Below, one piece after another: positions 1 through 64,000 of a stretch of DNA of 64,000 bases (position 1 is the stretch's first letter; each line of letters opens with the position of its first letter). The stretch lies in NCBI GenBank assembly GCA_964016885.1, contig OZ024740.1, positions 412,362,001-412,426,000 on the forward strand, in the 5' to 3' direction. The DNA comes from Eledone cirrhosa. Taxonomy: Eukaryota. The notes beneath the pieces are model-generated. The model had not been told where the DNA came from and searched no databases. It saw only the letters and a program-made list of their open reading frames with translations. The position numbers and the translations under genes are program-made.

Positions 1-360
1 AAGCATGCTGAATGTGAGTTACAAGATTAATTAGTTCTAGAAACGGTATCAGTTTGCCTCTGGTAATTCGCTTCATGACTTTGCTCGCAAGAGATGTCAG
101 TGAGTTAGAACTATAACGCTAGCATTTGTACTGATTCCCATTTTACTGAAGAGTTATAGTGTTCTTTTAATTTGTAGGAAGTTGAACATGTGATAAGAAT
201 ATTTGCAAAAATGTCGGCAGTGATTTTGCTAAAATTCTTCATGGTTTTAGTTAAAATCATTGGAAACACATCAAACCCTGAATCTGAGATTATGTCCATT
301 TCATTTATGGCTGATATTAAATAATCCCCATTTATACAATTGCAATCGATAGTTGTTGCA
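1..360 (-). pseudogene. Very degenerate LINE (CR1-like) RT N-terminal fragment
   Basis: Minus-strand translation YLISAINEMDIISDSGFDVFPMILTK...ANYQR resembles the I..AI..L...SA.GPD.FP.ILLK...ANYRP segment preceding RT domain 1; contains stops. Confidence 0.45.
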
Positions 361-1087
361 ATTCATAGAGCTAGAAATTTGCTATATCGTTCCTGCTCTG
401 TTGGGGAATAAAGTAGATAACCGTCATGTAAGAAAATACAATGTGAGTCATAGGTAACCGGGCAGTCCGACATTTATATTCCAAGTGATAATATTTACTA
501 AAATTCTGATAATACTTTACAAAGTTATAAATACATAAAAAAAATATAGTAAAAAATATGCAACTATGGCTGATCACACACAAATAAGTGATCATTCAAA
601 CGCTATTTGTGAAGTTAGCAATACAAATGTATTGATTGCCTACTTACTTGTGACTCACCCTATTGAAGCCCCACACACAAATTATGTAATAATTTGACTC
701 TTTAAAACCATTCTTTTACATGAATATTGTATGTTCATTGATTCTGGTAATTCATTATCAAATACATATGTTGACTCTATTTAATGAAATATAAAAAAAG
801 CATGTATAAATATACATATTTTCATATGTTATCACGATGCGTTCCTTTTGCATAGCAAGAAAATAAATGATATACCAATGGAAATGTCCAGAGCTAAAGA
901 TATATTCATAAATAAAAATGCAATTTTATATTCAATCTGTTTTAATTAAACAATCTATTCTGCAACGATTTTAATATAACTTGTGTATTTTCTACGGCGG
1001 TAGACTCTTAATTGAGGTATATTTCATTAATATTTTGAACTGAAATAGCGACAACATAGTGTCACCATTTTTGGCTCGCCATAATCT

Positions 1088-1325
1088 AATCTCTATATAT
1101 ATATAAATGTGCATGATTTACGTCCGTCCTTCCGTCACACACTAGAATGACTGAGGAAGGAAGGTGTGATGTTATTACGCACTAGAGATGACTGAGGAAG
1201 GAAGGGGTGATGACATCACGCAGTAGACATGATTGAGGAAGAAGGGGTGATGGTGTAACACACCAGAGATGACTGAGGAAGGAATAGATGATGACAAACA
1301 ATAGAAACAGCGGGTAATATTCATT
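1088..1325 (+). mobile_element. Short non-autonomous Helitron-like element containing a 4 x ~41 bp minisatellite
   Basis: Starts TCTATATATATATAAA...CGTCCGTCC; units ACTAGAGATGACTGAGGAAGGAAGGGGTGATG at ~1141, 1181, 1222, 1262; ends near CAGCGGGTAATA. No terminal CTAG seen. Confidence 0.4.
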
Positions 1326-4300
1326 ACACTTGTGTGTATAATCTAGACGCACACACGCACCCACACATACACCTACCCGTCAGCGTGTCGAAAAAATTCC
1401 ATTAAAATAAAAGACACTTATATAGTGTTTCTTATTACTTCTATGATCTCAATTACCACACCGCAATGTATGCTGATGGCATCGTGACTGTTCAACCCGT
1501 TTGACGTTGATCATAAAAGTTCTTAATCGACTGAATTCCTACTTGGGAAAATATCGTTTCAACAACTGATTACTCTACAGAGAATAACAGGAGGCGCTGC
1601 ATGACACCAGGTGACAAAGCTGGATCGCTCCGCAAGTTTAACTTTTGTGTAACATGTACATTTAAAGGAGAGGGGTGGAGAGAGGGAATCTTTTCTCACA
1701 TTCAAATGACACTTCATATATCGACTTCGACAGGATAAAAATGAAAGTAAATTTTGATCTGATTAGAACTCACAATGCTGAGATCGTGGATCAGTAAGGT
1801 TGTGTATTCTACTCCATCCTTTAAATACACTGCCACACTTATCATTAATAATATCGTTGTGAATCTTTTTGGCAAACATGCTCGAGTGTCCATCAAAATA
1901 TTTTGCAATATTTATTTACATACAATTCTTTCCAACTTCAGGTCACACTCATGGAACTTTCAGTTTCATTATTCCGCGATCAATAATGTATGTAGATGTC
2001 AACAATGAAGTCAGTTTAAACAACACTTTGTCTCCTTTGCCACATCCACATTCACACAGAGTCATATATGTGAACTTGTGAGATTTAAAATTACTTCCTC
2101 TTGCTTTAGGGTTGTTGCATGGTAGTACCTTTTGAAATGCAGTCAGAATAGTATTTTGTCTTCGGTTATTCCTCTTTATATCATGAGATGAGTTTTCAGT
2201 CTAACGACAAATGTTTGTCGATTAAATACACAGCTAGCAGCTACTTACACCATATAATAAAACGTTTTTTTTACTCTTAACAGGTGACACTTTGCTTATT
2301 TTAGATATTAAGACCATTAATATATGTGATGAGCAACGTGCATTATTATCTTTTCAAAATGTTTGGTGAATTAACAGAATCGTTACCGCATCGGAAAAAT
2401 GCTTTGATGTATTGCTACGAGATTTTACATTCTCAGATGAACAAGCACTAAGTTGTAGTAAGGTGTCTCCGTTGTCATGATTTGATAGATTTATTCTATA
2501 TACAGAAGCATTTGAAACACGAAATTCCCGTTACATTAGTTGCATTTTGATTTTGATTCTGCCATTACCTACTCCACTTTTTTTTTAGTGACAAAATCAT
2601 ACGAGTGAAAGACCATCAATCATCTTTCAATATAAGTCTTTCCTTTCCTGAATTTGTTCAGTTTGTTTATGAGTTCCTGTTGCTATCCCATGCCATTTTA
2701 GATATGAAACATTTCCTTTATTGTTTCGTTGTCAGTATTTTCTTGTTCTTTTTACACGTTATTAAGTGCTCTGACTTTTGTGTTTTTTTCTTAAATATCA
2801 TCACAACGTACACCAGATTATATACCCTTTTTGAATTGACCTTTATAATTTCCTTTAGCATCTATCATGCTCACTTTGAATCTGAAGATATTTTGGACTA
2901 TTTTGACATTCTACTTCCTTACATATCCTTGTTAAAACCTTTCATTCTTTATGGAGCCTTTACGTTTCTTAGTTTATTTTATTATCTTCCGTGCTATTTC
3001 TTTACGATTATCATTAATGTTGAAGTGCATTATCTAAAAATGCTCGAACTATAGTAACTTTTTATTACGCAGTTTCCTTTCTTCCGTCTTCAGACAATTC
3101 AATGGGAATGTAGTCGATAGAAGAGGGCAATTCAACTTTATACCAGAGAGATTGTCGAAAGAAATTTCTTGCAGTAGTTTAGGATATATTATTACGTTTT
3201 AAGTATAATTGCTGTCAGGTTAACTTTATATTTCAGAGCTTATATAATAAGTATCAGTCACGTACTGTGGTCTATTAGTCAATTGTAGCTTTGTCCCGGT
3301 GTTAGAAATCATTATCATGGCGATCATTTGTGTTAATATTAGTATCACTGCCATTATTTTCACCATTGAAATATCTGAAGCTGGAGCATTAATAACTGCG
3401 TGCTAATAACATTCATTTTTGGCTATCGGATATCAACATGAATGACAATGTTAGAAATTGCTTCATTGAAATCATAAGTATTGTATCTACAACAAATGTA
3501 GTAAATTATGAGATGTAAAAAAATATTTGATTTATGTGATAAATATTTAGAATATTAAAATCCACTGACAGAAATATAATTAATTGACTATATCTTAAAC
3601 ATCCAGTAACTTGAATAATTACTTTACATAACTTTAAGTAAGTCACTGATATCGTGCTGCATTATGTATCACAACGTTTTGTGCAATGTAAAAAGCGTTA
3701 TAACAATGCAAATTGGAGGAGTAGAGTGCTAAACAAATTATTAATATCGTTGATGTTATTGTTGTTCTGTTGTTGTTGTTGTTAGTTGTCTTGAACCCCG
3801 ACTCAGTTCTGATCGAATGTATACGTAATTAATGACTTCCATTCGTAAATATACACTTTCAGTTTCAGACTATGTATATATAGGTTGACATCAGTCATTT
3901 TCTGGAAATTATTGTATACGGAATTGAATATTCACTTTGAAACACTGTAATGATTTTCAAAATGGATATATATTTAATAGTTAAATCCTTCGGTGATCTG
4001 AAAAAGAGAGAATCTCTTTAATTTTATCTTTAAATCACCGAAAATATTTAATTGTAATGTCCATTATTTATATTGATTTAAGTAATTAATTGTCGAGAGG
4101 TGTTGGAAGAGATACTTACCACGTATCATACACGATATTAAACTGACAAAAACGTTTGACAAATTTATCCATCAAGGATGAAGCAGCTCATTTTCTGTGA
4201 TATGAATTGAAAACAATAAAAAGATATTCAATTTCACAAAGGTTATATATTAATTGACCCAATAGCAGAACAATACTTACAAATTTCCTCATAGAGGTAA

Positions 4301-4925
4301 CGCAGTTTTCAAATCAAATTGTGGCCAATATTCGAAAGATTAAGAACTAAACAGGAGCAAATGGAAATATAAGCATACACATAAACGCGTGCACATAATA
4401 TACATATACAAATATTTGTATAAAGATACATGTGTGCAGGTATATGGGTGAAATGTTACTAGTTTAAATGCTACTAAGACTTTATCATATTGGTATTCGA
4501 TATTTAAATGCAAGTAGAGAATAGTGAGTATTCAAACACAAGCTCGTTTACTATTCAGTTAAATTTACTCCAATTTCATTATATTTTAAATGATTTACTC
4601 GTGAATACATGATTTACACTAAGATGAAGCTATCCAACTGACATTAGGTATACACAAAATATGCTAAAGAGAAAGTAATAAATAAATAAAGAATATAATT
4701 TTATTTTAATTTTTTTTCTTCTTTGGCATTAATTTAATGAGCCAGACTTTAAATAAAGATAATTAACTACGGTAAAATAATGTTGTCAGAAAATATATGA
4801 TATATATTGCAGTAGAAATGATAAGAGTTACCACTATATAGAAAAGGTTATATATTGAGGATGTGAAAACAAAATAAAAAGGGATACGTACAACCTACGT
4901 GACGATTTTAGCGCCAACAAATAAT

Positions 4926-5109
4926 TGTTTCTACTTTTGGCACAAGGCCAGTAATTACTCAGTACATTACTGGTACTTTATTTTATCGACCCTGTAAGGA
5001 TGGAAGGCAAAGTTAACCTCGATGGGATTTGAACCCAGACCGTAAAGGGATGTAACTATGCTGGAAAGCATGGCGTCCGACACTCTATCAATACTGCCAA
5101 TTCAGCGCC
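4926..5109 (-). mobile_element. tRNA-derived SINE, copy 1
   Basis: On the minus strand: A-box TGGCAGTATTGATAG, B-box GGTTCAAATCC, core TTGCCTTCCATCCTTACAGGGTCGATAAAATAAAGTACC, tail GGCCTTGTGCCAAAAGTAGAAACAATTATT. TSD AGCGCCAACAAATAAT at 4910-4925 and 5104-5119. Confidence 0.9.
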
Positions 5110-5354
5110 AACAAATAATGTAGCTCTAACAGTGCCATTTTAAAAAATGAGTCTCAATTGAGATAACCGGTGAGAAGCGTGCGGAATAAAATGCGTACCT
5201 TTAAAATAAAGGGTTATGGTAATTTCAATAATTATGAAAAGTAATATTATATTAAACTATGCAAATTGTATCATACAAATCCTGTAATTTTAAGACTACT
5301 ATTAAGTGAATGAATGTGTGCAAAAAACGACACACACACACGCCCTCTCTCTCT

Positions 5355-5390
<36 letters not shown>

Positions 5391-5430
5391 AAAATAAAAT
5401 TAAAATTTTTATTTTTTATTCTTCCTTCTA

Positions 5431-5975
5431 CATGGCTGAATACAATAAATGTAATCTGGGTTTTTCGAATATTAATAATAATATTCGATTCGTTTGCAAT
5501 TATGCAAATAAGCCTCATTTTTAAAGCCATGTCAGTAGAATGAACGCCACATTTTTGCTCTTGTGTTGGCATGTAAACAGAACTGCAGATATTAATGTTT
5601 CTGGGTATGACCCTTCATCAGTACAGTTCATTGTTCACCTGCCAAACTGTCAGAGCTAGTGAAAATATATGATATTTTCTAAAGTATACAGTGACTGATC
5701 GGCCTGATGTGCATATTAGCAGACTGGCTGATCAGTCAGATCAGTATATTAGTAGATCCACTGATCAGCCAGATTTGCATATTAGCAGGCTGGCTAGTCA
5801 GTTTCCTGTATACGGCCGATCAATGACCGGCTTTGCCATATTCAAATAACATTTTTTAAATGTTCGCTCTCCATGGGTGAATACAATAAATGTAATCTGA
5901 GTTTTTCGAATACTTATAATAATATTCGATTCGTTTGCAACTATGCAAACAAGCCTCATTTTAAAAGGCATGTCA
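5431..5975. repeat. ~105 bp direct duplication (5431-5533 / 5872-5974) bracketing a hammerhead motif and short CTGATCAG/CATATTAG repeats; probable Penelope pLTR relic
   Basis: CATGG.TGAATACAATAAATGTAATCTG...AAGCCTCATTTT.AA.G.CATGTCA occurs twice about 440 bp apart. Confidence 0.7.
5580..5629 (-). ncRNA. Minimal type I hammerhead ribozyme motif, slightly degenerate
   Basis: Minus strand reads GAACTGTA-CTGATGA-aGGGTcatACCCa-GAAA-cATTAATa-TC-TGCAGTTC; stem I GAACTGTA/TGCAGTTC, palindromic loop III ATTAAT. Confidence 0.7.
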
Positions 5976-5989
5976 CAAGAGTGACTCAT

Positions 5990-8900
5990 TCTACTGACAT
6001 GGCTTTAGCATATTGTTCTTTTCCGTCCATTGGATAACAGCCAGTAGATCAGATTGGAGGCATATCCGGTCATCCACGGCATCCATGACCTTCTGTAACC
6101 TGGAATCATCTGTGAAGATTATCATGCAGCTGTGCTTGATGATGTCAGTAATGTCATTAACATAGATAATGAAAAGAAGTGGACCCAACACAGTGCCCTG
6201 TGGGACAACACTACTGACTTTTGCTGGGCTGGATGTTACTCATTCGACTACAGCATGTAGGGCTCTGTTTGACGGGAAACACTTGATCCACTGCAGCAAG
6301 TTTTCCATGACACCAATGTTGGATAGTTTTCTCAGTAGAATGTTGTTATCAACCCTGTCAAAAGCCTAAGTGAAATCAGGGTAGATGACAGCAGTGTTGG
6401 AGCCCTCTCCCAAATTCTCAAAATGTCATGAAAACTGGGACAACAGACTGGGATAGTAAGTTTTCAAGTGAGTTACTCCGCAGATTAGCCAGAGGAGATA
6501 CGAGTTGGTGTCGACATACCTTCGGACACAAGCAGGGAACCTATCGGGGCCTACCGCTAAATTTTTTTAGTTTATTTTATTGTCGCTAAGACATCGGGGG
6601 AGCCAAACGTTATTTCCGATATACTGCGTTGGGAATAACATCACTGATACAGCCCAGATCAGCCATATCAAGATTGTTGAAAATAGAGAAGTATTGTTTC
6701 TGCAGTATCTCACCCATGGTTTTAGCATTATCTTTAAGAGTGTCATTTTCATTAAATAGAGGTCCAACAGTGGAGCCAGTGACTTTTCTTTTTCGTAAAT
6801 GGGTTTGATTTTCTCAATGGCCCAGGCCTCTTCAGTTGCTCTTCGATGGATATCATGCTGTTTGGGAAGTTATGTTTTTTCGATTCTAGGGATGTACTGG
6901 TAGTCAAATGGGTGTGTCACTGATGGCAGTATTTCAGTTTGTTGATTTTTTTGTTAATTCTTTCAATTTTTCTAAGTGTTCTTCTATTTCTAGGGATTCT
7001 GCACTTAGATTTTTGTTTACAGATCTTAATGGAGTATGATTTTCACATATATTTGTTAGTGTCTACAAATATCTGCCATGATTTGTTTATGTTAGTGGGT
7101 GTATGACTGTGTGTGAAAGATCAATCGACATGTGCAAGATCATGATTCATCGCTTCCCAGTTCCAGTTTGCATTATGGAGATCCATGGTGTCAAATGGAT
7201 GAGCTTGAAAGATGTCATTGGGTTTGCCTTTTGGACTGTAGAATCTCAGATCACAGAGAATCATGTCATCTTCTAAGAGTAGAGATTTTGTCCGCTGCTA
7301 TATTGTGGAAAGTGTCAGTGTGATTACTAAACATTAGGTCCAAATCGTCTTTGTGGTAGTTGGCTTGTTCGAGCAAAACTTGGGAGAGAAAAACTCATCC
7401 ATGAAGTCAAGAAGCGAATCTACCGCCTCCTTGTCAAGGGTTGAGGCGGAAAAATCTTGTATCAATCTGTTTGTGGACCACTCAATACCGGGGAGATTGA
7501 AGTCCCCCATCATTAAGATGTTGCTAGGGTGACACTGTTGGATGAAAGACTTTATGCTGTTGCGGCATTCATTGAAGCATTTCGGGTGGTCTACAAAGCC
7601 AAACTACTATTAAGTTGGTAGTTTTACTGTACAAAGTGACTGATTTACAGTATCCATTGGAAAATATGTTCTTAGCCTCTGTCAAAATAAATCTGCCAGC
7701 GCCCACGCGATCTGCACAGATAGCTTTCAAATTTTCACTTTCACCTCGGCTTCCAAAGGAAAAGGGATTCCGATGGGTTTCGGTGAAGACGAAGAATGGA
7801 ATGTGGTTAGGATAGTCATCAACCCAATCCTCAAGAAATTTAATCTTCCATTTTTGAGTATTGGTAGAAGGGCTGATGCCTTGAGCATTAAGCAAAAATG
7901 TTGAGGCTAGAGTGGTGGTTGATTTCAATTGTTTTGGGGGTTTGTTTATTAATGGCAGCAATGGGAGTTTGTGCAGTGGAGTGGTAGTAGATTGTGGTGT
8001 TGGGTGATGATTAGAATTATATTTTGTAGTTCTTTTCCGTGTTTTAGCACTTGATGAGGTTACTGGTGGTTGTGGTGGTGTTACTTTTGAATATGTGCTT
8101 TGGTGTCGGCTGTTGTTGTTTGTAAAGATCAAACGTTTCTTTCCGGGTAAATAAGTACATTTGCAGTCTCTGGCAGTACATAATACATTACGTAAAGAGT
8201 ATCGGCAAATGATGGGGTTTCGAGGGAGTGTATAAGTGTGTGTTGTAAGAGGTATAGATGATAATTTGTGTAGGTTTAGGTGTCCTGTGTGAGCTGTGAG
8301 AGGTAAATTCCATGAGATAGTAGGACGCAAAGACGTTGTTTTGGGGTTGATAGTAGTAATAGTTAGAGAAGATGTTGACAGTGATGATGATGATGAGTTA
8401 TTGCATGATTGAAATATTGGGCATTTAGAGGAAGTGATTTTTCGGTTTCTGGCTGTTAGCAGCTGGGATATGAAAGTTTGATGGTTTCATTTAGTAGGTC
8501 ATCCATTGTGGTTGAATACACCTGATGTTGCCGGGATCGTAAAGAAAGCAGAAAAAAAATATACAACAGTGTTTGTCCCATGTAGCAAATTACCAGAAGG
8601 CTGGGTCACCAGTTGATGGGCAACCAGAAACAAACCAAATTGCAAGTGCTTACCAATGTGTCCGAAGACGGAAGTGCTGAACTCCCGCTGTCATCGCCTC
8701 CATCTCTGTCGCCCTCCTCATCTCTCTGTATTATGAGAAAATAGGGTCCCACGTGCAGGCCACCCCGCAGCCCCAGCGAACTGAATGGAGATGGACTTCC
8801 CCCTTGGATGGTAAGGGAGATGTGCTGGAAGAGTCATTCAATCTTGCGTGACACACATCTGCGGCTCGCCAGCTCAGCACCTATGGAGTTAAGTAGTGAG

Positions 8901-9400
8901 GTAGCCCTAGGGCCAAGGACACCAGAAGTCTCCACTGCCAAGGGCACGACCGCAAACCTGTCGGAGAGCGAGCGGTACTTGGAGTGTTGATTTTGGGAGT
9001 GATTTTAACTATTGTTGTTCAGAATGAGCAATATTTGAATATAATTTGTTGCTGAATTTATTGTTGTTGTTGCTAAATTTACTGCTGTTTTTATTGCTGA
9101 AGTTGTTGTTGTGCTGGTGGTGTTGGGTGCTGCTGAACAGTGTTTGAAGTAAAACACATTTTAGTTTATCAGAATATATGTTAATTAAGTTAAATGAAAC
9201 TTCAATTTGTTTTAGTTTGTTTTGAATCTGCTGTTCTAAACGGGTTTTTAAAAGATGAACTTTCCGCTTAGCAATTTCGTTCAGACATGAAGCACTCATG
9301 TTTTCCGTTTGGGTAAGGCACACCAGTTTTCTTTGGACTTTTCTTCAGTAGCCATTCTGGTGTGACTATATTTTATTTTATTTCTTATTTACTCTTTGTG
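5990..9400 (-). mobile_element. Decayed CR1-like LINE (ORF1 remnant, APE, RT)
   Basis: RT motifs GTVLGPLLFIIYVND...IFTDDSRL (5991-6210) and YPDF.KAFDRVD (~6350-6385); APE motifs FLLNAQGI..FFVFTETH (7780-7900) and ILMMGDFNLP (~7490-7520); Cys motif ICRYSLRNVLCTARDCK upstream; many stops and deletions. Confidence 0.8.
8540..8990 (-). mobile_element. 5'-truncated CRE-like (RLE) non-LTR 3' fragment nested in the CR1-like element
   Basis: Minus translation HSKYRSLSDRFAVVPLAVETSGVLGPRATSLLNSIGAELASRR...LFQHISLTIQGG matches the KY...F.PLAVET.G.LG...LFQR.S..IQRGN C-terminus of CRE-clade proteins. The left boundary is approximate. Confidence 0.7.
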
Positions 9401-9884
9401 GGTTTGTGAGTGTGTGGGTTCCCTGATTCATTTAGGATATTCAGAGAGAAGTATGTAGAATAGTTTGTGAAGGTATGTTTCAACACTGAGAAATTTGTGT
9501 TTGTACGAAATACGGAGGATAGTTCCGTAAGATCTATGAAATAAAATTCAGAAAATGTGGCATTTTAGGATCTGTACAATACCAGTTGGCTAGATAGAAA
9601 AGGGAGGTCAATATATTTGGCCCAGATACCTGGAAGATCATCACTGCTAGAGAAAGAAAAAATAGTGCTGACTGGCATTGTCCATGTCCTGATAAGGGTA
9701 TTATCAATTTAAAAACCTTGCAAAGATATTTATTGATGTTTGAACACTTGTGGCATCATTTGTATGACAATTAGTTATAAAATGCCGTGTTATTAAATCT
9801 TAACTCAGGTGTTAGTTTGACACTTGGCGTGATAGGGGACAAGCAGAATTCCAAGGAAGTTTCAAGAAATAATAAAAATAATAA

Positions 9885-10302
9885 TAATGAGGTGAAGTTT
9901 GAACAGAACAAACTAGATGTTGTGGTAAATGAGAAGGAGAGAAACTGTACCATCATAGCTGAAAGAAGGGGCTTATACTGACATCAATTATGAGATCTCT
10001 TGAAATGTTGGAGTAACGAAGTGAAGCGTAACCATTATACTAGTGGTAAGTGGTGCTCTTGGCATCGTGACAAATAGCCTTGAAAACTGCCTGTCGAAAA
10101 TAAACTTTACCAAGGGTTTAACTGCGTTTGAAAACATGCCTACTGGGATCATCGCAAACATTGCGAAATGTTCTGGACTTCCAGCAGTTATAAAATGACA
10201 AGGAATAGTATAAAAAAGTTGGTGTTACCTTAGGTTACTAGTTATAACTCGTTCCTCCATAAAATAATCGGCCCAAATTTGGTCGTTGTTAGATAGCTTA
10301 TA
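9885..10302 (+). mobile_element. Old R4/Dong-like LINE 3' fragment
   Basis: Translations VTIILVVSGALGIVTNSLENCL and KTCLLGSSQTLRNVLD resemble the R4-clade C-terminus; starts after AATAATAAT and its 3' UTR ends in AATAATAAT. Confidence 0.65.
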
Positions 10303-10579
10303 AAAATAATAATGATTTCATTTATTAGCCACAAGGGCTGACATATAGGGCACAATACAAAAGACTGGGACAGTGGGGTTTTACAGAAAAATCGAGTAAA
10401 CAATATGAATAACAATAACAAAGTAACAATTAAGTAACAATAAAATTACAAGAAAAAATTCCCCAATAGGGGGGATGACCACCTAGGTTTCGCTCAGGTA
10501 CCCCACCAGTCCTGAACGACCCGACACTTCGAGAGCACCCTGGAAGGGCACCCCTCTCCTCCTAAAATTTACCTACCTA

Positions 10580-13500
10580 CAACCGCATGACCAGAGTAGG
10601 CCCACTCACACGGGCCATTCTCGCCACATTCACCTACCTTTCAGCAAATGTACTGGGAGCAGCACTTCTCTCTCCACCCTCACCTTCCTTTCCAAGTGAA
10701 ACTTGAAAAAGTTGATGAGGGATTGGCCGAAGAGAAAAGTGTCTGTCTTCAGTCCTTTCAACCTCGTCCACCATACAACCTCTTTCGCTACTGCCACCAG
10801 ACAGAGGAAAATTGCCTGCCCTTCCTGGCCAAAATAAGGCGGCGGGTCGATCTTCACTATGGACTCGGCCGATAGCCGGATCCGTTCTACACGCGACAAC
10901 AGCTGTTCAGCATATCTCCACAAGTCAGTAATGCACGGACACTGGACGAGTGCGTGCAGAACGGTTTCGTCTCTCTGCGCGCATCTCGAGCAGGTCCGGC
11001 TGACAGCACTTCCGTGCCTGTAGAGTTTATCTCGAACCGGCAGTGCCCCCCGTTAGCACTGCCAAGCTCGAAAGTCCTCCGGTACAGACTGGTTAGTTCG
11101 ACTTCGTTAACTCCCAGAGCCTCTCCGAGTGCGTCGTCGCACTTGCCCACCAATAATCCTCTATAGAACTCGAGAGTGGAAGTTCCACTGATCGCATTGC
11201 CCGCCTGGTAGAGGGCTGTGAATGATTGGCAACATTCCAGATGCCAGTCACCCAGTCTCGGTCTCTTCTTGACCCAGGACTGTAGCTCAGTCAAAGAAAC
11301 GAGCTGCGGAAAGGACCGTCTGACAAACGGCGACCACACCTGTTCACCGTTTAGACCGAATATCTGGAGATGCCGCAGCCTCAGCGCGTGCCTGCGCATC
11401 ATTAGCCACGGCATGCCCAGCCCTCCACGTAGAGGGTGCTGGCAGCAGATGGACCGCCTCACCAGCGGAACCTGACCCCTCCACAAGAATTTGAAGAGGA
11501 ACCGCTCCAAGATTGCGAGGCGCGAACGGGGGCAAGGGACGACGGTCAGACGGTAGTAGATGAAGGACGCGATGTACGCGTTCGCCACCTCCGCCGGACC
11601 TTTCAGTGATAGCTTCATCCCAGCCCATTTCTGGGTGAGACTGGCTAACCTGCCCGTCACCTCGTCCCAATTCTTATCCATCTGGAGGTCTGGCCCGAAC
11701 CAAACCCCTAGCAACTTTACCGGTCCGTCCGTCCAGCGCCTAACGACGCTGTTGGACGGCATGGACTTGTCTCTCCAGGTGTCGAGTTGCAAGCCCACCG
11801 ACTTTTCCGGGTTAAGTTTTGCTCCCGTCAACCTTTCATATTCCTCCAATTTTGCCTACCACCTCGATTTCTGAGGTGTCCGACACCATCACGGTGATGT
11901 CGTCCGCATAAGCTGACACAGCCTTTCCGCGTCCCGGTTCGAGCGGTATGCCCTGCAACAGCTCCAGCCTCCGTAGTAAAAGCTCGAGAGACAATACGTA
12001 CAGAGGGGAGGAGAGAGGGCACCCTTGACGGACCGATCGGGAGACCTGAAACGGTTCCGAGAGGTGGCCATTAATTTTGACCATCGAGCAGGTGCCGCTG
12101 TGCATTGCTGCGATCCAGCTTCTGAAGACGGGGCCGAAGCCAGCCGCCTTGAGAAAAGCCTCCAGGTACCGATGGTCGACCCTATCGAATGCTTTCGATT
12201 GATCTAAATTGATCAGAGCCCCACCGAAGCCAGGTTTACGCCTTACCCTCTCTATGATGTATCGCAGGTGGAGGTTGTCGTGTATGGACCTGGTTGGGAT
12301 TGCGCAAGTTTGCGCCTCCCCAACCAAATCCCAACGACAAGCGCCAACCTCTTCGCTAACACCCTGGCCAAAATCTTAAACTCTGTGTTGAGCAGAGTTA
12401 TGGGCCTGAAATTGTCTAATGTGTCCCTCTTGTTCTCGTCTTTGCTTATCAGCGTCACTACGCCCCGGCTCACAGAACTGGGAATACTCCCGTTTTGCTG
12501 TCAGTTGCAGTAGAGGGCTTCGAGGAGATTGGAGAACAAGTCTGGTATATTTACGTAAAGCTTGTAGGGCAGATCATCCAAACTAGGTAATTTGCGCCTC
12601 ATGCAGCCGACAAGGGCATCCTGAATCTGGGCTGAAGTAATTGGCCTTTCGTAGCGCCCAGCGTCAGCCGTCGAGAGTTGCGGCAAGCCACCGAGGTAGG
12701 GAGTGAATTCTGCCACCATCTCTGACCGCCACTTCCCCCGAACAACCGAGCAAAATGTTGGCGAAAGGCCTCACACATCCTCTTAGAATCGCTCAGCTCG
12801 TGCCCATCTCGGTCCGTCAAAGACCGAATCGTGGTTTTATTACCACGCTCCGCCTCTGCCACGCGGGCCCATCGAACAGCTTTGGTTCCCTCGTTTCTCA
12901 GAGCACGCGCCTTAGCTCTGACAATGCAACCTTCGTGTTTCGCATTGAAGAAATGGTCTAATGCCGCTAGCACATCAGTTGCAATGCCACTACCAATAGC
13001 CTCGTCTAACTTATCTACCAACTCCCCCTCCTTTCTATTTTTCTATAACGCTACTTCTTTGCTAAACTCTATCGACATTACTCTAATCTCTCTTTTGAGA
13101 GCCCCCCACCATCTATTGTTGACGATTCCCCCTGTCAACTGTTTCTTAAATAAATTGTTGACCTGGTCCCTGTAAGCCTTACGTGCCGGAAATGACATGT
13201 TTAGCTTCCAGTAACCAGGTCCTAACCTACGCCTCTTATCTAGGTCGATCATACAGATCACAAACTTGTGATCTGAATGGGCGACCGTTTCAAAACGTGG
13301 ACAGCTTACACTATTTCTGTCTATTTTCCTTATGAATATCCTGTCTATATACGATCTAGATGACCCTATGCGGTTAGCCCAGGTCCACACTGGCGCATTA
13401 GGGAAATCTAGTCTGTATCTGTCAGACAGTTGGAACTGGCTGATCAGGTTCTTGAGGCTTTTGCACCCCCGCTGCTAACGGATACTCCCACACAGTCCCA

Positions 13501-13947
13501 GCTTGCGTCTAAGATGCCGTTCGAGTCCCCCGTTAACAGTAAAGGGCGAGACGTACCCAGAAAGGCTTCCAGGCGTCAAAAGAAGTCCGGCCGTCCTGCC
13601 TCAGTAGGAGCATCGACAGCCACCAGTCTAAAGGTAGCACCTTCGTTATTGTTCACGTCCAGGACCACCAACTTCCCGTCCGGGTCCCGGAAGATCGACC
13701 TTACCTCGAGCTCCAGGCCTTTCCTAAACAGCACTGCCACCCCGCCTCCCATTCCCGGCCGGCTAACAGATGCAAAGATCTGATAGTCGTCGAAAAGGGG
13801 GGCTAGTGCCCGTGTGTCGGAAATCTTGGTCTCGCTGACGGCAATTACATCCATTTCTATAGACCTGAGGTCGTTGAGCAGGTGACCCTGCTTCCAGGAC
13901 GATCCCAGGCCTCGAACATTTAAACATCCTACTCTTAATACGGCCAT
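10580..13947 (-). pseudogene. T1 ORF2 (APE-RT-CCHC), frameshifted
   Basis: Pieces 13576-13947, 13043-13390, 12599-13021, 12501-12719, 12252-12473, 11836-12327, 10887-11849 and 10630-10923 tile one L1/Tx1 ORF2. Confidence 0.9.
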
Positions 13948-13978
13948 GTTGGCAAGTTAAAAAGAGAGAGAGGAAGGT

Positions 13979-15815
13979 TTACTTATCTTCCGGGCTCTTG
14001 TGGAGGCCGGGTTTTTCGACCTCGATAGTTGGTGGGGTTTCTTTTGGGAAGCCCTTTAAAAGTCTTGAAGTGGGTTTTACGTTCGGGGTTCCCACGTCCC
14101 GAGGAAAGCTGTCTCGTATTTCTTTGAATATGTCGAGCGACATTCGCACCAGAACCAAATCTTCCGGCACGCGAAATATACTCGATTTAAAAATTTCCCC
14201 TCTTTTTATATATTTTCACTTCGTGCTACGAGGGCCATCAGTTCCTTGTTGGCCCTCCTGACGAGCACCAAGTTTTGTATGTTTTGTATGTTTTGTTGGT
14301 GTGATTTTATTTGTTTGCGTGGCTGTGGTGGTGATGGTTTTGGTGGTGTTGTTTCGGTTGTATCTGTGTTTGTTGTGAGTGCGGTGTCTGTGGTTTCAGA
14401 TGTTTGTGTGTATATTTTTTCTTGCGTCTGTTTAGGTTGTTTGCGTTTGGGGGATTCTGGTGATGGTGGTGGTGGTGGTGATGTTGGTGTTATTGGAGAG
14501 ATGTTTGCGTGGGTGGTGTCTGCGTTTTTTATTGTGGGTGATTTTGTGCTTTGTTGAGTTTTTTTTTCTTTTTGTGTATCCTTTTTTGTATTTTGGGGGA
14601 TTTTGGTTTTCCCTCATCTTCACTACTGGTAGATGAGGGGTCTGTGTCTGTAAGTATATCTGTATAAGTATGTTTATGGTTTTATTGGTGTGTGTATTTT
14701 TTGGGGGGGAGGGGGAATTTGACAGCTTTCCTCGTTTCCCCCTTGGGTGGTCAATGTTGGTGGTTGTCATTCTATTGGTGCTGTTTTTGGTGGTTTTGCC
14801 GGTGCTGGTGTGTTGGTTGTGGTCCTCGCCCCGGCATCGGCAGCAGTGGAGCCTTTCGACCCCTTGCTTCTTTCAGCAGTTGAGGGCAGAAAGCTCGCAA
14901 ATGGGTTTTTTCCCCACAAACTAAACACTGCGGCATTTTGCCTTCGGTCATAATGTGAATGACCGTCCCATTCTGAAGGCGGGTGTGGTCCGGGATTGTC
15001 TTCACATTCTCGGGCTTGATCTTCTCGGGCCGTTCTTTTTCCAATGTGGGAGGGGTACATTATGGCCTTGCTGGTTTTGCAAGGAGTCATAGATGTTTCA
15101 TAGCGAGGGCTTCTGACTTGAACAACACCGAAATGGAGCCGTACTGTCTGCCCCTCTCTCTGTATTCGGTGTCTTCTCTGATGCACCTCAGCGCGACTTC
15201 GACATCTTCTTGTGGGATTAAAGCTGCCCTTTTTGTTTGTGCTGAGATGCGTCTATAATGCACCGTTCTGCGCTCCACTGCTTCAATAGTTTCTACCGGG
15301 ACAGTTAAGTCGACCCAGGTTTTCTCTTGCTTGATGAGCTTCCATGCCTGGGCCAACTTTTCATCTTTGTTTGAGAGGTCCATGTTGAAGCATGGCCTCT
15401 TTTTTGATGCTGCCGCAGCGAGAGTGTTCTTCTTGTTTTCGTTGAGGGTGTTGTGGTCGTTGTCGTTGTTCTTGTTGGTGTTGTTGTTAGCACTGTCGCT
15501 GTTATCATTGTTATCTTTGTTGCCACCGTTGTTCTCGGTGCAGTTGGTATTGTTGCTGTTGGTGTTGTCGCTATTTGTTTTCATGTTAGTGGTGTTGATA
15601 TTGTTGTTGTATTTGTTATTTTTTTTTTGTTATCTGTATTTTCGTTGACGCTGTTACTGTCATTTTTTAAAAATTAGAGTTCTCATTGGTATCAGTGTCT
15701 TTGTTTACATTGTTTGTTGTGGTATTTGTGTTAATTTCGCTGTAGCGCTCCTCTCAACTTCTACGTCGTTGTCGCACGACAGCAGACATATCGCTGGGGT
15801 GCGTGGCTCAGCCAT
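13979..15815 (-). pseudogene. T1 ORF1 (Asn-rich N-terminus, zinc knuckle), frameshifted
   Basis: ORF pieces 15087-15584, 14772-15044 (CLVCGEKTHLRAFC) and 13979-14170. Confidence 0.75.
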
Positions 15816-16051
15816 GTTCTTTTTTCTCCGTAAATGTTTTAACATGTAAAAACAATTCAAATATTTGGGCCAAAAGGTTCAAATATTATACTTTCCCCTT
15901 CACTGGGCAAAGTCTAAGGGCTTATATCCCGTACACAACAATACATATTAACAACAAATAATTTTAACAGACAAATAAAGCGACTTACTGGGAGCGAGCA
16001 AAATACGTCCGCTTAGAACAATAATGATGAAAATAATAATTATAAAAAACC

Positions 16052-16052
<1 letters not shown>

Positions 16053-16098
<46 letters not shown>
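16053..16098. repeat. (AAT)n microsatellite between T1 and T2
   Basis: Read directly. Confidence 0.95.
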
Positions 16099-16100
<2 letters not shown>

Positions 16101-19100
16101 TTTCTTTATTAACCACAAGGGTTTACATAAAGTAGACATTAAGGACAGTGCAGGACAATGCAGGACGGTACAAATGGGCATTTCTGCGTGTAAAAAACAA
16201 AAACAGAGGATGTAACAAAAATAACAATGAAAATAACAATGAAAAATTCCCCAATAGGGGGGAGACTTCGGAGGGACATTTGTGGAGAAAGTCCAGTAAA
16301 AAGCCACAATGACCCTGACCACCAAGGCAAGTGCCCTCTCCCAGTTTTCCACCTTTAATTTACAGATATATACTCAGAGTAGGCCCATTCACTCGGGCCA
16401 TTCTTGCTTCTCTCACCCATCTTTCAACAAAATGCTGGGGAGAGAGCACTTCCCTCTCTACTCTGATTTTCCTTTTCAAATGAAATTTGAAAAAGTCAAT
16501 CAGAGCATCACCGAAGAGGTAAGTGCTCGTCTTCAGCCCTTTCAAACGTGTCCACCATACTATCTCTTTCGCCATGGCCACCAGACAGATAAAAACTGCC
16601 TGCCCTTCCCGGCTAAAGGAGGAGGGCGGGGAAATCCTCACGATGGACTCAGATGATAGCCGGATCCGTCCTACACGCGACAGCAGGTGTTCGACATAAA
16701 ACCACAAGTCAGCAATTTTCGGACACTGGACGAGTGCGTGCAGGACGGTTTCGTCGCCCTGCGCGCATCTCGGACATGCCCGGCTGACGGCACCTCCATG
16801 CCTGTAGAGTTTATCCCGAACTGGCAAGACTCCTCGGTAGCACTGCCAGGCCAGAGATTTCTGGAAGTTGTCCATAGGCCCTGGCCCGAAAGTTCTTCCG
16901 AAGAGATTGGCTAGTTGATTTTCGTCGACGACTAGAGTTTCCCCAAGTACGTCGTCGCTCTTCCCCTCCACTAATCCTTTATCGAACGCCGAGGTGGAGT
17001 TTCCACCTATCACATTGCCCGATTGGTCGACGGTTGTGGGCGCCTGAAGACATTCCAGTCTCCAGGCGCTACCTCTCGGTCTTCGCTTGACCCAGGCCTG
17101 CAGCTCCGTCAAGGAAACGAGCTGGGGAAATACGTGTCTAGCAAACGGCAACCACACCTGATCACCGTCGAGGAAGAGGTGGAGATGTCGTAGCCTGAAC
17201 GCGTGTCTGCGCATCATCAGCCACGGCATGCCCAGCCCTCCACGTAGCGGGTGTTGACAACAGATGGACCGCCTGACCATTGGAGCGCCTCCCTTCCACA
17301 AAAAGCGAAAGAGCAAACGCTCCAGCGCAGTCAGGTGGGGCTTAGGACAAGGTACGACGGTCAGGCGGTAGCAGATGACAGACGCGATGTACGCGTTAGC
17401 CACCTCCGCTCGACCTTTCAGGGATAGCTTCCTCTCCGCCCATTTCTGGGTGAGAGAAGCCACCCTGCTCGTCACCTCGTCCCAGTTTTTGTCCGTCTGG
17501 AGGTCCGGACCGAACCAGACCCCTAGCAATTTAACCGGTCCGTCCGTCCAGCGTCCGACAACGCTGTTGGACGGCATGTACCTGCCTCTCCAGGTGCCGA
17601 GCTGCAGGCCCACTCACTTTTCTTGGTTGATCATTGCCCCTGTCACCGCTTCGTATTCTCTTAGTGTAGTGCCGATCGCCTCGATGTGTTTGGCGTTCGA
17701 CACCACTACGGTGATATCGTCTGCATATGCTGACACGGATCTTCCGCGTCCTAGTTCACGCGGGACCCCCTCAACGTCTCCAGCACTAATGGTTCGAGAG
17801 TCAATACGTACAAGAGGGACGAGAGGGGACATCCTTTGCTGACCGAGCGCATGATGTTGAACGGTTCCGAAAGGTGACCGTTCACTCTCACCACAGAGCA
17901 GATGTCGCTGTGCATGGCAGCAATACAGCCTCTGAAGCCGGGCCCAAAGCTAGCCGCCCTCAGGACTGCCGCTAGGTAACGATGGTCGACCATATCGAAA
18001 GCTTTCGACTGATCTAAATTGATCAAGGACCCACCCGTGCCAGGTTCCCTAGCTACCCTCTCTACGATGTATCGCATGGGGTGGAGGTTGTCGTGGATGG
18101 AGCTATCGGGAATGGCGTACGTCTGCGCCTCTCCCACCAGACCACCAACGACAAGCGACAACCTCTTTGCTAGCACCTTCGCCAAAATATTGAACTCTGT
18201 GTTTAGCAGAGGTATGGGCCTAGAATGATCTATGTTATCCCCCTTGTTCGGATCTTTTCTCAGCAGCGCCACAGCTCCTCGGCTCACAGAGCTGATAATT
18301 CTCCCGTACTGTTGCCAGTTGCAGTAGACGTCCTACGAATAAGTCTGGCATTTGTACGTAAAGTTCATAGGGTAGAACAACCAAACCAGGCGATTTACCC
18401 GTTGTGCAGTCAATAATTGCCTCCCGTACTGCAGGGGCTGTTATCGGCTTTTCGCAACACTCCGCCTCAGTGGCCGAGAGTCGCGGCAGTCCGTCGAGGT
18501 AGACACTAAAGTCCATCCCACGATCCGGCCCGCCGCTGCCCCCGAACAGTTGAGCGAAGTGTCGCTGAAAAGCTTCACACATTTGCCCGGGATCGAGTAG
18601 CATGCGCCCGTCGTGGTCCACTAAGACCGGATCCTGGTTTGTTGCTACGACGCGCCTCCGCCACTCGGGCCCATTGAACGGCTTTCGGCCCCTCGTGTCT
18701 GAGAGCACGCAACCTAGCTCTGACAACGCAGCCTTCGTGCTTTGTATTGAAGAATTGGTTAAGGGCCAATTTCGCCGCAAGTACGTCTAATTTTCTTACT
18801 AGTTCTTCCTCTGCTCTATTTTTCTCTATAGCTAAAACCTTACTAAACCTAATGGACTCTATTCTAATCGCTCTTTTCAGAGCAAACCACCACTTGTTGA
18901 CGATGGCCCCCGTCAACACTCGCTTAACTAGTTCGCTAATCCGGTCTCATAGGCCTTGCGCGCTGGTAAATACGAGTTTAGCTTCCAGTAGCCGGGTCCT
19001 CGTCTATGAAGCCTATCTAAGTCAAGCACACAGATCACGAATTTGTGATCCGTGTAGCTGACTATCTTGAATTGTGGACAGCTTATGCTAGACCTATCTA

Positions 19101-21619
19101 TTTCCCTACAAAATACACTATCTAGATATGATGTGGATGACCTGATCCGATTTGTCCAAGTCCACATTGGCACATTCGGGAAATCCAATCGGTACCTGTC
19201 AGACAGTTCAAAACGCCTGAGCAGGTTGGTGAGGCTCTTGCACCCTCCTCCCCTATCCGCTAATCCCACACAGTCCCAGCGTGCATCTAAGATCCCGTTC
19301 CAGTCGCCCACTAACACTAAAGAGCGGGACGTTCCTAGAAAGGTCTCCAGCCGCCGGAACAAATCAGGCCGTCCTACCCCTGTAGGGGCATAGACGGCCA
19401 CTAGCCTGAAAGCTTGCCCGTCTCCGCTGGTCACGTCCAGCACCACCAACTTACCTTCTGGGTCCAGGAAGATGGCGCGTATGGCGAGATCCAAACCTCT
19501 CTGAAAAAGCACAGCAAATCCACCACCCCCGATCCAGGACGGCTGGGAGATGCGTACACATCGTAGACGCAGAAGATCGGTGCGAAGGCCCGTGCTTCGG
19601 AGATTCTGGTCTCGCTGATGGCCACTACATCTATGTTTAATGACCTGAGGTCGTTGAGCATGTGGCTCTGCTTCCATGACGACCCCAAGCCACGCGCATT
19701 TATGCTGCCTATTCTGAGTGAGGTCATGTTGAAATGGAGTGGAGAAGATGGAAATGACCACTTACCTTACTTCTTCTCGCAGAGGAAGGATTGTTTCACC
19801 ATCTCTTTTCACTTGATCGTCTGGTGAAGGGACCGCTGAATCGCTCCTTCGGCTGGTCGTCGGCTCTTCTGTGAGTATATCCGAATATACCCTCCGGTTG
19901 AGTGTCCCCACTAGGTCTCTGAAATCACCAACTGCGTTGGGGAATTTCGTTTTAATGTTTGTGTATTGTTTCTGTGCTATTTTTACCTGTCTTATGTTCG
20001 TTGGTGTTTTGATTGGTGCTGGTATTATGTAGTCGTGCTGTGAAATGTCTGTGTGTTCAATTATGTAAGTCATTAATTTCTTGTTGGGCGGTGGATTGGC
20101 AGTATCGGTAGAGGGTCGGACGCCATGCTTTGACGTATAGAGTTACGGCACTTTATGATCTGAGCTCAAATCCCGCCGACGAGGTTAACTTTGCCTTTCA
20201 TCCTTATGGGGTCGATAAAATAAAGTACCAGTCACGCATTGGGGTCGATTTAATCGACTTCCTCCCACCCCACCCCCAAATTACTGGCCTTGTGCCTATA
20301 TAAGAAACAATTAATTTCTTGTTGTGTGTATTTATTGCTGTGCATTTGTTTTTCTGGGGGTGGGGTGAGGTTCTGCTTTGTTCATTTCGTTGTTGCTGGG
20401 TGTGTGTGTTTTGTTGTGTTTGCGATGTTGGTGCTTGTGGTGGTGGTGTTGAAGGTGTTGTTGGCGGTGGGGTTGCCGCCGGTGGTGATGGTGGTGCTAG
20501 TGTGGGTGGTGATGGTGTTGGTGGTGTTGCTCATGTAAGTCCTTTTGCAGTAGCCTTTACCCTTTTTTCGTTTCTTTGCTCCCTTTTCGAATACAACGAT
20601 GCGCTGCTTCTGAGTTTGTGCCTTCTTGCGACCTTTTGTCATCCCTCTCCCATCTCACACTCCATGTCCGAATCTGTGAGGTCGGGGAGGGGTATCAGCT
20701 CCATTCTTTTACTTGTTGTTGGTGATGTTTGCAGTGGAGTCTCTGTTGCTGCTGGAGTTGGTATTGCTGTTGTTGTTGTTAATACTTCCACTGCTGCTGC
20801 TGTTCTTGATTTCCGTGGCGTGGGTATAGGTGCCACGGACCTATCCTTCCTGGTTGCCGCCTGTCCTGTTGCAGGTAGCAGTGGAGCCGGTTTCGGAAGA
20901 AAGGGGGTTTTCTCCTTTCTCAGGGTGTTCTCATTGCAGAAGGCCCTGAGGTGAGTCTTCGATCCACAGCGAAAGCATTTGGGGCGTTTGCCCTCAACAC
21001 TTATGGGCACTTGAGTGCCGTTATCGAAGTCTATAACATCCGGGATAGCTTCGATGCACTCCTGGTTGGTTTGGATTAACATCTCAATGGAGGTGCCGAC
21101 TCAATCTTCTCGTACTTTTTTCTGTACTTGCAGTACAGTTGTTTTGTCCTCGATTCCGACGAGGACAGACGCGGCCAACCACGAAGGGGCCAACCAATTG
21201 GTGTCAGTTTGACCCTCACAATTTTTGTCCGCAGTAGGATAGCACCAACAACATTTGCTCGCTCCTTAGGGTCACTAAGGATTGAGCCTTTGCCTCCTGG
21301 GGTGTGGCAAAAAGCACGTCCACGGTGGCATATTTCTTGCCTCAGGTGATATGCGTTTTCCGCTGCCACACATACCCTAAGGCTTTTTGTATTTGAGCCT
21401 CTGTGGCCCTTTCAACCCTATCGGAATTTGTGCTTTCTGTATGGTACGTGACCGTACAGTGCTGTTGTGTTTCGACAAATTTTTCGGCTGCCTTGCAGAT
21501 TGCTCGGTGTCCGGTTTTCGTCACCATCTTCTTCGCTTCCTCTAATTCCTCATTTGTTATAAAGATGGTTTCCAGGCTCTTTGCGATACCTGCAAATGAG
21601 ATTGGTTTTTCTTTGCTGC

Positions 21620-21650
<31 letters not shown>

Positions 21651-22361
21651 GCTGTTGTTGTTGTTGTCGTCGTCAGAGCTGCTGTTACTTTTGTTGTTGC
21701 TGCTGGTACTACGACTACTGCCGCCGCCGCTGTTGCCGTGTTTGCTGCTGTTGTTGCTGCTGCTGCTGCTGTTGTTGTTGCTGTTGCTGCTAATGCTGTT
21801 GTTGTTGTTTATGCTGCTGCTGATGCTGTTGCGGCTGCTGCTGTTGTTTTCCTTATCACTGTTGCTGCTGCTGCTGTTATTATGGCTGCTACTGCTATTA
21901 TTCATGACGTCAGATGAATGAAGTGGGTTTCCATATTTACTGCACACATTTTTCGTCGTTGTCGTCGTCGTGATTTTGGAAACTAATTTCCTTTACTGGC
22001 GTCGCTTGCGAAAGAGAAGGGAGGGAGAGAGACACATTTAGAGAAGGGAGGGAGAGAGACAATCTTCTGTCTGGTGTAGTGACGATTGAGGAAGAAGAAG
22101 ACGGAATGAGTGGGAGTGACTTGTGAAAATTCTTTTTTGTAGCCATGTTTCTTTTTGGTTTAAAATAAATATTGGGCAAAAAAATCCAATAAGCAGATAT
22201 TTAACCCCGAAGGGCCAAATAACGGACAGAAAGACCCCACTCACGAGGAGGATGGTGTTTTTGTCTACAATTTGGTTAAAGTTTTAAACAATTTACAATT
22301 GTTATAGCGGTTAAAATTTACAATACCTTACAGAGCCGAGTCTCCGTCAACCATGGCATTC
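16099..22361 (-). mobile_element. Full-length but decayed Tx1/L1-clade LINE, copy T2, flanked by (AAT)n on both sides
   Basis: ORF1 ~22146-19762 (poly-Asn/Ser, CFRCGSKTHLRAFC). ORF2 19727-16360 (GSINARG, GDWNG, YTDH, DQSKAFD, YADD, CPRCAQGDETVLHALVQC). 3' end ACCCTTGTGGTTAATAAAGAAATC(ATT)n. Confidence 0.95.
20087..20309 (+). mobile_element. tRNA-derived SINE, copy 2 (variant 3' part), inserted in T2 ORF1
   Basis: GGCGGTGGATTGGCAGTATCGGTAGAG head, B-box-like GAGCTCAAATCC, conserved core; 15-bp TSD ATTAATTTCTTGTTG at 20072-20086 and 20310-20324. Confidence 0.92.
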
Positions 22362-22408
<47 letters not shown>

Positions 22409-22409
<1 letters not shown>

Positions 22410-22585
22410 TGTTTCTACTTTAGGCAAAAGGCCAGCAATTACCCAGTGCATTACTGGTACTTTATTTTATCGACCCCGTAAGGATGAAAGGCAAAGTCAA
22501 CGTCGGTGGGATTTGAACTCAGATCGTAAAGGGACGTAACTATGCTGGAAAGCATAGCGTCCGACCCTCTACCGATACTGCCAAT
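22409..22585 (-). mobile_element. tRNA-derived SINE, copy 3, in (AAT)n
   Basis: Same core and tail as the other copies; abuts (AAT)n at 22362-22409. Confidence 0.9.
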
Positions 22586-22591
22586 AATAAT

Positions 22592-25016
22592 GAAAAACCA
22601 GCAAATGGAAATCCCCAGGAAAATACAAAATAGGAAAAGACAAAATACCAAATTTTTGGATAAATGCCTTCACAGAGTCTCATGAGCTGTTAGCCCAACT
22701 TTACAATGAAATAGTTAAGGAGCCAGAAAAGATACCATCATGGCTAGTTAACGGCATTACATTCCTGCTTCCGAAGAATGATGAGACAAACAATCCCAAA
22801 AATTACAAACCGATAACTTGCTTGACCACAATGTATAACATTTTAACATTAGTCCTAACTGAATATATATATGACCACCTGCTAACAAATGGCTTATTTC
22901 CCAATGAGCAGAAAAGGTGTAAACGAGGCTCATATGGCTGTAAGGATCAGATTTTGGTTAACAAAATGATACTGGAAGATTGTCATAATAGACACAAAAA
23001 TCTATCAATTGCTTGGATAGATTATAAAAAAGCATTCGATAGTTTGCCACACAGTTTGATTGAAAAGTGTTTAGAGATTTCCGAAATATCTCCCGTTGTC
23101 AGGAGGTTCTTGTCATTCAGTATGAAGACATGGAAAACGACACTCCTTTTGAATAGTGAAACAAAATCACTGGAGGCTGGAGAAGTTAATATTAATTGTG
23201 AAATTTTTCAGGGTGACTCTTTATCACCGCTTTGATTCTGCATCGCACTTATAGCATTAAGTAAAATGCTCAATGAAACAAAACATGGATATAAAGTCTA
23301 TGACAAAACCATTATCACTTGTTCTACATGGATCACATGAAACTATTTGCAAAAAATGATGAACAATTACAAGGGCTATTATCCACTGTGGAGCAGTTCA
23401 GTGATGACATTAAAATGGAGTTTGGACTAGATAAATGCGCCAAAGCAACGTTCACCAGAGGAAAGCTGCTGAAAAGTTCAGACATTACTCTTGATCCGGA
23501 GAATGTGATAAGAGAACTTGATCAAGAGGAAACTTACAAATATCTAGATGCTTGTGAAGGGGACGGAATCAAGCACTCGACAATGAGGGAAAGGATAAGG
23601 AAGGAATGTTACCGCAGAGTAAGAGCAATCTTAAGAACGGAATTGAATGCAAGGAATAGGATCGATGCGATAAACACGCTTGCCATACCAGTAGCAACCT
23701 ACAGTTACAATGTCATCAACTGGTCAAGCACAGAGATCCGTAGGCTCGATTAAAAAATTCGAAAACTCTTAACCATGCACAGAATGCATCACCCTAAGGC
23801 AGATATAGATAGAATATATCTCCCTAGGAAAGAAGGAGGACGTGGGTTATTCCAGTTAGACATTGCGTTGAAAACTGCAACAATTGGATTATCCACATAT
23901 CTAAGGGAATCACATGATTGGATGATCAAACTCGTTTTGAAACACGAAAGCATCAAAAGATCATACTCCATTACAAAAGATGCACAAAGATACAGTAATG
24001 GACTACAAATTTCAGAAGTCCCATTTACTGCTGAAATGGAAAACACAGAAAAAGCAAAGCAGGTAAAAGTAACTAAAAAGAAAGAACTGCTACAGAAACT
24101 GGCTAACAAATGGCAAGAAACGCCTCTGTATGGAAAATACCCAGAAAGAGCTAACAATCCTGATGTTGACAACACTTTAACCCATCAGTGGTTGGCATCC
24201 TCTGGACTGAAATCGGAGTCTGAAGGACTGATTAGATCAGCACAAGATCAGTGTCTGCCAACAAAAAATTACCAAGCCAACATAATAAAAAATGGATGCA
24301 GCCCATTATGCCATGTATATAAAAAACAACCAGAGACCATTGATCATATAATTTCAATGTGCAGTCCTATAGCTCCAACCGAATACCTAAACAGGCATGA
24401 CAGAGCTGCACAATACATACACTGGATAATGTGTAAGCATTTTGACCTGCCCCATCAAAAGAATTGGTGGGAGCATCAACCACCTCCATACTTGAAAAAG
24501 ATCCCATCTCAATCTTGTGGAAATTTAGCATCCAAACAGACCGAAACATAGATGCAAATAGGCCTGATATAATATTGAAGTACTTTAAAAAGAGGGTATG
24601 CCTGCTAATTGATATGTCCGTTCCAATAGACAAGAATGTATCTATAAAAACATTTGAAAAATTGAGCAAGTATAAGGACCTGGAGATAGAAATTGGAAAA
24701 ATGTTGAAATTGAGAACTAAAACAATACCAGTGGTTGTAGGCGCTCTAGGAATGATACCGAAGGGGTCTAATGATTATTTATCGCAAATGCCAGGAAACC
24801 CGCGTATAGGAGAAATACAAATGATAGTACTAATGGGAACTGCCCATTTACTAAGGAAGATTCTGTCAATATAAGTACATCACAAGTCTACACACCTAAA
24901 GATGCATGTGTGTGTATGTTCTTTCTTGAACATGGCGGACATTGTTGTCTCTTGAGGTCACTGGTGGTGACTTGGTGATAAGTCGTATGAATATAAAGCA
25001 AGATAAATGCAACTAC
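22592..25016 (+). mobile_element. 5'-truncated R4/Dong-like LINE, family A (RT + CCHC + RLE)
   Basis: [28 protein letters not shown]; CHVYKKQPETIDHIISMC zinc finger; RPDIILK..CLLIDMSVP..EKLSKY PD-(D/E)XK endonuclease; 3' UTR ends in (AAT)n. Confidence 0.92.
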
Positions 25017-25037
25017 AATAATAATAATAATAATAAT

Positions 25038-28000
25038 GCATAACAACTGGAACGAGATTGGTCTATTTAAATTAGAAGAACAAAAATTGGCCGGGCAGGC
25101 TCGGGTAATAAGAACTAATTGGTGGATAAGCGAGCTGGAACTGGAGGGACTCAGCAGAGAGATTGGATTGGAAATGGAGAGTGGAGTATGCCAGGAAAAC
25201 GAGCCAGATGGAGATGAAGGTGAAGAGGTTGAGAGAGAGGAGGAAGCTTCCGAAGCAGATAATGATCTGAATGCTGAAATTGTTTCTACTTTAGCCACAA
25301 GGCCAGCAATTACCCAGTGCATTACTGGTACTTTATTTTATCGACCCCGTAAGGATGAAAGGCAAAGTCATCCTCGGCGGGATTTGAACTCAGATCGTAA
25401 AGGGACGTAACTATGCTGGAAAACATGGCGTCCGACCCTCTACTGATACTGCTAATCCACCGCCCTTGAAATAAATAATACCTGGAACAAAGATACGGCA
25501 ATTGAGGAGATGAATGCTGACGGGCTAGGACAAGATTTGGTTGATATCCTAAACTTAGTGGTAGATGAAATGAACAATGATAGTGGGAAACCTATGAACC
25601 TAAGATTTGTAGACAGGAAAAAGTTAAAAGAAACAACAGCTAAGGTAAACAAAGTCATCCCATACCTTGAGGCGAGGAGCCTTCACCAGTGCAACAATAT
25701 CCTCAAAGCAACAGCAAATGCGGTGAGAGAATAACTTTGCATAAAATCGAGAGGAAACAACAAACAAGAAAGATCAGAGCCTTGGTGGAAGAAACGACTG
25801 AATGGTTCAATCAGGGAAATGAGAAATGACATTGAAAAGCTTGAGTCACTACTGAATGGGACACTAAAAACATAGACACTAAAAATAGATTAGAAATAAA
25901 GTACAAAACTAGGAGAAAAAAACTAAATATTATCATAGAGGAACTGATGCAACACATTGTAGCAAAGAGTGCAAAAATTAGGCGATACGAGTGCAGAGTC
26001 AGTCAGTATAGACAGAACCGCATGTTTGACAACAACCAGAAGATGTTGTTTTGACAGCTTGAAGGGAAAGAAAGAGGCAACGACTTGATCCCTGAGGTGG
26101 AACAAACTAAGACATTCTGGAGAGGAATATGGGAGCAGGATGTTAAACATAATGACCAGGCAGTGTGGATTGAGACAGTACAATATCAGTGAACAAGCAC
26201 ACCAACAAACTGATTTGAGTATCACAGTTGAAACTCTTAAGGGGCAGGCCAAAAAACTAACCAACTGGAAATCATCAGGCTCAGATGGTGTGGAGGGGTA
26301 TTGGATTAAAAATATAACATCCCTCTACCCGAAACTGACAACAATGTTCAATGACTGCTTGATGTCAGGTGAGGTACCAGAGTGGTTGACAAAATGTACC
26401 AACTATAGACCTATCACATGTCTGTCCGTAATGTGGAAACTATTGACAAGCATTGTGTCTGAGGAAATCTACCATCACCTCCACACAAACAACTTGTTAC
26501 CGGACGAACAGAAAGGATGCTGAAAGAAGTCCCGTGGTACAAAGCACCAGTTACTTATTGATAAGATGGTAATGAGGAATTGCAAGAGGAGACACACTGG
26601 TCTTGCCATGGGATGGATAGACTACAAAAAGGCATTTGACATGGTGCCTCATTCTTGGATCACCAAAAGCCTAGAGATCTTCAGGGTGGCAGATAACATC
26701 AGACAGTTGTTGAGAAAAAGTATGAAGTCCTGGAAAACAGAGTTAACATCAGCTGGAGAATCCTTGAGAGGCGTGAAGATCAAGAGAGGTATCTTCCAGG
26801 GAGATAGTCTCTCCCCTCTGTTGTTTGTCCTTGCCCTGATGCCCCTGACCATTATACTGCGAAAGGTGAGAGCAGGATACAAGTTGGGAAAAGGAGAGCT
26901 TACCATCAACCACCTCCTCTTCATGGATGATCTTAAACTCTTTGGGAAGAGTGAGAAGGAGTTGGATGTACTTGTTGACACTGTCCGTATTTTCAGCAAT
27001 GATATATGTATGCAATTTGGTATTAGTAATTGTGGAGTCCTTGTGATGAAGAGGGGTAAATTGAGAAGCAACGGAATCCAGGTACCAACAGGTGAGATGA
27101 TAAAGGAAATTGACACTGAAGGGGAATTCAAATATTTAGTTGTTCTGGACGCAGATGACATCAAGAACAAAATAATGAAGGAATTGATAAGATCTGAATA
27201 CACAAGGAGAGAAAGGAACATAGTAAAATCACATCGAAATAGTAGACATGCCATAAGTGCAGTAAATTCCCGAGCTGTGTCTATTATTAGGTACAGTGCG
27301 GGAATTCAGAAATGGAATGTTGCTGAACAAATAGGAAGCTATTGACTATCTTCAACATGTTCCACAAGAGGAATGATGTCGATAAACTCTACTTAAGGAG
27401 ATCTGAAGATGGAAGAGATCTTATCAGCATAGAGGACTGTGTTCCCATGTAGAAAAAACCCTGCACAAATACGTGACCGACAGTAGGGAGCCAATGCTCA
27501 GAATTGTACTGAAGGAGAGAACAATAGACCAGGGCATGTCCAAGAAGGAAATAACAAGGAGGAAGACAAACCTTCATGAAAAATCCCTTCATAGTACCTT
27601 CTTTGAGAAAACTGAATTTAGAGATCCACAGACATGGAACTGGTTGAAAAGAGGAGACCTTAAAAAGGCTACAGAAGGAATGATAATGGCTGCGCAAGAG
27701 CAGGCCCTCAAAACGAAGTGGCTGAAACACCATATTTACAAGGAGTAGGCTAGCCCACTGTGTAGGATCTGTGGAGAGAAAGAGGAGACTGTGGCTCACA
27801 TTGTATCCGAGTGTAAACACCTAGCCCAGACTCACTATAAAGGCTGCAGACATGATGTGATGGGCAGGGTGATCCACTCGCACCTATGCAAAGTAAACAA
27901 TTTACTACATTCTGTGAAGTGGTATGAGCATAAGCTATAGTCGGAGATAGAAAACGATAAGGTGAAGGTGCTTTGTGATTTTAGGATACAGACGGACAAG

Positions 28001-28393
28001 AAACTGGAACACAATAGACCTGACCTGGTGGTTTTGGACAAGGAAAAAAGATTGTGCCTGATTGTAGATGTAGCCTGCCCATTTGACACGAGAGTGCAAG
28101 AAAAGGAGAGGGAGAAAATTAACCGATACCAGGACTTAAAGTGGGAGGTAAAAAGGATTTGGAACTGCCATGAAGTCTGAGACGTCCTGATTGTCATAGG
28201 CGCACTAGGTACTATCTCAAAGAGTTTCCAAGGATGGGTAATGAAGATCTGGAACACTTCAAAAGGCATGCTTGCTGGGAACAACAAGAACTCTCCCATA
28301 GGTCCTGAATATCTGAGGCTGCATGTAGCGGCTTGATATTCATTTCAACAAACTTTCCAGTTAAATAACATCAATGACTGAGACTCAAAGAAC
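25038..28393 (+). mobile_element. 5'-truncated R4/Dong-like LINE, family B
   Basis: N-terminal WNEIGLFKLEEQKLAGQARVIR; [33 protein letters not shown]; CRICGEKEETVAHIVSEC; RPDLVVLD..LIVDVACP..EKINRY. Flanked by (AAT)n at 25017-25037 and 28394-28420. Confidence 0.92.
25281..25465 (-). mobile_element. tRNA-derived SINE, copy 4, inserted in R4-like family B
   Basis: Full head to tail; tail GGCCTTGTGGCTAAAGTAGAAACA; short TSD TGAAAT. Confidence 0.9.
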
Positions 28394-28420
28394 AATAATA
28401 ATAATAATAATAATAATAAT

Positions 28421-30834
28421 GCTTTCTTTATTAACCACAAGGGTTTACACAAAGTAAGACATTAAGGACAATGCATGACAATATAGGACGGTACAAATGA
28501 GCATTTCTGCGTGTAAAAAAAAGAAAAAATGAAAAAATGCCCCAATAAGGGGGAGATTTCCGAAGGCCATCGTGGAGAAAGCTCATTAAAAAAAGCCACG
28601 GTGACCCTGACCACCAGGGCAAGTGCCCTCTCCCAGTTTTCCCCCTTCAATTTACAGGCACGTACTCACCCATCTTTCAACAAAATGCTGGGAACAGAGC
28701 ACTTCCCTCTCTACCCTGATTTACCTTTTCAAATGAAATTTGAAAAAGTTAATCAGGGATTTGCCGAAGAGGAAAGTGTCCGTCTTCAACCCTTCAACCT
28801 TGTCCACCATACTATCTCTTTCACCATGGCCACCAGGCAGATGAAAACTGCCTGCCCTTCCTCTTCTTTAAAGGAGGATAGCGGGGCTATCTGCACAATG
28901 GACTCAGTCGATAACCGGATCCGTCATACACGCGACAGCAGCTGTTCGACATAGCTCCACAAGTCAGCAATGCTGGGGAACTGAACTAGTGCTGCAGGAC
29001 GGTTTCGTCGCCCTGCGCGCATCTCGGACAGGCTCGGCTGACAGCATCACCGTGCCTGTAGAGCTTATCCCGAACCGGCAACGCTCCCTGGTAGAACTGC
29101 CACGCCAGGGATTTCTGGAAGTTGTCCGTAGGCCCCAGTCTGAAAGTTCTCTTGAATAGAACGAACAGCTGCTCGTCTTCGACGTCCAGGGTTTCCCCGT
29201 GAACGTTGTCGATCTTTCCCTCCATAGAACGCCGCGGTGGATGTTCTACCGATACTAGTGCCCAGCTGGTAGAGGGAGGTGGGCACTTGGAGACATTCCA
29301 GTTTCCAAGCGCTATCCATCGGTCGTTTCCTGATCCAGGACTGCAGCTCCGTCAAGGAGACGAACTGGGAACCACACCTGTTCACCGTCAAGGAAGCACC
29401 AGAGATGTCTCAGTCTCAGCGCATATTTGCGCATCAGCCACAGCCTGCCTAGTCCTGCACGCAACGGGTGTTGACAGCAAATGGATCGTCTGACCATGGG
29501 AGCACGTCGTTTCTACAAAAAGCGGAATTGAAGGCGCTCCATTTTGGTCAGAGCTAGGCGGGGGCAAGGCACGATGGTCAGACGGTAGCAGATGACGCAC
29601 GCTATGTACGCATTCGCCACCTCTGCCCGACCTTTCAGAGACAGCCTCCTCTCGGCCCATTTCTGGGTGAGACAGGACACCCTGCTCGTCACCTCGCTCC
29701 AGTTTTTCTCCATCTGGATGTCCGGACCGAACCAGACCCCGAGCAATGTAACCGGTCCTTCCGCACAGCTGTCGGACGACACTGTCTTGCCTCTCCAGGT
29801 TCCGAGTTGCAAGCCTACCTACTTTTCCTGGTTTATCTTTGCTCCTGTCACCGCTTCATATTGATAGCGCTGCCGAGTATCTAGACGTGTTTCGTGCTCG
29901 ACAACACCACGGTGACGTCGTTGGCGTAAGCCGACACAGATCTTCCGCATCCCATTCGCGAGGTACTCCCCTCATTGTCTCCAATTTGTGCAGTAATTTA
30001 TCGAGGGCCAGTACGTACAAGAGGGACGAGAGTAGACAACCTTGGCGGACCAAGCGTATGATGCTGAACGGCTGCGACAGGTGATCATTCACCCTCACAG
30101 TCGATCAGACATCGCTGTGCATCGCAGCGATCCAGCCTCTAAATCGGGCCCGAAGCCGCCACCTCGTGGACCGCACCCAGGTACCGATGGTCCGCCCTAT
30201 CAAATGCTTTAGATTGATCCGAGTTGATCAGGGCCCAACCGTGCCAGGTTCCTTAACCAACCTCACTATGATGTATCGCATGGTATGGAGGTTGTCGTGG
30301 ATCTATCTGTCCGGAATAGCGCATGCCTTCGCCTCTTCCACCAGATCACCGACGACAAGCGCCAATCTCTTTGCTAACTCCTTGACCTTTGCTAACTCTC
30401 TGTTTAGCAGAGTTAGGGTCTGAAGTTGTCTACAACGTCCACTTTGTTCGGGTGTTTTCTCAGCAGCGCCACCGCTCCCCGGCTCACAAAACAGGGAATG
30501 CTCCCGCTCTGCTGCCAGTTGCAGTCGACATCTGTCAAGAGGTCGCCGAACAAGTCTGGCATGTACGCATAAAGCTCGTAGGGTAGACCATCCAAAGATG
30601 GCGATTTACTCATCGTGCAGTTAGACATCGCTTCCCATATTTCACCTGCTGTTATCTGCCTTTCGCAGCCTTGCGCTGCAGTCGCAGAGAGCCGCGGCAG
30701 TCTGTCGAATTATGCACCAACGTCCATACTGCGATCCTGTCCGTCACCGCCCCCGAACAATCGAGCAAAGTGCTGTTGAAAAGCCGCACACATCTGTTCG
30801 AGTCCGAGCAATATGCGCCCGTTTTGATCAGGCT
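28421..30834 (-). mobile_element. 5'-truncated Tx1 LINE, copy T3
   Basis: SPSLDGLPYE, VRQGC, GVWFGPD, CPRCAQGDETVL; 3' end ACCCTTGTGGTTAATAAAGAAAGC(ATT)n. Confidence 0.92.
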
Positions 30835-30837
30835 AAT

Positions 30838-32965
30838 ATGTTTTCTTTATTAAATACAAGGGTTTAAATAAAGTATAACATTAAGGACAGCACGGTACAG
30901 TATGGTAAAAATAGACATTTCTGCGTGTAAAAAACAAAAAGAATAGTATTTGTTTAACAAAAAAGGAATGTAACAAAAAAAGAAAAATTCCCAATAGGGA
31001 GGGGGTACTTCCGAGGGTCATTTGTGGAGAAAGCCCACAAAAAAGCCACGGTCAGTCTGACAGCTAGAACAAGCGCCCTCTTCCAGTTTTGCTCCTAAGA
31101 TACAACAGGCACAAGCTCAGGGTATGCCCATTCCCACCTTTCAGCAAACTGGCTCTCCACCCTGATTTTTTTTTTCAGGTGAAACCTGCAAATGTTAATG
31201 AGGGCGTCACCGAAGAGGAATGTGCCCGTCTTCAACCTCTTCAAATGCGTCCAGCATACGACATCTTTTACCATAGTCACCAGACAGATAAAATCTGCCT
31301 ACCTGTTCTGGTTAAAGGAGAGCGGTGGTGCAATCTTCACGATGGACTCAGCTGATAGCCTGATCCGTCCTACACGCGACAGCAGATGTTCGACATAACC
31401 CCACAAATCAGCGATGTTCTGACACTGCACGAGTGCGTGTAGGATGGTTTCGTTGCCCTACGCGCATCTCGGACAGGCCCGGCTGACGGCACTTCCATTC
31501 CTGTAGAGTTTAACCCAAATTGGCAAAGCTCCCCGGTAGCACTGCCAGGCCAGGGATTTCTGAAGGTTCACTCGAAGAGATTGGCTAGTTGATTTTTGTC
31601 GACGCCCAGATTCTCCCCAAGGACGTCTTCGTTCTTTCCCTCGACTAACCCTCTATAGAACGCGAATGTTGAGTCTCCACCGATCGCATCGCCCGGCCTG
31701 TCGAGGACTGTGAGCGCCTGAATACATTCCTGTCTGCAAGCGCACCTTCTCGGTTTTCACTTGACCCAGGACTGCTTCTCTATGAAGGAGACAAGCTGGG
31801 GAAATACGTGTCTAGCAAACGGCGACCATACCTGATCACCGTTGAGGAAGAAGTGGTAATGCCGTAGCCTGAGCACATGTCTGCGTATCATCAACCACGG
31901 TTTACCCAGCCCTCCACGTAGCGGGTGTTTACAGCAGATAGACCCCCTGACCCTCGGAATGCGTCCCTTCCACATGTGAAGGAGCAAACGCTCCAGCGCA
32001 GTCAGGCGAGGCTTAGGACAAGACACGGCAGTCAGGTAGTAGTAGATGACGGACGCGATGTAGGCGTTCGCCACCGCTGCTCGACCTGTCAGGGATAGCT
32101 TCCTCTCGGCCCATTTATGGGTGAGAGAGGCCAGCCTGCACGTCACGTCGTCCTAGTTTTTGTCCGCCTGGTGGTCCAGACCGAACGAGACCCCTAGCAA
32201 TATTACCGGACAGTCCGGCTAGCGCCCGACCAACATTTCCTGGTCGATCATTGCTAATGACACCGCCTAGTATTCTCTTAGTGTAGTGTCAATCGCCTCA
32301 ACGTTCGGCACCACTATGGCTATGTCGTCAGCATACGATGACAGGATTCTCCCGCATCCCAGTTCGCACGTGACGCTCCTAAACGTCTCCAGTTTGTGTA
32401 GTAATGGCTCGAGTGTCAATACGTACAACAGGGATGAGAGGGGAGATCCTTGGCGGACCTAACGCATGATGTCGAACGGTTCTGAAAGGTGACCGTTCAA
32501 TCTCACCACAGAGCAGATGTCGCTGCGCAGGGCAGCGATCCTGCCTCTGAAGTCGGGCCCAAAACCGGCCACCCTCAGGACCGCCACCAAATAACGATGG
32601 TCGACCTTATCGAAAGCTTTCGCTCGATTTAAATTCATCAAGGACCCACATCTGCCAGGTTCCCTGGCTACTCTGTCCACGAAGTATTACATGAGGTGGA
32701 GGTTGTCGTGGATGGATCAGTCTGGAATGGTGCATGTATGCGCCTCTCCCACTAGACCACCGATACAAGCACTAACCTCTTTGCTAGCACCTTGGCCAAA
32801 ATCTTGATCTCTGTGTTTAGCAGAGTTATGGGCCTAAAATTATCTATGTTCGGGTCCTTTCTTAGCAGCGCTACTGTTCCTCGGCTAACAGAGCTGGCAA
32901 TCAATTCTCCCGTTCTGCTGCCAGTTGCAGTAGTCGTCCGCAAAGAGGTCGCCAAAGCTGGATAC
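30838..32965 (-). mobile_element. 5'-truncated Tx1 LINE, copy T4, head-to-tail with T3
   Basis: NFRPITLLN, KAFDKVDH, HPLRGGLG; 3' end ACCCTTGTATTTAATAAAGAAAAC. Confidence 0.9.
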
Positions 32966-34264
32966 GAAAACATCTTTACTTACTTACTTTAATGCCTATA
33001 GTACAGTTTCATTGAGAAAAATAACAATACTCCGAGTATCATGAGAAATCTCAATCATCAGGAGACTTTTCTCAGTCAAGATATTGAATTGAACATGAAA
33101 AATTCTTCCTTTTCGGTATTAGTGAACATTTCAAATGGAAAAATTATCACGTGATTGGCTATCAACAGGAGGGTAGTAAAGTGGACATTGGCAGTTAGTG
33201 TGCTGCTAAAAAAATCAGTTCGATTCGGCCAAACTTTGACTCTACCTTGGGGGAGTTTATTACAAATTAAATGAACAAATATATATATCTTTACACAAGT
33301 GCCTTAATATGTATATATACTTGTGAAAAGATATATATGTATTTCTTCATTTAATTCTATGTATGGTTCTCCGCTCTCCGCGGGAAGTTCTCGATATGAA
33401 TATCTGGTCCCTTTAGCTGAATCCATAAAGGAACTAGTGAATACATTCCGAATATGGAAATAGAAGGCCTGAGAGTAAACGTGGTCAGGACTAAAGGGCT
33501 AGTGAGTAGCAACGAAGATGGGGTCCTAGTTTCCTCAAGAAGGTAACGCTCTCGATATGTAGAGAAGGAATAAACATAAACTCTATACGAGATGTATAAT
33601 GCAAATAGTAGATGCACATGATATGTAGTAGGATATATGTTAGTCATAGACGAAGGGAAACTTTGTTTGCAAGTAGGTGATGTGTGGAGATATGCTGTGA
33701 TGAAGAGGAGCCGTCCAACCCATTCAAGTGTAGAAAAACTGACGCAAAATCGATGATGATACGAAATAATCATATCATCAATTTGAATATTTTAACATAT
33801 GTAAAAGCTGCCTAACATTTAAGAACTAGTACGACTGTGAATCATAAGATTTTAATACATCGATTGCATCAATTTCTACAAAGATTACACAATTATAATT
33901 AGTTTCATTTTGATTTTATATTCAATTTCCAAGTTCATATTTGAAATAATCTATAAATAAATGCATTAGTTAAGAACCAATTCAACTGTTTGTGCGTAGC
34001 TTACAGCTATCGCATTGAATATTGCTTGAATAATGTTCATTTTCACATGTCTAACTTCTTGTAAATCATTTATTTCTGCTACTTCTAGTCTTTCTCATTA
34101 GTTACTTAACTCCATTCATCACTTTCTTATCAATTTCATGATTATTTCCATATATTTATTTTGATGGGTTTATCTCAGAAATGTCCTTTCTTAGACTACA
34201 CGTTCCGACATGCATGTGACCAAATATTTACTCGTACACAACTACGTGTACACTCATAATCACT

Positions 34265-34400
<136 letters not shown>

Positions 34401-34404
34401 TAAG

Positions 34405-34701
34405 TTTATCCCGGGTTCAACCAGGGGTAACCACAGTAAGTAAGTTACACAATACAAAGCAGTGTATACATATTTAATATAAAAAAGCTTCTACAGGACT
34501 AGAACTGTTTCATTCAGGAGTTCCTTTTTCTTTAAACCCATCAACCATTGACTTCCACCCATCCAATCACCTCCCTCCCTCCCTCCCTCTCCTTCCACCA
34601 GGAAATATATAAATACCACCAACCATATTACTTGGACAGTCAGCTTCCTGGTGATTTCTCTTGAATGAAACAGTTCTAGTCCTGTAGAAGCTTTTCTATA
34701 T

Positions 34702-34710
<9 letters not shown>
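34405..34710. mobile_element. Small element with ~50 bp inverted repeats, TA-embedded, probably Penelope-derived; related pieces at 40110-40195 and 48015-48165
   Basis: AAGCTTCTACAGGACTAGAACTGTTTCATTCA (~34486) is inverted at ~34662-34693; CCGGGTTCAA.CA.GGGTAACCACAG is shared with 40116. Confidence 0.65.
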
Positions 34711-34734
<24 letters not shown>

Positions 34735-34736
<2 letters not shown>

Positions 34737-34914
34737 CAAAGGAATTGTGGTAAGGAACCAAATGGACCATAACGCACCTGAGTACTCAATACTTAGGGTA
34801 GTAGAGTGGGAAATAGGAAAAATTATGACCCCGACGACAGAGCTCAAGCCATTTCGACGGCTATTTCAGTCGAAACGGCTTGAGCTCTGCCGTCGGGGTC
34901 ATACTTTTTCCTAT
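34735..34914. mobile_element. Hairpin-ended element in (TA)n; second copy in opposite orientation at 45136-45330
   Basis: About 46 bp arms (ATAGGAAAA...TTTCGAC / GTCGAAA...TTCCTAT) plus a unique tail GGTAAGGAACC...GGGTAGTAGAGTGGG. Confidence 0.75.
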
Positions 34915-34926
34915 ATATATAAATAT

Positions 34927-35400
34927 ACTAGCAGAGGTACCCGGCGTTGCCGGATATTAAATAGCAGTTGTGTGTACCATTTATGTCAATACTTCAGTGC
35001 TGCTTCGAAAACTATACTTTTACAATATCATCGGCTTTTTCCAAAAGGGGGTTCCTGCTCCCTGGGTCCCCTACCCAATAAGTGCCAATTCTGAGAGTTC
35101 ACATTCATCTGTAGGACAAACGTAGCCCATGTGTTAAGTTTTGTGAAAATCGGTTGCGAACTCCAGAAGTTATGACGTTTTGTTGCATTGCACTGCAGTG
35201 CTTCAGTCGACTCCAAGGAAGTGGTTAAAGTGGTTAAAGGGGTTATCTGTCGGGGGGCCCTATAATCAATATCTGGAAAAATGACAGTGCCCATGACCAT
35301 CCGGAGTACATACGTAACCTATGACTTAAGTTTGGTGAAAATACTGTAGAAATGCATAAGGTCTATACATACGCGCGTGCGTTCGTGTGTGTGTGTGTGT
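34927..35400 (-). mobile_element. Helitron-like non-autonomous element (3' end at left)
   Basis: Reverse complement of ACTAGCAGAGGTACCCGGCGTTGCCGG gives a GC hairpin followed by CTAGT, the Helitron 3' signature. Right boundary uncertain. Confidence 0.45.
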
Positions 35401-36103
35401 GTGTATATATATTTGTGTGTGCGTATGTATGTGTATGTCCGTCGAGGCATACGTATGTACTGGCCTAAATCTTCACTATTTACTTTTACTATTTTAATAA
35501 CCTCTGTCATTTTCGTTTTCAATTTTATTTACATCATTCTTAAACTCCGGGGCTGGAAATCATTCTGTTATTTTAAATAAAATATTAGTCTAACGACTCC
35601 ATTTATACCATAAACTTGGTCTTGTCTTTGCATGAAATTGTTCTTCACGCTCCACATAACGACGTATTATCCTCACTTTTTTCCTGTTCATTTCCAGGGA
35701 ACGTCTTCACGAACCAAAATATCGCCTTCCTGTTTTCGTTCGGTTGCAACGTTTCTCGAAATAATTCCTTCTGCGTTCACAGATTACTCTCAGTTCAATT
35801 TGAATGGGAAATTCCTGTTTCATCGATTTTCTCCGTAACTATGGAAGATTGTAGCTTGAAAGTCGACCCAACGCCTCCTTGGATCATTCTGCATAATTGT
35901 GTAAATTTTCGCTGCATTCCACCAAGCCGTTTCGACATTTATCCGACTACACCTACATATACAACGTCCGACCACTTCTAATTGATATAGTACATTTGTT
36001 TATATATGAATGACAAAAAGAAAAGTACAAAACTATACATGAATTGTTTCTACTAAACCTTCAATTTAAGACATAACCTACATATGTGATAGGACTCCAG
36101 CTC

Positions 36104-36104
<1 letters not shown>

Positions 36105-36134
<30 letters not shown>

Positions 36135-36340
36135 CTTCTTCTTCTTCTTCTTCTTCTTCTTCTTCTTCTTTTTCTTCTTCTTCTTCTTCTTCTTCTTCTT
36201 CTTCTTCTTCTTCTTCTTCTTCTTCTTCTGCTCCCCCTGGAACATTGGGCTGCGAGCCACCGCCACACAACGCCATGTTCTGAGTCTGCTTTTCAACTCC
36301 ACCGTGATGTACGGTGCGTCATGGTGTATCTAACCATTCT
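36105..36340 (-). mobile_element. (GAA)n tail with a short possible RTE-like LINE 3' end
   Basis: (TTC)n at 36105-36229 adjoins a GC-richer stretch that on minus resembles an RTE 3' terminus; short and weak. Confidence 0.35.
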
Positions 36341-37469
36341 TTTAGGTCTTACTACGGCTGATTTCTTCCAGAGAGAAAGAAAGAGATGGAAAAATGCAGT
36401 CCTTTAGGATAAGTAATATGAATATATTTTAAAATAGTTTTTCCTTTCTTGTTAACGAAACTTAAATACATTATATTATATTCATCAAATTATCTTCTTA
36501 CTGCACATAAGAAATATAACGCATCTTTACAACATACGGATAATCTGCTTTTTTGCTAGAATCAATAAATTGTCATAAATATTTACATTATTATTCAGTC
36601 AATTATTTAAGTACTTATTTTAGCTTTTTCTATTATTTTCCTTATTTCTTATAGCTATTCATTTTTCTATTCTTTCATACAAAATTATTTGAACAATGTC
36701 ACTAAAATATGGTTCAACTTATATCTATTGATAATATTTTTGTTTCGATCTTCTTTTTCCGTTTGTAACTGTAATATAATTCCATACAGATAAACATATT
36801 CTATGAAGAAATTCCTTTTTTAGTGCCCGAAGGTGTTTTACTCAGCGCATAATGTACTTTAAATAGGTTTTGTAAGTAATATAGTCTCGACTAGCAGCAA
36901 GCAATTTTTTTGTTCCATGACACTCCTTTCGATGTATTCATAATTATACCTTTGAGAATATATTCGTTAAGCAACACTACAGAATTGGCACAGCTTGCAG
37001 GAATGAAAGCATCGAACATATATGAAAACGTCCTGATAAAAGTTAATTACAGCTTCTTTGTAAGAATATTGTTCTGAATAATTTTATCATATACATTTTT
37101 TATATCTTGTATGCATGTCTGTATGTATAACATGACTATATTTTGTGTTTGTCAAATTTGTGAATAAAGCGATTATATATATATATTTTTTTTTTGCCTG
37201 ATTTATTGCATTTCGTTGCTTACATTGTACATAATATATAAACTATGTAGATGTGATGCTTGTGGCATTAGTTATAGACTAACAATAAATGGACAGACAA
37301 TAAATGGACTGTAGTATTTTAATGTAATACACAACTACACAACTGGTATTATACTCTGGAGAATAAGATTAATCTAATATAAAACCTATATAATTTCCTG
37401 CACGGCCACAGCTTTCTACATAAGATCAATAAAATATTTTTCACGCCCGGATACGTAGACGTATGCGCC

Positions 37470-37992
<523 letters not shown>

Positions 37993-38109
37993 ATTGTAAT
38001 TTTTCAAGCCTCTACAGAGCAGATGGATAAATCTCCAGGTAACAACATCAGTGGCTGTAGGTAGAATGGGAATAAAGGAGAAAGGAAATGTAAAGAGAAA
38101 ATAAAACCT

Positions 38110-39575
38110 AGAAATGAAGTTACCTTGGAATAGATTTATTGGTCCGTATATTTGGATTTCACATCCATCGTCAGTGTTGTACGAAGGAACTTCAGAAGTT
38201 TGTCTGAAAACATCCATGTGGCCGTTTGTTGCTAGTGTCAGTCTGATTGAAATACGCCAACGTATATACCCTATCATGCGCGTGCGCACGAAATCAGCAT
38301 GCTCATTCAGAGGTCATTAAATTTTGTGTGATTTGACTAGCCATCACGGAAAAGGGAGATGTCAACTTTGATGTCTACAGCAAGGCAGCTGCAGGGACAT
38401 TTTCGTACACTTCAAGTATGTCCTTTCTAACAGAGCTAAGAGAGGATACATCACAAAAGAGGTTACGTCGGTAAAACATAGATACAGTGATCCCGTAAAT
38501 TGCGTCAACCACACCAGCAGTTCAAGAGGGTTTTGGAAGCCAACAGCTGTCTAGCATCATCCACGAAAGGAATAAGGACCTCCAGACAAAGGTGGTGGGG
38601 AAACCTGAGTGACAAGTGTTTCCTCAATGTACCGCACCTGGGCGAAAGAACGCCCCCAGCGTTATCCACAAGGGCAGGTCTCGATATACAATTGACCTCA
38701 ACGGGTCCATCTTTAAGGATATGCCTCTCAAAGAAGCAACATAACGTGGATAATACGTGCTCCCTCAGTAATTTCCCGATACGCCACACAGATTGTTGCT
38801 TGCACATATATGGGGTGTATGAAATCTAATGTGACATGTACAAGGATTGTTACATCGGCAGCTTCATTCGACCGTTGCACATACGAATGAAGGGTCACAT
38901 CATCATTAGAACCTCGTCTTTTCGGAAACATGTCACGAAATGTGGACATAGGGAGACAAGACTCATCGTCACAGCGCAAACAAGAGAACGCACCATTGGA
39001 ACTCACACGAACAAAAAAGGTCTTTGGATCAAGTGACTAGGACCACCAATCAACGACAGTTACGAAAGAAGCGAAACGCGGTGGCTTGTCTAACCCCAAA
39101 TTACGATACCTAAACAAACACCATATCAGACGAGAGAATTGGGGCTATTGTATATTTCAACCACCTGCTGGCATATAAACAAACAAACAGACGGACAGGC
39201 TCTGCCTGCTGCTATGCTATACCCACCACCAGTTGTTTGCCCACCTGCCTACCACATCAATCAGAGCTAGTACGAGAATGGAAGGAGACAACAATTGTCA
39301 CATGTGTGGGCGCGGTCTGCCATATCACATCCATCCCACGCCCTAGTGACTACTACTAATCTTTATCTCTGACTAATAGTGCCAGTCTCGCTTGAGTGCT
39401 CTTCGGAGGAATGTACGTTAGCGTACTTCAATCAGTGTGACACCAACACTAGAAACAAATGGCCACATAGTTTGTTTTCCAATAAACTTCCGAAGTTCCT
39501 TTGGACAACCCTGGCGATTGTTGTGAAACGTAAAATATAGGTTACCAATAAAACTATTTCAAGTTAAATTCCTGT
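38110..39575 (+). mobile_element. 5'-truncated Penelope-like element (RT C-terminus + GIY-YIG) with inverted pseudo-LTR
   Basis: Plus translation FDVYSK..DIFVHFK, then TCSLSNFPIRHTDCC..GVYEI*CDMYKDCYIGSFIRPLHIRMKGH (GIY-YIG). 38110-38275 is an imperfect inverted copy of 39413-39570, which includes a CTGACGA..GAAA hammerhead relic. Confidence 0.8.
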
Positions 39576-40234
39576 CTAGTTGTCATTCCATTTTCATTTC
39601 GTACAGCCACCTGTTTTTTTTACCCAGGGATTTATCCATCTGCATGACCTCTTTCCATATTCCACAATACTTCAAACATTCTTCAATATTCTCATATACA
39701 AACACACACACACACACACATATATATACATATTATATGTCTGTGTGTGTGGGTGTAGAGAGAGAGAGAGAGACGGAGAGAGAGAGGAAGAGAGAAGGGG
39801 AATATATATGTACGTAGTTAAATTCTTTCATAGCGGAAGGGTGCTGAACAGGCCTGAAGAACAAAGGGGAAGCACTAACAAGACAGTCTGGCCTGAGGAG
39901 GCCAAGCCAGTCAGGCGTTAAGAGAGAAATCTATACAACTATATTTCATTTATAGAGTCGGTAATCTACCATTCAAAGAGGTAGAATATAATTAAAGCGT
40001 ATAAAAATCAACGAAGTGAGTTAGAGAGTTCAAGTTTAGTATGCCTGATCTAGCACTTAACTAGTATTAACATTTATATGATCGTTATATATATATATAT
40101 AATATATAATTTATTCCGGGTTCAATCATGGGTAACCACAGCACGTACGAATGAAACAGTTCTAGTCCTGTAGAAGCTTTTCTATATAAATATATATATA
40201 TATATAACATTGGTCGTTTTGGAAGCCTCAACAA

Positions 40235-40276
40235 TGCAGATGGGTAATTCTCCGGGTAACAGAATCAGGTGATAAT

Positions 40277-40352
<76 letters not shown>

Positions 40353-40560
40353 TAAGACGAAAAGTAGGATGAGAGGTATAGGTTGTAGAAGACCGTAAGA
40401 GAGAGTGTAAAAATAATAACACGAGATAGTTACCTTGGAAGTGATTTAATTGTCCCTATATTTCGGATTTCGCATCCATCAGCTGGGGATTTTCACACAC
40501 AACAGAAACCACGTGTTGTCCCTCTCCGACTAAAATCTTTCCCTCTCGGAAAACCCCCAG
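40235..40560. repeat. Second relic of the same pLTR family, with (GA)n
   Basis: AGTTACCTTGGAA..GATTTA.TTGTCC.TATATTT.GGATTTC.CATCCATC (40428-40480) matches 38118-38169; TCTCC.GGTAACA matches ~38032. Confidence 0.6.
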
Positions 40561-40640
40561 TTGATCAAATGTTAACCTAATATATCCCTTCCATATACTG
40601 TACCAATTTTGTTGTTATTTCTGTTTACATTTACATACAT

Positions 40641-40690
<50 letters not shown>

Positions 40691-40793
40691 AGAAATGTTA
40701 GCTATCGCCGTATTTTGACTAAATAAATTAAAGAAATTATTTAGCCTGATAGTGGGGTTAAGAACCCTCGGAGAAATGGAAAAAGATGAGCAT

Positions 40794-40865
40794 TGACGTA
40801 TATGGGGGTCGAACCCACATCTTTGGTTGTCCGGACCACTGTGCTACCATTTACACCAACACATC
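40794..40865 (-). tRNA. tRNA-like 72-nt cloverleaf within the 271-bp unit (non-canonical anticodon loop CCGGACA)
   Basis: A-box TGGTGTAAATGG, D-stem GTGT/GCAC, T-arm GTGGG-TTCGACC-CCCAT, acceptor GATGTGT/ATACGTC; T5 about 9 nt downstream. Confidence 0.6.
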
Positions 40866-41064
40866 GCCCGTCTTTTTGCATTCAAATTAGAAGCTATAAA
40901 CTTAGCGATTCTAATGTCAAGTAAGAATATTTTCGAAACAGCGAGTGGATTTGAAATTATTAGAAATGTTAGCTATCGCTGTATTTTGACTAAAGAAATT
41001 AAAGAAATTATTTAGCCTGATAGTGGGGTTAAGAACCCTCGGAGAAATGGAAAAAGATGAGCAT

Positions 41065-41136
41065 TGACGTATATGGGGGTCGAACCCACATCTTTGGTTG
41101 TCCGGACCACTGTGCTACCATTTACACCAACACATC
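41065..41136 (-). tRNA. tRNA-like copy in unit 2
   Basis: Same sequence as 40794-40865, shifted by 271 bp. Confidence 0.6.
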
Positions 41137-41531
41137 GCCCGTCTTTTTGCATTCAAATTAGAAGCTATAAACTTAGCGATTCTAATGTCAAGTAAGAATA
41201 TTTTCGAAACAGCGAGTGGATTTGAAATTATTAGAAATGTTAGCTATCGCTGTATTTTGACTAAAGAAATTAAAGAAATTATTTAGCCTGATAGTGGGGT
41301 TAAGAACCCTCGGAGAAATGGAAAAAGATGAGTATTGACGTACATGGGAGTCGAACCCACTATCTTAAACCCACTATCAGGCTAAATAATTTCTTTAATT
41401 TCTTTAGTCAAAATACGGCGATAGCTAACATTTCTAATAATTTCAAATCCACTCGCTGTTTAGAAAATATTCTTACTTGACATTAGAATCGCTAAGTTTA
41501 TAGCTTCTAATTTGAATGGAAAAAGACGGGT

Positions 41532-41603
41532 GATGTGTTGGTGTAAATGGTAGCACAGCTGTCCGGATAACCAAAGATGTGTGTTCGACTCCCATGTACG
41601 TCA
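41532..41603 (+). tRNA. tRNA-like copy in the inverted arm
   Basis: GATGTGTTGGTGTAAATGGTAGCACAGCTGTCCGGATAACCAAAGATGTGTGTTCGACTCCCATGTACGTCA, then ATACTCACC and a T run. Confidence 0.55.
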
Positions 41604-41766
41604 ATACTCACCTTTTTTTCCATTTCTCCGAGGGTTCTTAACCTCACTATCAGGCTAAATAATTTCTTTAATTTCTTTAGTCAAAATACGGCGATAGCTA
41701 ACATTGCTAATAATTTCAAATCCACTCGCTGTTTCGAAAATATTCTTACATATATATATATATATA

Positions 41767-42661
41767 CGAGGTGTGTCAGAAAAGTTCCAGAACTGATGTC
41801 ACAAAAGATTTATTTCAAACTCAATCTTCACACTAAGAGTTTTCTCCTTCAAATTAATCCCCCTGGAGTCTAATGAACTTTTCCATACTTTTCTGCCACG
41901 CGTGCTTGCACCCCTGGAAGGATTCCTCCGGGATCCTCCGCAGATCCGCCGTCACGGACATTTTGGTGTCGTCCACGTCTTCAAAACGGGTCCCCTCCGG
42001 GTCCTACTCGAAGATCCATGAATCGTCACCGGTGATAACTGTCCCTAGCAAGTCTGGTTCGGTTTAAAGACGCTTGAGGATATCCTGGCACACTTGCATG
42101 CGTCGACCCTTCTGGTCATCGTTCAGGAGCTTTGGCACCATCTTCGCGCAGACTTTCCGCATGTCCAAATCTTCAATGAGAATCTTCCAGAGGCTGTCCC
42201 GATTCATGCCAAGCTCATTTGCCATTCGTCGAACAGCCAGCCGACGATCGCTACGCACCATCTGCCTGACGCGCTCAACGTTGACATCAGTCCTGGTTGT
42301 TGAGGGCCTTCCGCTCCTGGGGTCATCTTCCACGTCCTCGCGTCCTTCTTTAAACCTCTTGCACCACTCAAAAATACGTGAGCATGACATCGTCTCATCT
42401 CCATACACTTGCTGCAGCAATCCCAGTGATTATCACGGAGTTTTCAAGTTTGTTCGTTGCTCTGTGCTCATTACTTGACGACCTAAAACAGAGGACATGT
42501 ATGTAAAATTATGAAGAAAAAAGTTTGATCGCTGCAGAGAGCTAAGATTACAGTTACATATTCCAGGGGGATTACTTTGAAGGAGAAAACTCTTAGTGTG
42601 AAGTTGAGTTTGAAATAAATCTTTTGTGGCATCTGTCCTGGAACTTTTCTGACACACCTCG
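41767..42661 (-). mobile_element. Internally deleted mariner transposon with ~100 bp inverted ends, TA TSD
   Basis: CGAGGTGTGTCAGAAAAGTTCCAG at both ends in inverted orientation; ORF 42064-42420 MLQQVYGDE..WCKRFKEGREDVEDDPRSGRP..KVCAKMVPK is a mariner HTH domain; most of the DD34D core is deleted. Confidence 0.93.
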
Positions 42662-42829
42662 TATATATATACACACGCATAAACTACACCAAATATTAAC
42701 GATCACAGACCTATCAAATGATAAACCTACCCAAGTAAACATCTTGTTGAGTCAAACACCACTGGATGCTGAAACACTTGTTATAACTACTCTAACCCTG
42801 AAATAGGAAAACCCAAAAGGATATATCGT

Positions 42830-42907
<78 letters not shown>

Positions 42908-43649
42908 TAGACACACTATCACACTATACACAAATGATTGTATATATGTGTGTACAAGCGACAGTCTGTGTGAGTACCTGTGCGTTCCTGTGTGTACCTT
43001 TTTGCAGGATGTTTTTCTTCAATGTTTCTCCTTTTTCCTTACGCAGTATGCTTTCAATATGTTCCACCAATTCTGTTCGTTTTTACAATAGTTATATATT
43101 GTAATTATGTTCATTGTTTTTACATATTTTGCGCATAAAATCACTGATTTCTTTTACATTTCAGATCATTCTTAAAATAAAACAAATAAACTTAAGTGCA
43201 GAAGTAAAGTAAATTGAGGGCGATAAGTTTATTGTGTGATATGCTTCAGAGACAATGAAAAATAATTAGTTATGAAAGGAAAAATGTTGAATTTAAATAA
43301 TAGGATATTTTCTGTAATGTCATGTCAATACATATTTTCGTCTAAGTTTAAAATAACTTCTATGAGAGTGTTCTTTTATTATTCGACTAATTTTTTCGAT
43401 AATTAAAATATCATTCAACGCTACGCATTTTCTTTATTTGTTTTCGTATTTTAAATTGGTTCTACAAAGATGGAAGTTTGTATGAATGTTCCAAGCTGTA
43501 AAATACACTCTGCACCGACGTAGCTTAAAGTTTTTAGCGCGTACATCATTTCAAGATGGCCATCGACAAAATGATCTTTTCTTAGAACGTTTAAGAGCAC
43601 CATCCGGAATGGCTGTTTCTTGAAGTGTATCGTATAATATAATGCAAAA

Positions 43650-43752
43650 TGTAAGCTTGCGCCGTATGTTTGACTAAAGAAATCTTAGCCTGATAGTGGA
43701 ATTTAGCATCTTCACAGAAATGCAAACAGATGACTATTGACGTCAATACTCA
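43650..43752 (+). repeat. Old diverged fragment of the 271-bp family
   Basis: GCCGTATGTTTGACTAAAGAAATCTTAGCCTGATAGTGG...AGATGACTATTGACGT. Confidence 0.7.
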
Positions 43753-45094
43753 TAACATATCGTAAACAAATATATTTTTTTCCTTTTTACTACAATACAA
43801 ATGGCATGTATTACAGAGGAACTTGATAGGACAGTATGTATGTATCTATCGTTTTAATTCTACGCCGACCTTCTCTACATCACCTCCGCCTACTAGATAG
43901 AATGGTTCGGAAGACAATAACAGGGAATTTACTGTTAGGGAGCGAAGAATTGTCATAATTTGCCTGGCAGAAATTAACCGAGAAGTATATTAAATATCCT
44001 ACTCTATTAGTAATATATACTTCCTAATATATAATCTAATACTTTCCTTTATGACATACTTATGTCGGTCTCAATGGCATGCTCGCTTCTTACTCAGCAT
44101 TTCGGGAGATTTACAGGCAGCGGAAAGAACACTGGCAAGATATAGCCGGGGATTCACATAATAGAGGGGAGAGAGTGGATTGAACTTATTGAAAAGATTC
44201 AAATATCAGTGTCAAATACTGTCGCATGATACGACACAATGCTGCAATCTGATGACGCATGTATTGTACGTATAGGAGGGTAAGAACATCAGAGCTGCTT
44301 CTTAAAAGAATACAACTTTTAAGTAGCAGGTGATAATGATGGAAGTGTGGTGGTGCTGCAAAATAGGACATTATCGCTGTGTTGATGCGGCACTCATTTA
44401 GCAAATGTTGAATGTGTCGTGTGGTGGACGATGATAACTTGCCTGTAATTAATATAATTTTCAATTGTGTCTCTACATATTTACATTTGACCGCAAGCAT
44501 AGGGTGACGTGATATAAATATTGAAGGGTTCAGTTAAATTCTTATATTTTCATCTATTTGGACTCGGGCTTTTGTTACAGAGATACTGTTATTACTCCAA
44601 TATTTGAACTGCGGGAACCCACCAGAGAGAAAGAGAAACAAAGGTTTAATTCCTTCTTATTCGAAAGAGTGACAGTGCTATGCTTCAGAAATATTTAAGC
44701 TTAATCCTATATAATTCATGTCGTATCCACCTTCGTTTGCTATAGTTTGTTCTATTTCCAAATGTTTGGTGCGCATAATTTAATTGATACTCTAAAACAT
44801 GATTTGGTTTTTATTCTGAAGATTGTTAGTTGTGTTGCAATGTTTAAACAGTTCTACATAACTGTCAAATTCTTTTGAAAAGCGTATGGCAATTCTTTTA
44901 TGGAAAAATGGTACTGGTTATATGAAAGACGATGTAACAGTTCCTGTCGACTGAAGGACCTGTCAGAAGCGAACGAGTGAACCATCACCTTTTAAATTAG
45001 AAAGCAACTCATATGTATATATATATATACAAACATATTAATCCCTCTACTTTATTTTTCTATCCCATGTCTCTCTCATTCTCTATCTGTGTGT

Positions 45095-45135
<41 letters not shown>

Positions 45136-45139
<4 letters not shown>

Positions 45140-45326
45140 AACAAGTAAGACCCCGATGGCTGAGCTCAAGCCGTTTCGACGGCTAATTCTGTACTGAATT
45201 AGCCGTCGAAACGGCTTGAGCTCAGCCGTTGGGGTCTTACTTGTTCCTATTACCCACTCTACTACCCTAAGTATTGAGTACTTTGGTGCGTTATGGTCCA
45301 CCTGGTTCCTTACCAGATTTCCTTCG

Positions 45327-45330
<4 letters not shown>
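45136..45330. mobile_element. Second copy of the 34735 hairpin element
   Basis: About 55 bp arms around CTGTACT plus the same unique tail; flanked by (TA)n. Confidence 0.8.
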
Positions 45331-45359
<29 letters not shown>

Positions 45360-45367
<8 letters not shown>

Positions 45368-45624
45368 AATATAAGCTGTCGCCGTATTTTGACTAAAGAA
45401 ATTAAAGAAAATTATTTAACCTGATAGTGGGGTTAAGAACCCTCGGAGAAATGGAAAAAGATGAGTATTGACGTACATGTACGCATCTTTTTACATTTCT
45501 CCGAGGGTTATTAACCCCACTATCAGGCTAAATAATTTTCTTTAATTTCTTTAGTCAAAATACGGTGATAGCTTACATTTATAATTTCAAACTCACTCGC
45601 TGTTTCGAAAATATTCTTACTTGA
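45360..45624. repeat. Palindromic copy of the 271-bp family (tRNA part lost)
   Basis: About 105 bp arms around GTACATGTAC; ends at GCTGTTTCGAAAATATTCTTAC like the 41749 terminus. Confidence 0.85.
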
Positions 45625-45812
45625 TATATATATATATATATTATTTTATTTACTTATATGTAGATAGATGGAGAGAGAAAGAGAGAGAAAGTAAGATGGG
45701 GTGGATACATAAAGATAATATGTATGCATATTTGTGTTTGTCGGAAAATTTGAATATGTGTCCAGGATAATATGCTGCAAAGAAATCTGTGGTTATATAA
45801 ATGTATTATTTA

Positions 45813-45943
45813 TTACGTCCCTTTACGATCTGAGTTCAAATCCTGCCGAGGTTGACTTTGCCTTTCATCCTTACGGGGTCGATAAAATAAAGTACCAGTA
45901 ATGCACTGGGTATTTGCTGGCCTTGTGCCTAAAGTAGAAACAA
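45813..45943 (+). mobile_element. 5'-truncated SINE, copy 5
   Basis: B-box GAGTTCAAATCC, core and tail; TSD ATTATTTA. Confidence 0.88.
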
Positions 45944-46399
45944 TTATTTATCTGATGAATATGTAGATCCTAGTGAGAGAGATTACAATTTTATCTGTGT
46001 ATGGGTCTATGAAAAAAGTAATATATATTTTGGATATGTGTTAGAGTGAGGCTAAAATTCTATTTTTCTCACAAAATCTTATATACATTATATACAAGTC
46101 AATATATAATATCTCTTCACTGGATGATTTGACTTTTCCACTTCAAATAAAGTATATCTATATGGCATAAGATTTTGGCTGCTTCATCTTCACACATAAG
46201 ATGATACAATTATACACACATAATCACATTATCACCTGCTCATTTGATTAAGGCACAGGGATATAGATATCGGTTTATTATTAATGGTGACGTAAATGAA
46301 TACTTAATACAATAGGTTATAACCCTGTGAATACACAGGAGAAATTCCAATTTACTAGGACTCAAACATGCATTGAATAAAGAATATATATATTAATAT

Positions 46400-46688
46400 A
46401 CAATATATTAATAAATGGAAACTATATTCATAAACCCATATTTATTTTATTATATATATTTCAAGGGCAACCAAGATAAATTGTGATGCGCTTTCATCAT
46501 ATAAAATACAGATTTGTTTCATAAGTAAATATTGACATACCCGGAAAAAAGACAACCTTAACGGTTGGAGCTTCCATTTATTAATATATTGTGTATTTAC
46601 TCCACTAAACTGTTGAGTGCTTTATATCAGTTATAAAAATGTTTAAGCTTGTTGAATCCCAACAAATTAAATATAACCTCTGCATATA

Positions 46689-46690
<2 letters not shown>
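46400..46690 (-). mobile_element. Older copy of the hammerhead-bearing family seen at 62445-62830
   Basis: 46441-46510 on minus reads TGTATTTTAT-aTGATGA-...-GAAA-TATATATA-ATAAAATA (core C mutated); flanks align with 62445-62830. Confidence 0.75.
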
Positions 46691-46735
<45 letters not shown>

Positions 46736-47148
46736 AGTGTGTGTGTGTGTGTGTCCGTATTAGTGCTTGTACAATATTATTGGACAGAAATCAGATCAGG
46801 CAGGATAATGATGAATATGGATAAGTAAACACAATTAATAAAAAATGAATGAGAGTATTTAAAGTTGAGAAGGAGAGCCTTATTTTAAGCAAATCAATGT
46901 TTGTGTTATTCTTGCTACCTAAGCCAATGCTTCGGTATACATTAACAAGTTGCAATGACTGGAAAATATTTTCAAGACGGGTTATAAACAATCTTATTAG
47001 ATGTATAGCTTTCGTACCTTAACTAATTGGTAGAGAAGCACACGCAGAAACATGATTACAAATACACAGAGACAGAGAAGAAGAAGACAGAAAGCGAAGC
47101 TTATATCTTCACATTTAGGGACAAGGCTTTAAACGAATCCTAAATAAT

Positions 47149-47328
47149 TGTTTCTACTTTTGGCACAACGCCAGCAATCACCCAGTGCATTACTGGTACT
47201 TTATTTTATCGACCCCGCAAGGATGAAAGGCAAAGTTAACCTCGGCTGAATTTGAAATCAGAATGGCAAGGGCCGTAACTCTATGAGTCAAAACATGGCA
47301 TCCGACCCTCTAGCGATACTGCCAATCC
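47149..47328 (-). mobile_element. tRNA-derived SINE, copy 6
   Basis: 13-bp TSD AATCCTAAATAAT at 47136-47148 and 47329-47341. Confidence 0.9.
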
Positions 47329-47890
47329 AATCCTAAATAATACACTCGGACAAATGAACTTTATATATATGTAGGTCTGTGATGGTAATGCAAGGGCGAT
47401 CGTATTTGTGAATTTGTGCGTGCAGGGAACATGAGATAAATAAATAAACAGAAGAGATAATGAATGATATTGAGAAGCAGATGAAGACTAATATGTTTGT
47501 CAAGAATTATTCTACCGCACTATCCTACCCAAACAGACTTTTCTAGATTAATATGGCTCTTTTCTATCCTTAAGCCTTTCTTGTTTGTCGTGTATATCTC
47601 TCTATCAGCTACACTGTACTTATAATTTATTATTGATAAAGAATCGAATTTTAAAGTCTTTTATCATCCCTTCCACAATGACAAGTTTCACGTCTTTATC
47701 GGTCAGAAATTTCAATTCACAAACTAGATACCACTAAGAGGCAAAGAGTAACATGCCACAAATCAAGCTTTACATTCTAACAGAACATACATCTGAATTA
47801 CATGAAATAAAAGTAAGTACTGAAGGATCATTCAACTGTTATGCTTAATAAAATGATGGATTATTTTTATTCATAAATAAACAACAACTT

Positions 47891-47986
<96 letters not shown>

Positions 47987-48229
47987 TGTGTGTGTGTGTC
48001 TGTGTGTGTGTGTGTATCCCGAGTTCAATCGGGAGTAAGTAACATACTCGATACTTATCAGAGTATAACATGTTTAATATGAAAATGACTTCTACAGGAC
48101 TAGAACTGTTTCATTCAAATAAAACAGTTCTAGTGATCTAGAAGCCAGTTCTATATCAAACATTATATATATATATATATATATATATACATTCACACAA
48201 ATATACACAGGGGCATACATGTGATTTGG

Positions 48230-48862
48230 ACATGCGTATGATCACCGCGAAGATGATGCTGAAAATGCTGCATGATGTCCAGAAGGAGCAACACATGCAG
48301 GTATGTCCTGATATCCTCGAATATCTTGAAACTGAACCAGACTTGATGGGAGGATCATCACCGGAGCTGATGGACTTTTGAGTACGACCAGGAGAGCCTT
48401 CACTGTAGTCGAAGGAAGACAGCCAAAATCAAAATCATGTTGGTCATGATCTTCGATATGAAGGGCATCGTCCACATAGAATTTTGCCACAACACCTAAC
48501 GATCAGCCAGCATCTCTACAAAGAAATGTGGTTGAATAACTTCTGGTTGATTCACCACGACAACGAGCAGGATCGCAACGCTATAGCATTTGGGAGTTCC
48601 TGACCGAACAAAACATCTCCGTGCTCGAGCAACCTCCCTACTCACCTGACCTGGGTGAGTGTGATATTTTCCTTTGTGCCAAGCTCAAAAAGGTCATCAA
48701 GGTGACCCATTTTCCTGACGTTGAAGACATCAAGAAGGTTGTGACTTCGGAGCTGCGGGGGAAACATGGAGAATCCTTTCATTAGCAGATGGTGGCCAGG
48801 CAGAGAAGGTTTGGAAACTGCGTTAGACTTGAGAGGAATTATTTCGACGGGAAAAATATGTT
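48230..48862 (+). mobile_element. Decayed mariner transposase catalytic region
   Basis: Pieces IITGA.WTFEYD, KIKIMLVMIFDMKGIVH, WLIHHDN, VLEQPPYSPDL..CD.FL.PKLK and NYFDG. Confidence 0.85.
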
Positions 48863-48863
48863 T

Positions 48864-48911
<48 letters not shown>

Positions 48912-49436
48912 TAGCGAAAATCGCATTTCGGCTATTGGAAATTAGCGAAAAATAACTTCCTAAATGTGTGGCAAGCGCTCAATAGGAACGAGTGAACTAT
49001 AGCAATAAACATACCTTAAAAGGCCAAACACACTGAGACGATGGTTAAACCATTAACCGCAAACTCATAGAAGCGAGCAAGCTATTCGGGTCAAATAAAT
49101 AATAAAATAAGATTGAAAAATATACCCGAACCCGCTGGAAACGGTGGTAAAATCCAATATGGGGTTTCTGCAACTCCTAAATCAGGAACTGTTTGCTTAA
49201 ACAAATAATGTTAAGCTTTTGGTATGATGATCGAACAAGGAAGTCACTTTTTCAACAGGCATTTAGTTCTATGCAAAGCTAAGGAACTGAACGTTATTAT
49301 GAACCCAGTCAGAAGAGAGAGAACCCCTAGTTTGGCGGATGAATTCAGTATGTGTGGTTATTGCAAAATTATAAAATATCACAAAACGAATTAAGCTCTC
49401 GACAGAATAGTATTTAAAGAAACATGACTGTGTTCT

Positions 49437-49482
<46 letters not shown>

Positions 49483-49483
49483 C

Positions 49484-49935
49484 ATTAGAATTAGCGCTCT
49501 GAAATAGTTATATATATATGAATGTATATATAGTGTATTTTGCAATACACTGTATGCTTAATTAAAAGCATTTCGAAGACCTGATACTATTGTTTTAGAG
49601 TAGTGACAGTCCCACTTACTTTAAATTTATAAAGTAAGTGAGACTGTCACTACTCTAAAACAATAGCATTAGGTCTTCGAAATGCTTTTAATTAAGCATA
49701 CAATGTATTGCAAAATACACTATATATACATTCATATATATATAGCTATTTCAGAGCGCTAATTCTAATTTTCAATTTCTGCTTGACCGGCAACCGCTCT
49801 GTATAATCAGTTCCTGATTATTACTAGAAATTCTATATGAATCAAACATTCATGATTTTCAGCGGACAGGTGGGGTATAATTAAGCATACAGAGTATTGC
49901 AAAATACACTATATATACATTCATATATATATATT
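49484..49935. repeat. Near-perfect palindrome (~140 bp arms, 49484-49769) plus a third partial copy (49878-49933), in (TA)n
   Basis: ATTAGAATTAGCGCTCTGAAATAG...CACTTACTTTA AATT TATAAAGTAAGTG...CTATTTCAGAGCGCTAATTCTAAT. Confidence 0.9.
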
Positions 49936-49976
49936 TCGTTTCTGAATTTATTGGCAACATGACCCTCCCAAAGTAT

Positions 49977-50117
<141 letters not shown>

Positions 50118-50955
50118 AGAACACAGTCCTGTTTATTTCCTGGCTCACCTGGTAGTGTGGTGTTGGTAAGATGTTAGAACACTAGTTGTATATAAGTGTT
50201 GTATTCAATGACACAGCATTCCTACTCTTTCTCTGATAGGAGTTATAATGATATTTCTAACATAGTTCTTAGTGTGTTGAGCTGGGACCTAGAATGATTA
50301 ACAGACGGGGAAATGTATTTCTGTAAACTCTTTGATATAGAGTTCTTAAGTCTAATTACCTTTTCATTAAGTTCATCGTTGGTGTGGGGTTGGTATGGGT
50401 TGTCTGGATGGAATATATGGTAAGAATCAAAGTTAACGTCGATAGCGGTAGTAGAAGTGGTATTGGTGGCTGCGTCAGTGGTGTTTGTGACGGTCACGTT
50501 TGTTGTGTCAGTGGTGACAGACATAGTAATCGCAGGGTGTATGTGAGAGTTGTTATCCACTTCAATTAATAAACTGTTCTACAGAAGTTGACATCTATGT
50601 CAAATTACAATTTTTCGGTATATCATTGACTTGGGATGGGCCAGGGCCTAACAGTTCCAATACTTTAGTTGTGAGTGAGTCAGATTATTCGGGTACACGC
50701 CGTTTGTTTGTGCGTTCGTTAGTCGAGTCAGTAGTTCCATCGTAATGTTGTAATATCCGTTAGAACCCTGGTTCCTAGAGTTGGATGTGTTATTGTTGGT
50801 TCCGTAGTAATCATAGTGGTGGCAATGTTTATTTTAGAATCCAATGGATTGTGTTTGTGAGGTACTTCGTTTCATGAGCAAATAATAATATGAGGGCCCC
50901 TGCCTTCTGTCTTCATATTCATTCATATGTGCGTGTATGTTTGTATGGGGATTCA

Positions 50956-51034
<79 letters not shown>

Positions 51035-51038
<4 letters not shown>

Positions 51039-51566
51039 TAAAATAACAGATTAAAGTTTAAGCAAAGAATCGCTGCTTCACCCTTAACGGGATCTTCTGA
51101 AACTAACAAAGTCAATCTGTGAACGTAAAAGTGAGTATTTCAAAAAACGTTGCAACCGGAGTAAGATAGGAAGACGATACTTTGGTTTTGGAAACGTTCC
51201 CTGGCAAAGAACGGGAAAAAACGAATATAATACGTCATTATTTGGAGCGGTGAAAAACAATTACACGCAAAGACAGAACCACGTTTATGGTAAAAAGAAG
51301 TCGTAGACTAATGTTCTCTTAGGTGGTTCATAGAGACGTTCTCTGGCAATGAACGAAAAAAACGAAGATAGTACGTCATATGTGCAAGGTGGAGAACAAT
51401 TGCACGCAAAGTCAAAACCACGTAAATGGTATAACTGAAGTCGTAGACTAAAATTCTAACTAGGAAACCGAATGATTCTCGACTTCAGAGTAAATATTTG
51501 CTCTACGGTTCTTATATATTTGATATATATTTATCCTTATCAAGCCCTCTTCAAATTTATTATTAT

Positions 51567-51570
<4 letters not shown>
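51035..51570 (-). repeat. TA-embedded element with a ~142 bp tandem duplication (51195-51317 / 51337-51457) and a hammerhead-like relic near 51065-51105
   Basis: ACGTTC.CTGGCAA.GAACG...GAAGTCGTAGACTAA occurs twice; minus strand CAGAAGA-TCCCGTTAAGGGT-GAAG resembles a decayed CTGAAGA..GAAA. Confidence 0.5.
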
Positions 51571-51635
<65 letters not shown>

Positions 51636-51645
51636 TATATTTATT

Positions 51646-53869
51646 TATTTAGGTTTGTTGGTTGACCACTGGATAGAACTGGTCATTCCGTATGGTCAAT
51701 CTCGATGTAATATTATGGAGAGCACTCAACATAATGCAACTCACACGTCTTCGTTTGTGTAGTTGGTGGTTCGAGTACGGAGTTAATTATTATAAAATAA
51801 CAGGAGGCTAGAGTGGTGTACATCCTTGAAAAGTTTATTATACTATGATCATTTGAATGACCGGGTTCAGTATGAATCCGGTGATATCATCAGGTATTCA
51901 AAATATAACAAAGGAATATAACAGATAACATTCATGGCGCTGAAAATCAGAGACGAGAGGACGCCCGACTATTTAGCAGCTTCTACCTCAGTCGGCCGCA
52001 CTCAAGTGTTGATTATTAAGTCTACTTATGACCATCTGGGGAGGGGGCGTAAGCTTATAATGTGCTACTACCTCCCCGTCAAAGAGAAATGTCAGCGTTG
52101 AGGTCATGCCACAATCAGGCTGACTATGCATGCTAGAAATTGCCACGAAAAATGTTTTTTCCAAAGAACATATATCTTTAACAAAGGTATATATAGTGGG
52201 CGACTGTATGGTATAATGTGTGGACAGAAACTTCGGTTAGCAATTAGAAATGTTAAACTTCTGTTTAGAGTTATAGGATGAAATAAGGTTTAAGGTTTGG
52301 GTTGTGAGTTTTAGTTCAAGAATTTACAGAAAGAGTCTTTTATGAAAAAGTTTAAGTGTATTATAGATAGTCACGATAAGTTTTCAGGGTAGGATATAGA
52401 GTAAAGATTAAGCCCTTGTTTAGCAGTCAATAACCAGCGACGACTGCAGATCCAGGTCAGCCCTCCCTAACCACGTGTCAGACGTTCCGGGCAATATCGT
52501 CTGGGGAAAGAAATGGAAATTAATTTTTCCGAGCACTCCAGCAATGTAACTGTCTTAGGCGTCGGGTGTGTTAGCGGGAAGTCCGCCACCGCCGGCTAGC
52601 CATCGACTATACCAAGCGAATACTAGTAATTCACACAGGAGGGGGATGTAGTTACGTGCCAGTAGAGGGAGGCATGATACAGCTAAAAGTTATGATTAAG
52701 CTTAGAATTTAAAGGTACTATTTGGCGGTTAAAGCCGGCTACGCGGCGGGTTTCAAGTCCGACTGGGCCCAGGGGCCAAGCAGCTATTTCCGAGTAATTT
52801 CGTTTAAGGAAAGAAGGGGAAATTTATTTTTACAAGCACTCAAGGATGGCTTATCCACCCGAGCGCCTGGCGTGTAGTCGGAAAATCCGCCACATCCGTC
52901 GGATCATCGCGTGTTACCAAACGATTATTATATATTCACACCCGTGATCTGAGGTTGGAAGTGGTAAAACCCGATGAAATGCGCAAATACACTATATTTA
53001 GTCCCCAGTTAGTCCGGGTTATAAGTAGTGTGGTTCTTGGGTGGGTAGGGGAGTGAATAAAGATAAACAGATATAAGGGTACAGAGAGTAATATTCTAGG
53101 GTCGTGTGCTAATGAGCACAATGATAAGAATATAATGAGAGTAAAGCAAGTAAATAAATACCTAAATAGAAGGAATAATAAGCAAAATACATAAATAAAA
53201 AAGCAAAATACAAAAATACAAATACATAAATAAAATACATAAAAAAACGCCGTCATAACTAGGGTGGTGATGGAGTAAAACGGAAGTATATAAGAACATA
53301 TCGGAGAAATCGAAACACAGGGGGAATACAATATAGATCAAGGTGCAGTTAGATAATACAAGGTTATACATATAGATATAGAGTATGGAAGAGATGGAAT
53401 GGTATCAGGTGTTACCTAGTGTATGTTCGAGTCTCAGAATTCAATGTGAATCACAAAGGCCGTGAAGTATAGGATAGAGAATTCAGTCAATACAATACAG
53501 GTTATAGTATAATACGTAGAATTTTGTCGGAATCTGAATATTCCAGACAGGGAAGCAGCAGTGCACAGAGGTGGGAGGTAAACAAAGCATAGAGCAGCCA
53601 AAATCCGAATGGTGTGTAGAATAGTTAGTCCCATGCTGGCGGTAGCTGTACACTGGAGTAGGTGCCGTTGTTCAATATTACATCTGAAAGCGCTCGAAAT
53701 TTCTGGAGCATTATATATTTAGGTTTGTTGGTTCACCACTGGATAGAACTGGTCATTCCGTATGGTCAATCTCGATGTAATATTATGGAGAGCACTCAAC
53801 GTAACGCAACTCACCCGTCCTCGTTTGTGTAGTTGGTGGTGCGTGTACGGATTTAATTATTATAAAATA
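51646..53869. mobile_element. 2.2-kb non-coding element bounded by 154-bp direct repeats (51646-51799 / 53716-53869) in TA-rich flanks
   Basis: TATTTAGGTTTGTTGGTT.ACCACTGGATAGAACTGG...TTAATTATTATAAAATA is repeated at a 2070 bp offset with few mismatches; no TG..CA LTR ends; no long ORF. Confidence 0.75.
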
Positions 53870-53907
53870 TATATTATATATATATATATTATATTATTAT
53901 TATTATT

Positions 53908-54401
53908 AGAGTTGCATTTATCTTGCTTTATGTTCATACGAGTTATCACCAAGTCACAACCAGTGATCCCAAGAGACAACAAGGTCCGCCATGTTCAAGA
54001 AAGAACATACATACACACACATGCATCTTTAGGTGTTTAGACTTGTGAAGTACTTATATTGACAGAATCTTCCTTAGTATATGGGCAGTTCCCATTAGTA
54101 CAATCTTTTGAATTTCTCCTATACGCGGGTTTCCTGGGATTTGCGATAAGTAATCATTAGACCCCTTAGCTATCTTTCCTAGAGCGCCCACAACCACTGG
54201 TATTGTTTTAGTTCTCAATTCCCACATTTTTCCAATTTCTATCTCCAGGTCCTTATACTTGCTCAATTTTTCAAATATTTTTATAGATATATTCTTATCT
54301 ATTGGAACGGACATATCAATTAGCAAGCATACCTTCTTTTCAAAGTCCTTCAGTATTATATCAGGTCTATTTGCATCTATTTTACGGTCTGTTTGGATGC
54401 T
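53908..54401 (-). mobile_element. R4/Dong-like family A, 3' fragment
   Basis: RPDIILKDFEKKVCLLIDMSVP..ILRKILSI, near-identical to 24530-25016; ATT repeats on both sides. Confidence 0.92.
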
Positions 54402-54425
54402 ATTATTATTATTGTTCTTAGGTAG

Positions 54426-54608
54426 GGCGGTAGATTGGCAGTATCGGTAGAGGTCGGACGCCATGCTTTCCAGCATAGTTACGTCCCTTTGCGATCTGAG
54501 TTCAAATCCCGCCGAGGTTGACTTTGCCTTTCATCCTTACGGGGTCGATAAAATAAAGTACCAGTAATGCATTGTGTAATTGCTGGCCTTGTGCCTAAAG
54601 TAGAAACA
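54426..54608 (+). mobile_element. tRNA-derived SINE, copy 7
   Basis: Full-length; 18-bp TSD ATTATTATTATTGTTCTT at 54402-54419 and 54609-54626. Confidence 0.92.
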
Positions 54609-54620
54609 ATTATTATTATT

Positions 54621-56688
54621 GTTCTTTGAGTCTCAGTCATTGATGTTAGTTAACTGGAAAGTTTGTTGAAATGAATATCAAGCCACTACCTGCAGCCTCA
54701 GATATTCAGGACGTATCGGAGGGTTCTTGCTGTTCGCAGCAAGCATGCCTTTTGAAGTGTCCAAAATGCGGAGCGGGGCCAATTTTCTTTAACCATCCGT
54801 GGAAACTCTTTGATATAGTACCTAGTCATAGACAATCCGGACCACTTTGACTTCATGGCAGTTCCAAATCCTTTTTACCTCCCACTTTAAGTCCCGGTAT
54901 CGGTTAATTCTCTCCCTCTTCTTCTCTTGCACTCTCGTGTCAAATGGGCAGGCCGCATCCACAATCAGGCAGGATCTCTTTTCCTTGTCCAAAACCACCA
55001 GGTCAGGTCTATTGTGTTCCAGTTTCTTGTCCGTCTCCAGCCTTTATAGTGAGTCTGGGCTAGGTGTTTACACTCGGATACAATGTGAGCCACAGTCTCC
55101 TCTCTCTCTCCACAGATCCTGCACAGTGGGCTAGCCTACTCCTTGTAAATATGGTGTTTCAGCCACTTTGTTTTGAGCGCCTGTTCTTGCGCAGCCATTA
55201 GCATTCCTTCTGTAGCCTTTTTAAGGTCTCCTCTTCTGAACCAGTTCCATGTCTGTGGATCTCTGAATTCCGTTTTCTCAAAGAAGGTACTATGAAGGGA
55301 TTTTTCATGAAGGTTGCTCTTTCTCCTTGCTGTTATTTCCTCCTTGGACATCCCCTGGTCTATTGTCCTCTCCTTCAGTACAATTCTGAGCATTGGCTCC
55401 TTGCTATCCGTCACGTATTTGTGTAGGTTATTTTTCTCAATCGGAACACAGTCCTCTATGCTGATAAGACCTCTTCCACCTTCAGATCTCCTTAAGTAGA
55501 GTCTATCGACATCACTCCTCTTGTGGAACATGTTGTAGATAGTCAATAGCTTCCTAGTCTTCCTATCCACTTCTTTTTGTTCAGCAACATTCCATCTCAG
55601 AATTCCCGCACTGTACCTAATAATAGACACAGCTCGGGAATTTACTGCACTTATGGTATTCCTACTGTTTAGATGTGACTTTAATACGCTCCTTACTATC
55701 CGAATGTATTCAGACCTTATCAATTCCTTCATTTTTCTGTTCTTGATGTCATCAGCCTCCAGAATACCCAAATACTTGTATTCTTCTTCATTTTAATTTC
55801 CTTTATCATCTCACGTGTTGGTACCTGGATTCCGTTGCTTCTTCTCAATTTACCCCTCTTCATCACCAGGACTCCACACTTACTAATACCAAATTGCATA
55901 CTTATATCGTTGCTGAAAATACGGACAGTGTCAACAAGTACATCCAACACCTTCTCACTCTTCCCAAAGAGCTTAAGATCGTCCATGAAGAGGACGTGAT
56001 TGATGGTAAGCTCTCCCTTTCCCAACTTGTATCCTGCTCTCACTTTTCGCAGTATAATCGTCATTGGAATCAGTGCAAGGACAAACAACAGAGGGAACAG
56101 ACTATCTCCCTGGAAGATACCTCTCTTTATCTTCCCCGCTTCCAAGGATTCTCCAGCTGATGTTTTCCAGGACTTCATCCATTTGCTCAACAACTGTCTA
56201 ATGTTATCTGCCACCTTGAAGATCTCTAGGCTTTTGGTGATCCAAGAATGAGGCTCCATGTCAAATGCCTTTTTGTAGTCTACCATCCCATGACAAGACC
56301 AGTGTGTCTCCTCTTGCGTGTCTCCTCTTACCATCTTATCAATAAGTAACTGGTCCTTTGTACCACGGGACTTCTTTCGGCATCCTTTCTGTTCGACCGG
56401 TAACAAGTTGTTTGTGTGGAGGTGATGGTAGATTTCCTCATACACAATGCTTGTCAATAGTTTCCACATTACGGACAGACAGGTGATAGGTCTATAGTTG
56501 GTAACATCATTGCCCTTGATTTGGTCTTTCATTACCAGAACTGTGGTACCTTTTGTCAACCACTCTGGTACCTCACCTGAAATCAAGCAGTCATTGAACA
56601 TGATTGTCAGTTTCGGGTGGAGGGATGTTACATTTTTAATCCAATACCCCTGCACACCATCTGGGCCTGGTGATTTCCAGTTGGTTAG

Positions 56689-56690
<2 letters not shown>
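54621..56690 (-). mobile_element. 5'-truncated R4/Dong-like family B copy
   Basis: ORFs 55729-56655 (NYRPITCL, YKKAFD, IFQGDS, FMDDLKL) and 55136-55771; closely similar to 26255-28393. Confidence 0.92.
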
Positions 56691-56728
<38 letters not shown>

Positions 56729-59700
56729 GGCGACCTACGTAGTAAATCGTATCATCGTGAGCTCCGCAAAGGTATGTTGTTTTCAGTTGTTTAAAATTGC
56801 CATTTATGGGAAAAATTTATTGTTAACTGTATATAATTGCACATACATTGTTTTCTGAAAAGGACACTCAAAAAGATTGGGGCCTTGAGCCCAAAATTTA
56901 AACTTTTATAATTATCAAACAAAAATTTATTTGAAAAAAATTATGGATGACTCACAGTCACACCTTCTTCACAAACTAACACCTCACACCGACACCATCA
57001 TTGTAAATATTATTACGTTTGCCAACACTAAAAATATAAGCAGTAACAATATTTTAAATTCGTCTCAGGCAGACATTCATTTCCCGCCATTACCAATGAC
57101 TGCAGGTGTTAAAGCCGCCACCACCACCACAGCGACAACAGAAACAAAAGAAAAAAATAAATTAACTCGTGATATCGAAATGAATTCAACCAAAATGAAC
57201 TCTTCCACACCGAAAACCAATGACGCCACCACCACCACAACGGAAACGAGAATTAACAATAAAAAAAATAACGATAACACCAACAGCAACAATGAAAGAA
57301 AGAAAACTACCCTGAGTTTTGCCAGAGTAGCAAAACAGTGCGAAGCATTCCAGATAACTCAGGAAGAATTAGAAGAAGCCAAAAATATGGTAAAGAAAGA
57401 TTGGTACAGGGTCAGCCAACCCCCCCCCCCCCCACCACACACACACACCTAATAAAATGGAGCATCGGCGCCTATGCACCGTGTCTTATCGGACGATTAG
57501 CATAAAATCGCGCCGAGTGGAACGGGCATCCGAGTCCCAAATCCAAAGAGCTTTGGGACATGTGTGGGCAAAAAAACCCCACATCAGAAGTGGGTGGAAA
57601 TATGGAACCGTGGACGTGTTCTTTGAATCACCACAGGAGGCCAGGGAACACTCCATTGTCCAATTAAGAAGTGACGACTTCACACTCGTCCCAAGCTATT
57701 GTGACCAGAGACTCGTGAAGATCAGGGTGACCCACGTTCCACCGGCCATCAAAAATCCCTGGCTAATAGCTGCCGTCCTCGCCGGCATCGAAGCCAACAC
57801 CAAGATAATCGAAATAGCGAAAGAAAAGCAGGATAAATGGTCCGGATCTGGGATGGAGCTCCTGATCCAAGCGGACTCAAAAAGCATTGAGGAGATTCCA
57901 GAGGTAATAGACCTCACTGACGGCAGCCACCTGACATTAATCGTAGAGGGCAGAAGGCCTAGGTGTGTCGTTTGTTGTGAAGGAACCCACCTAAGGGCTT
58001 TCTGCCCTCAGGCTAAAATGTTGAGGCCACCTCTTTTTACCCACCCCAGTGGCTCAACCATTAACACCACCAGCAGCAGAAATGGCAGCAACAGCTGTAG
58101 CAGCAACAACAGAAGCAACTGTAACAGCAACAACCCCAGCAACAGTAGCAAAACAAACACCACCACCACCCAACGCACCAGAACTAGCACCAGCGCCTAC
58201 ACCTTCCACCTAGCCACAAACAAAACCAACGCCTGTGGAGGATTTTTCACTCCACGGTCTATCACAACTTTAGACAAATTGTGACGACGAGGAGTGGGAA
58301 ACGGTATCAGGACAAAAGCAAAAAAGAAACCAAAAAAGAAAAAAATTCTCTCCCTTCCCCCTCCAAAAACAAAATACAGAGGGAAACAAATAAACTATCA
58401 AACAAAAAAGTTAGGACAGATATGCCACCATCCACACCAGCATCACCAACCCCATCACCACAAACACCGACACCATCACCATCATTAACACCAACACCAA
58501 CATCACCTACACCACAAAAGTTACCAAAAAGCGAAACAGAAACAAACCCACAACAAACGCAAAAAAAACAAAACAACCAAAACGATACACACTACACAGC
58601 ATTAAATTTGAACAACAACCAACTATTACACTACATCCAACACAACACCAGCATCACAGAAAAAGACTACACAACAACCCAAAAGTTAACACCGCCTCCA
58701 CACATACAAATCACTCGCATCCCACAGAAAACGTACACGTCACTAAAACAAAAATTCCCCAAAGACATCGTAGACTTCCGACGAACACTCTCCAGGAGGA
58801 TTTATAAGGACATCCTTCTGGAGGAGGCCACAAGCAGTGAAAAGGATGGAGAAAACATCCTTCCTCTACGAGAAGTAAGGTAATTGGTCTTTCCCATCTT
58901 TTCCACTCCATTTCAACATGACCTCACTCAGAATAGGCAGCATAAATGCGCATGGGTTGGAGTCGTCATGGAAGCAGGGCCACATGCTCAACGACCTCAG
59001 GTCACTAAACATAGATGTAGTGGCCACCAGCGAGACCAGAATCTCCGAAGCACGGGCATTCGCACCGATCTTCGGCGGCTACGATGTGTACGCATCTCCC
59101 AACCGTCCGGGATCGGGGGCAGGAGTTGCTGTTCTTTTTCGGAGAGGTTTGGATCTTGCCATACGCGCCATCTTCCTGGACCCAGAAGGTAAGTTGGTGG
59201 TGCTGGACGTGACCAGCGGAGACGGGCAAGCTTTCAGGCTAGTGGCCGTCTATGCCCCGACAGGAGCAGGGCGGCCTGATTTCTTCCGGCGTCTGGAGAC
59301 CTTTCTTGGAACGTCCCTGGTTACTGGAACGGGATCTTAGATGCACGCTGGGACTTTGTAGGATCAGCGGATAGGGGAGGAGGGTGCAAGAGCCTCACCA
59401 AGCTGCTCAGGCGTTTTGAACTGTCTGACAGATACCGATTGGATTTCCCGATTGTGCTAATGTGGACTTGGACAAATCGCATAGGGTCTTCCAGATCATA
59501 TCTAGATAGAATATTTTGTAGGGAAATAGATAGGTCTAGCATAGGCTGTCCACAATTCAAGATAGTCAGCTACACGGACCCCAAATTCGTGATCTGTGAG
59601 CTTGACTTAGATAGGCTTCATAGACTAGGTCCCGGCTACTGGAAGCTAAACGCGTCTTTACCAGCGCGCAAGGCCTACAGAGACCGGATTAGCGAACTAG

Positions 59701-61820
59701 TTAAGCGGGCGTTGACGGGGGCCATCGTCAACAACAAGTGGTGGTTTAATCTGAAAAGAGCAATTAGAATAGAGTCCATTAGGTTTAGTAAGGCTTTAGC
59801 AATAGAGAAAAATAGAGCAGAGAGTGAATTAGTTAGAAAATTAGACGAGGCGCTTAGCAAAGGCATCGCGACCGACGTACTTGCGGCGAAATTGGCCCTT
59901 GACCAATTCTTCAATGCAAAGCAGGAAGGCTGCGTTGTGAGAGCTAGGGTGCGTGCTCTCAGACACGAGGGGACGAAAGCCGTTCAATCGGCCCGAGTGG
60001 CGGAGGCGTGTCGTGGCAACAAAGCCACGATCCGGTCTTTGGTGGACCACGACGGGCGCATGCTACTCGATCCCGGGAAAATGTGTGAAGCTTTTCAGCG
60101 ACACTTCGCACAGCTCTTCGGGGGCAGCGGCGGGCCAAATCAAGGGATGGACTTTAGTGTTTACCTCGACGGACTGCCGCGGCTCTCGGCCACAGAGGCG
60201 GAGTGTTGCGAAAAGCCGATAACAGCCGCTGAAGTACGGGAGGCAATGACTGGCTGCACAAGGTGTAAATCGCCTGGTTTGGATGGTCTGCCCTATGAAC
60301 TTTACGTACAGATGCCAGTGTTGTTCGGAAGCCTCTTGGCGGACTTCTACTGCAACTGGCAACAGAACGGGAGAATTCCCAGCTCTGTGAGCCGAGGAGT
60401 TGTGGCGCTGCTGAGAAAGGATCCGAACAAGGGGGATAACATAGATTATTTTAGACCCATACCTCAGCTCAACACAGAGTTCAAGATTTTGGCCAACGTG
60501 CTAGCAAAGAGGTTGGCGCTTGTCGTCGTTGGTGGTCTGGTGGTAGAGGCGCAGACGTACGCCATTCCCGACAGCTCCATCCACGACAACCTCCACCTCA
60601 TGCGATACATCGTAGAGATGGTAGCTAGGGAACCTAGCACGGGTGGGTCCTTGATCAATTTAGATCAGTCGAAAGCTTTCGATAGGGTCGACCATCGTTA
60701 CCTAGCGGCAGTCCTGAGGGCGGCTAGCTTTGGGCCCGGCTTCAGAGGCTGTATTGCTGCCATGCACAGCGACATCTGCTCTGTGGTGAGAGTGAACGGT
60801 CACCTTTCGGAACCGTTCAACATCATGCGCTCGGTCCACCAAGGATGTCCCCTCTCGTTCCTCTTGTACGTATTGACTCTCGAGCCATTACTGCACAAAC
60901 TGGAGACGTTGAGTGGCGTCCCGCGCGAACTAGGATGCGGAAGATCCGTGTCAGAATATGCGGACGATGTCACCGTAGTGGTGTCGAACGCCAAACACAT
61001 CGAGGCGATCGGCACTACACTAAGAGAATACGAAGCGGTGACAGGCGCAATGATCAACCAGCAAAAGTCAGTGTGCCTGCAGCTCGGCACCAAGAGAGGC
61101 AGGTCCATGCCGTCCAACAGCGTTGTCGGACGCTGGACAGACGGACCGGTTACATTGCTAGGGGTCTGGTTCGGTCCGGACCTCCAGACGGACAAAAACT
61201 GGGACGAGATGACGAGCAGGGTGGCTTCTCTCACCCAGAAATGGGCCGAGAGGAAGCTATCACTGAAAGGTCGAGCGGAGGTGGCTAACGCGTACATCGC
61301 GTCTGTCATCTGCTACCGCCTGACCGTCGTACCTTGTCCTAATTCTCGCCTGACTGCGCTGGAGCGTTTGCTCTTTCACTTTTTGTGGAAGGGACGCGCT
61401 CCGATGGTCAGGCGGTCCATCTGTTGTCAACACCCGCTACGTGGAGGGCTAGGCATGCCGTGGCTGATGATGCCAAGGCACGCGCTCAGGCTACGACATC
61501 TCCACCTCTTCCTCGACGGTGATCAGGTGTGGTCGCCGTTTGCTAGACACGTATTTCCCCAGCCCGTTTCCTTGACGGAGCTGCAGTCCAGGGTCAAGCG
61601 AAGACCGAGAGGGAGCGCCTGGAGACTGGAATGTCTTCAGGCGCTTACAGCCCTCGACCAATCGGGCAATGTGATCGGTGGAAACGACACCTCGGTGTTC
61701 CATAGAGGATTAGTGGAGGGGAAGAGCGACGACGTACTTGGGGAAACTCTAGGCCTCGACGAAAATCAACTAGCCAATCTCTTCAGAAGAACTTTCGGGC
61801 CAGGGCCTATGGACAACTTC
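56729..61820 (+). mobile_element. Tx1/L1-clade LINE, copy T5: 5' intact after (ATT)n, 3' end deleted
   Basis: Preceded by (ATT)n at 56696-56728; ORF1 pieces with CVVCCEGTHLRAFC; ORF2 with APE and RT; homology to T2 stops at GPMDNF. Confidence 0.95.
56931..58883 (+). pseudogene. T5 ORF1 (frameshifted; Thr/Asn-rich regions, zinc knuckle)
   Basis: ORF pieces 56931-57452, 57457-58284 and 58281-58883. Confidence 0.8.
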
Positions 61821-61838
61821 TATTTAGCTTCTATTTAG
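58918..61838 (+). pseudogene. T5 ORF2 (APE + RT), one frameshift near 59320, C-terminal CCHC domain missing
   Basis: 140 aa + 799 aa ORFs with SPGLDG, FRPI, DQSKAFD, HQGCPLS, YADD and LLGV. Confidence 0.92.
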
Positions 61839-62413
61839 CTTTGACAGTGTTGTCCCATTCATGTATGTTATTGAAGATGAAAAGAAAGACTGTATTCTCA
61901 TCTAATGTAGACCACACAAGTTCTACTCAATGATAAATACTTCGTCGGTCAAATAAATACTGGACATTACGGCCACCTGACCTATATTGGTGATAAACAC
62001 CGGCTTATCTTTAAAATTGATACAATACACCCTACGACATGCCAAACTTATACTTCTGCTTCATGTCAGCTAGTTTTACACGCCGAAATCTTAGATACAC
62101 TATACCCCCCACCTAATGTAATGTCAGGGTCTTCAAATAATTTATTACTAGCATTGTTGTAATTGTTGTTATTGTTCTAACTGAATGCCATTACTACTTC
62201 ATATAGTAGCCTGTATATTCCTTTCATGCCTGTATATTCTCTTCATTCTCGCATGCTGCGAAGAACTGACTGGTTATAATTTTGTATTGGCGATCGAGTA
62301 ACGTGAAAACAAGCGAATAGCGATCTCTAGACCTACCAGTTCAGAGAAACAATTGTCAGCAATGAGATTAAAACCCTTTTTTGTATTGCAAACCATGTCA
62401 ATCTTCTTTCCTG

Positions 62414-62449
<36 letters not shown>

Positions 62450-62491
62450 ATATTAAATAAATGGAAGCTATATTTATAAAACCATATTTCC

Positions 62492-62555
62492 TTTATTATA
62501 TATATTTCATGGGCAACCAAAACAACATTGGTACGCTTTCATCAGATAAAATACA
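62492..62555 (-). ncRNA. Type I hammerhead ribozyme, inverted copy with shortened stem I
   Basis: TGTATTTTAT-CTGATGA-AAGCGTACCAA..TTGGTTGCCCAT-GAAA-TATATA-TA-ATAAAG. Confidence 0.65.
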
Positions 62556-62630
62556 AAGTTTGTTTTATAAATAGAGACATAACCATGAAAATCATACTTT
62601 ATCGGTTGGAAATCCACTGGAAATTCACTT

Positions 62631-62699
62631 TGTATTTTATCTGATGAAAGCATACCAATGTTGTTTTGGTTGCCCTTGAAATATATATAATAAAATACA
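62631..62699 (+). ncRNA. Minimal type I hammerhead ribozyme with intact core
   Basis: TGTATTTTAT-CTGATGA-AAGCATACCAATGTTGTTTTGGTTGCCCTT-GAAA-TATATA-TA-ATAAAATACA: 10-bp perfect stem I, bulged stem II, palindromic mini stem III, NUH = AUA. Confidence 0.82.
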
Positions 62700-62824
62700 T
62701 ATTGTTTTATAAATATAGTGTCCAATTATTTAATATCATTGAATATTTACTCCAGTTACTTTTGAGTGCTCTGAATCAGTTATAAAATTTATGTTTGTCG
62801 GACTTCCAGCAAATTAAATAAAAC

Positions 62825-62888
<64 letters not shown>

Positions 62889-64000
62889 TTGTGTGTGTGA
62901 GTGTGTATGTGTGTGTGTGTGTATGATGGAGGGTGTGAGTGTATGTTTATTATAGAGGGTGGCAGATTTTCAAAATGGTATATTACATTGTGGTTTCAAG
63001 TCGCTCCGATCACAACTTTGCTTTGAACTCATACATATGCGCCCGTTTCTAAAATATAGAAATCAAATTCCAGATGTAAAACTACTGTGACAAGAGTGTG
63101 CTCCAAATATTGTTCTAACCAAAAATATATTTCTTACATTTTGTATATCCCTGGAAAGATGTACGAATTGACATTCGTATATCTCTCTATCTGATTAAAG
63201 CCCCACTCATAACATTGAACTCATTTACTTGACGTGGCCAGTTGTCTATAATATCTCTCCTCCTATACTGTATCTGGAGGGACTGGTAAGATTTATAATG
63301 ATGAGTTTTTGTCTTCCGTCTTTTAATATGAAATGTAACCTGATTTAACACGCATATTGAAATAACATTGGATTTATTTGTTATATTTGTAATAACTACT
63401 AGTCAGTTTAATCTGAATTGAATAGGGATAATTGCAATTGCTATGGGGAGAAAGGCTATGAAGCAATTAATGGATTATATTTCACCGGGTATATACAGAA
63501 TTGCACGCAAGAGGATAAAAGGTGACGGAATTATACTAGCGATTCTGCTCACAAGTTTAATTACATATGGAGAATAAGTGGAGTTCACCCAGGAAGAGAT
63601 ATTCGTATAACTGTGAACATTGAGAGTTATAATTGTCACCTATTATCGTGAAAGTCTTCTACAAAGTAATTATAGGCAGAATTCTTGTTAGTGTTGATAT
63701 GGTTCTTAATTAAGGAGAGCAAATGGTAAGCAAATGAGAATGAAGAATGGGAAGGTAGGACACGCATAGTCTGAAGTGAAGCAGCTGAAAAGGATCAAAA
63801 CATTGTCACATAAAAGTTAATGATGAGGGAGGGAACAGACATAAACAAAACAATTTAAAATATATATATATAAATGTGTGTGTGTGTCTGTGTATGCGTG
63901 AGTGCATTTGTGAGTAGCAGGAATTTACATTTGCTGTTTTTTTATGTCACTTAAAAATAGGTCGATAAATTATGTATCAGACTTCAAAATCTATCTACTG

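What the first reader, a model, noticed from the sequence alone, without database searches (positions are those of the whole stretch)
40685..41749. 271-bp TA-embedded unit carrying a self-terminated tRNA look-alike, arranged in tandem and inverted
Seen: each unit has a 72-nt cloverleaf with A and B boxes, followed about 9 nt later by an oligo-T terminator, so Pol III would make a tRNA-sized RNA rather than a full SINE transcript. The anticodon loop CCGGA(C/T)A lacks U33 and there is no long variable arm, so it is unlikely to decode. Copies are partial-tandem plus inverted and share a fixed terminus (...TTTCGAAAATATTCTTAC then TA) here and at ~45620. Established: that geometry and TA-microsatellite targeting are typical of Penelope-like elements. 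Inference: a non-autonomous Penelope-mobilised element that may use tRNA processing (RNase P/Z) in place of a hammerhead to cut multimers, or that spreads Pol III/TFIIIC sites.
Basis: partly seen in the sequence, partly recalled or inferred. Interest (0 to 1): 0.8.

Follow-up and report, generated by a model that had tools for sequence, protein, structure and literature searches.

The report
tRNA-carrying hitch-hiker of Penelope retrotransposons
This is one copy of a thousands-strong, non-coding mobile repeat that carries a tRNA look-alike and was likely pasted in by Penelope-type retrotransposon enzymes; its copies break off at the tRNA's T arm only in subfamilies that keep base A58, which suggests the cell handles this part of the copied RNA like a real tRNA.

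Summary
Observation confirmed. The 271-bp unit is one insertion of a family with over 2,200 exact motif hits genome-wide and at least five related subfamilies. Insertions sit in (TA)n as partial tandems with an inverted arm. In 36 of 48 two-armed loci one arm ends at a fixed site and the other 33-39 nt further on: the Penelope 'tail'. No hammerhead was found. The tRNA core is the best-conserved part, sits on a long leader/trailer helix and does not look decoding; two-sided covariation is absent. New here: 5' ends of copies pile up just 3' of A58 (43 of 64 loci). The pile-up is missing in an old subfamily with T58 (3 of 62) and present in an equally old one with A58 (9 of 13). A second pile-up at tRNA +3 to -6 fits a Pol III start. 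There is no peak at the RNase Z site, and most arms run past +1, so efficient multimer cutting is not supported. Best reading: a Penelope-dependent passenger with an internal Pol III tRNA promoter, the analogue of Cassandra/Helenus. The mobilising partner is unidentified and no RNA data were available. The scan noted this architecture before in four other genomes.

The parts
40659..40684 (.). (TA)n target, left side
40685..40955 (-). whole unit 1 of the inverted arm; its outer end (40685) is terminus T1, unit position 271
40794..40865 (-). tRNA-like domain of unit 1, with A and B boxes; A58 at 40809
   Evidence: ARAGORN; Rfam RF00005 45.5 bits
40780..40784 (-). T5 run, 9 nt after the discriminator; 3' strand of the leader/trailer helix and candidate Pol III terminator
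   Evidence: sequence; fold of typical copies
40956..41226 (-). whole unit 2 (reference for unit numbering); shares six private letters with unit 1 that the plus-arm unit lacks, so units 1 and 2 likely arose by a local duplication
41065..41136 (-). tRNA-like domain of unit 2; G1 at 41136, A58 at 41080
41142..41153 (-). purine-rich leader that pairs with the T5-containing trailer (41046-41057); one pair is broken in this copy
   Evidence: sequence; folds; subfamily comparison
41227..41360 (-). 5'-truncated unit 3 (unit positions 138-271); ends at the 5' base of the T stem
41356..41375 (.). inversion junction with a short shared word and a small duplication
   Evidence: junction sequence
41363..41441 (+). 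5'-truncated start of the plus arm (unit positions 193-271)
41415..41459 (+). hairpin across the unit junction (7-bp stem, large loop holding terminus T1); forms only in tandem RNA; one two-sided change against subfamily B
   Evidence: sequences
41442..41714 (+). whole unit of the plus arm with a decayed tRNA-like domain (41532-41603)
41715..41749 (+). 35-nt 'tail', ending at terminus T2
41750..41766 (.). (TA)n target, right side; an unrelated mariner-type element follows
45360..45627 (.). second insertion of the family: minus arm ends at unit position 152 (inside the A58 pile-up), plus arm ends at T2; no whole tRNA
43647..43743 (-). third, decayed copy (73% identity), 3' part of the unit only

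Best explanation
The stretch is one insertion of a non-coding repeat family with Penelope-type ends, likely copied by the reverse transcriptase and GIY-YIG endonuclease of Penelope-like elements, and its tRNA module most likely serves as an internal Pol III promoter. Shown: tandem and inverted arms in (TA)n; two fixed 3' termini 33-39 nt apart; a conserved tRNA core on a leader/trailer helix; A58-linked and tRNA-start-linked pile-ups of 5' ends. Inferred cycle: (1) Pol III starts about 4-6 nt upstream of the tRNA in one unit; most transcripts probably stop at T5, and a minority read through into the next unit, which forms the junction hairpin. (2) A Penelope-type protein binds there, nicks (TA)n on both strands and starts cDNA inside the RNA at T1 and T2, giving inverted arms and the tail. 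(3) Copying runs 3' to 5' and usually stalls on entering the T arm when A58 is present, because the domain is folded as a tRNA (tight elbow, bound protein or m1A58). (4) Runs that get through stop at the RNA's 5' end or, on longer templates, regenerate a whole unit with its promoter. The tandem thus plays the part of the pseudo-LTR, as the LTR does for Cassandra and Helenus. The Penelope-passenger part alone I put at about 0.93; the promoter role is the uncertain part.
For: Ends: of 82 loci taken in genome order, 48 have two arms; 36 pair T1 with T2, 1 pairs T1 with T1, none T2 with T2, and 11 have one other end. 80 of 98 3' ends meet microsatellite. This matches the two internal start sites and the tail in PMC11167929 and the layouts in PMC8557442. 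Direct same-sense joints to Penelope-type coding pieces occur in L004/L061 and L159. Constraint: the tRNA core is 85-97% alike between subfamily majorities against 66-85% downstream. A58 link, one count per locus: 43 of 64 (A, A58), 9 of 13 (I, A58, old), 3 of 62 (O, T58); Fisher p 3e-14 and 1e-6. I and O are equally diverged, about 10% from their own majority, and share the T stem and its palindromic words. Subfamily B: 9 of 28 arms by script, about half of 100 rows by eye. Start-site pile-up: 17 of 96 arms end at +3..-6, 2.4% per nt against 0.3% just upstream, with a sharp edge at -6. The sense strand of A has one run of 4 or more T per unit.
Against: Subfamily O has T58, so its B box is broken, yet it spread (1,090 candidates) and kept the cloverleaf: a promoter cannot be the module's only use. 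The start-site pile-up is not significantly stronger in A than in O (7 of 19 against 5 of 32 loci, p 0.10). 70 of 96 arms pass -6, which needs two read-throughs of T5 or a promoter outside the unit. Subfamilies C, I and O carry further T4-T8 runs. The long leader helix cannot form in a transcript that starts at -5. No m1A misreading mark: A58 is changed in 5 of 225 copies (2.2%) against 2.3% for other A's, and the stops peak at 62-66, not 59. No covariation above shuffles. No autonomous element sharing the terminal sequence was found among 50 GIY-YIG loci or 29 Hydra loci.
Confidence: 0.55

Rival explanations
1. The tRNA module is a processing signal, as mascRNA is in MALAT1: long read-through transcripts are cut by RNase P (and Z) at the tRNA, standing in for the hammerhead of retrozymes.
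For: Ends do gather at -1..+3 (11 of the 17 in the zone). An extended acceptor stem made of an A-rich leader and a U-rich trailer promotes RNase P cleavage in MALAT1 (PMC8457004). The helix is kept in all subfamilies, with G-U swaps and a matched 2-nt lengthening on both strands in O. No hammerhead is present. It needs no B box, so it would also cover O.
Against: No peak at the RNase Z site (1 seen, 1.0 expected). 70 of 96 arms pass the cut site, and 6 end at -4 to -6, upstream of it. The bulge here is 3 nt on the 3' side, not the single 5' bulged A of MALAT1. Naiads spread without a hammerhead (PMC8557442).
Confidence: 0.2
2. The tRNA fold is a handle rather than a promoter or cut site: it stabilises the RNA, gets it exported, or brings it to ribosomes where new Penelope protein appears; transcription comes from outside the unit. 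The anticodon loop, self-complementary in four of five subfamilies, might also dimerise two templates for the two arms.
For: O kept a perfect cloverleaf with a broken B box. The fold is kept although it cuts most copies short. Loop words TCCGGA, TCTGGA and TCGCGA and CCGG in O can all pair with themselves. Arms of different families are joined in single insertions (L004, L010, L237).
Against: Does not by itself explain the sharp edge of 5' ends at -6. The loop argument rests on one double change, which would keep a palindrome about one time in three by chance. Nothing here tests binding or export.
Confidence: 0.19
3. An ordinary LINE-dependent tRNA-SINE, or a passive tandem satellite holding a dead tRNA.
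For: A and B boxes are present; 34 of 82 loci have a single arm.
Against: The tRNA lies inside the unit, not at its head; 48 of 82 loci have inverted arms with T1/T2 asymmetry; no A-tail; copies are dispersed, not arrayed; the tRNA is the best-conserved part.
Confidence: 0.04
4. A cluster of working tRNA-Ser genes.
For: ARAGORN and Rfam call it a tRNA.
Against: The anticodon differs between subfamilies (GGA, CGA, GGC); position 33 is C, G or U; position 37 is mostly U; there is no long variable arm; 81 of 98 arms lack a whole tRNA.
Confidence: 0.02

Closest known systems
Animal non-LTR retrozymes (Cervera and de la Pena 2020, PMC7229834; Li, Clavereau and Pollet 2026, bioRxiv 10.64898/2026.07.22.740005)
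   Same: Non-coding units of about 170-400 nt in dispersed tandems, proposed to be moved by Penelope-like elements.
   Different: They are defined by a type I hammerhead; none was found here. The preprint does not contain the word tRNA. Here the Penelope link rests on the ends themselves.
Non-autonomous Chlamys elements such as MRC1, and the Naiad/Neptune/Hydra insertion layout (Craig et al. 2021, PMC8557442)
   Same: Partial tandems, inverted 5'-truncated arm, tail, microsatellite target, no hammerhead needed.
   Different: No tRNA module is described (the word occurs once, for selenocysteine). They usually resemble their partner at the 3' end; no such partner was found here.
TRIMp3: Cassandra, Helenus, Ajax (Kojima 2024, PMC10886601)
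   Same: A small-RNA gene inside the terminal repeat, read as a Pol III promoter that is regenerated through the repeat; non-decoding tRNA in Helenus.
   Different: Those are LTR elements with primer site, purine tract and 4-5-bp duplications. This one has Penelope ends; the paper does not mention Penelope.
Sm-alpha / Sj-alpha of schistosomes (PMC2770079, PMC6155905)
   Same: A short non-autonomous repeat with a tRNA-derived part, over 10,000 copies; its hammerhead ties it to retrozymes.
   Different: It keeps a hammerhead and is filed as a SINE. Its tandem form and Pol III boxes I know from recall only (the 1998 paper was not held). It is the nearest precedent and lowers the novelty.
mascRNA of MALAT1 (PMC8457004)
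   Same: A tRNA-like domain inside a longer RNA, with an A-rich leader paired to a U-rich trailer.
   Different: A single-copy host RNA cut efficiently by RNase P and Z, with a one-base 5' bulge; here a mobile repeat with a 3-nt 3' bulge and no RNase Z peak.

Membership tests
Non-autonomous passengers of Penelope-like elements | Partial tandem copies and an inverted 5'-truncated arm | tested here: met
   48 of 82 loci have two inverted arms; tandems
Non-autonomous passengers of Penelope-like elements | 30-40-nt tail on one end only | tested here: met
   36 of 48 two-armed loci pair T1 with T2, 1 T1/T1, 0 T2/T2; tail 33-39 nt in A, about 60 in B, about 50 in O
Non-autonomous passengers of Penelope-like elements | AT-rich or microsatellite target | tested here: met
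   80 of 98 3' ends meet microsatellite
Non-autonomous passengers of Penelope-like elements | Autonomous partner with a similar 3' end | tested here: inconclusive
   No profile match in 50 GIY-YIG loci or 29 Hydra loci; no Naiad was sampled; two direct joints to different Penelope-type families
Non-LTR retrozymes | Type I hammerhead in each unit | tested here: not met
   Descriptor found none on either strand of six natural stretches; the control in L061 was found; no Rfam hammerhead hit
Non-LTR retrozymes | Unit of about 170-400 nt in tandem | tested here: met
   271 nt (A), about 287-290 (B), 289 (O); most copies are shorter than one unit
Non-LTR retrozymes | Abundant linear and circular monomer RNA | not testable with these tools
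   No RNA run was on offer
tRNA-derived SINEs | tRNA head at the 5' end of single copies | tested here: not met
   The tRNA is internal; 17 of 96 arms end near its start and 70 run past
tRNA-derived SINEs | Intact A and B boxes | tested here: met
   Met in A, B, C and I; not in O, which has T58
tRNA-derived SINEs | A-rich or LINE-like 3' tail with target duplication | tested here: not met
   3' ends are T1/T2 directly on (TA)n, no A-tail; a duplication cannot be read inside (TA)n; LINE 3' ends were not compared
tRNA-derived SINEs | Pol III transcription | not testable with these tools
   Only indirect: pile-up of 5' ends at +3..-6
TRIMp3 (Cassandra, Helenus, Ajax) | Two direct LTRs around an internal part, 4-5-bp duplication | tested here: not met
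   None of the 82 loci shows this layout; primer site and purine tract were not searched
Functional tRNA gene | U33, purine 37, stable anticodon, long variable arm for Ser | tested here: not met
mascRNA-type processing signal | Extended acceptor stem by leader/trailer pairing | tested here: met
mascRNA-type processing signal | Efficient RNase P and RNase Z cleavage | tested here: inconclusive
   Read only from copy ends: some at -1..+3, none in excess at the RNase Z site, most arms pass

The most novel reading that the evidence does not exclude
A distinct class of mobile element: ribozyme-free, tRNA-headed SINE equivalents moved by Penelope-like elements, in which the head is circularly permuted into the middle of the unit. 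Their genomic copies record how the host treated the template RNA (Pol III start site and A58-dependent tRNA maturation), so 5' junction maps can be read as a fossil RNA-processing assay.
Probability: 0.45. Interest if true: 0.8.

Novelty: new variant of a known kind. Interest (0 to 1): 0.62.

Why it matters
SINEs ride LINEs, and TRIMp3 elements ride LTR retrotransposons. A tRNA-bearing rider of Penelope-like elements would fill the third slot, and automated annotation would hide it among SINEs or pseudo-tRNAs. How Penelope templates are transcribed and picked is an open question; a 271-nt natural substrate with two mapped start sites is a small test system for the in vitro assay of PMC11167929. 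The A58 contrast between age-matched subfamilies gives a direct prediction: one base should switch the stall on and off. It also shows that the module is kept although it truncates most copies, so it must pay for itself.

Tried and rejected
RNA evidence: no RNA holder listed; this says nothing about expression. Source tRNA: unresolved. The genome's tRNA-Trp genes share the D-arm pattern but match 44 of 72 at best, no better than the tRNA-like part of an unrelated element (41-45 of 72); only subfamily A was compared, as the script stopped after it, and only Trp, Thr and that element were on hand. A phage search gave nothing meaningful. Partner: a 15-of-17 match between the tail end and a Neptune-type family's 3' region did not hold up in a profile search and was dropped. 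A Hydra-type family joined to one copy shares no terminal sequence. An RT-family search returned nothing because I set the E-value too strictly. Hammerhead: a half-core-like word lies in the tail of A but is lost in B and C, and no 5' core exists. m1A58 misreading mark: not seen. Covariation: none above shuffles; 90.7% of cells pair against 29-57% for slid partners. Terminator avoidance: holds in A and B, fails in C, I and O. Both arms end near the tRNA start in 7 of 16 inverted loci (read by eye), but snap-back synthesis could give this, so I did not count it and redid the main test once per locus. Palindromic words as the sole cause of the T-arm pile-up: rejected, since O has the same words without the pile-up.

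Full report
1. Observation. The stretch 40685-41749 is a two-armed insertion in (TA)n: 2.5 units on the minus strand and 1.4 units on the plus strand. I number the unit in the tRNA's sense (reverse of 40956-41226): G1 is position 91, A58 is 147, the discriminator 162, T5 172-176. ARAGORN and Rfam call the tRNA (45.5 bits). Two more pieces of the family lie at 45360-45627 and 43647-43743. The host genome has 3.0 Gb. I take it to be an octopus from recalled resemblance; that was not tested.

2. The family. A 21-letter motif of this subfamily (A) has 2,236 exact hits, control 0. Related subfamilies: B (1,778 candidates), C1 and C2, an old one, O (1,090 candidates), and an old intermediate, I. Contigs of a second organism cover part of the unit, tRNA included, in 6 records. 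For unbiased counts I took the 100 motif hits listed in genome order, which fall in 82 loci after dropping 7 overlapping fetches.

3. Ends. In tRNA sense, both outer ends of an insertion are 3' ends. They fall at position 271 (T1) or at 33-39 of the next unit (T2). Of 82 loci, 48 have two arms: 36 pair T1 with T2, 1 pairs T1 with T1, none T2 with T2, and 11 have one other end; 34 have one arm. 80 of 98 3' ends meet microsatellite. T1 lies in the loop of a hairpin that forms only across the unit junction; its stem has one two-sided change between A and B. This is the pattern explained in PMC11167929 (read: parts 1-2 of 4), where a Penelope protein nicks AT-rich DNA on both strands and starts cDNA at two internal sites, and drawn in PMC8557442 (read: passages and supplement hits). 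That a Penelope-type protein moves this family is an inference from these marks.

4. The tRNA module. Between subfamily majorities the core is 85-97% alike, the downstream part 66-85%. Changes fall in the loops or keep pairs through G-U, with three breaks: one leader pair in A, pair 27-43 outside O, and the top of the acceptor stem in B. There is no covariation above shuffles (49 copies). Leader and trailer form a 12-16-bp helix under the acceptor stem, so T5 is also a helix strand; O lengthens both strands by 2 nt. The anticodon loop varies (CCGGATA, CTGGATA, CGCGATA, CCGGCAA), so decoding is unlikely. The source tRNA is unresolved. No hammerhead was found.

5. Where copies break off. 47 of 98 arms have their 5' end at positions 146-160, against 3.6 expected from the background of 0.5% per nt (four calls were corrected by hand for a private letter in the yardstick copy). 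Counted once per locus by the deepest arm, 43 of the 64 A loci that reach the acceptor 3' strand end in the 16 nt up to the T loop. In O, whose T loop has T58, 3 of 62 do (p 3e-14; 65 loci after dropping 5 duplicates and 2 non-O loci). Age could explain this, so I sampled subfamily I by its 3' part only. It is as diverged as O (means 10.6% and 10.2%), has A58 in all 5 arms that show the loop, and 9 of 13 loci end in the zone (p 1e-6; values entered by hand, one internal deletion dropped). B is weaker: 9 of 28 arms by script (p 0.013 against O), about half of 100 rows by eye. O shares the T stem and its palindromic words, so these alone are not the cause. A58 is not the only difference between O and the rest (59, 22, 27 and the leader differ too), and the copying enzymes may differ. 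The cause may be m1A58, which Trm6/61 adds to pre-tRNA (PMC10275265, passages) and which blocks reverse transcriptases (my own knowledge), or a tighter elbow, or a bound protein. Against m1A58: stops peak at 62-66, not 59, and copies that pass A58 show no misreading (5 of 225, against 2.3% for other A's). I rate structure or bound protein slightly ahead.

6. The tRNA's 5' end. Of 96 arms that reach the D arm (loci held for the first rows), 17 end at +3..-6, 2.4% per nt against 0.3% upstream; 6 more end at +4..+8, and 70 pass on. Once the 3' strand is copied no helix is left to stall the enzyme there, so a physical RNA end is the simplest reading. Six ends at -4 to -6 and the sharp edge fit a Pol III start; those at -1..+3 fit either that start or an RNase P cut. 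The RNase Z site shows no excess (1 seen, 1.0 expected). The contrast with O is not significant here (7 of 19 against 5 of 32 loci).

7. Partner. Neptune-, Penelope- and Hydra-type elements and a further family (L061) all sit in (TA)n here. A profile of the unit's terminal region matched none of 50 GIY-YIG loci or 29 Hydra loci; no Naiad was sampled. Two insertions join the unit directly, in the same sense, to Penelope-type coding pieces of different families (L004/L061, L159), and others join it to a second non-coding TA element (L010, L237). Shared machinery is likely; the partner is not named.

8. Mechanism. Best reading (0.55): an internal Pol III promoter regenerated through the tandem, with leaky T5. 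Its main weakness is O, which spread with a broken B box. Rivals: RNase P processing (0.20), a tRNA fold used as a handle (0.19), an ordinary SINE or satellite (0.04), a working tRNA gene (0.02).

9. What is known. It works like a non-LTR retrozyme (PMC7229834, passages; bioRxiv 10.64898/2026.07.22.740005, parts 1-2 of 5 and passages) but fails the hammerhead test. It works like TRIMp3 (PMC10886601, passages) but has no LTR layout. Sm-alpha joins a tRNA-derived part to a hammerhead (PMC2770079, PMC6155905, passages) and is the nearest precedent. MALAT1 supplies the leader/trailer parallel (PMC8457004, part 1 of 5). PMC4209133 (part 1 of 4 and passages) gave the hammerhead forms. Two octopus repeat papers do not describe such a family in the parts seen (PMC13282606, part 1 of 3 and passages; PMC8967140, passages). 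Searches found no description of a hammerhead-free, tRNA-bearing Penelope passenger; subscription journals, Repbase and Dfam were not covered. Four earlier notes of this scan report the same layout in other genomes. They are unchecked and not independent support. A look-up for the A58 pile-up among them found nothing.

10. Verdict. A real, ordinary-sized TE family of an apparently undescribed make: new variant of a known kind, interest 0.62. The A58-linked stall is the most original and most testable part.

Noticed in passing
L083, L085-L093, L497-L499 (e.g. L497:1223-3076): A second, unrelated TA-inserted non-coding element of about 1.8 kb with an internal tRNA-like gene (68-72 bits for the best copies, anticodon varying), 160-180-bp inverted repeats, and a terminal hairpin whose loop occurs in both orientations (flip in most copies, flop in L093/L499). 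Mechanism unknown.
   Followed up: partly
window 45138-45326 and 34739-34914: Another short TA-embedded element with an inverted arm, common in the loci fetched and joined directly to the tRNA-bearing family in L010 and L237; probably a second Penelope passenger.
   Followed up: partly
window 41767-42663: Mariner-type element with terminal inverted repeats and a broken, internally shortened transposase frame on the minus strand, inserted in the TA run right of the finding (family name from recall of the motifs).
   Followed up: partly
L061:1349-3790: A Penelope-type element with C-terminal GIY-YIG and a minimal hammerhead in its 3' region; three of its peptide words are absent from the supplement of PMC8557442, and its clade was not assigned.
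   Followed up: partly
L407-L435: A Hydra-type family (1,212 candidates) with long open frames in several copies, resembling but distinct from Hydra-1_Obim.
   Followed up: partly
G000:C4 near 277.41-277.44 Mb and 353.39-353.49 Mb; G000:C1 near 243.65-243.68 Mb: Tandem arrays of tRNA-Trp(CCA) genes (dozens of copies) and of tRNA-Thr genes.
   Followed up: no
window 16363-19761, 26524-27342, 55732-56751, 59283-61835; 38351-39066: The window's long frames are LINE-type RT and endonuclease pieces, plus a decayed Penelope piece; no host gene domain was found among the 9 frames of 250 aa or more.
   Followed up: partly
subfamily O, e.g. L303:1536-1646: O has T58 and G59 in place of A58 and C59. An A-to-T change is a known misreading of m1A (recalled), so O may have been founded by such an event; untested, and the young copies show no excess of it.
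   Followed up: no
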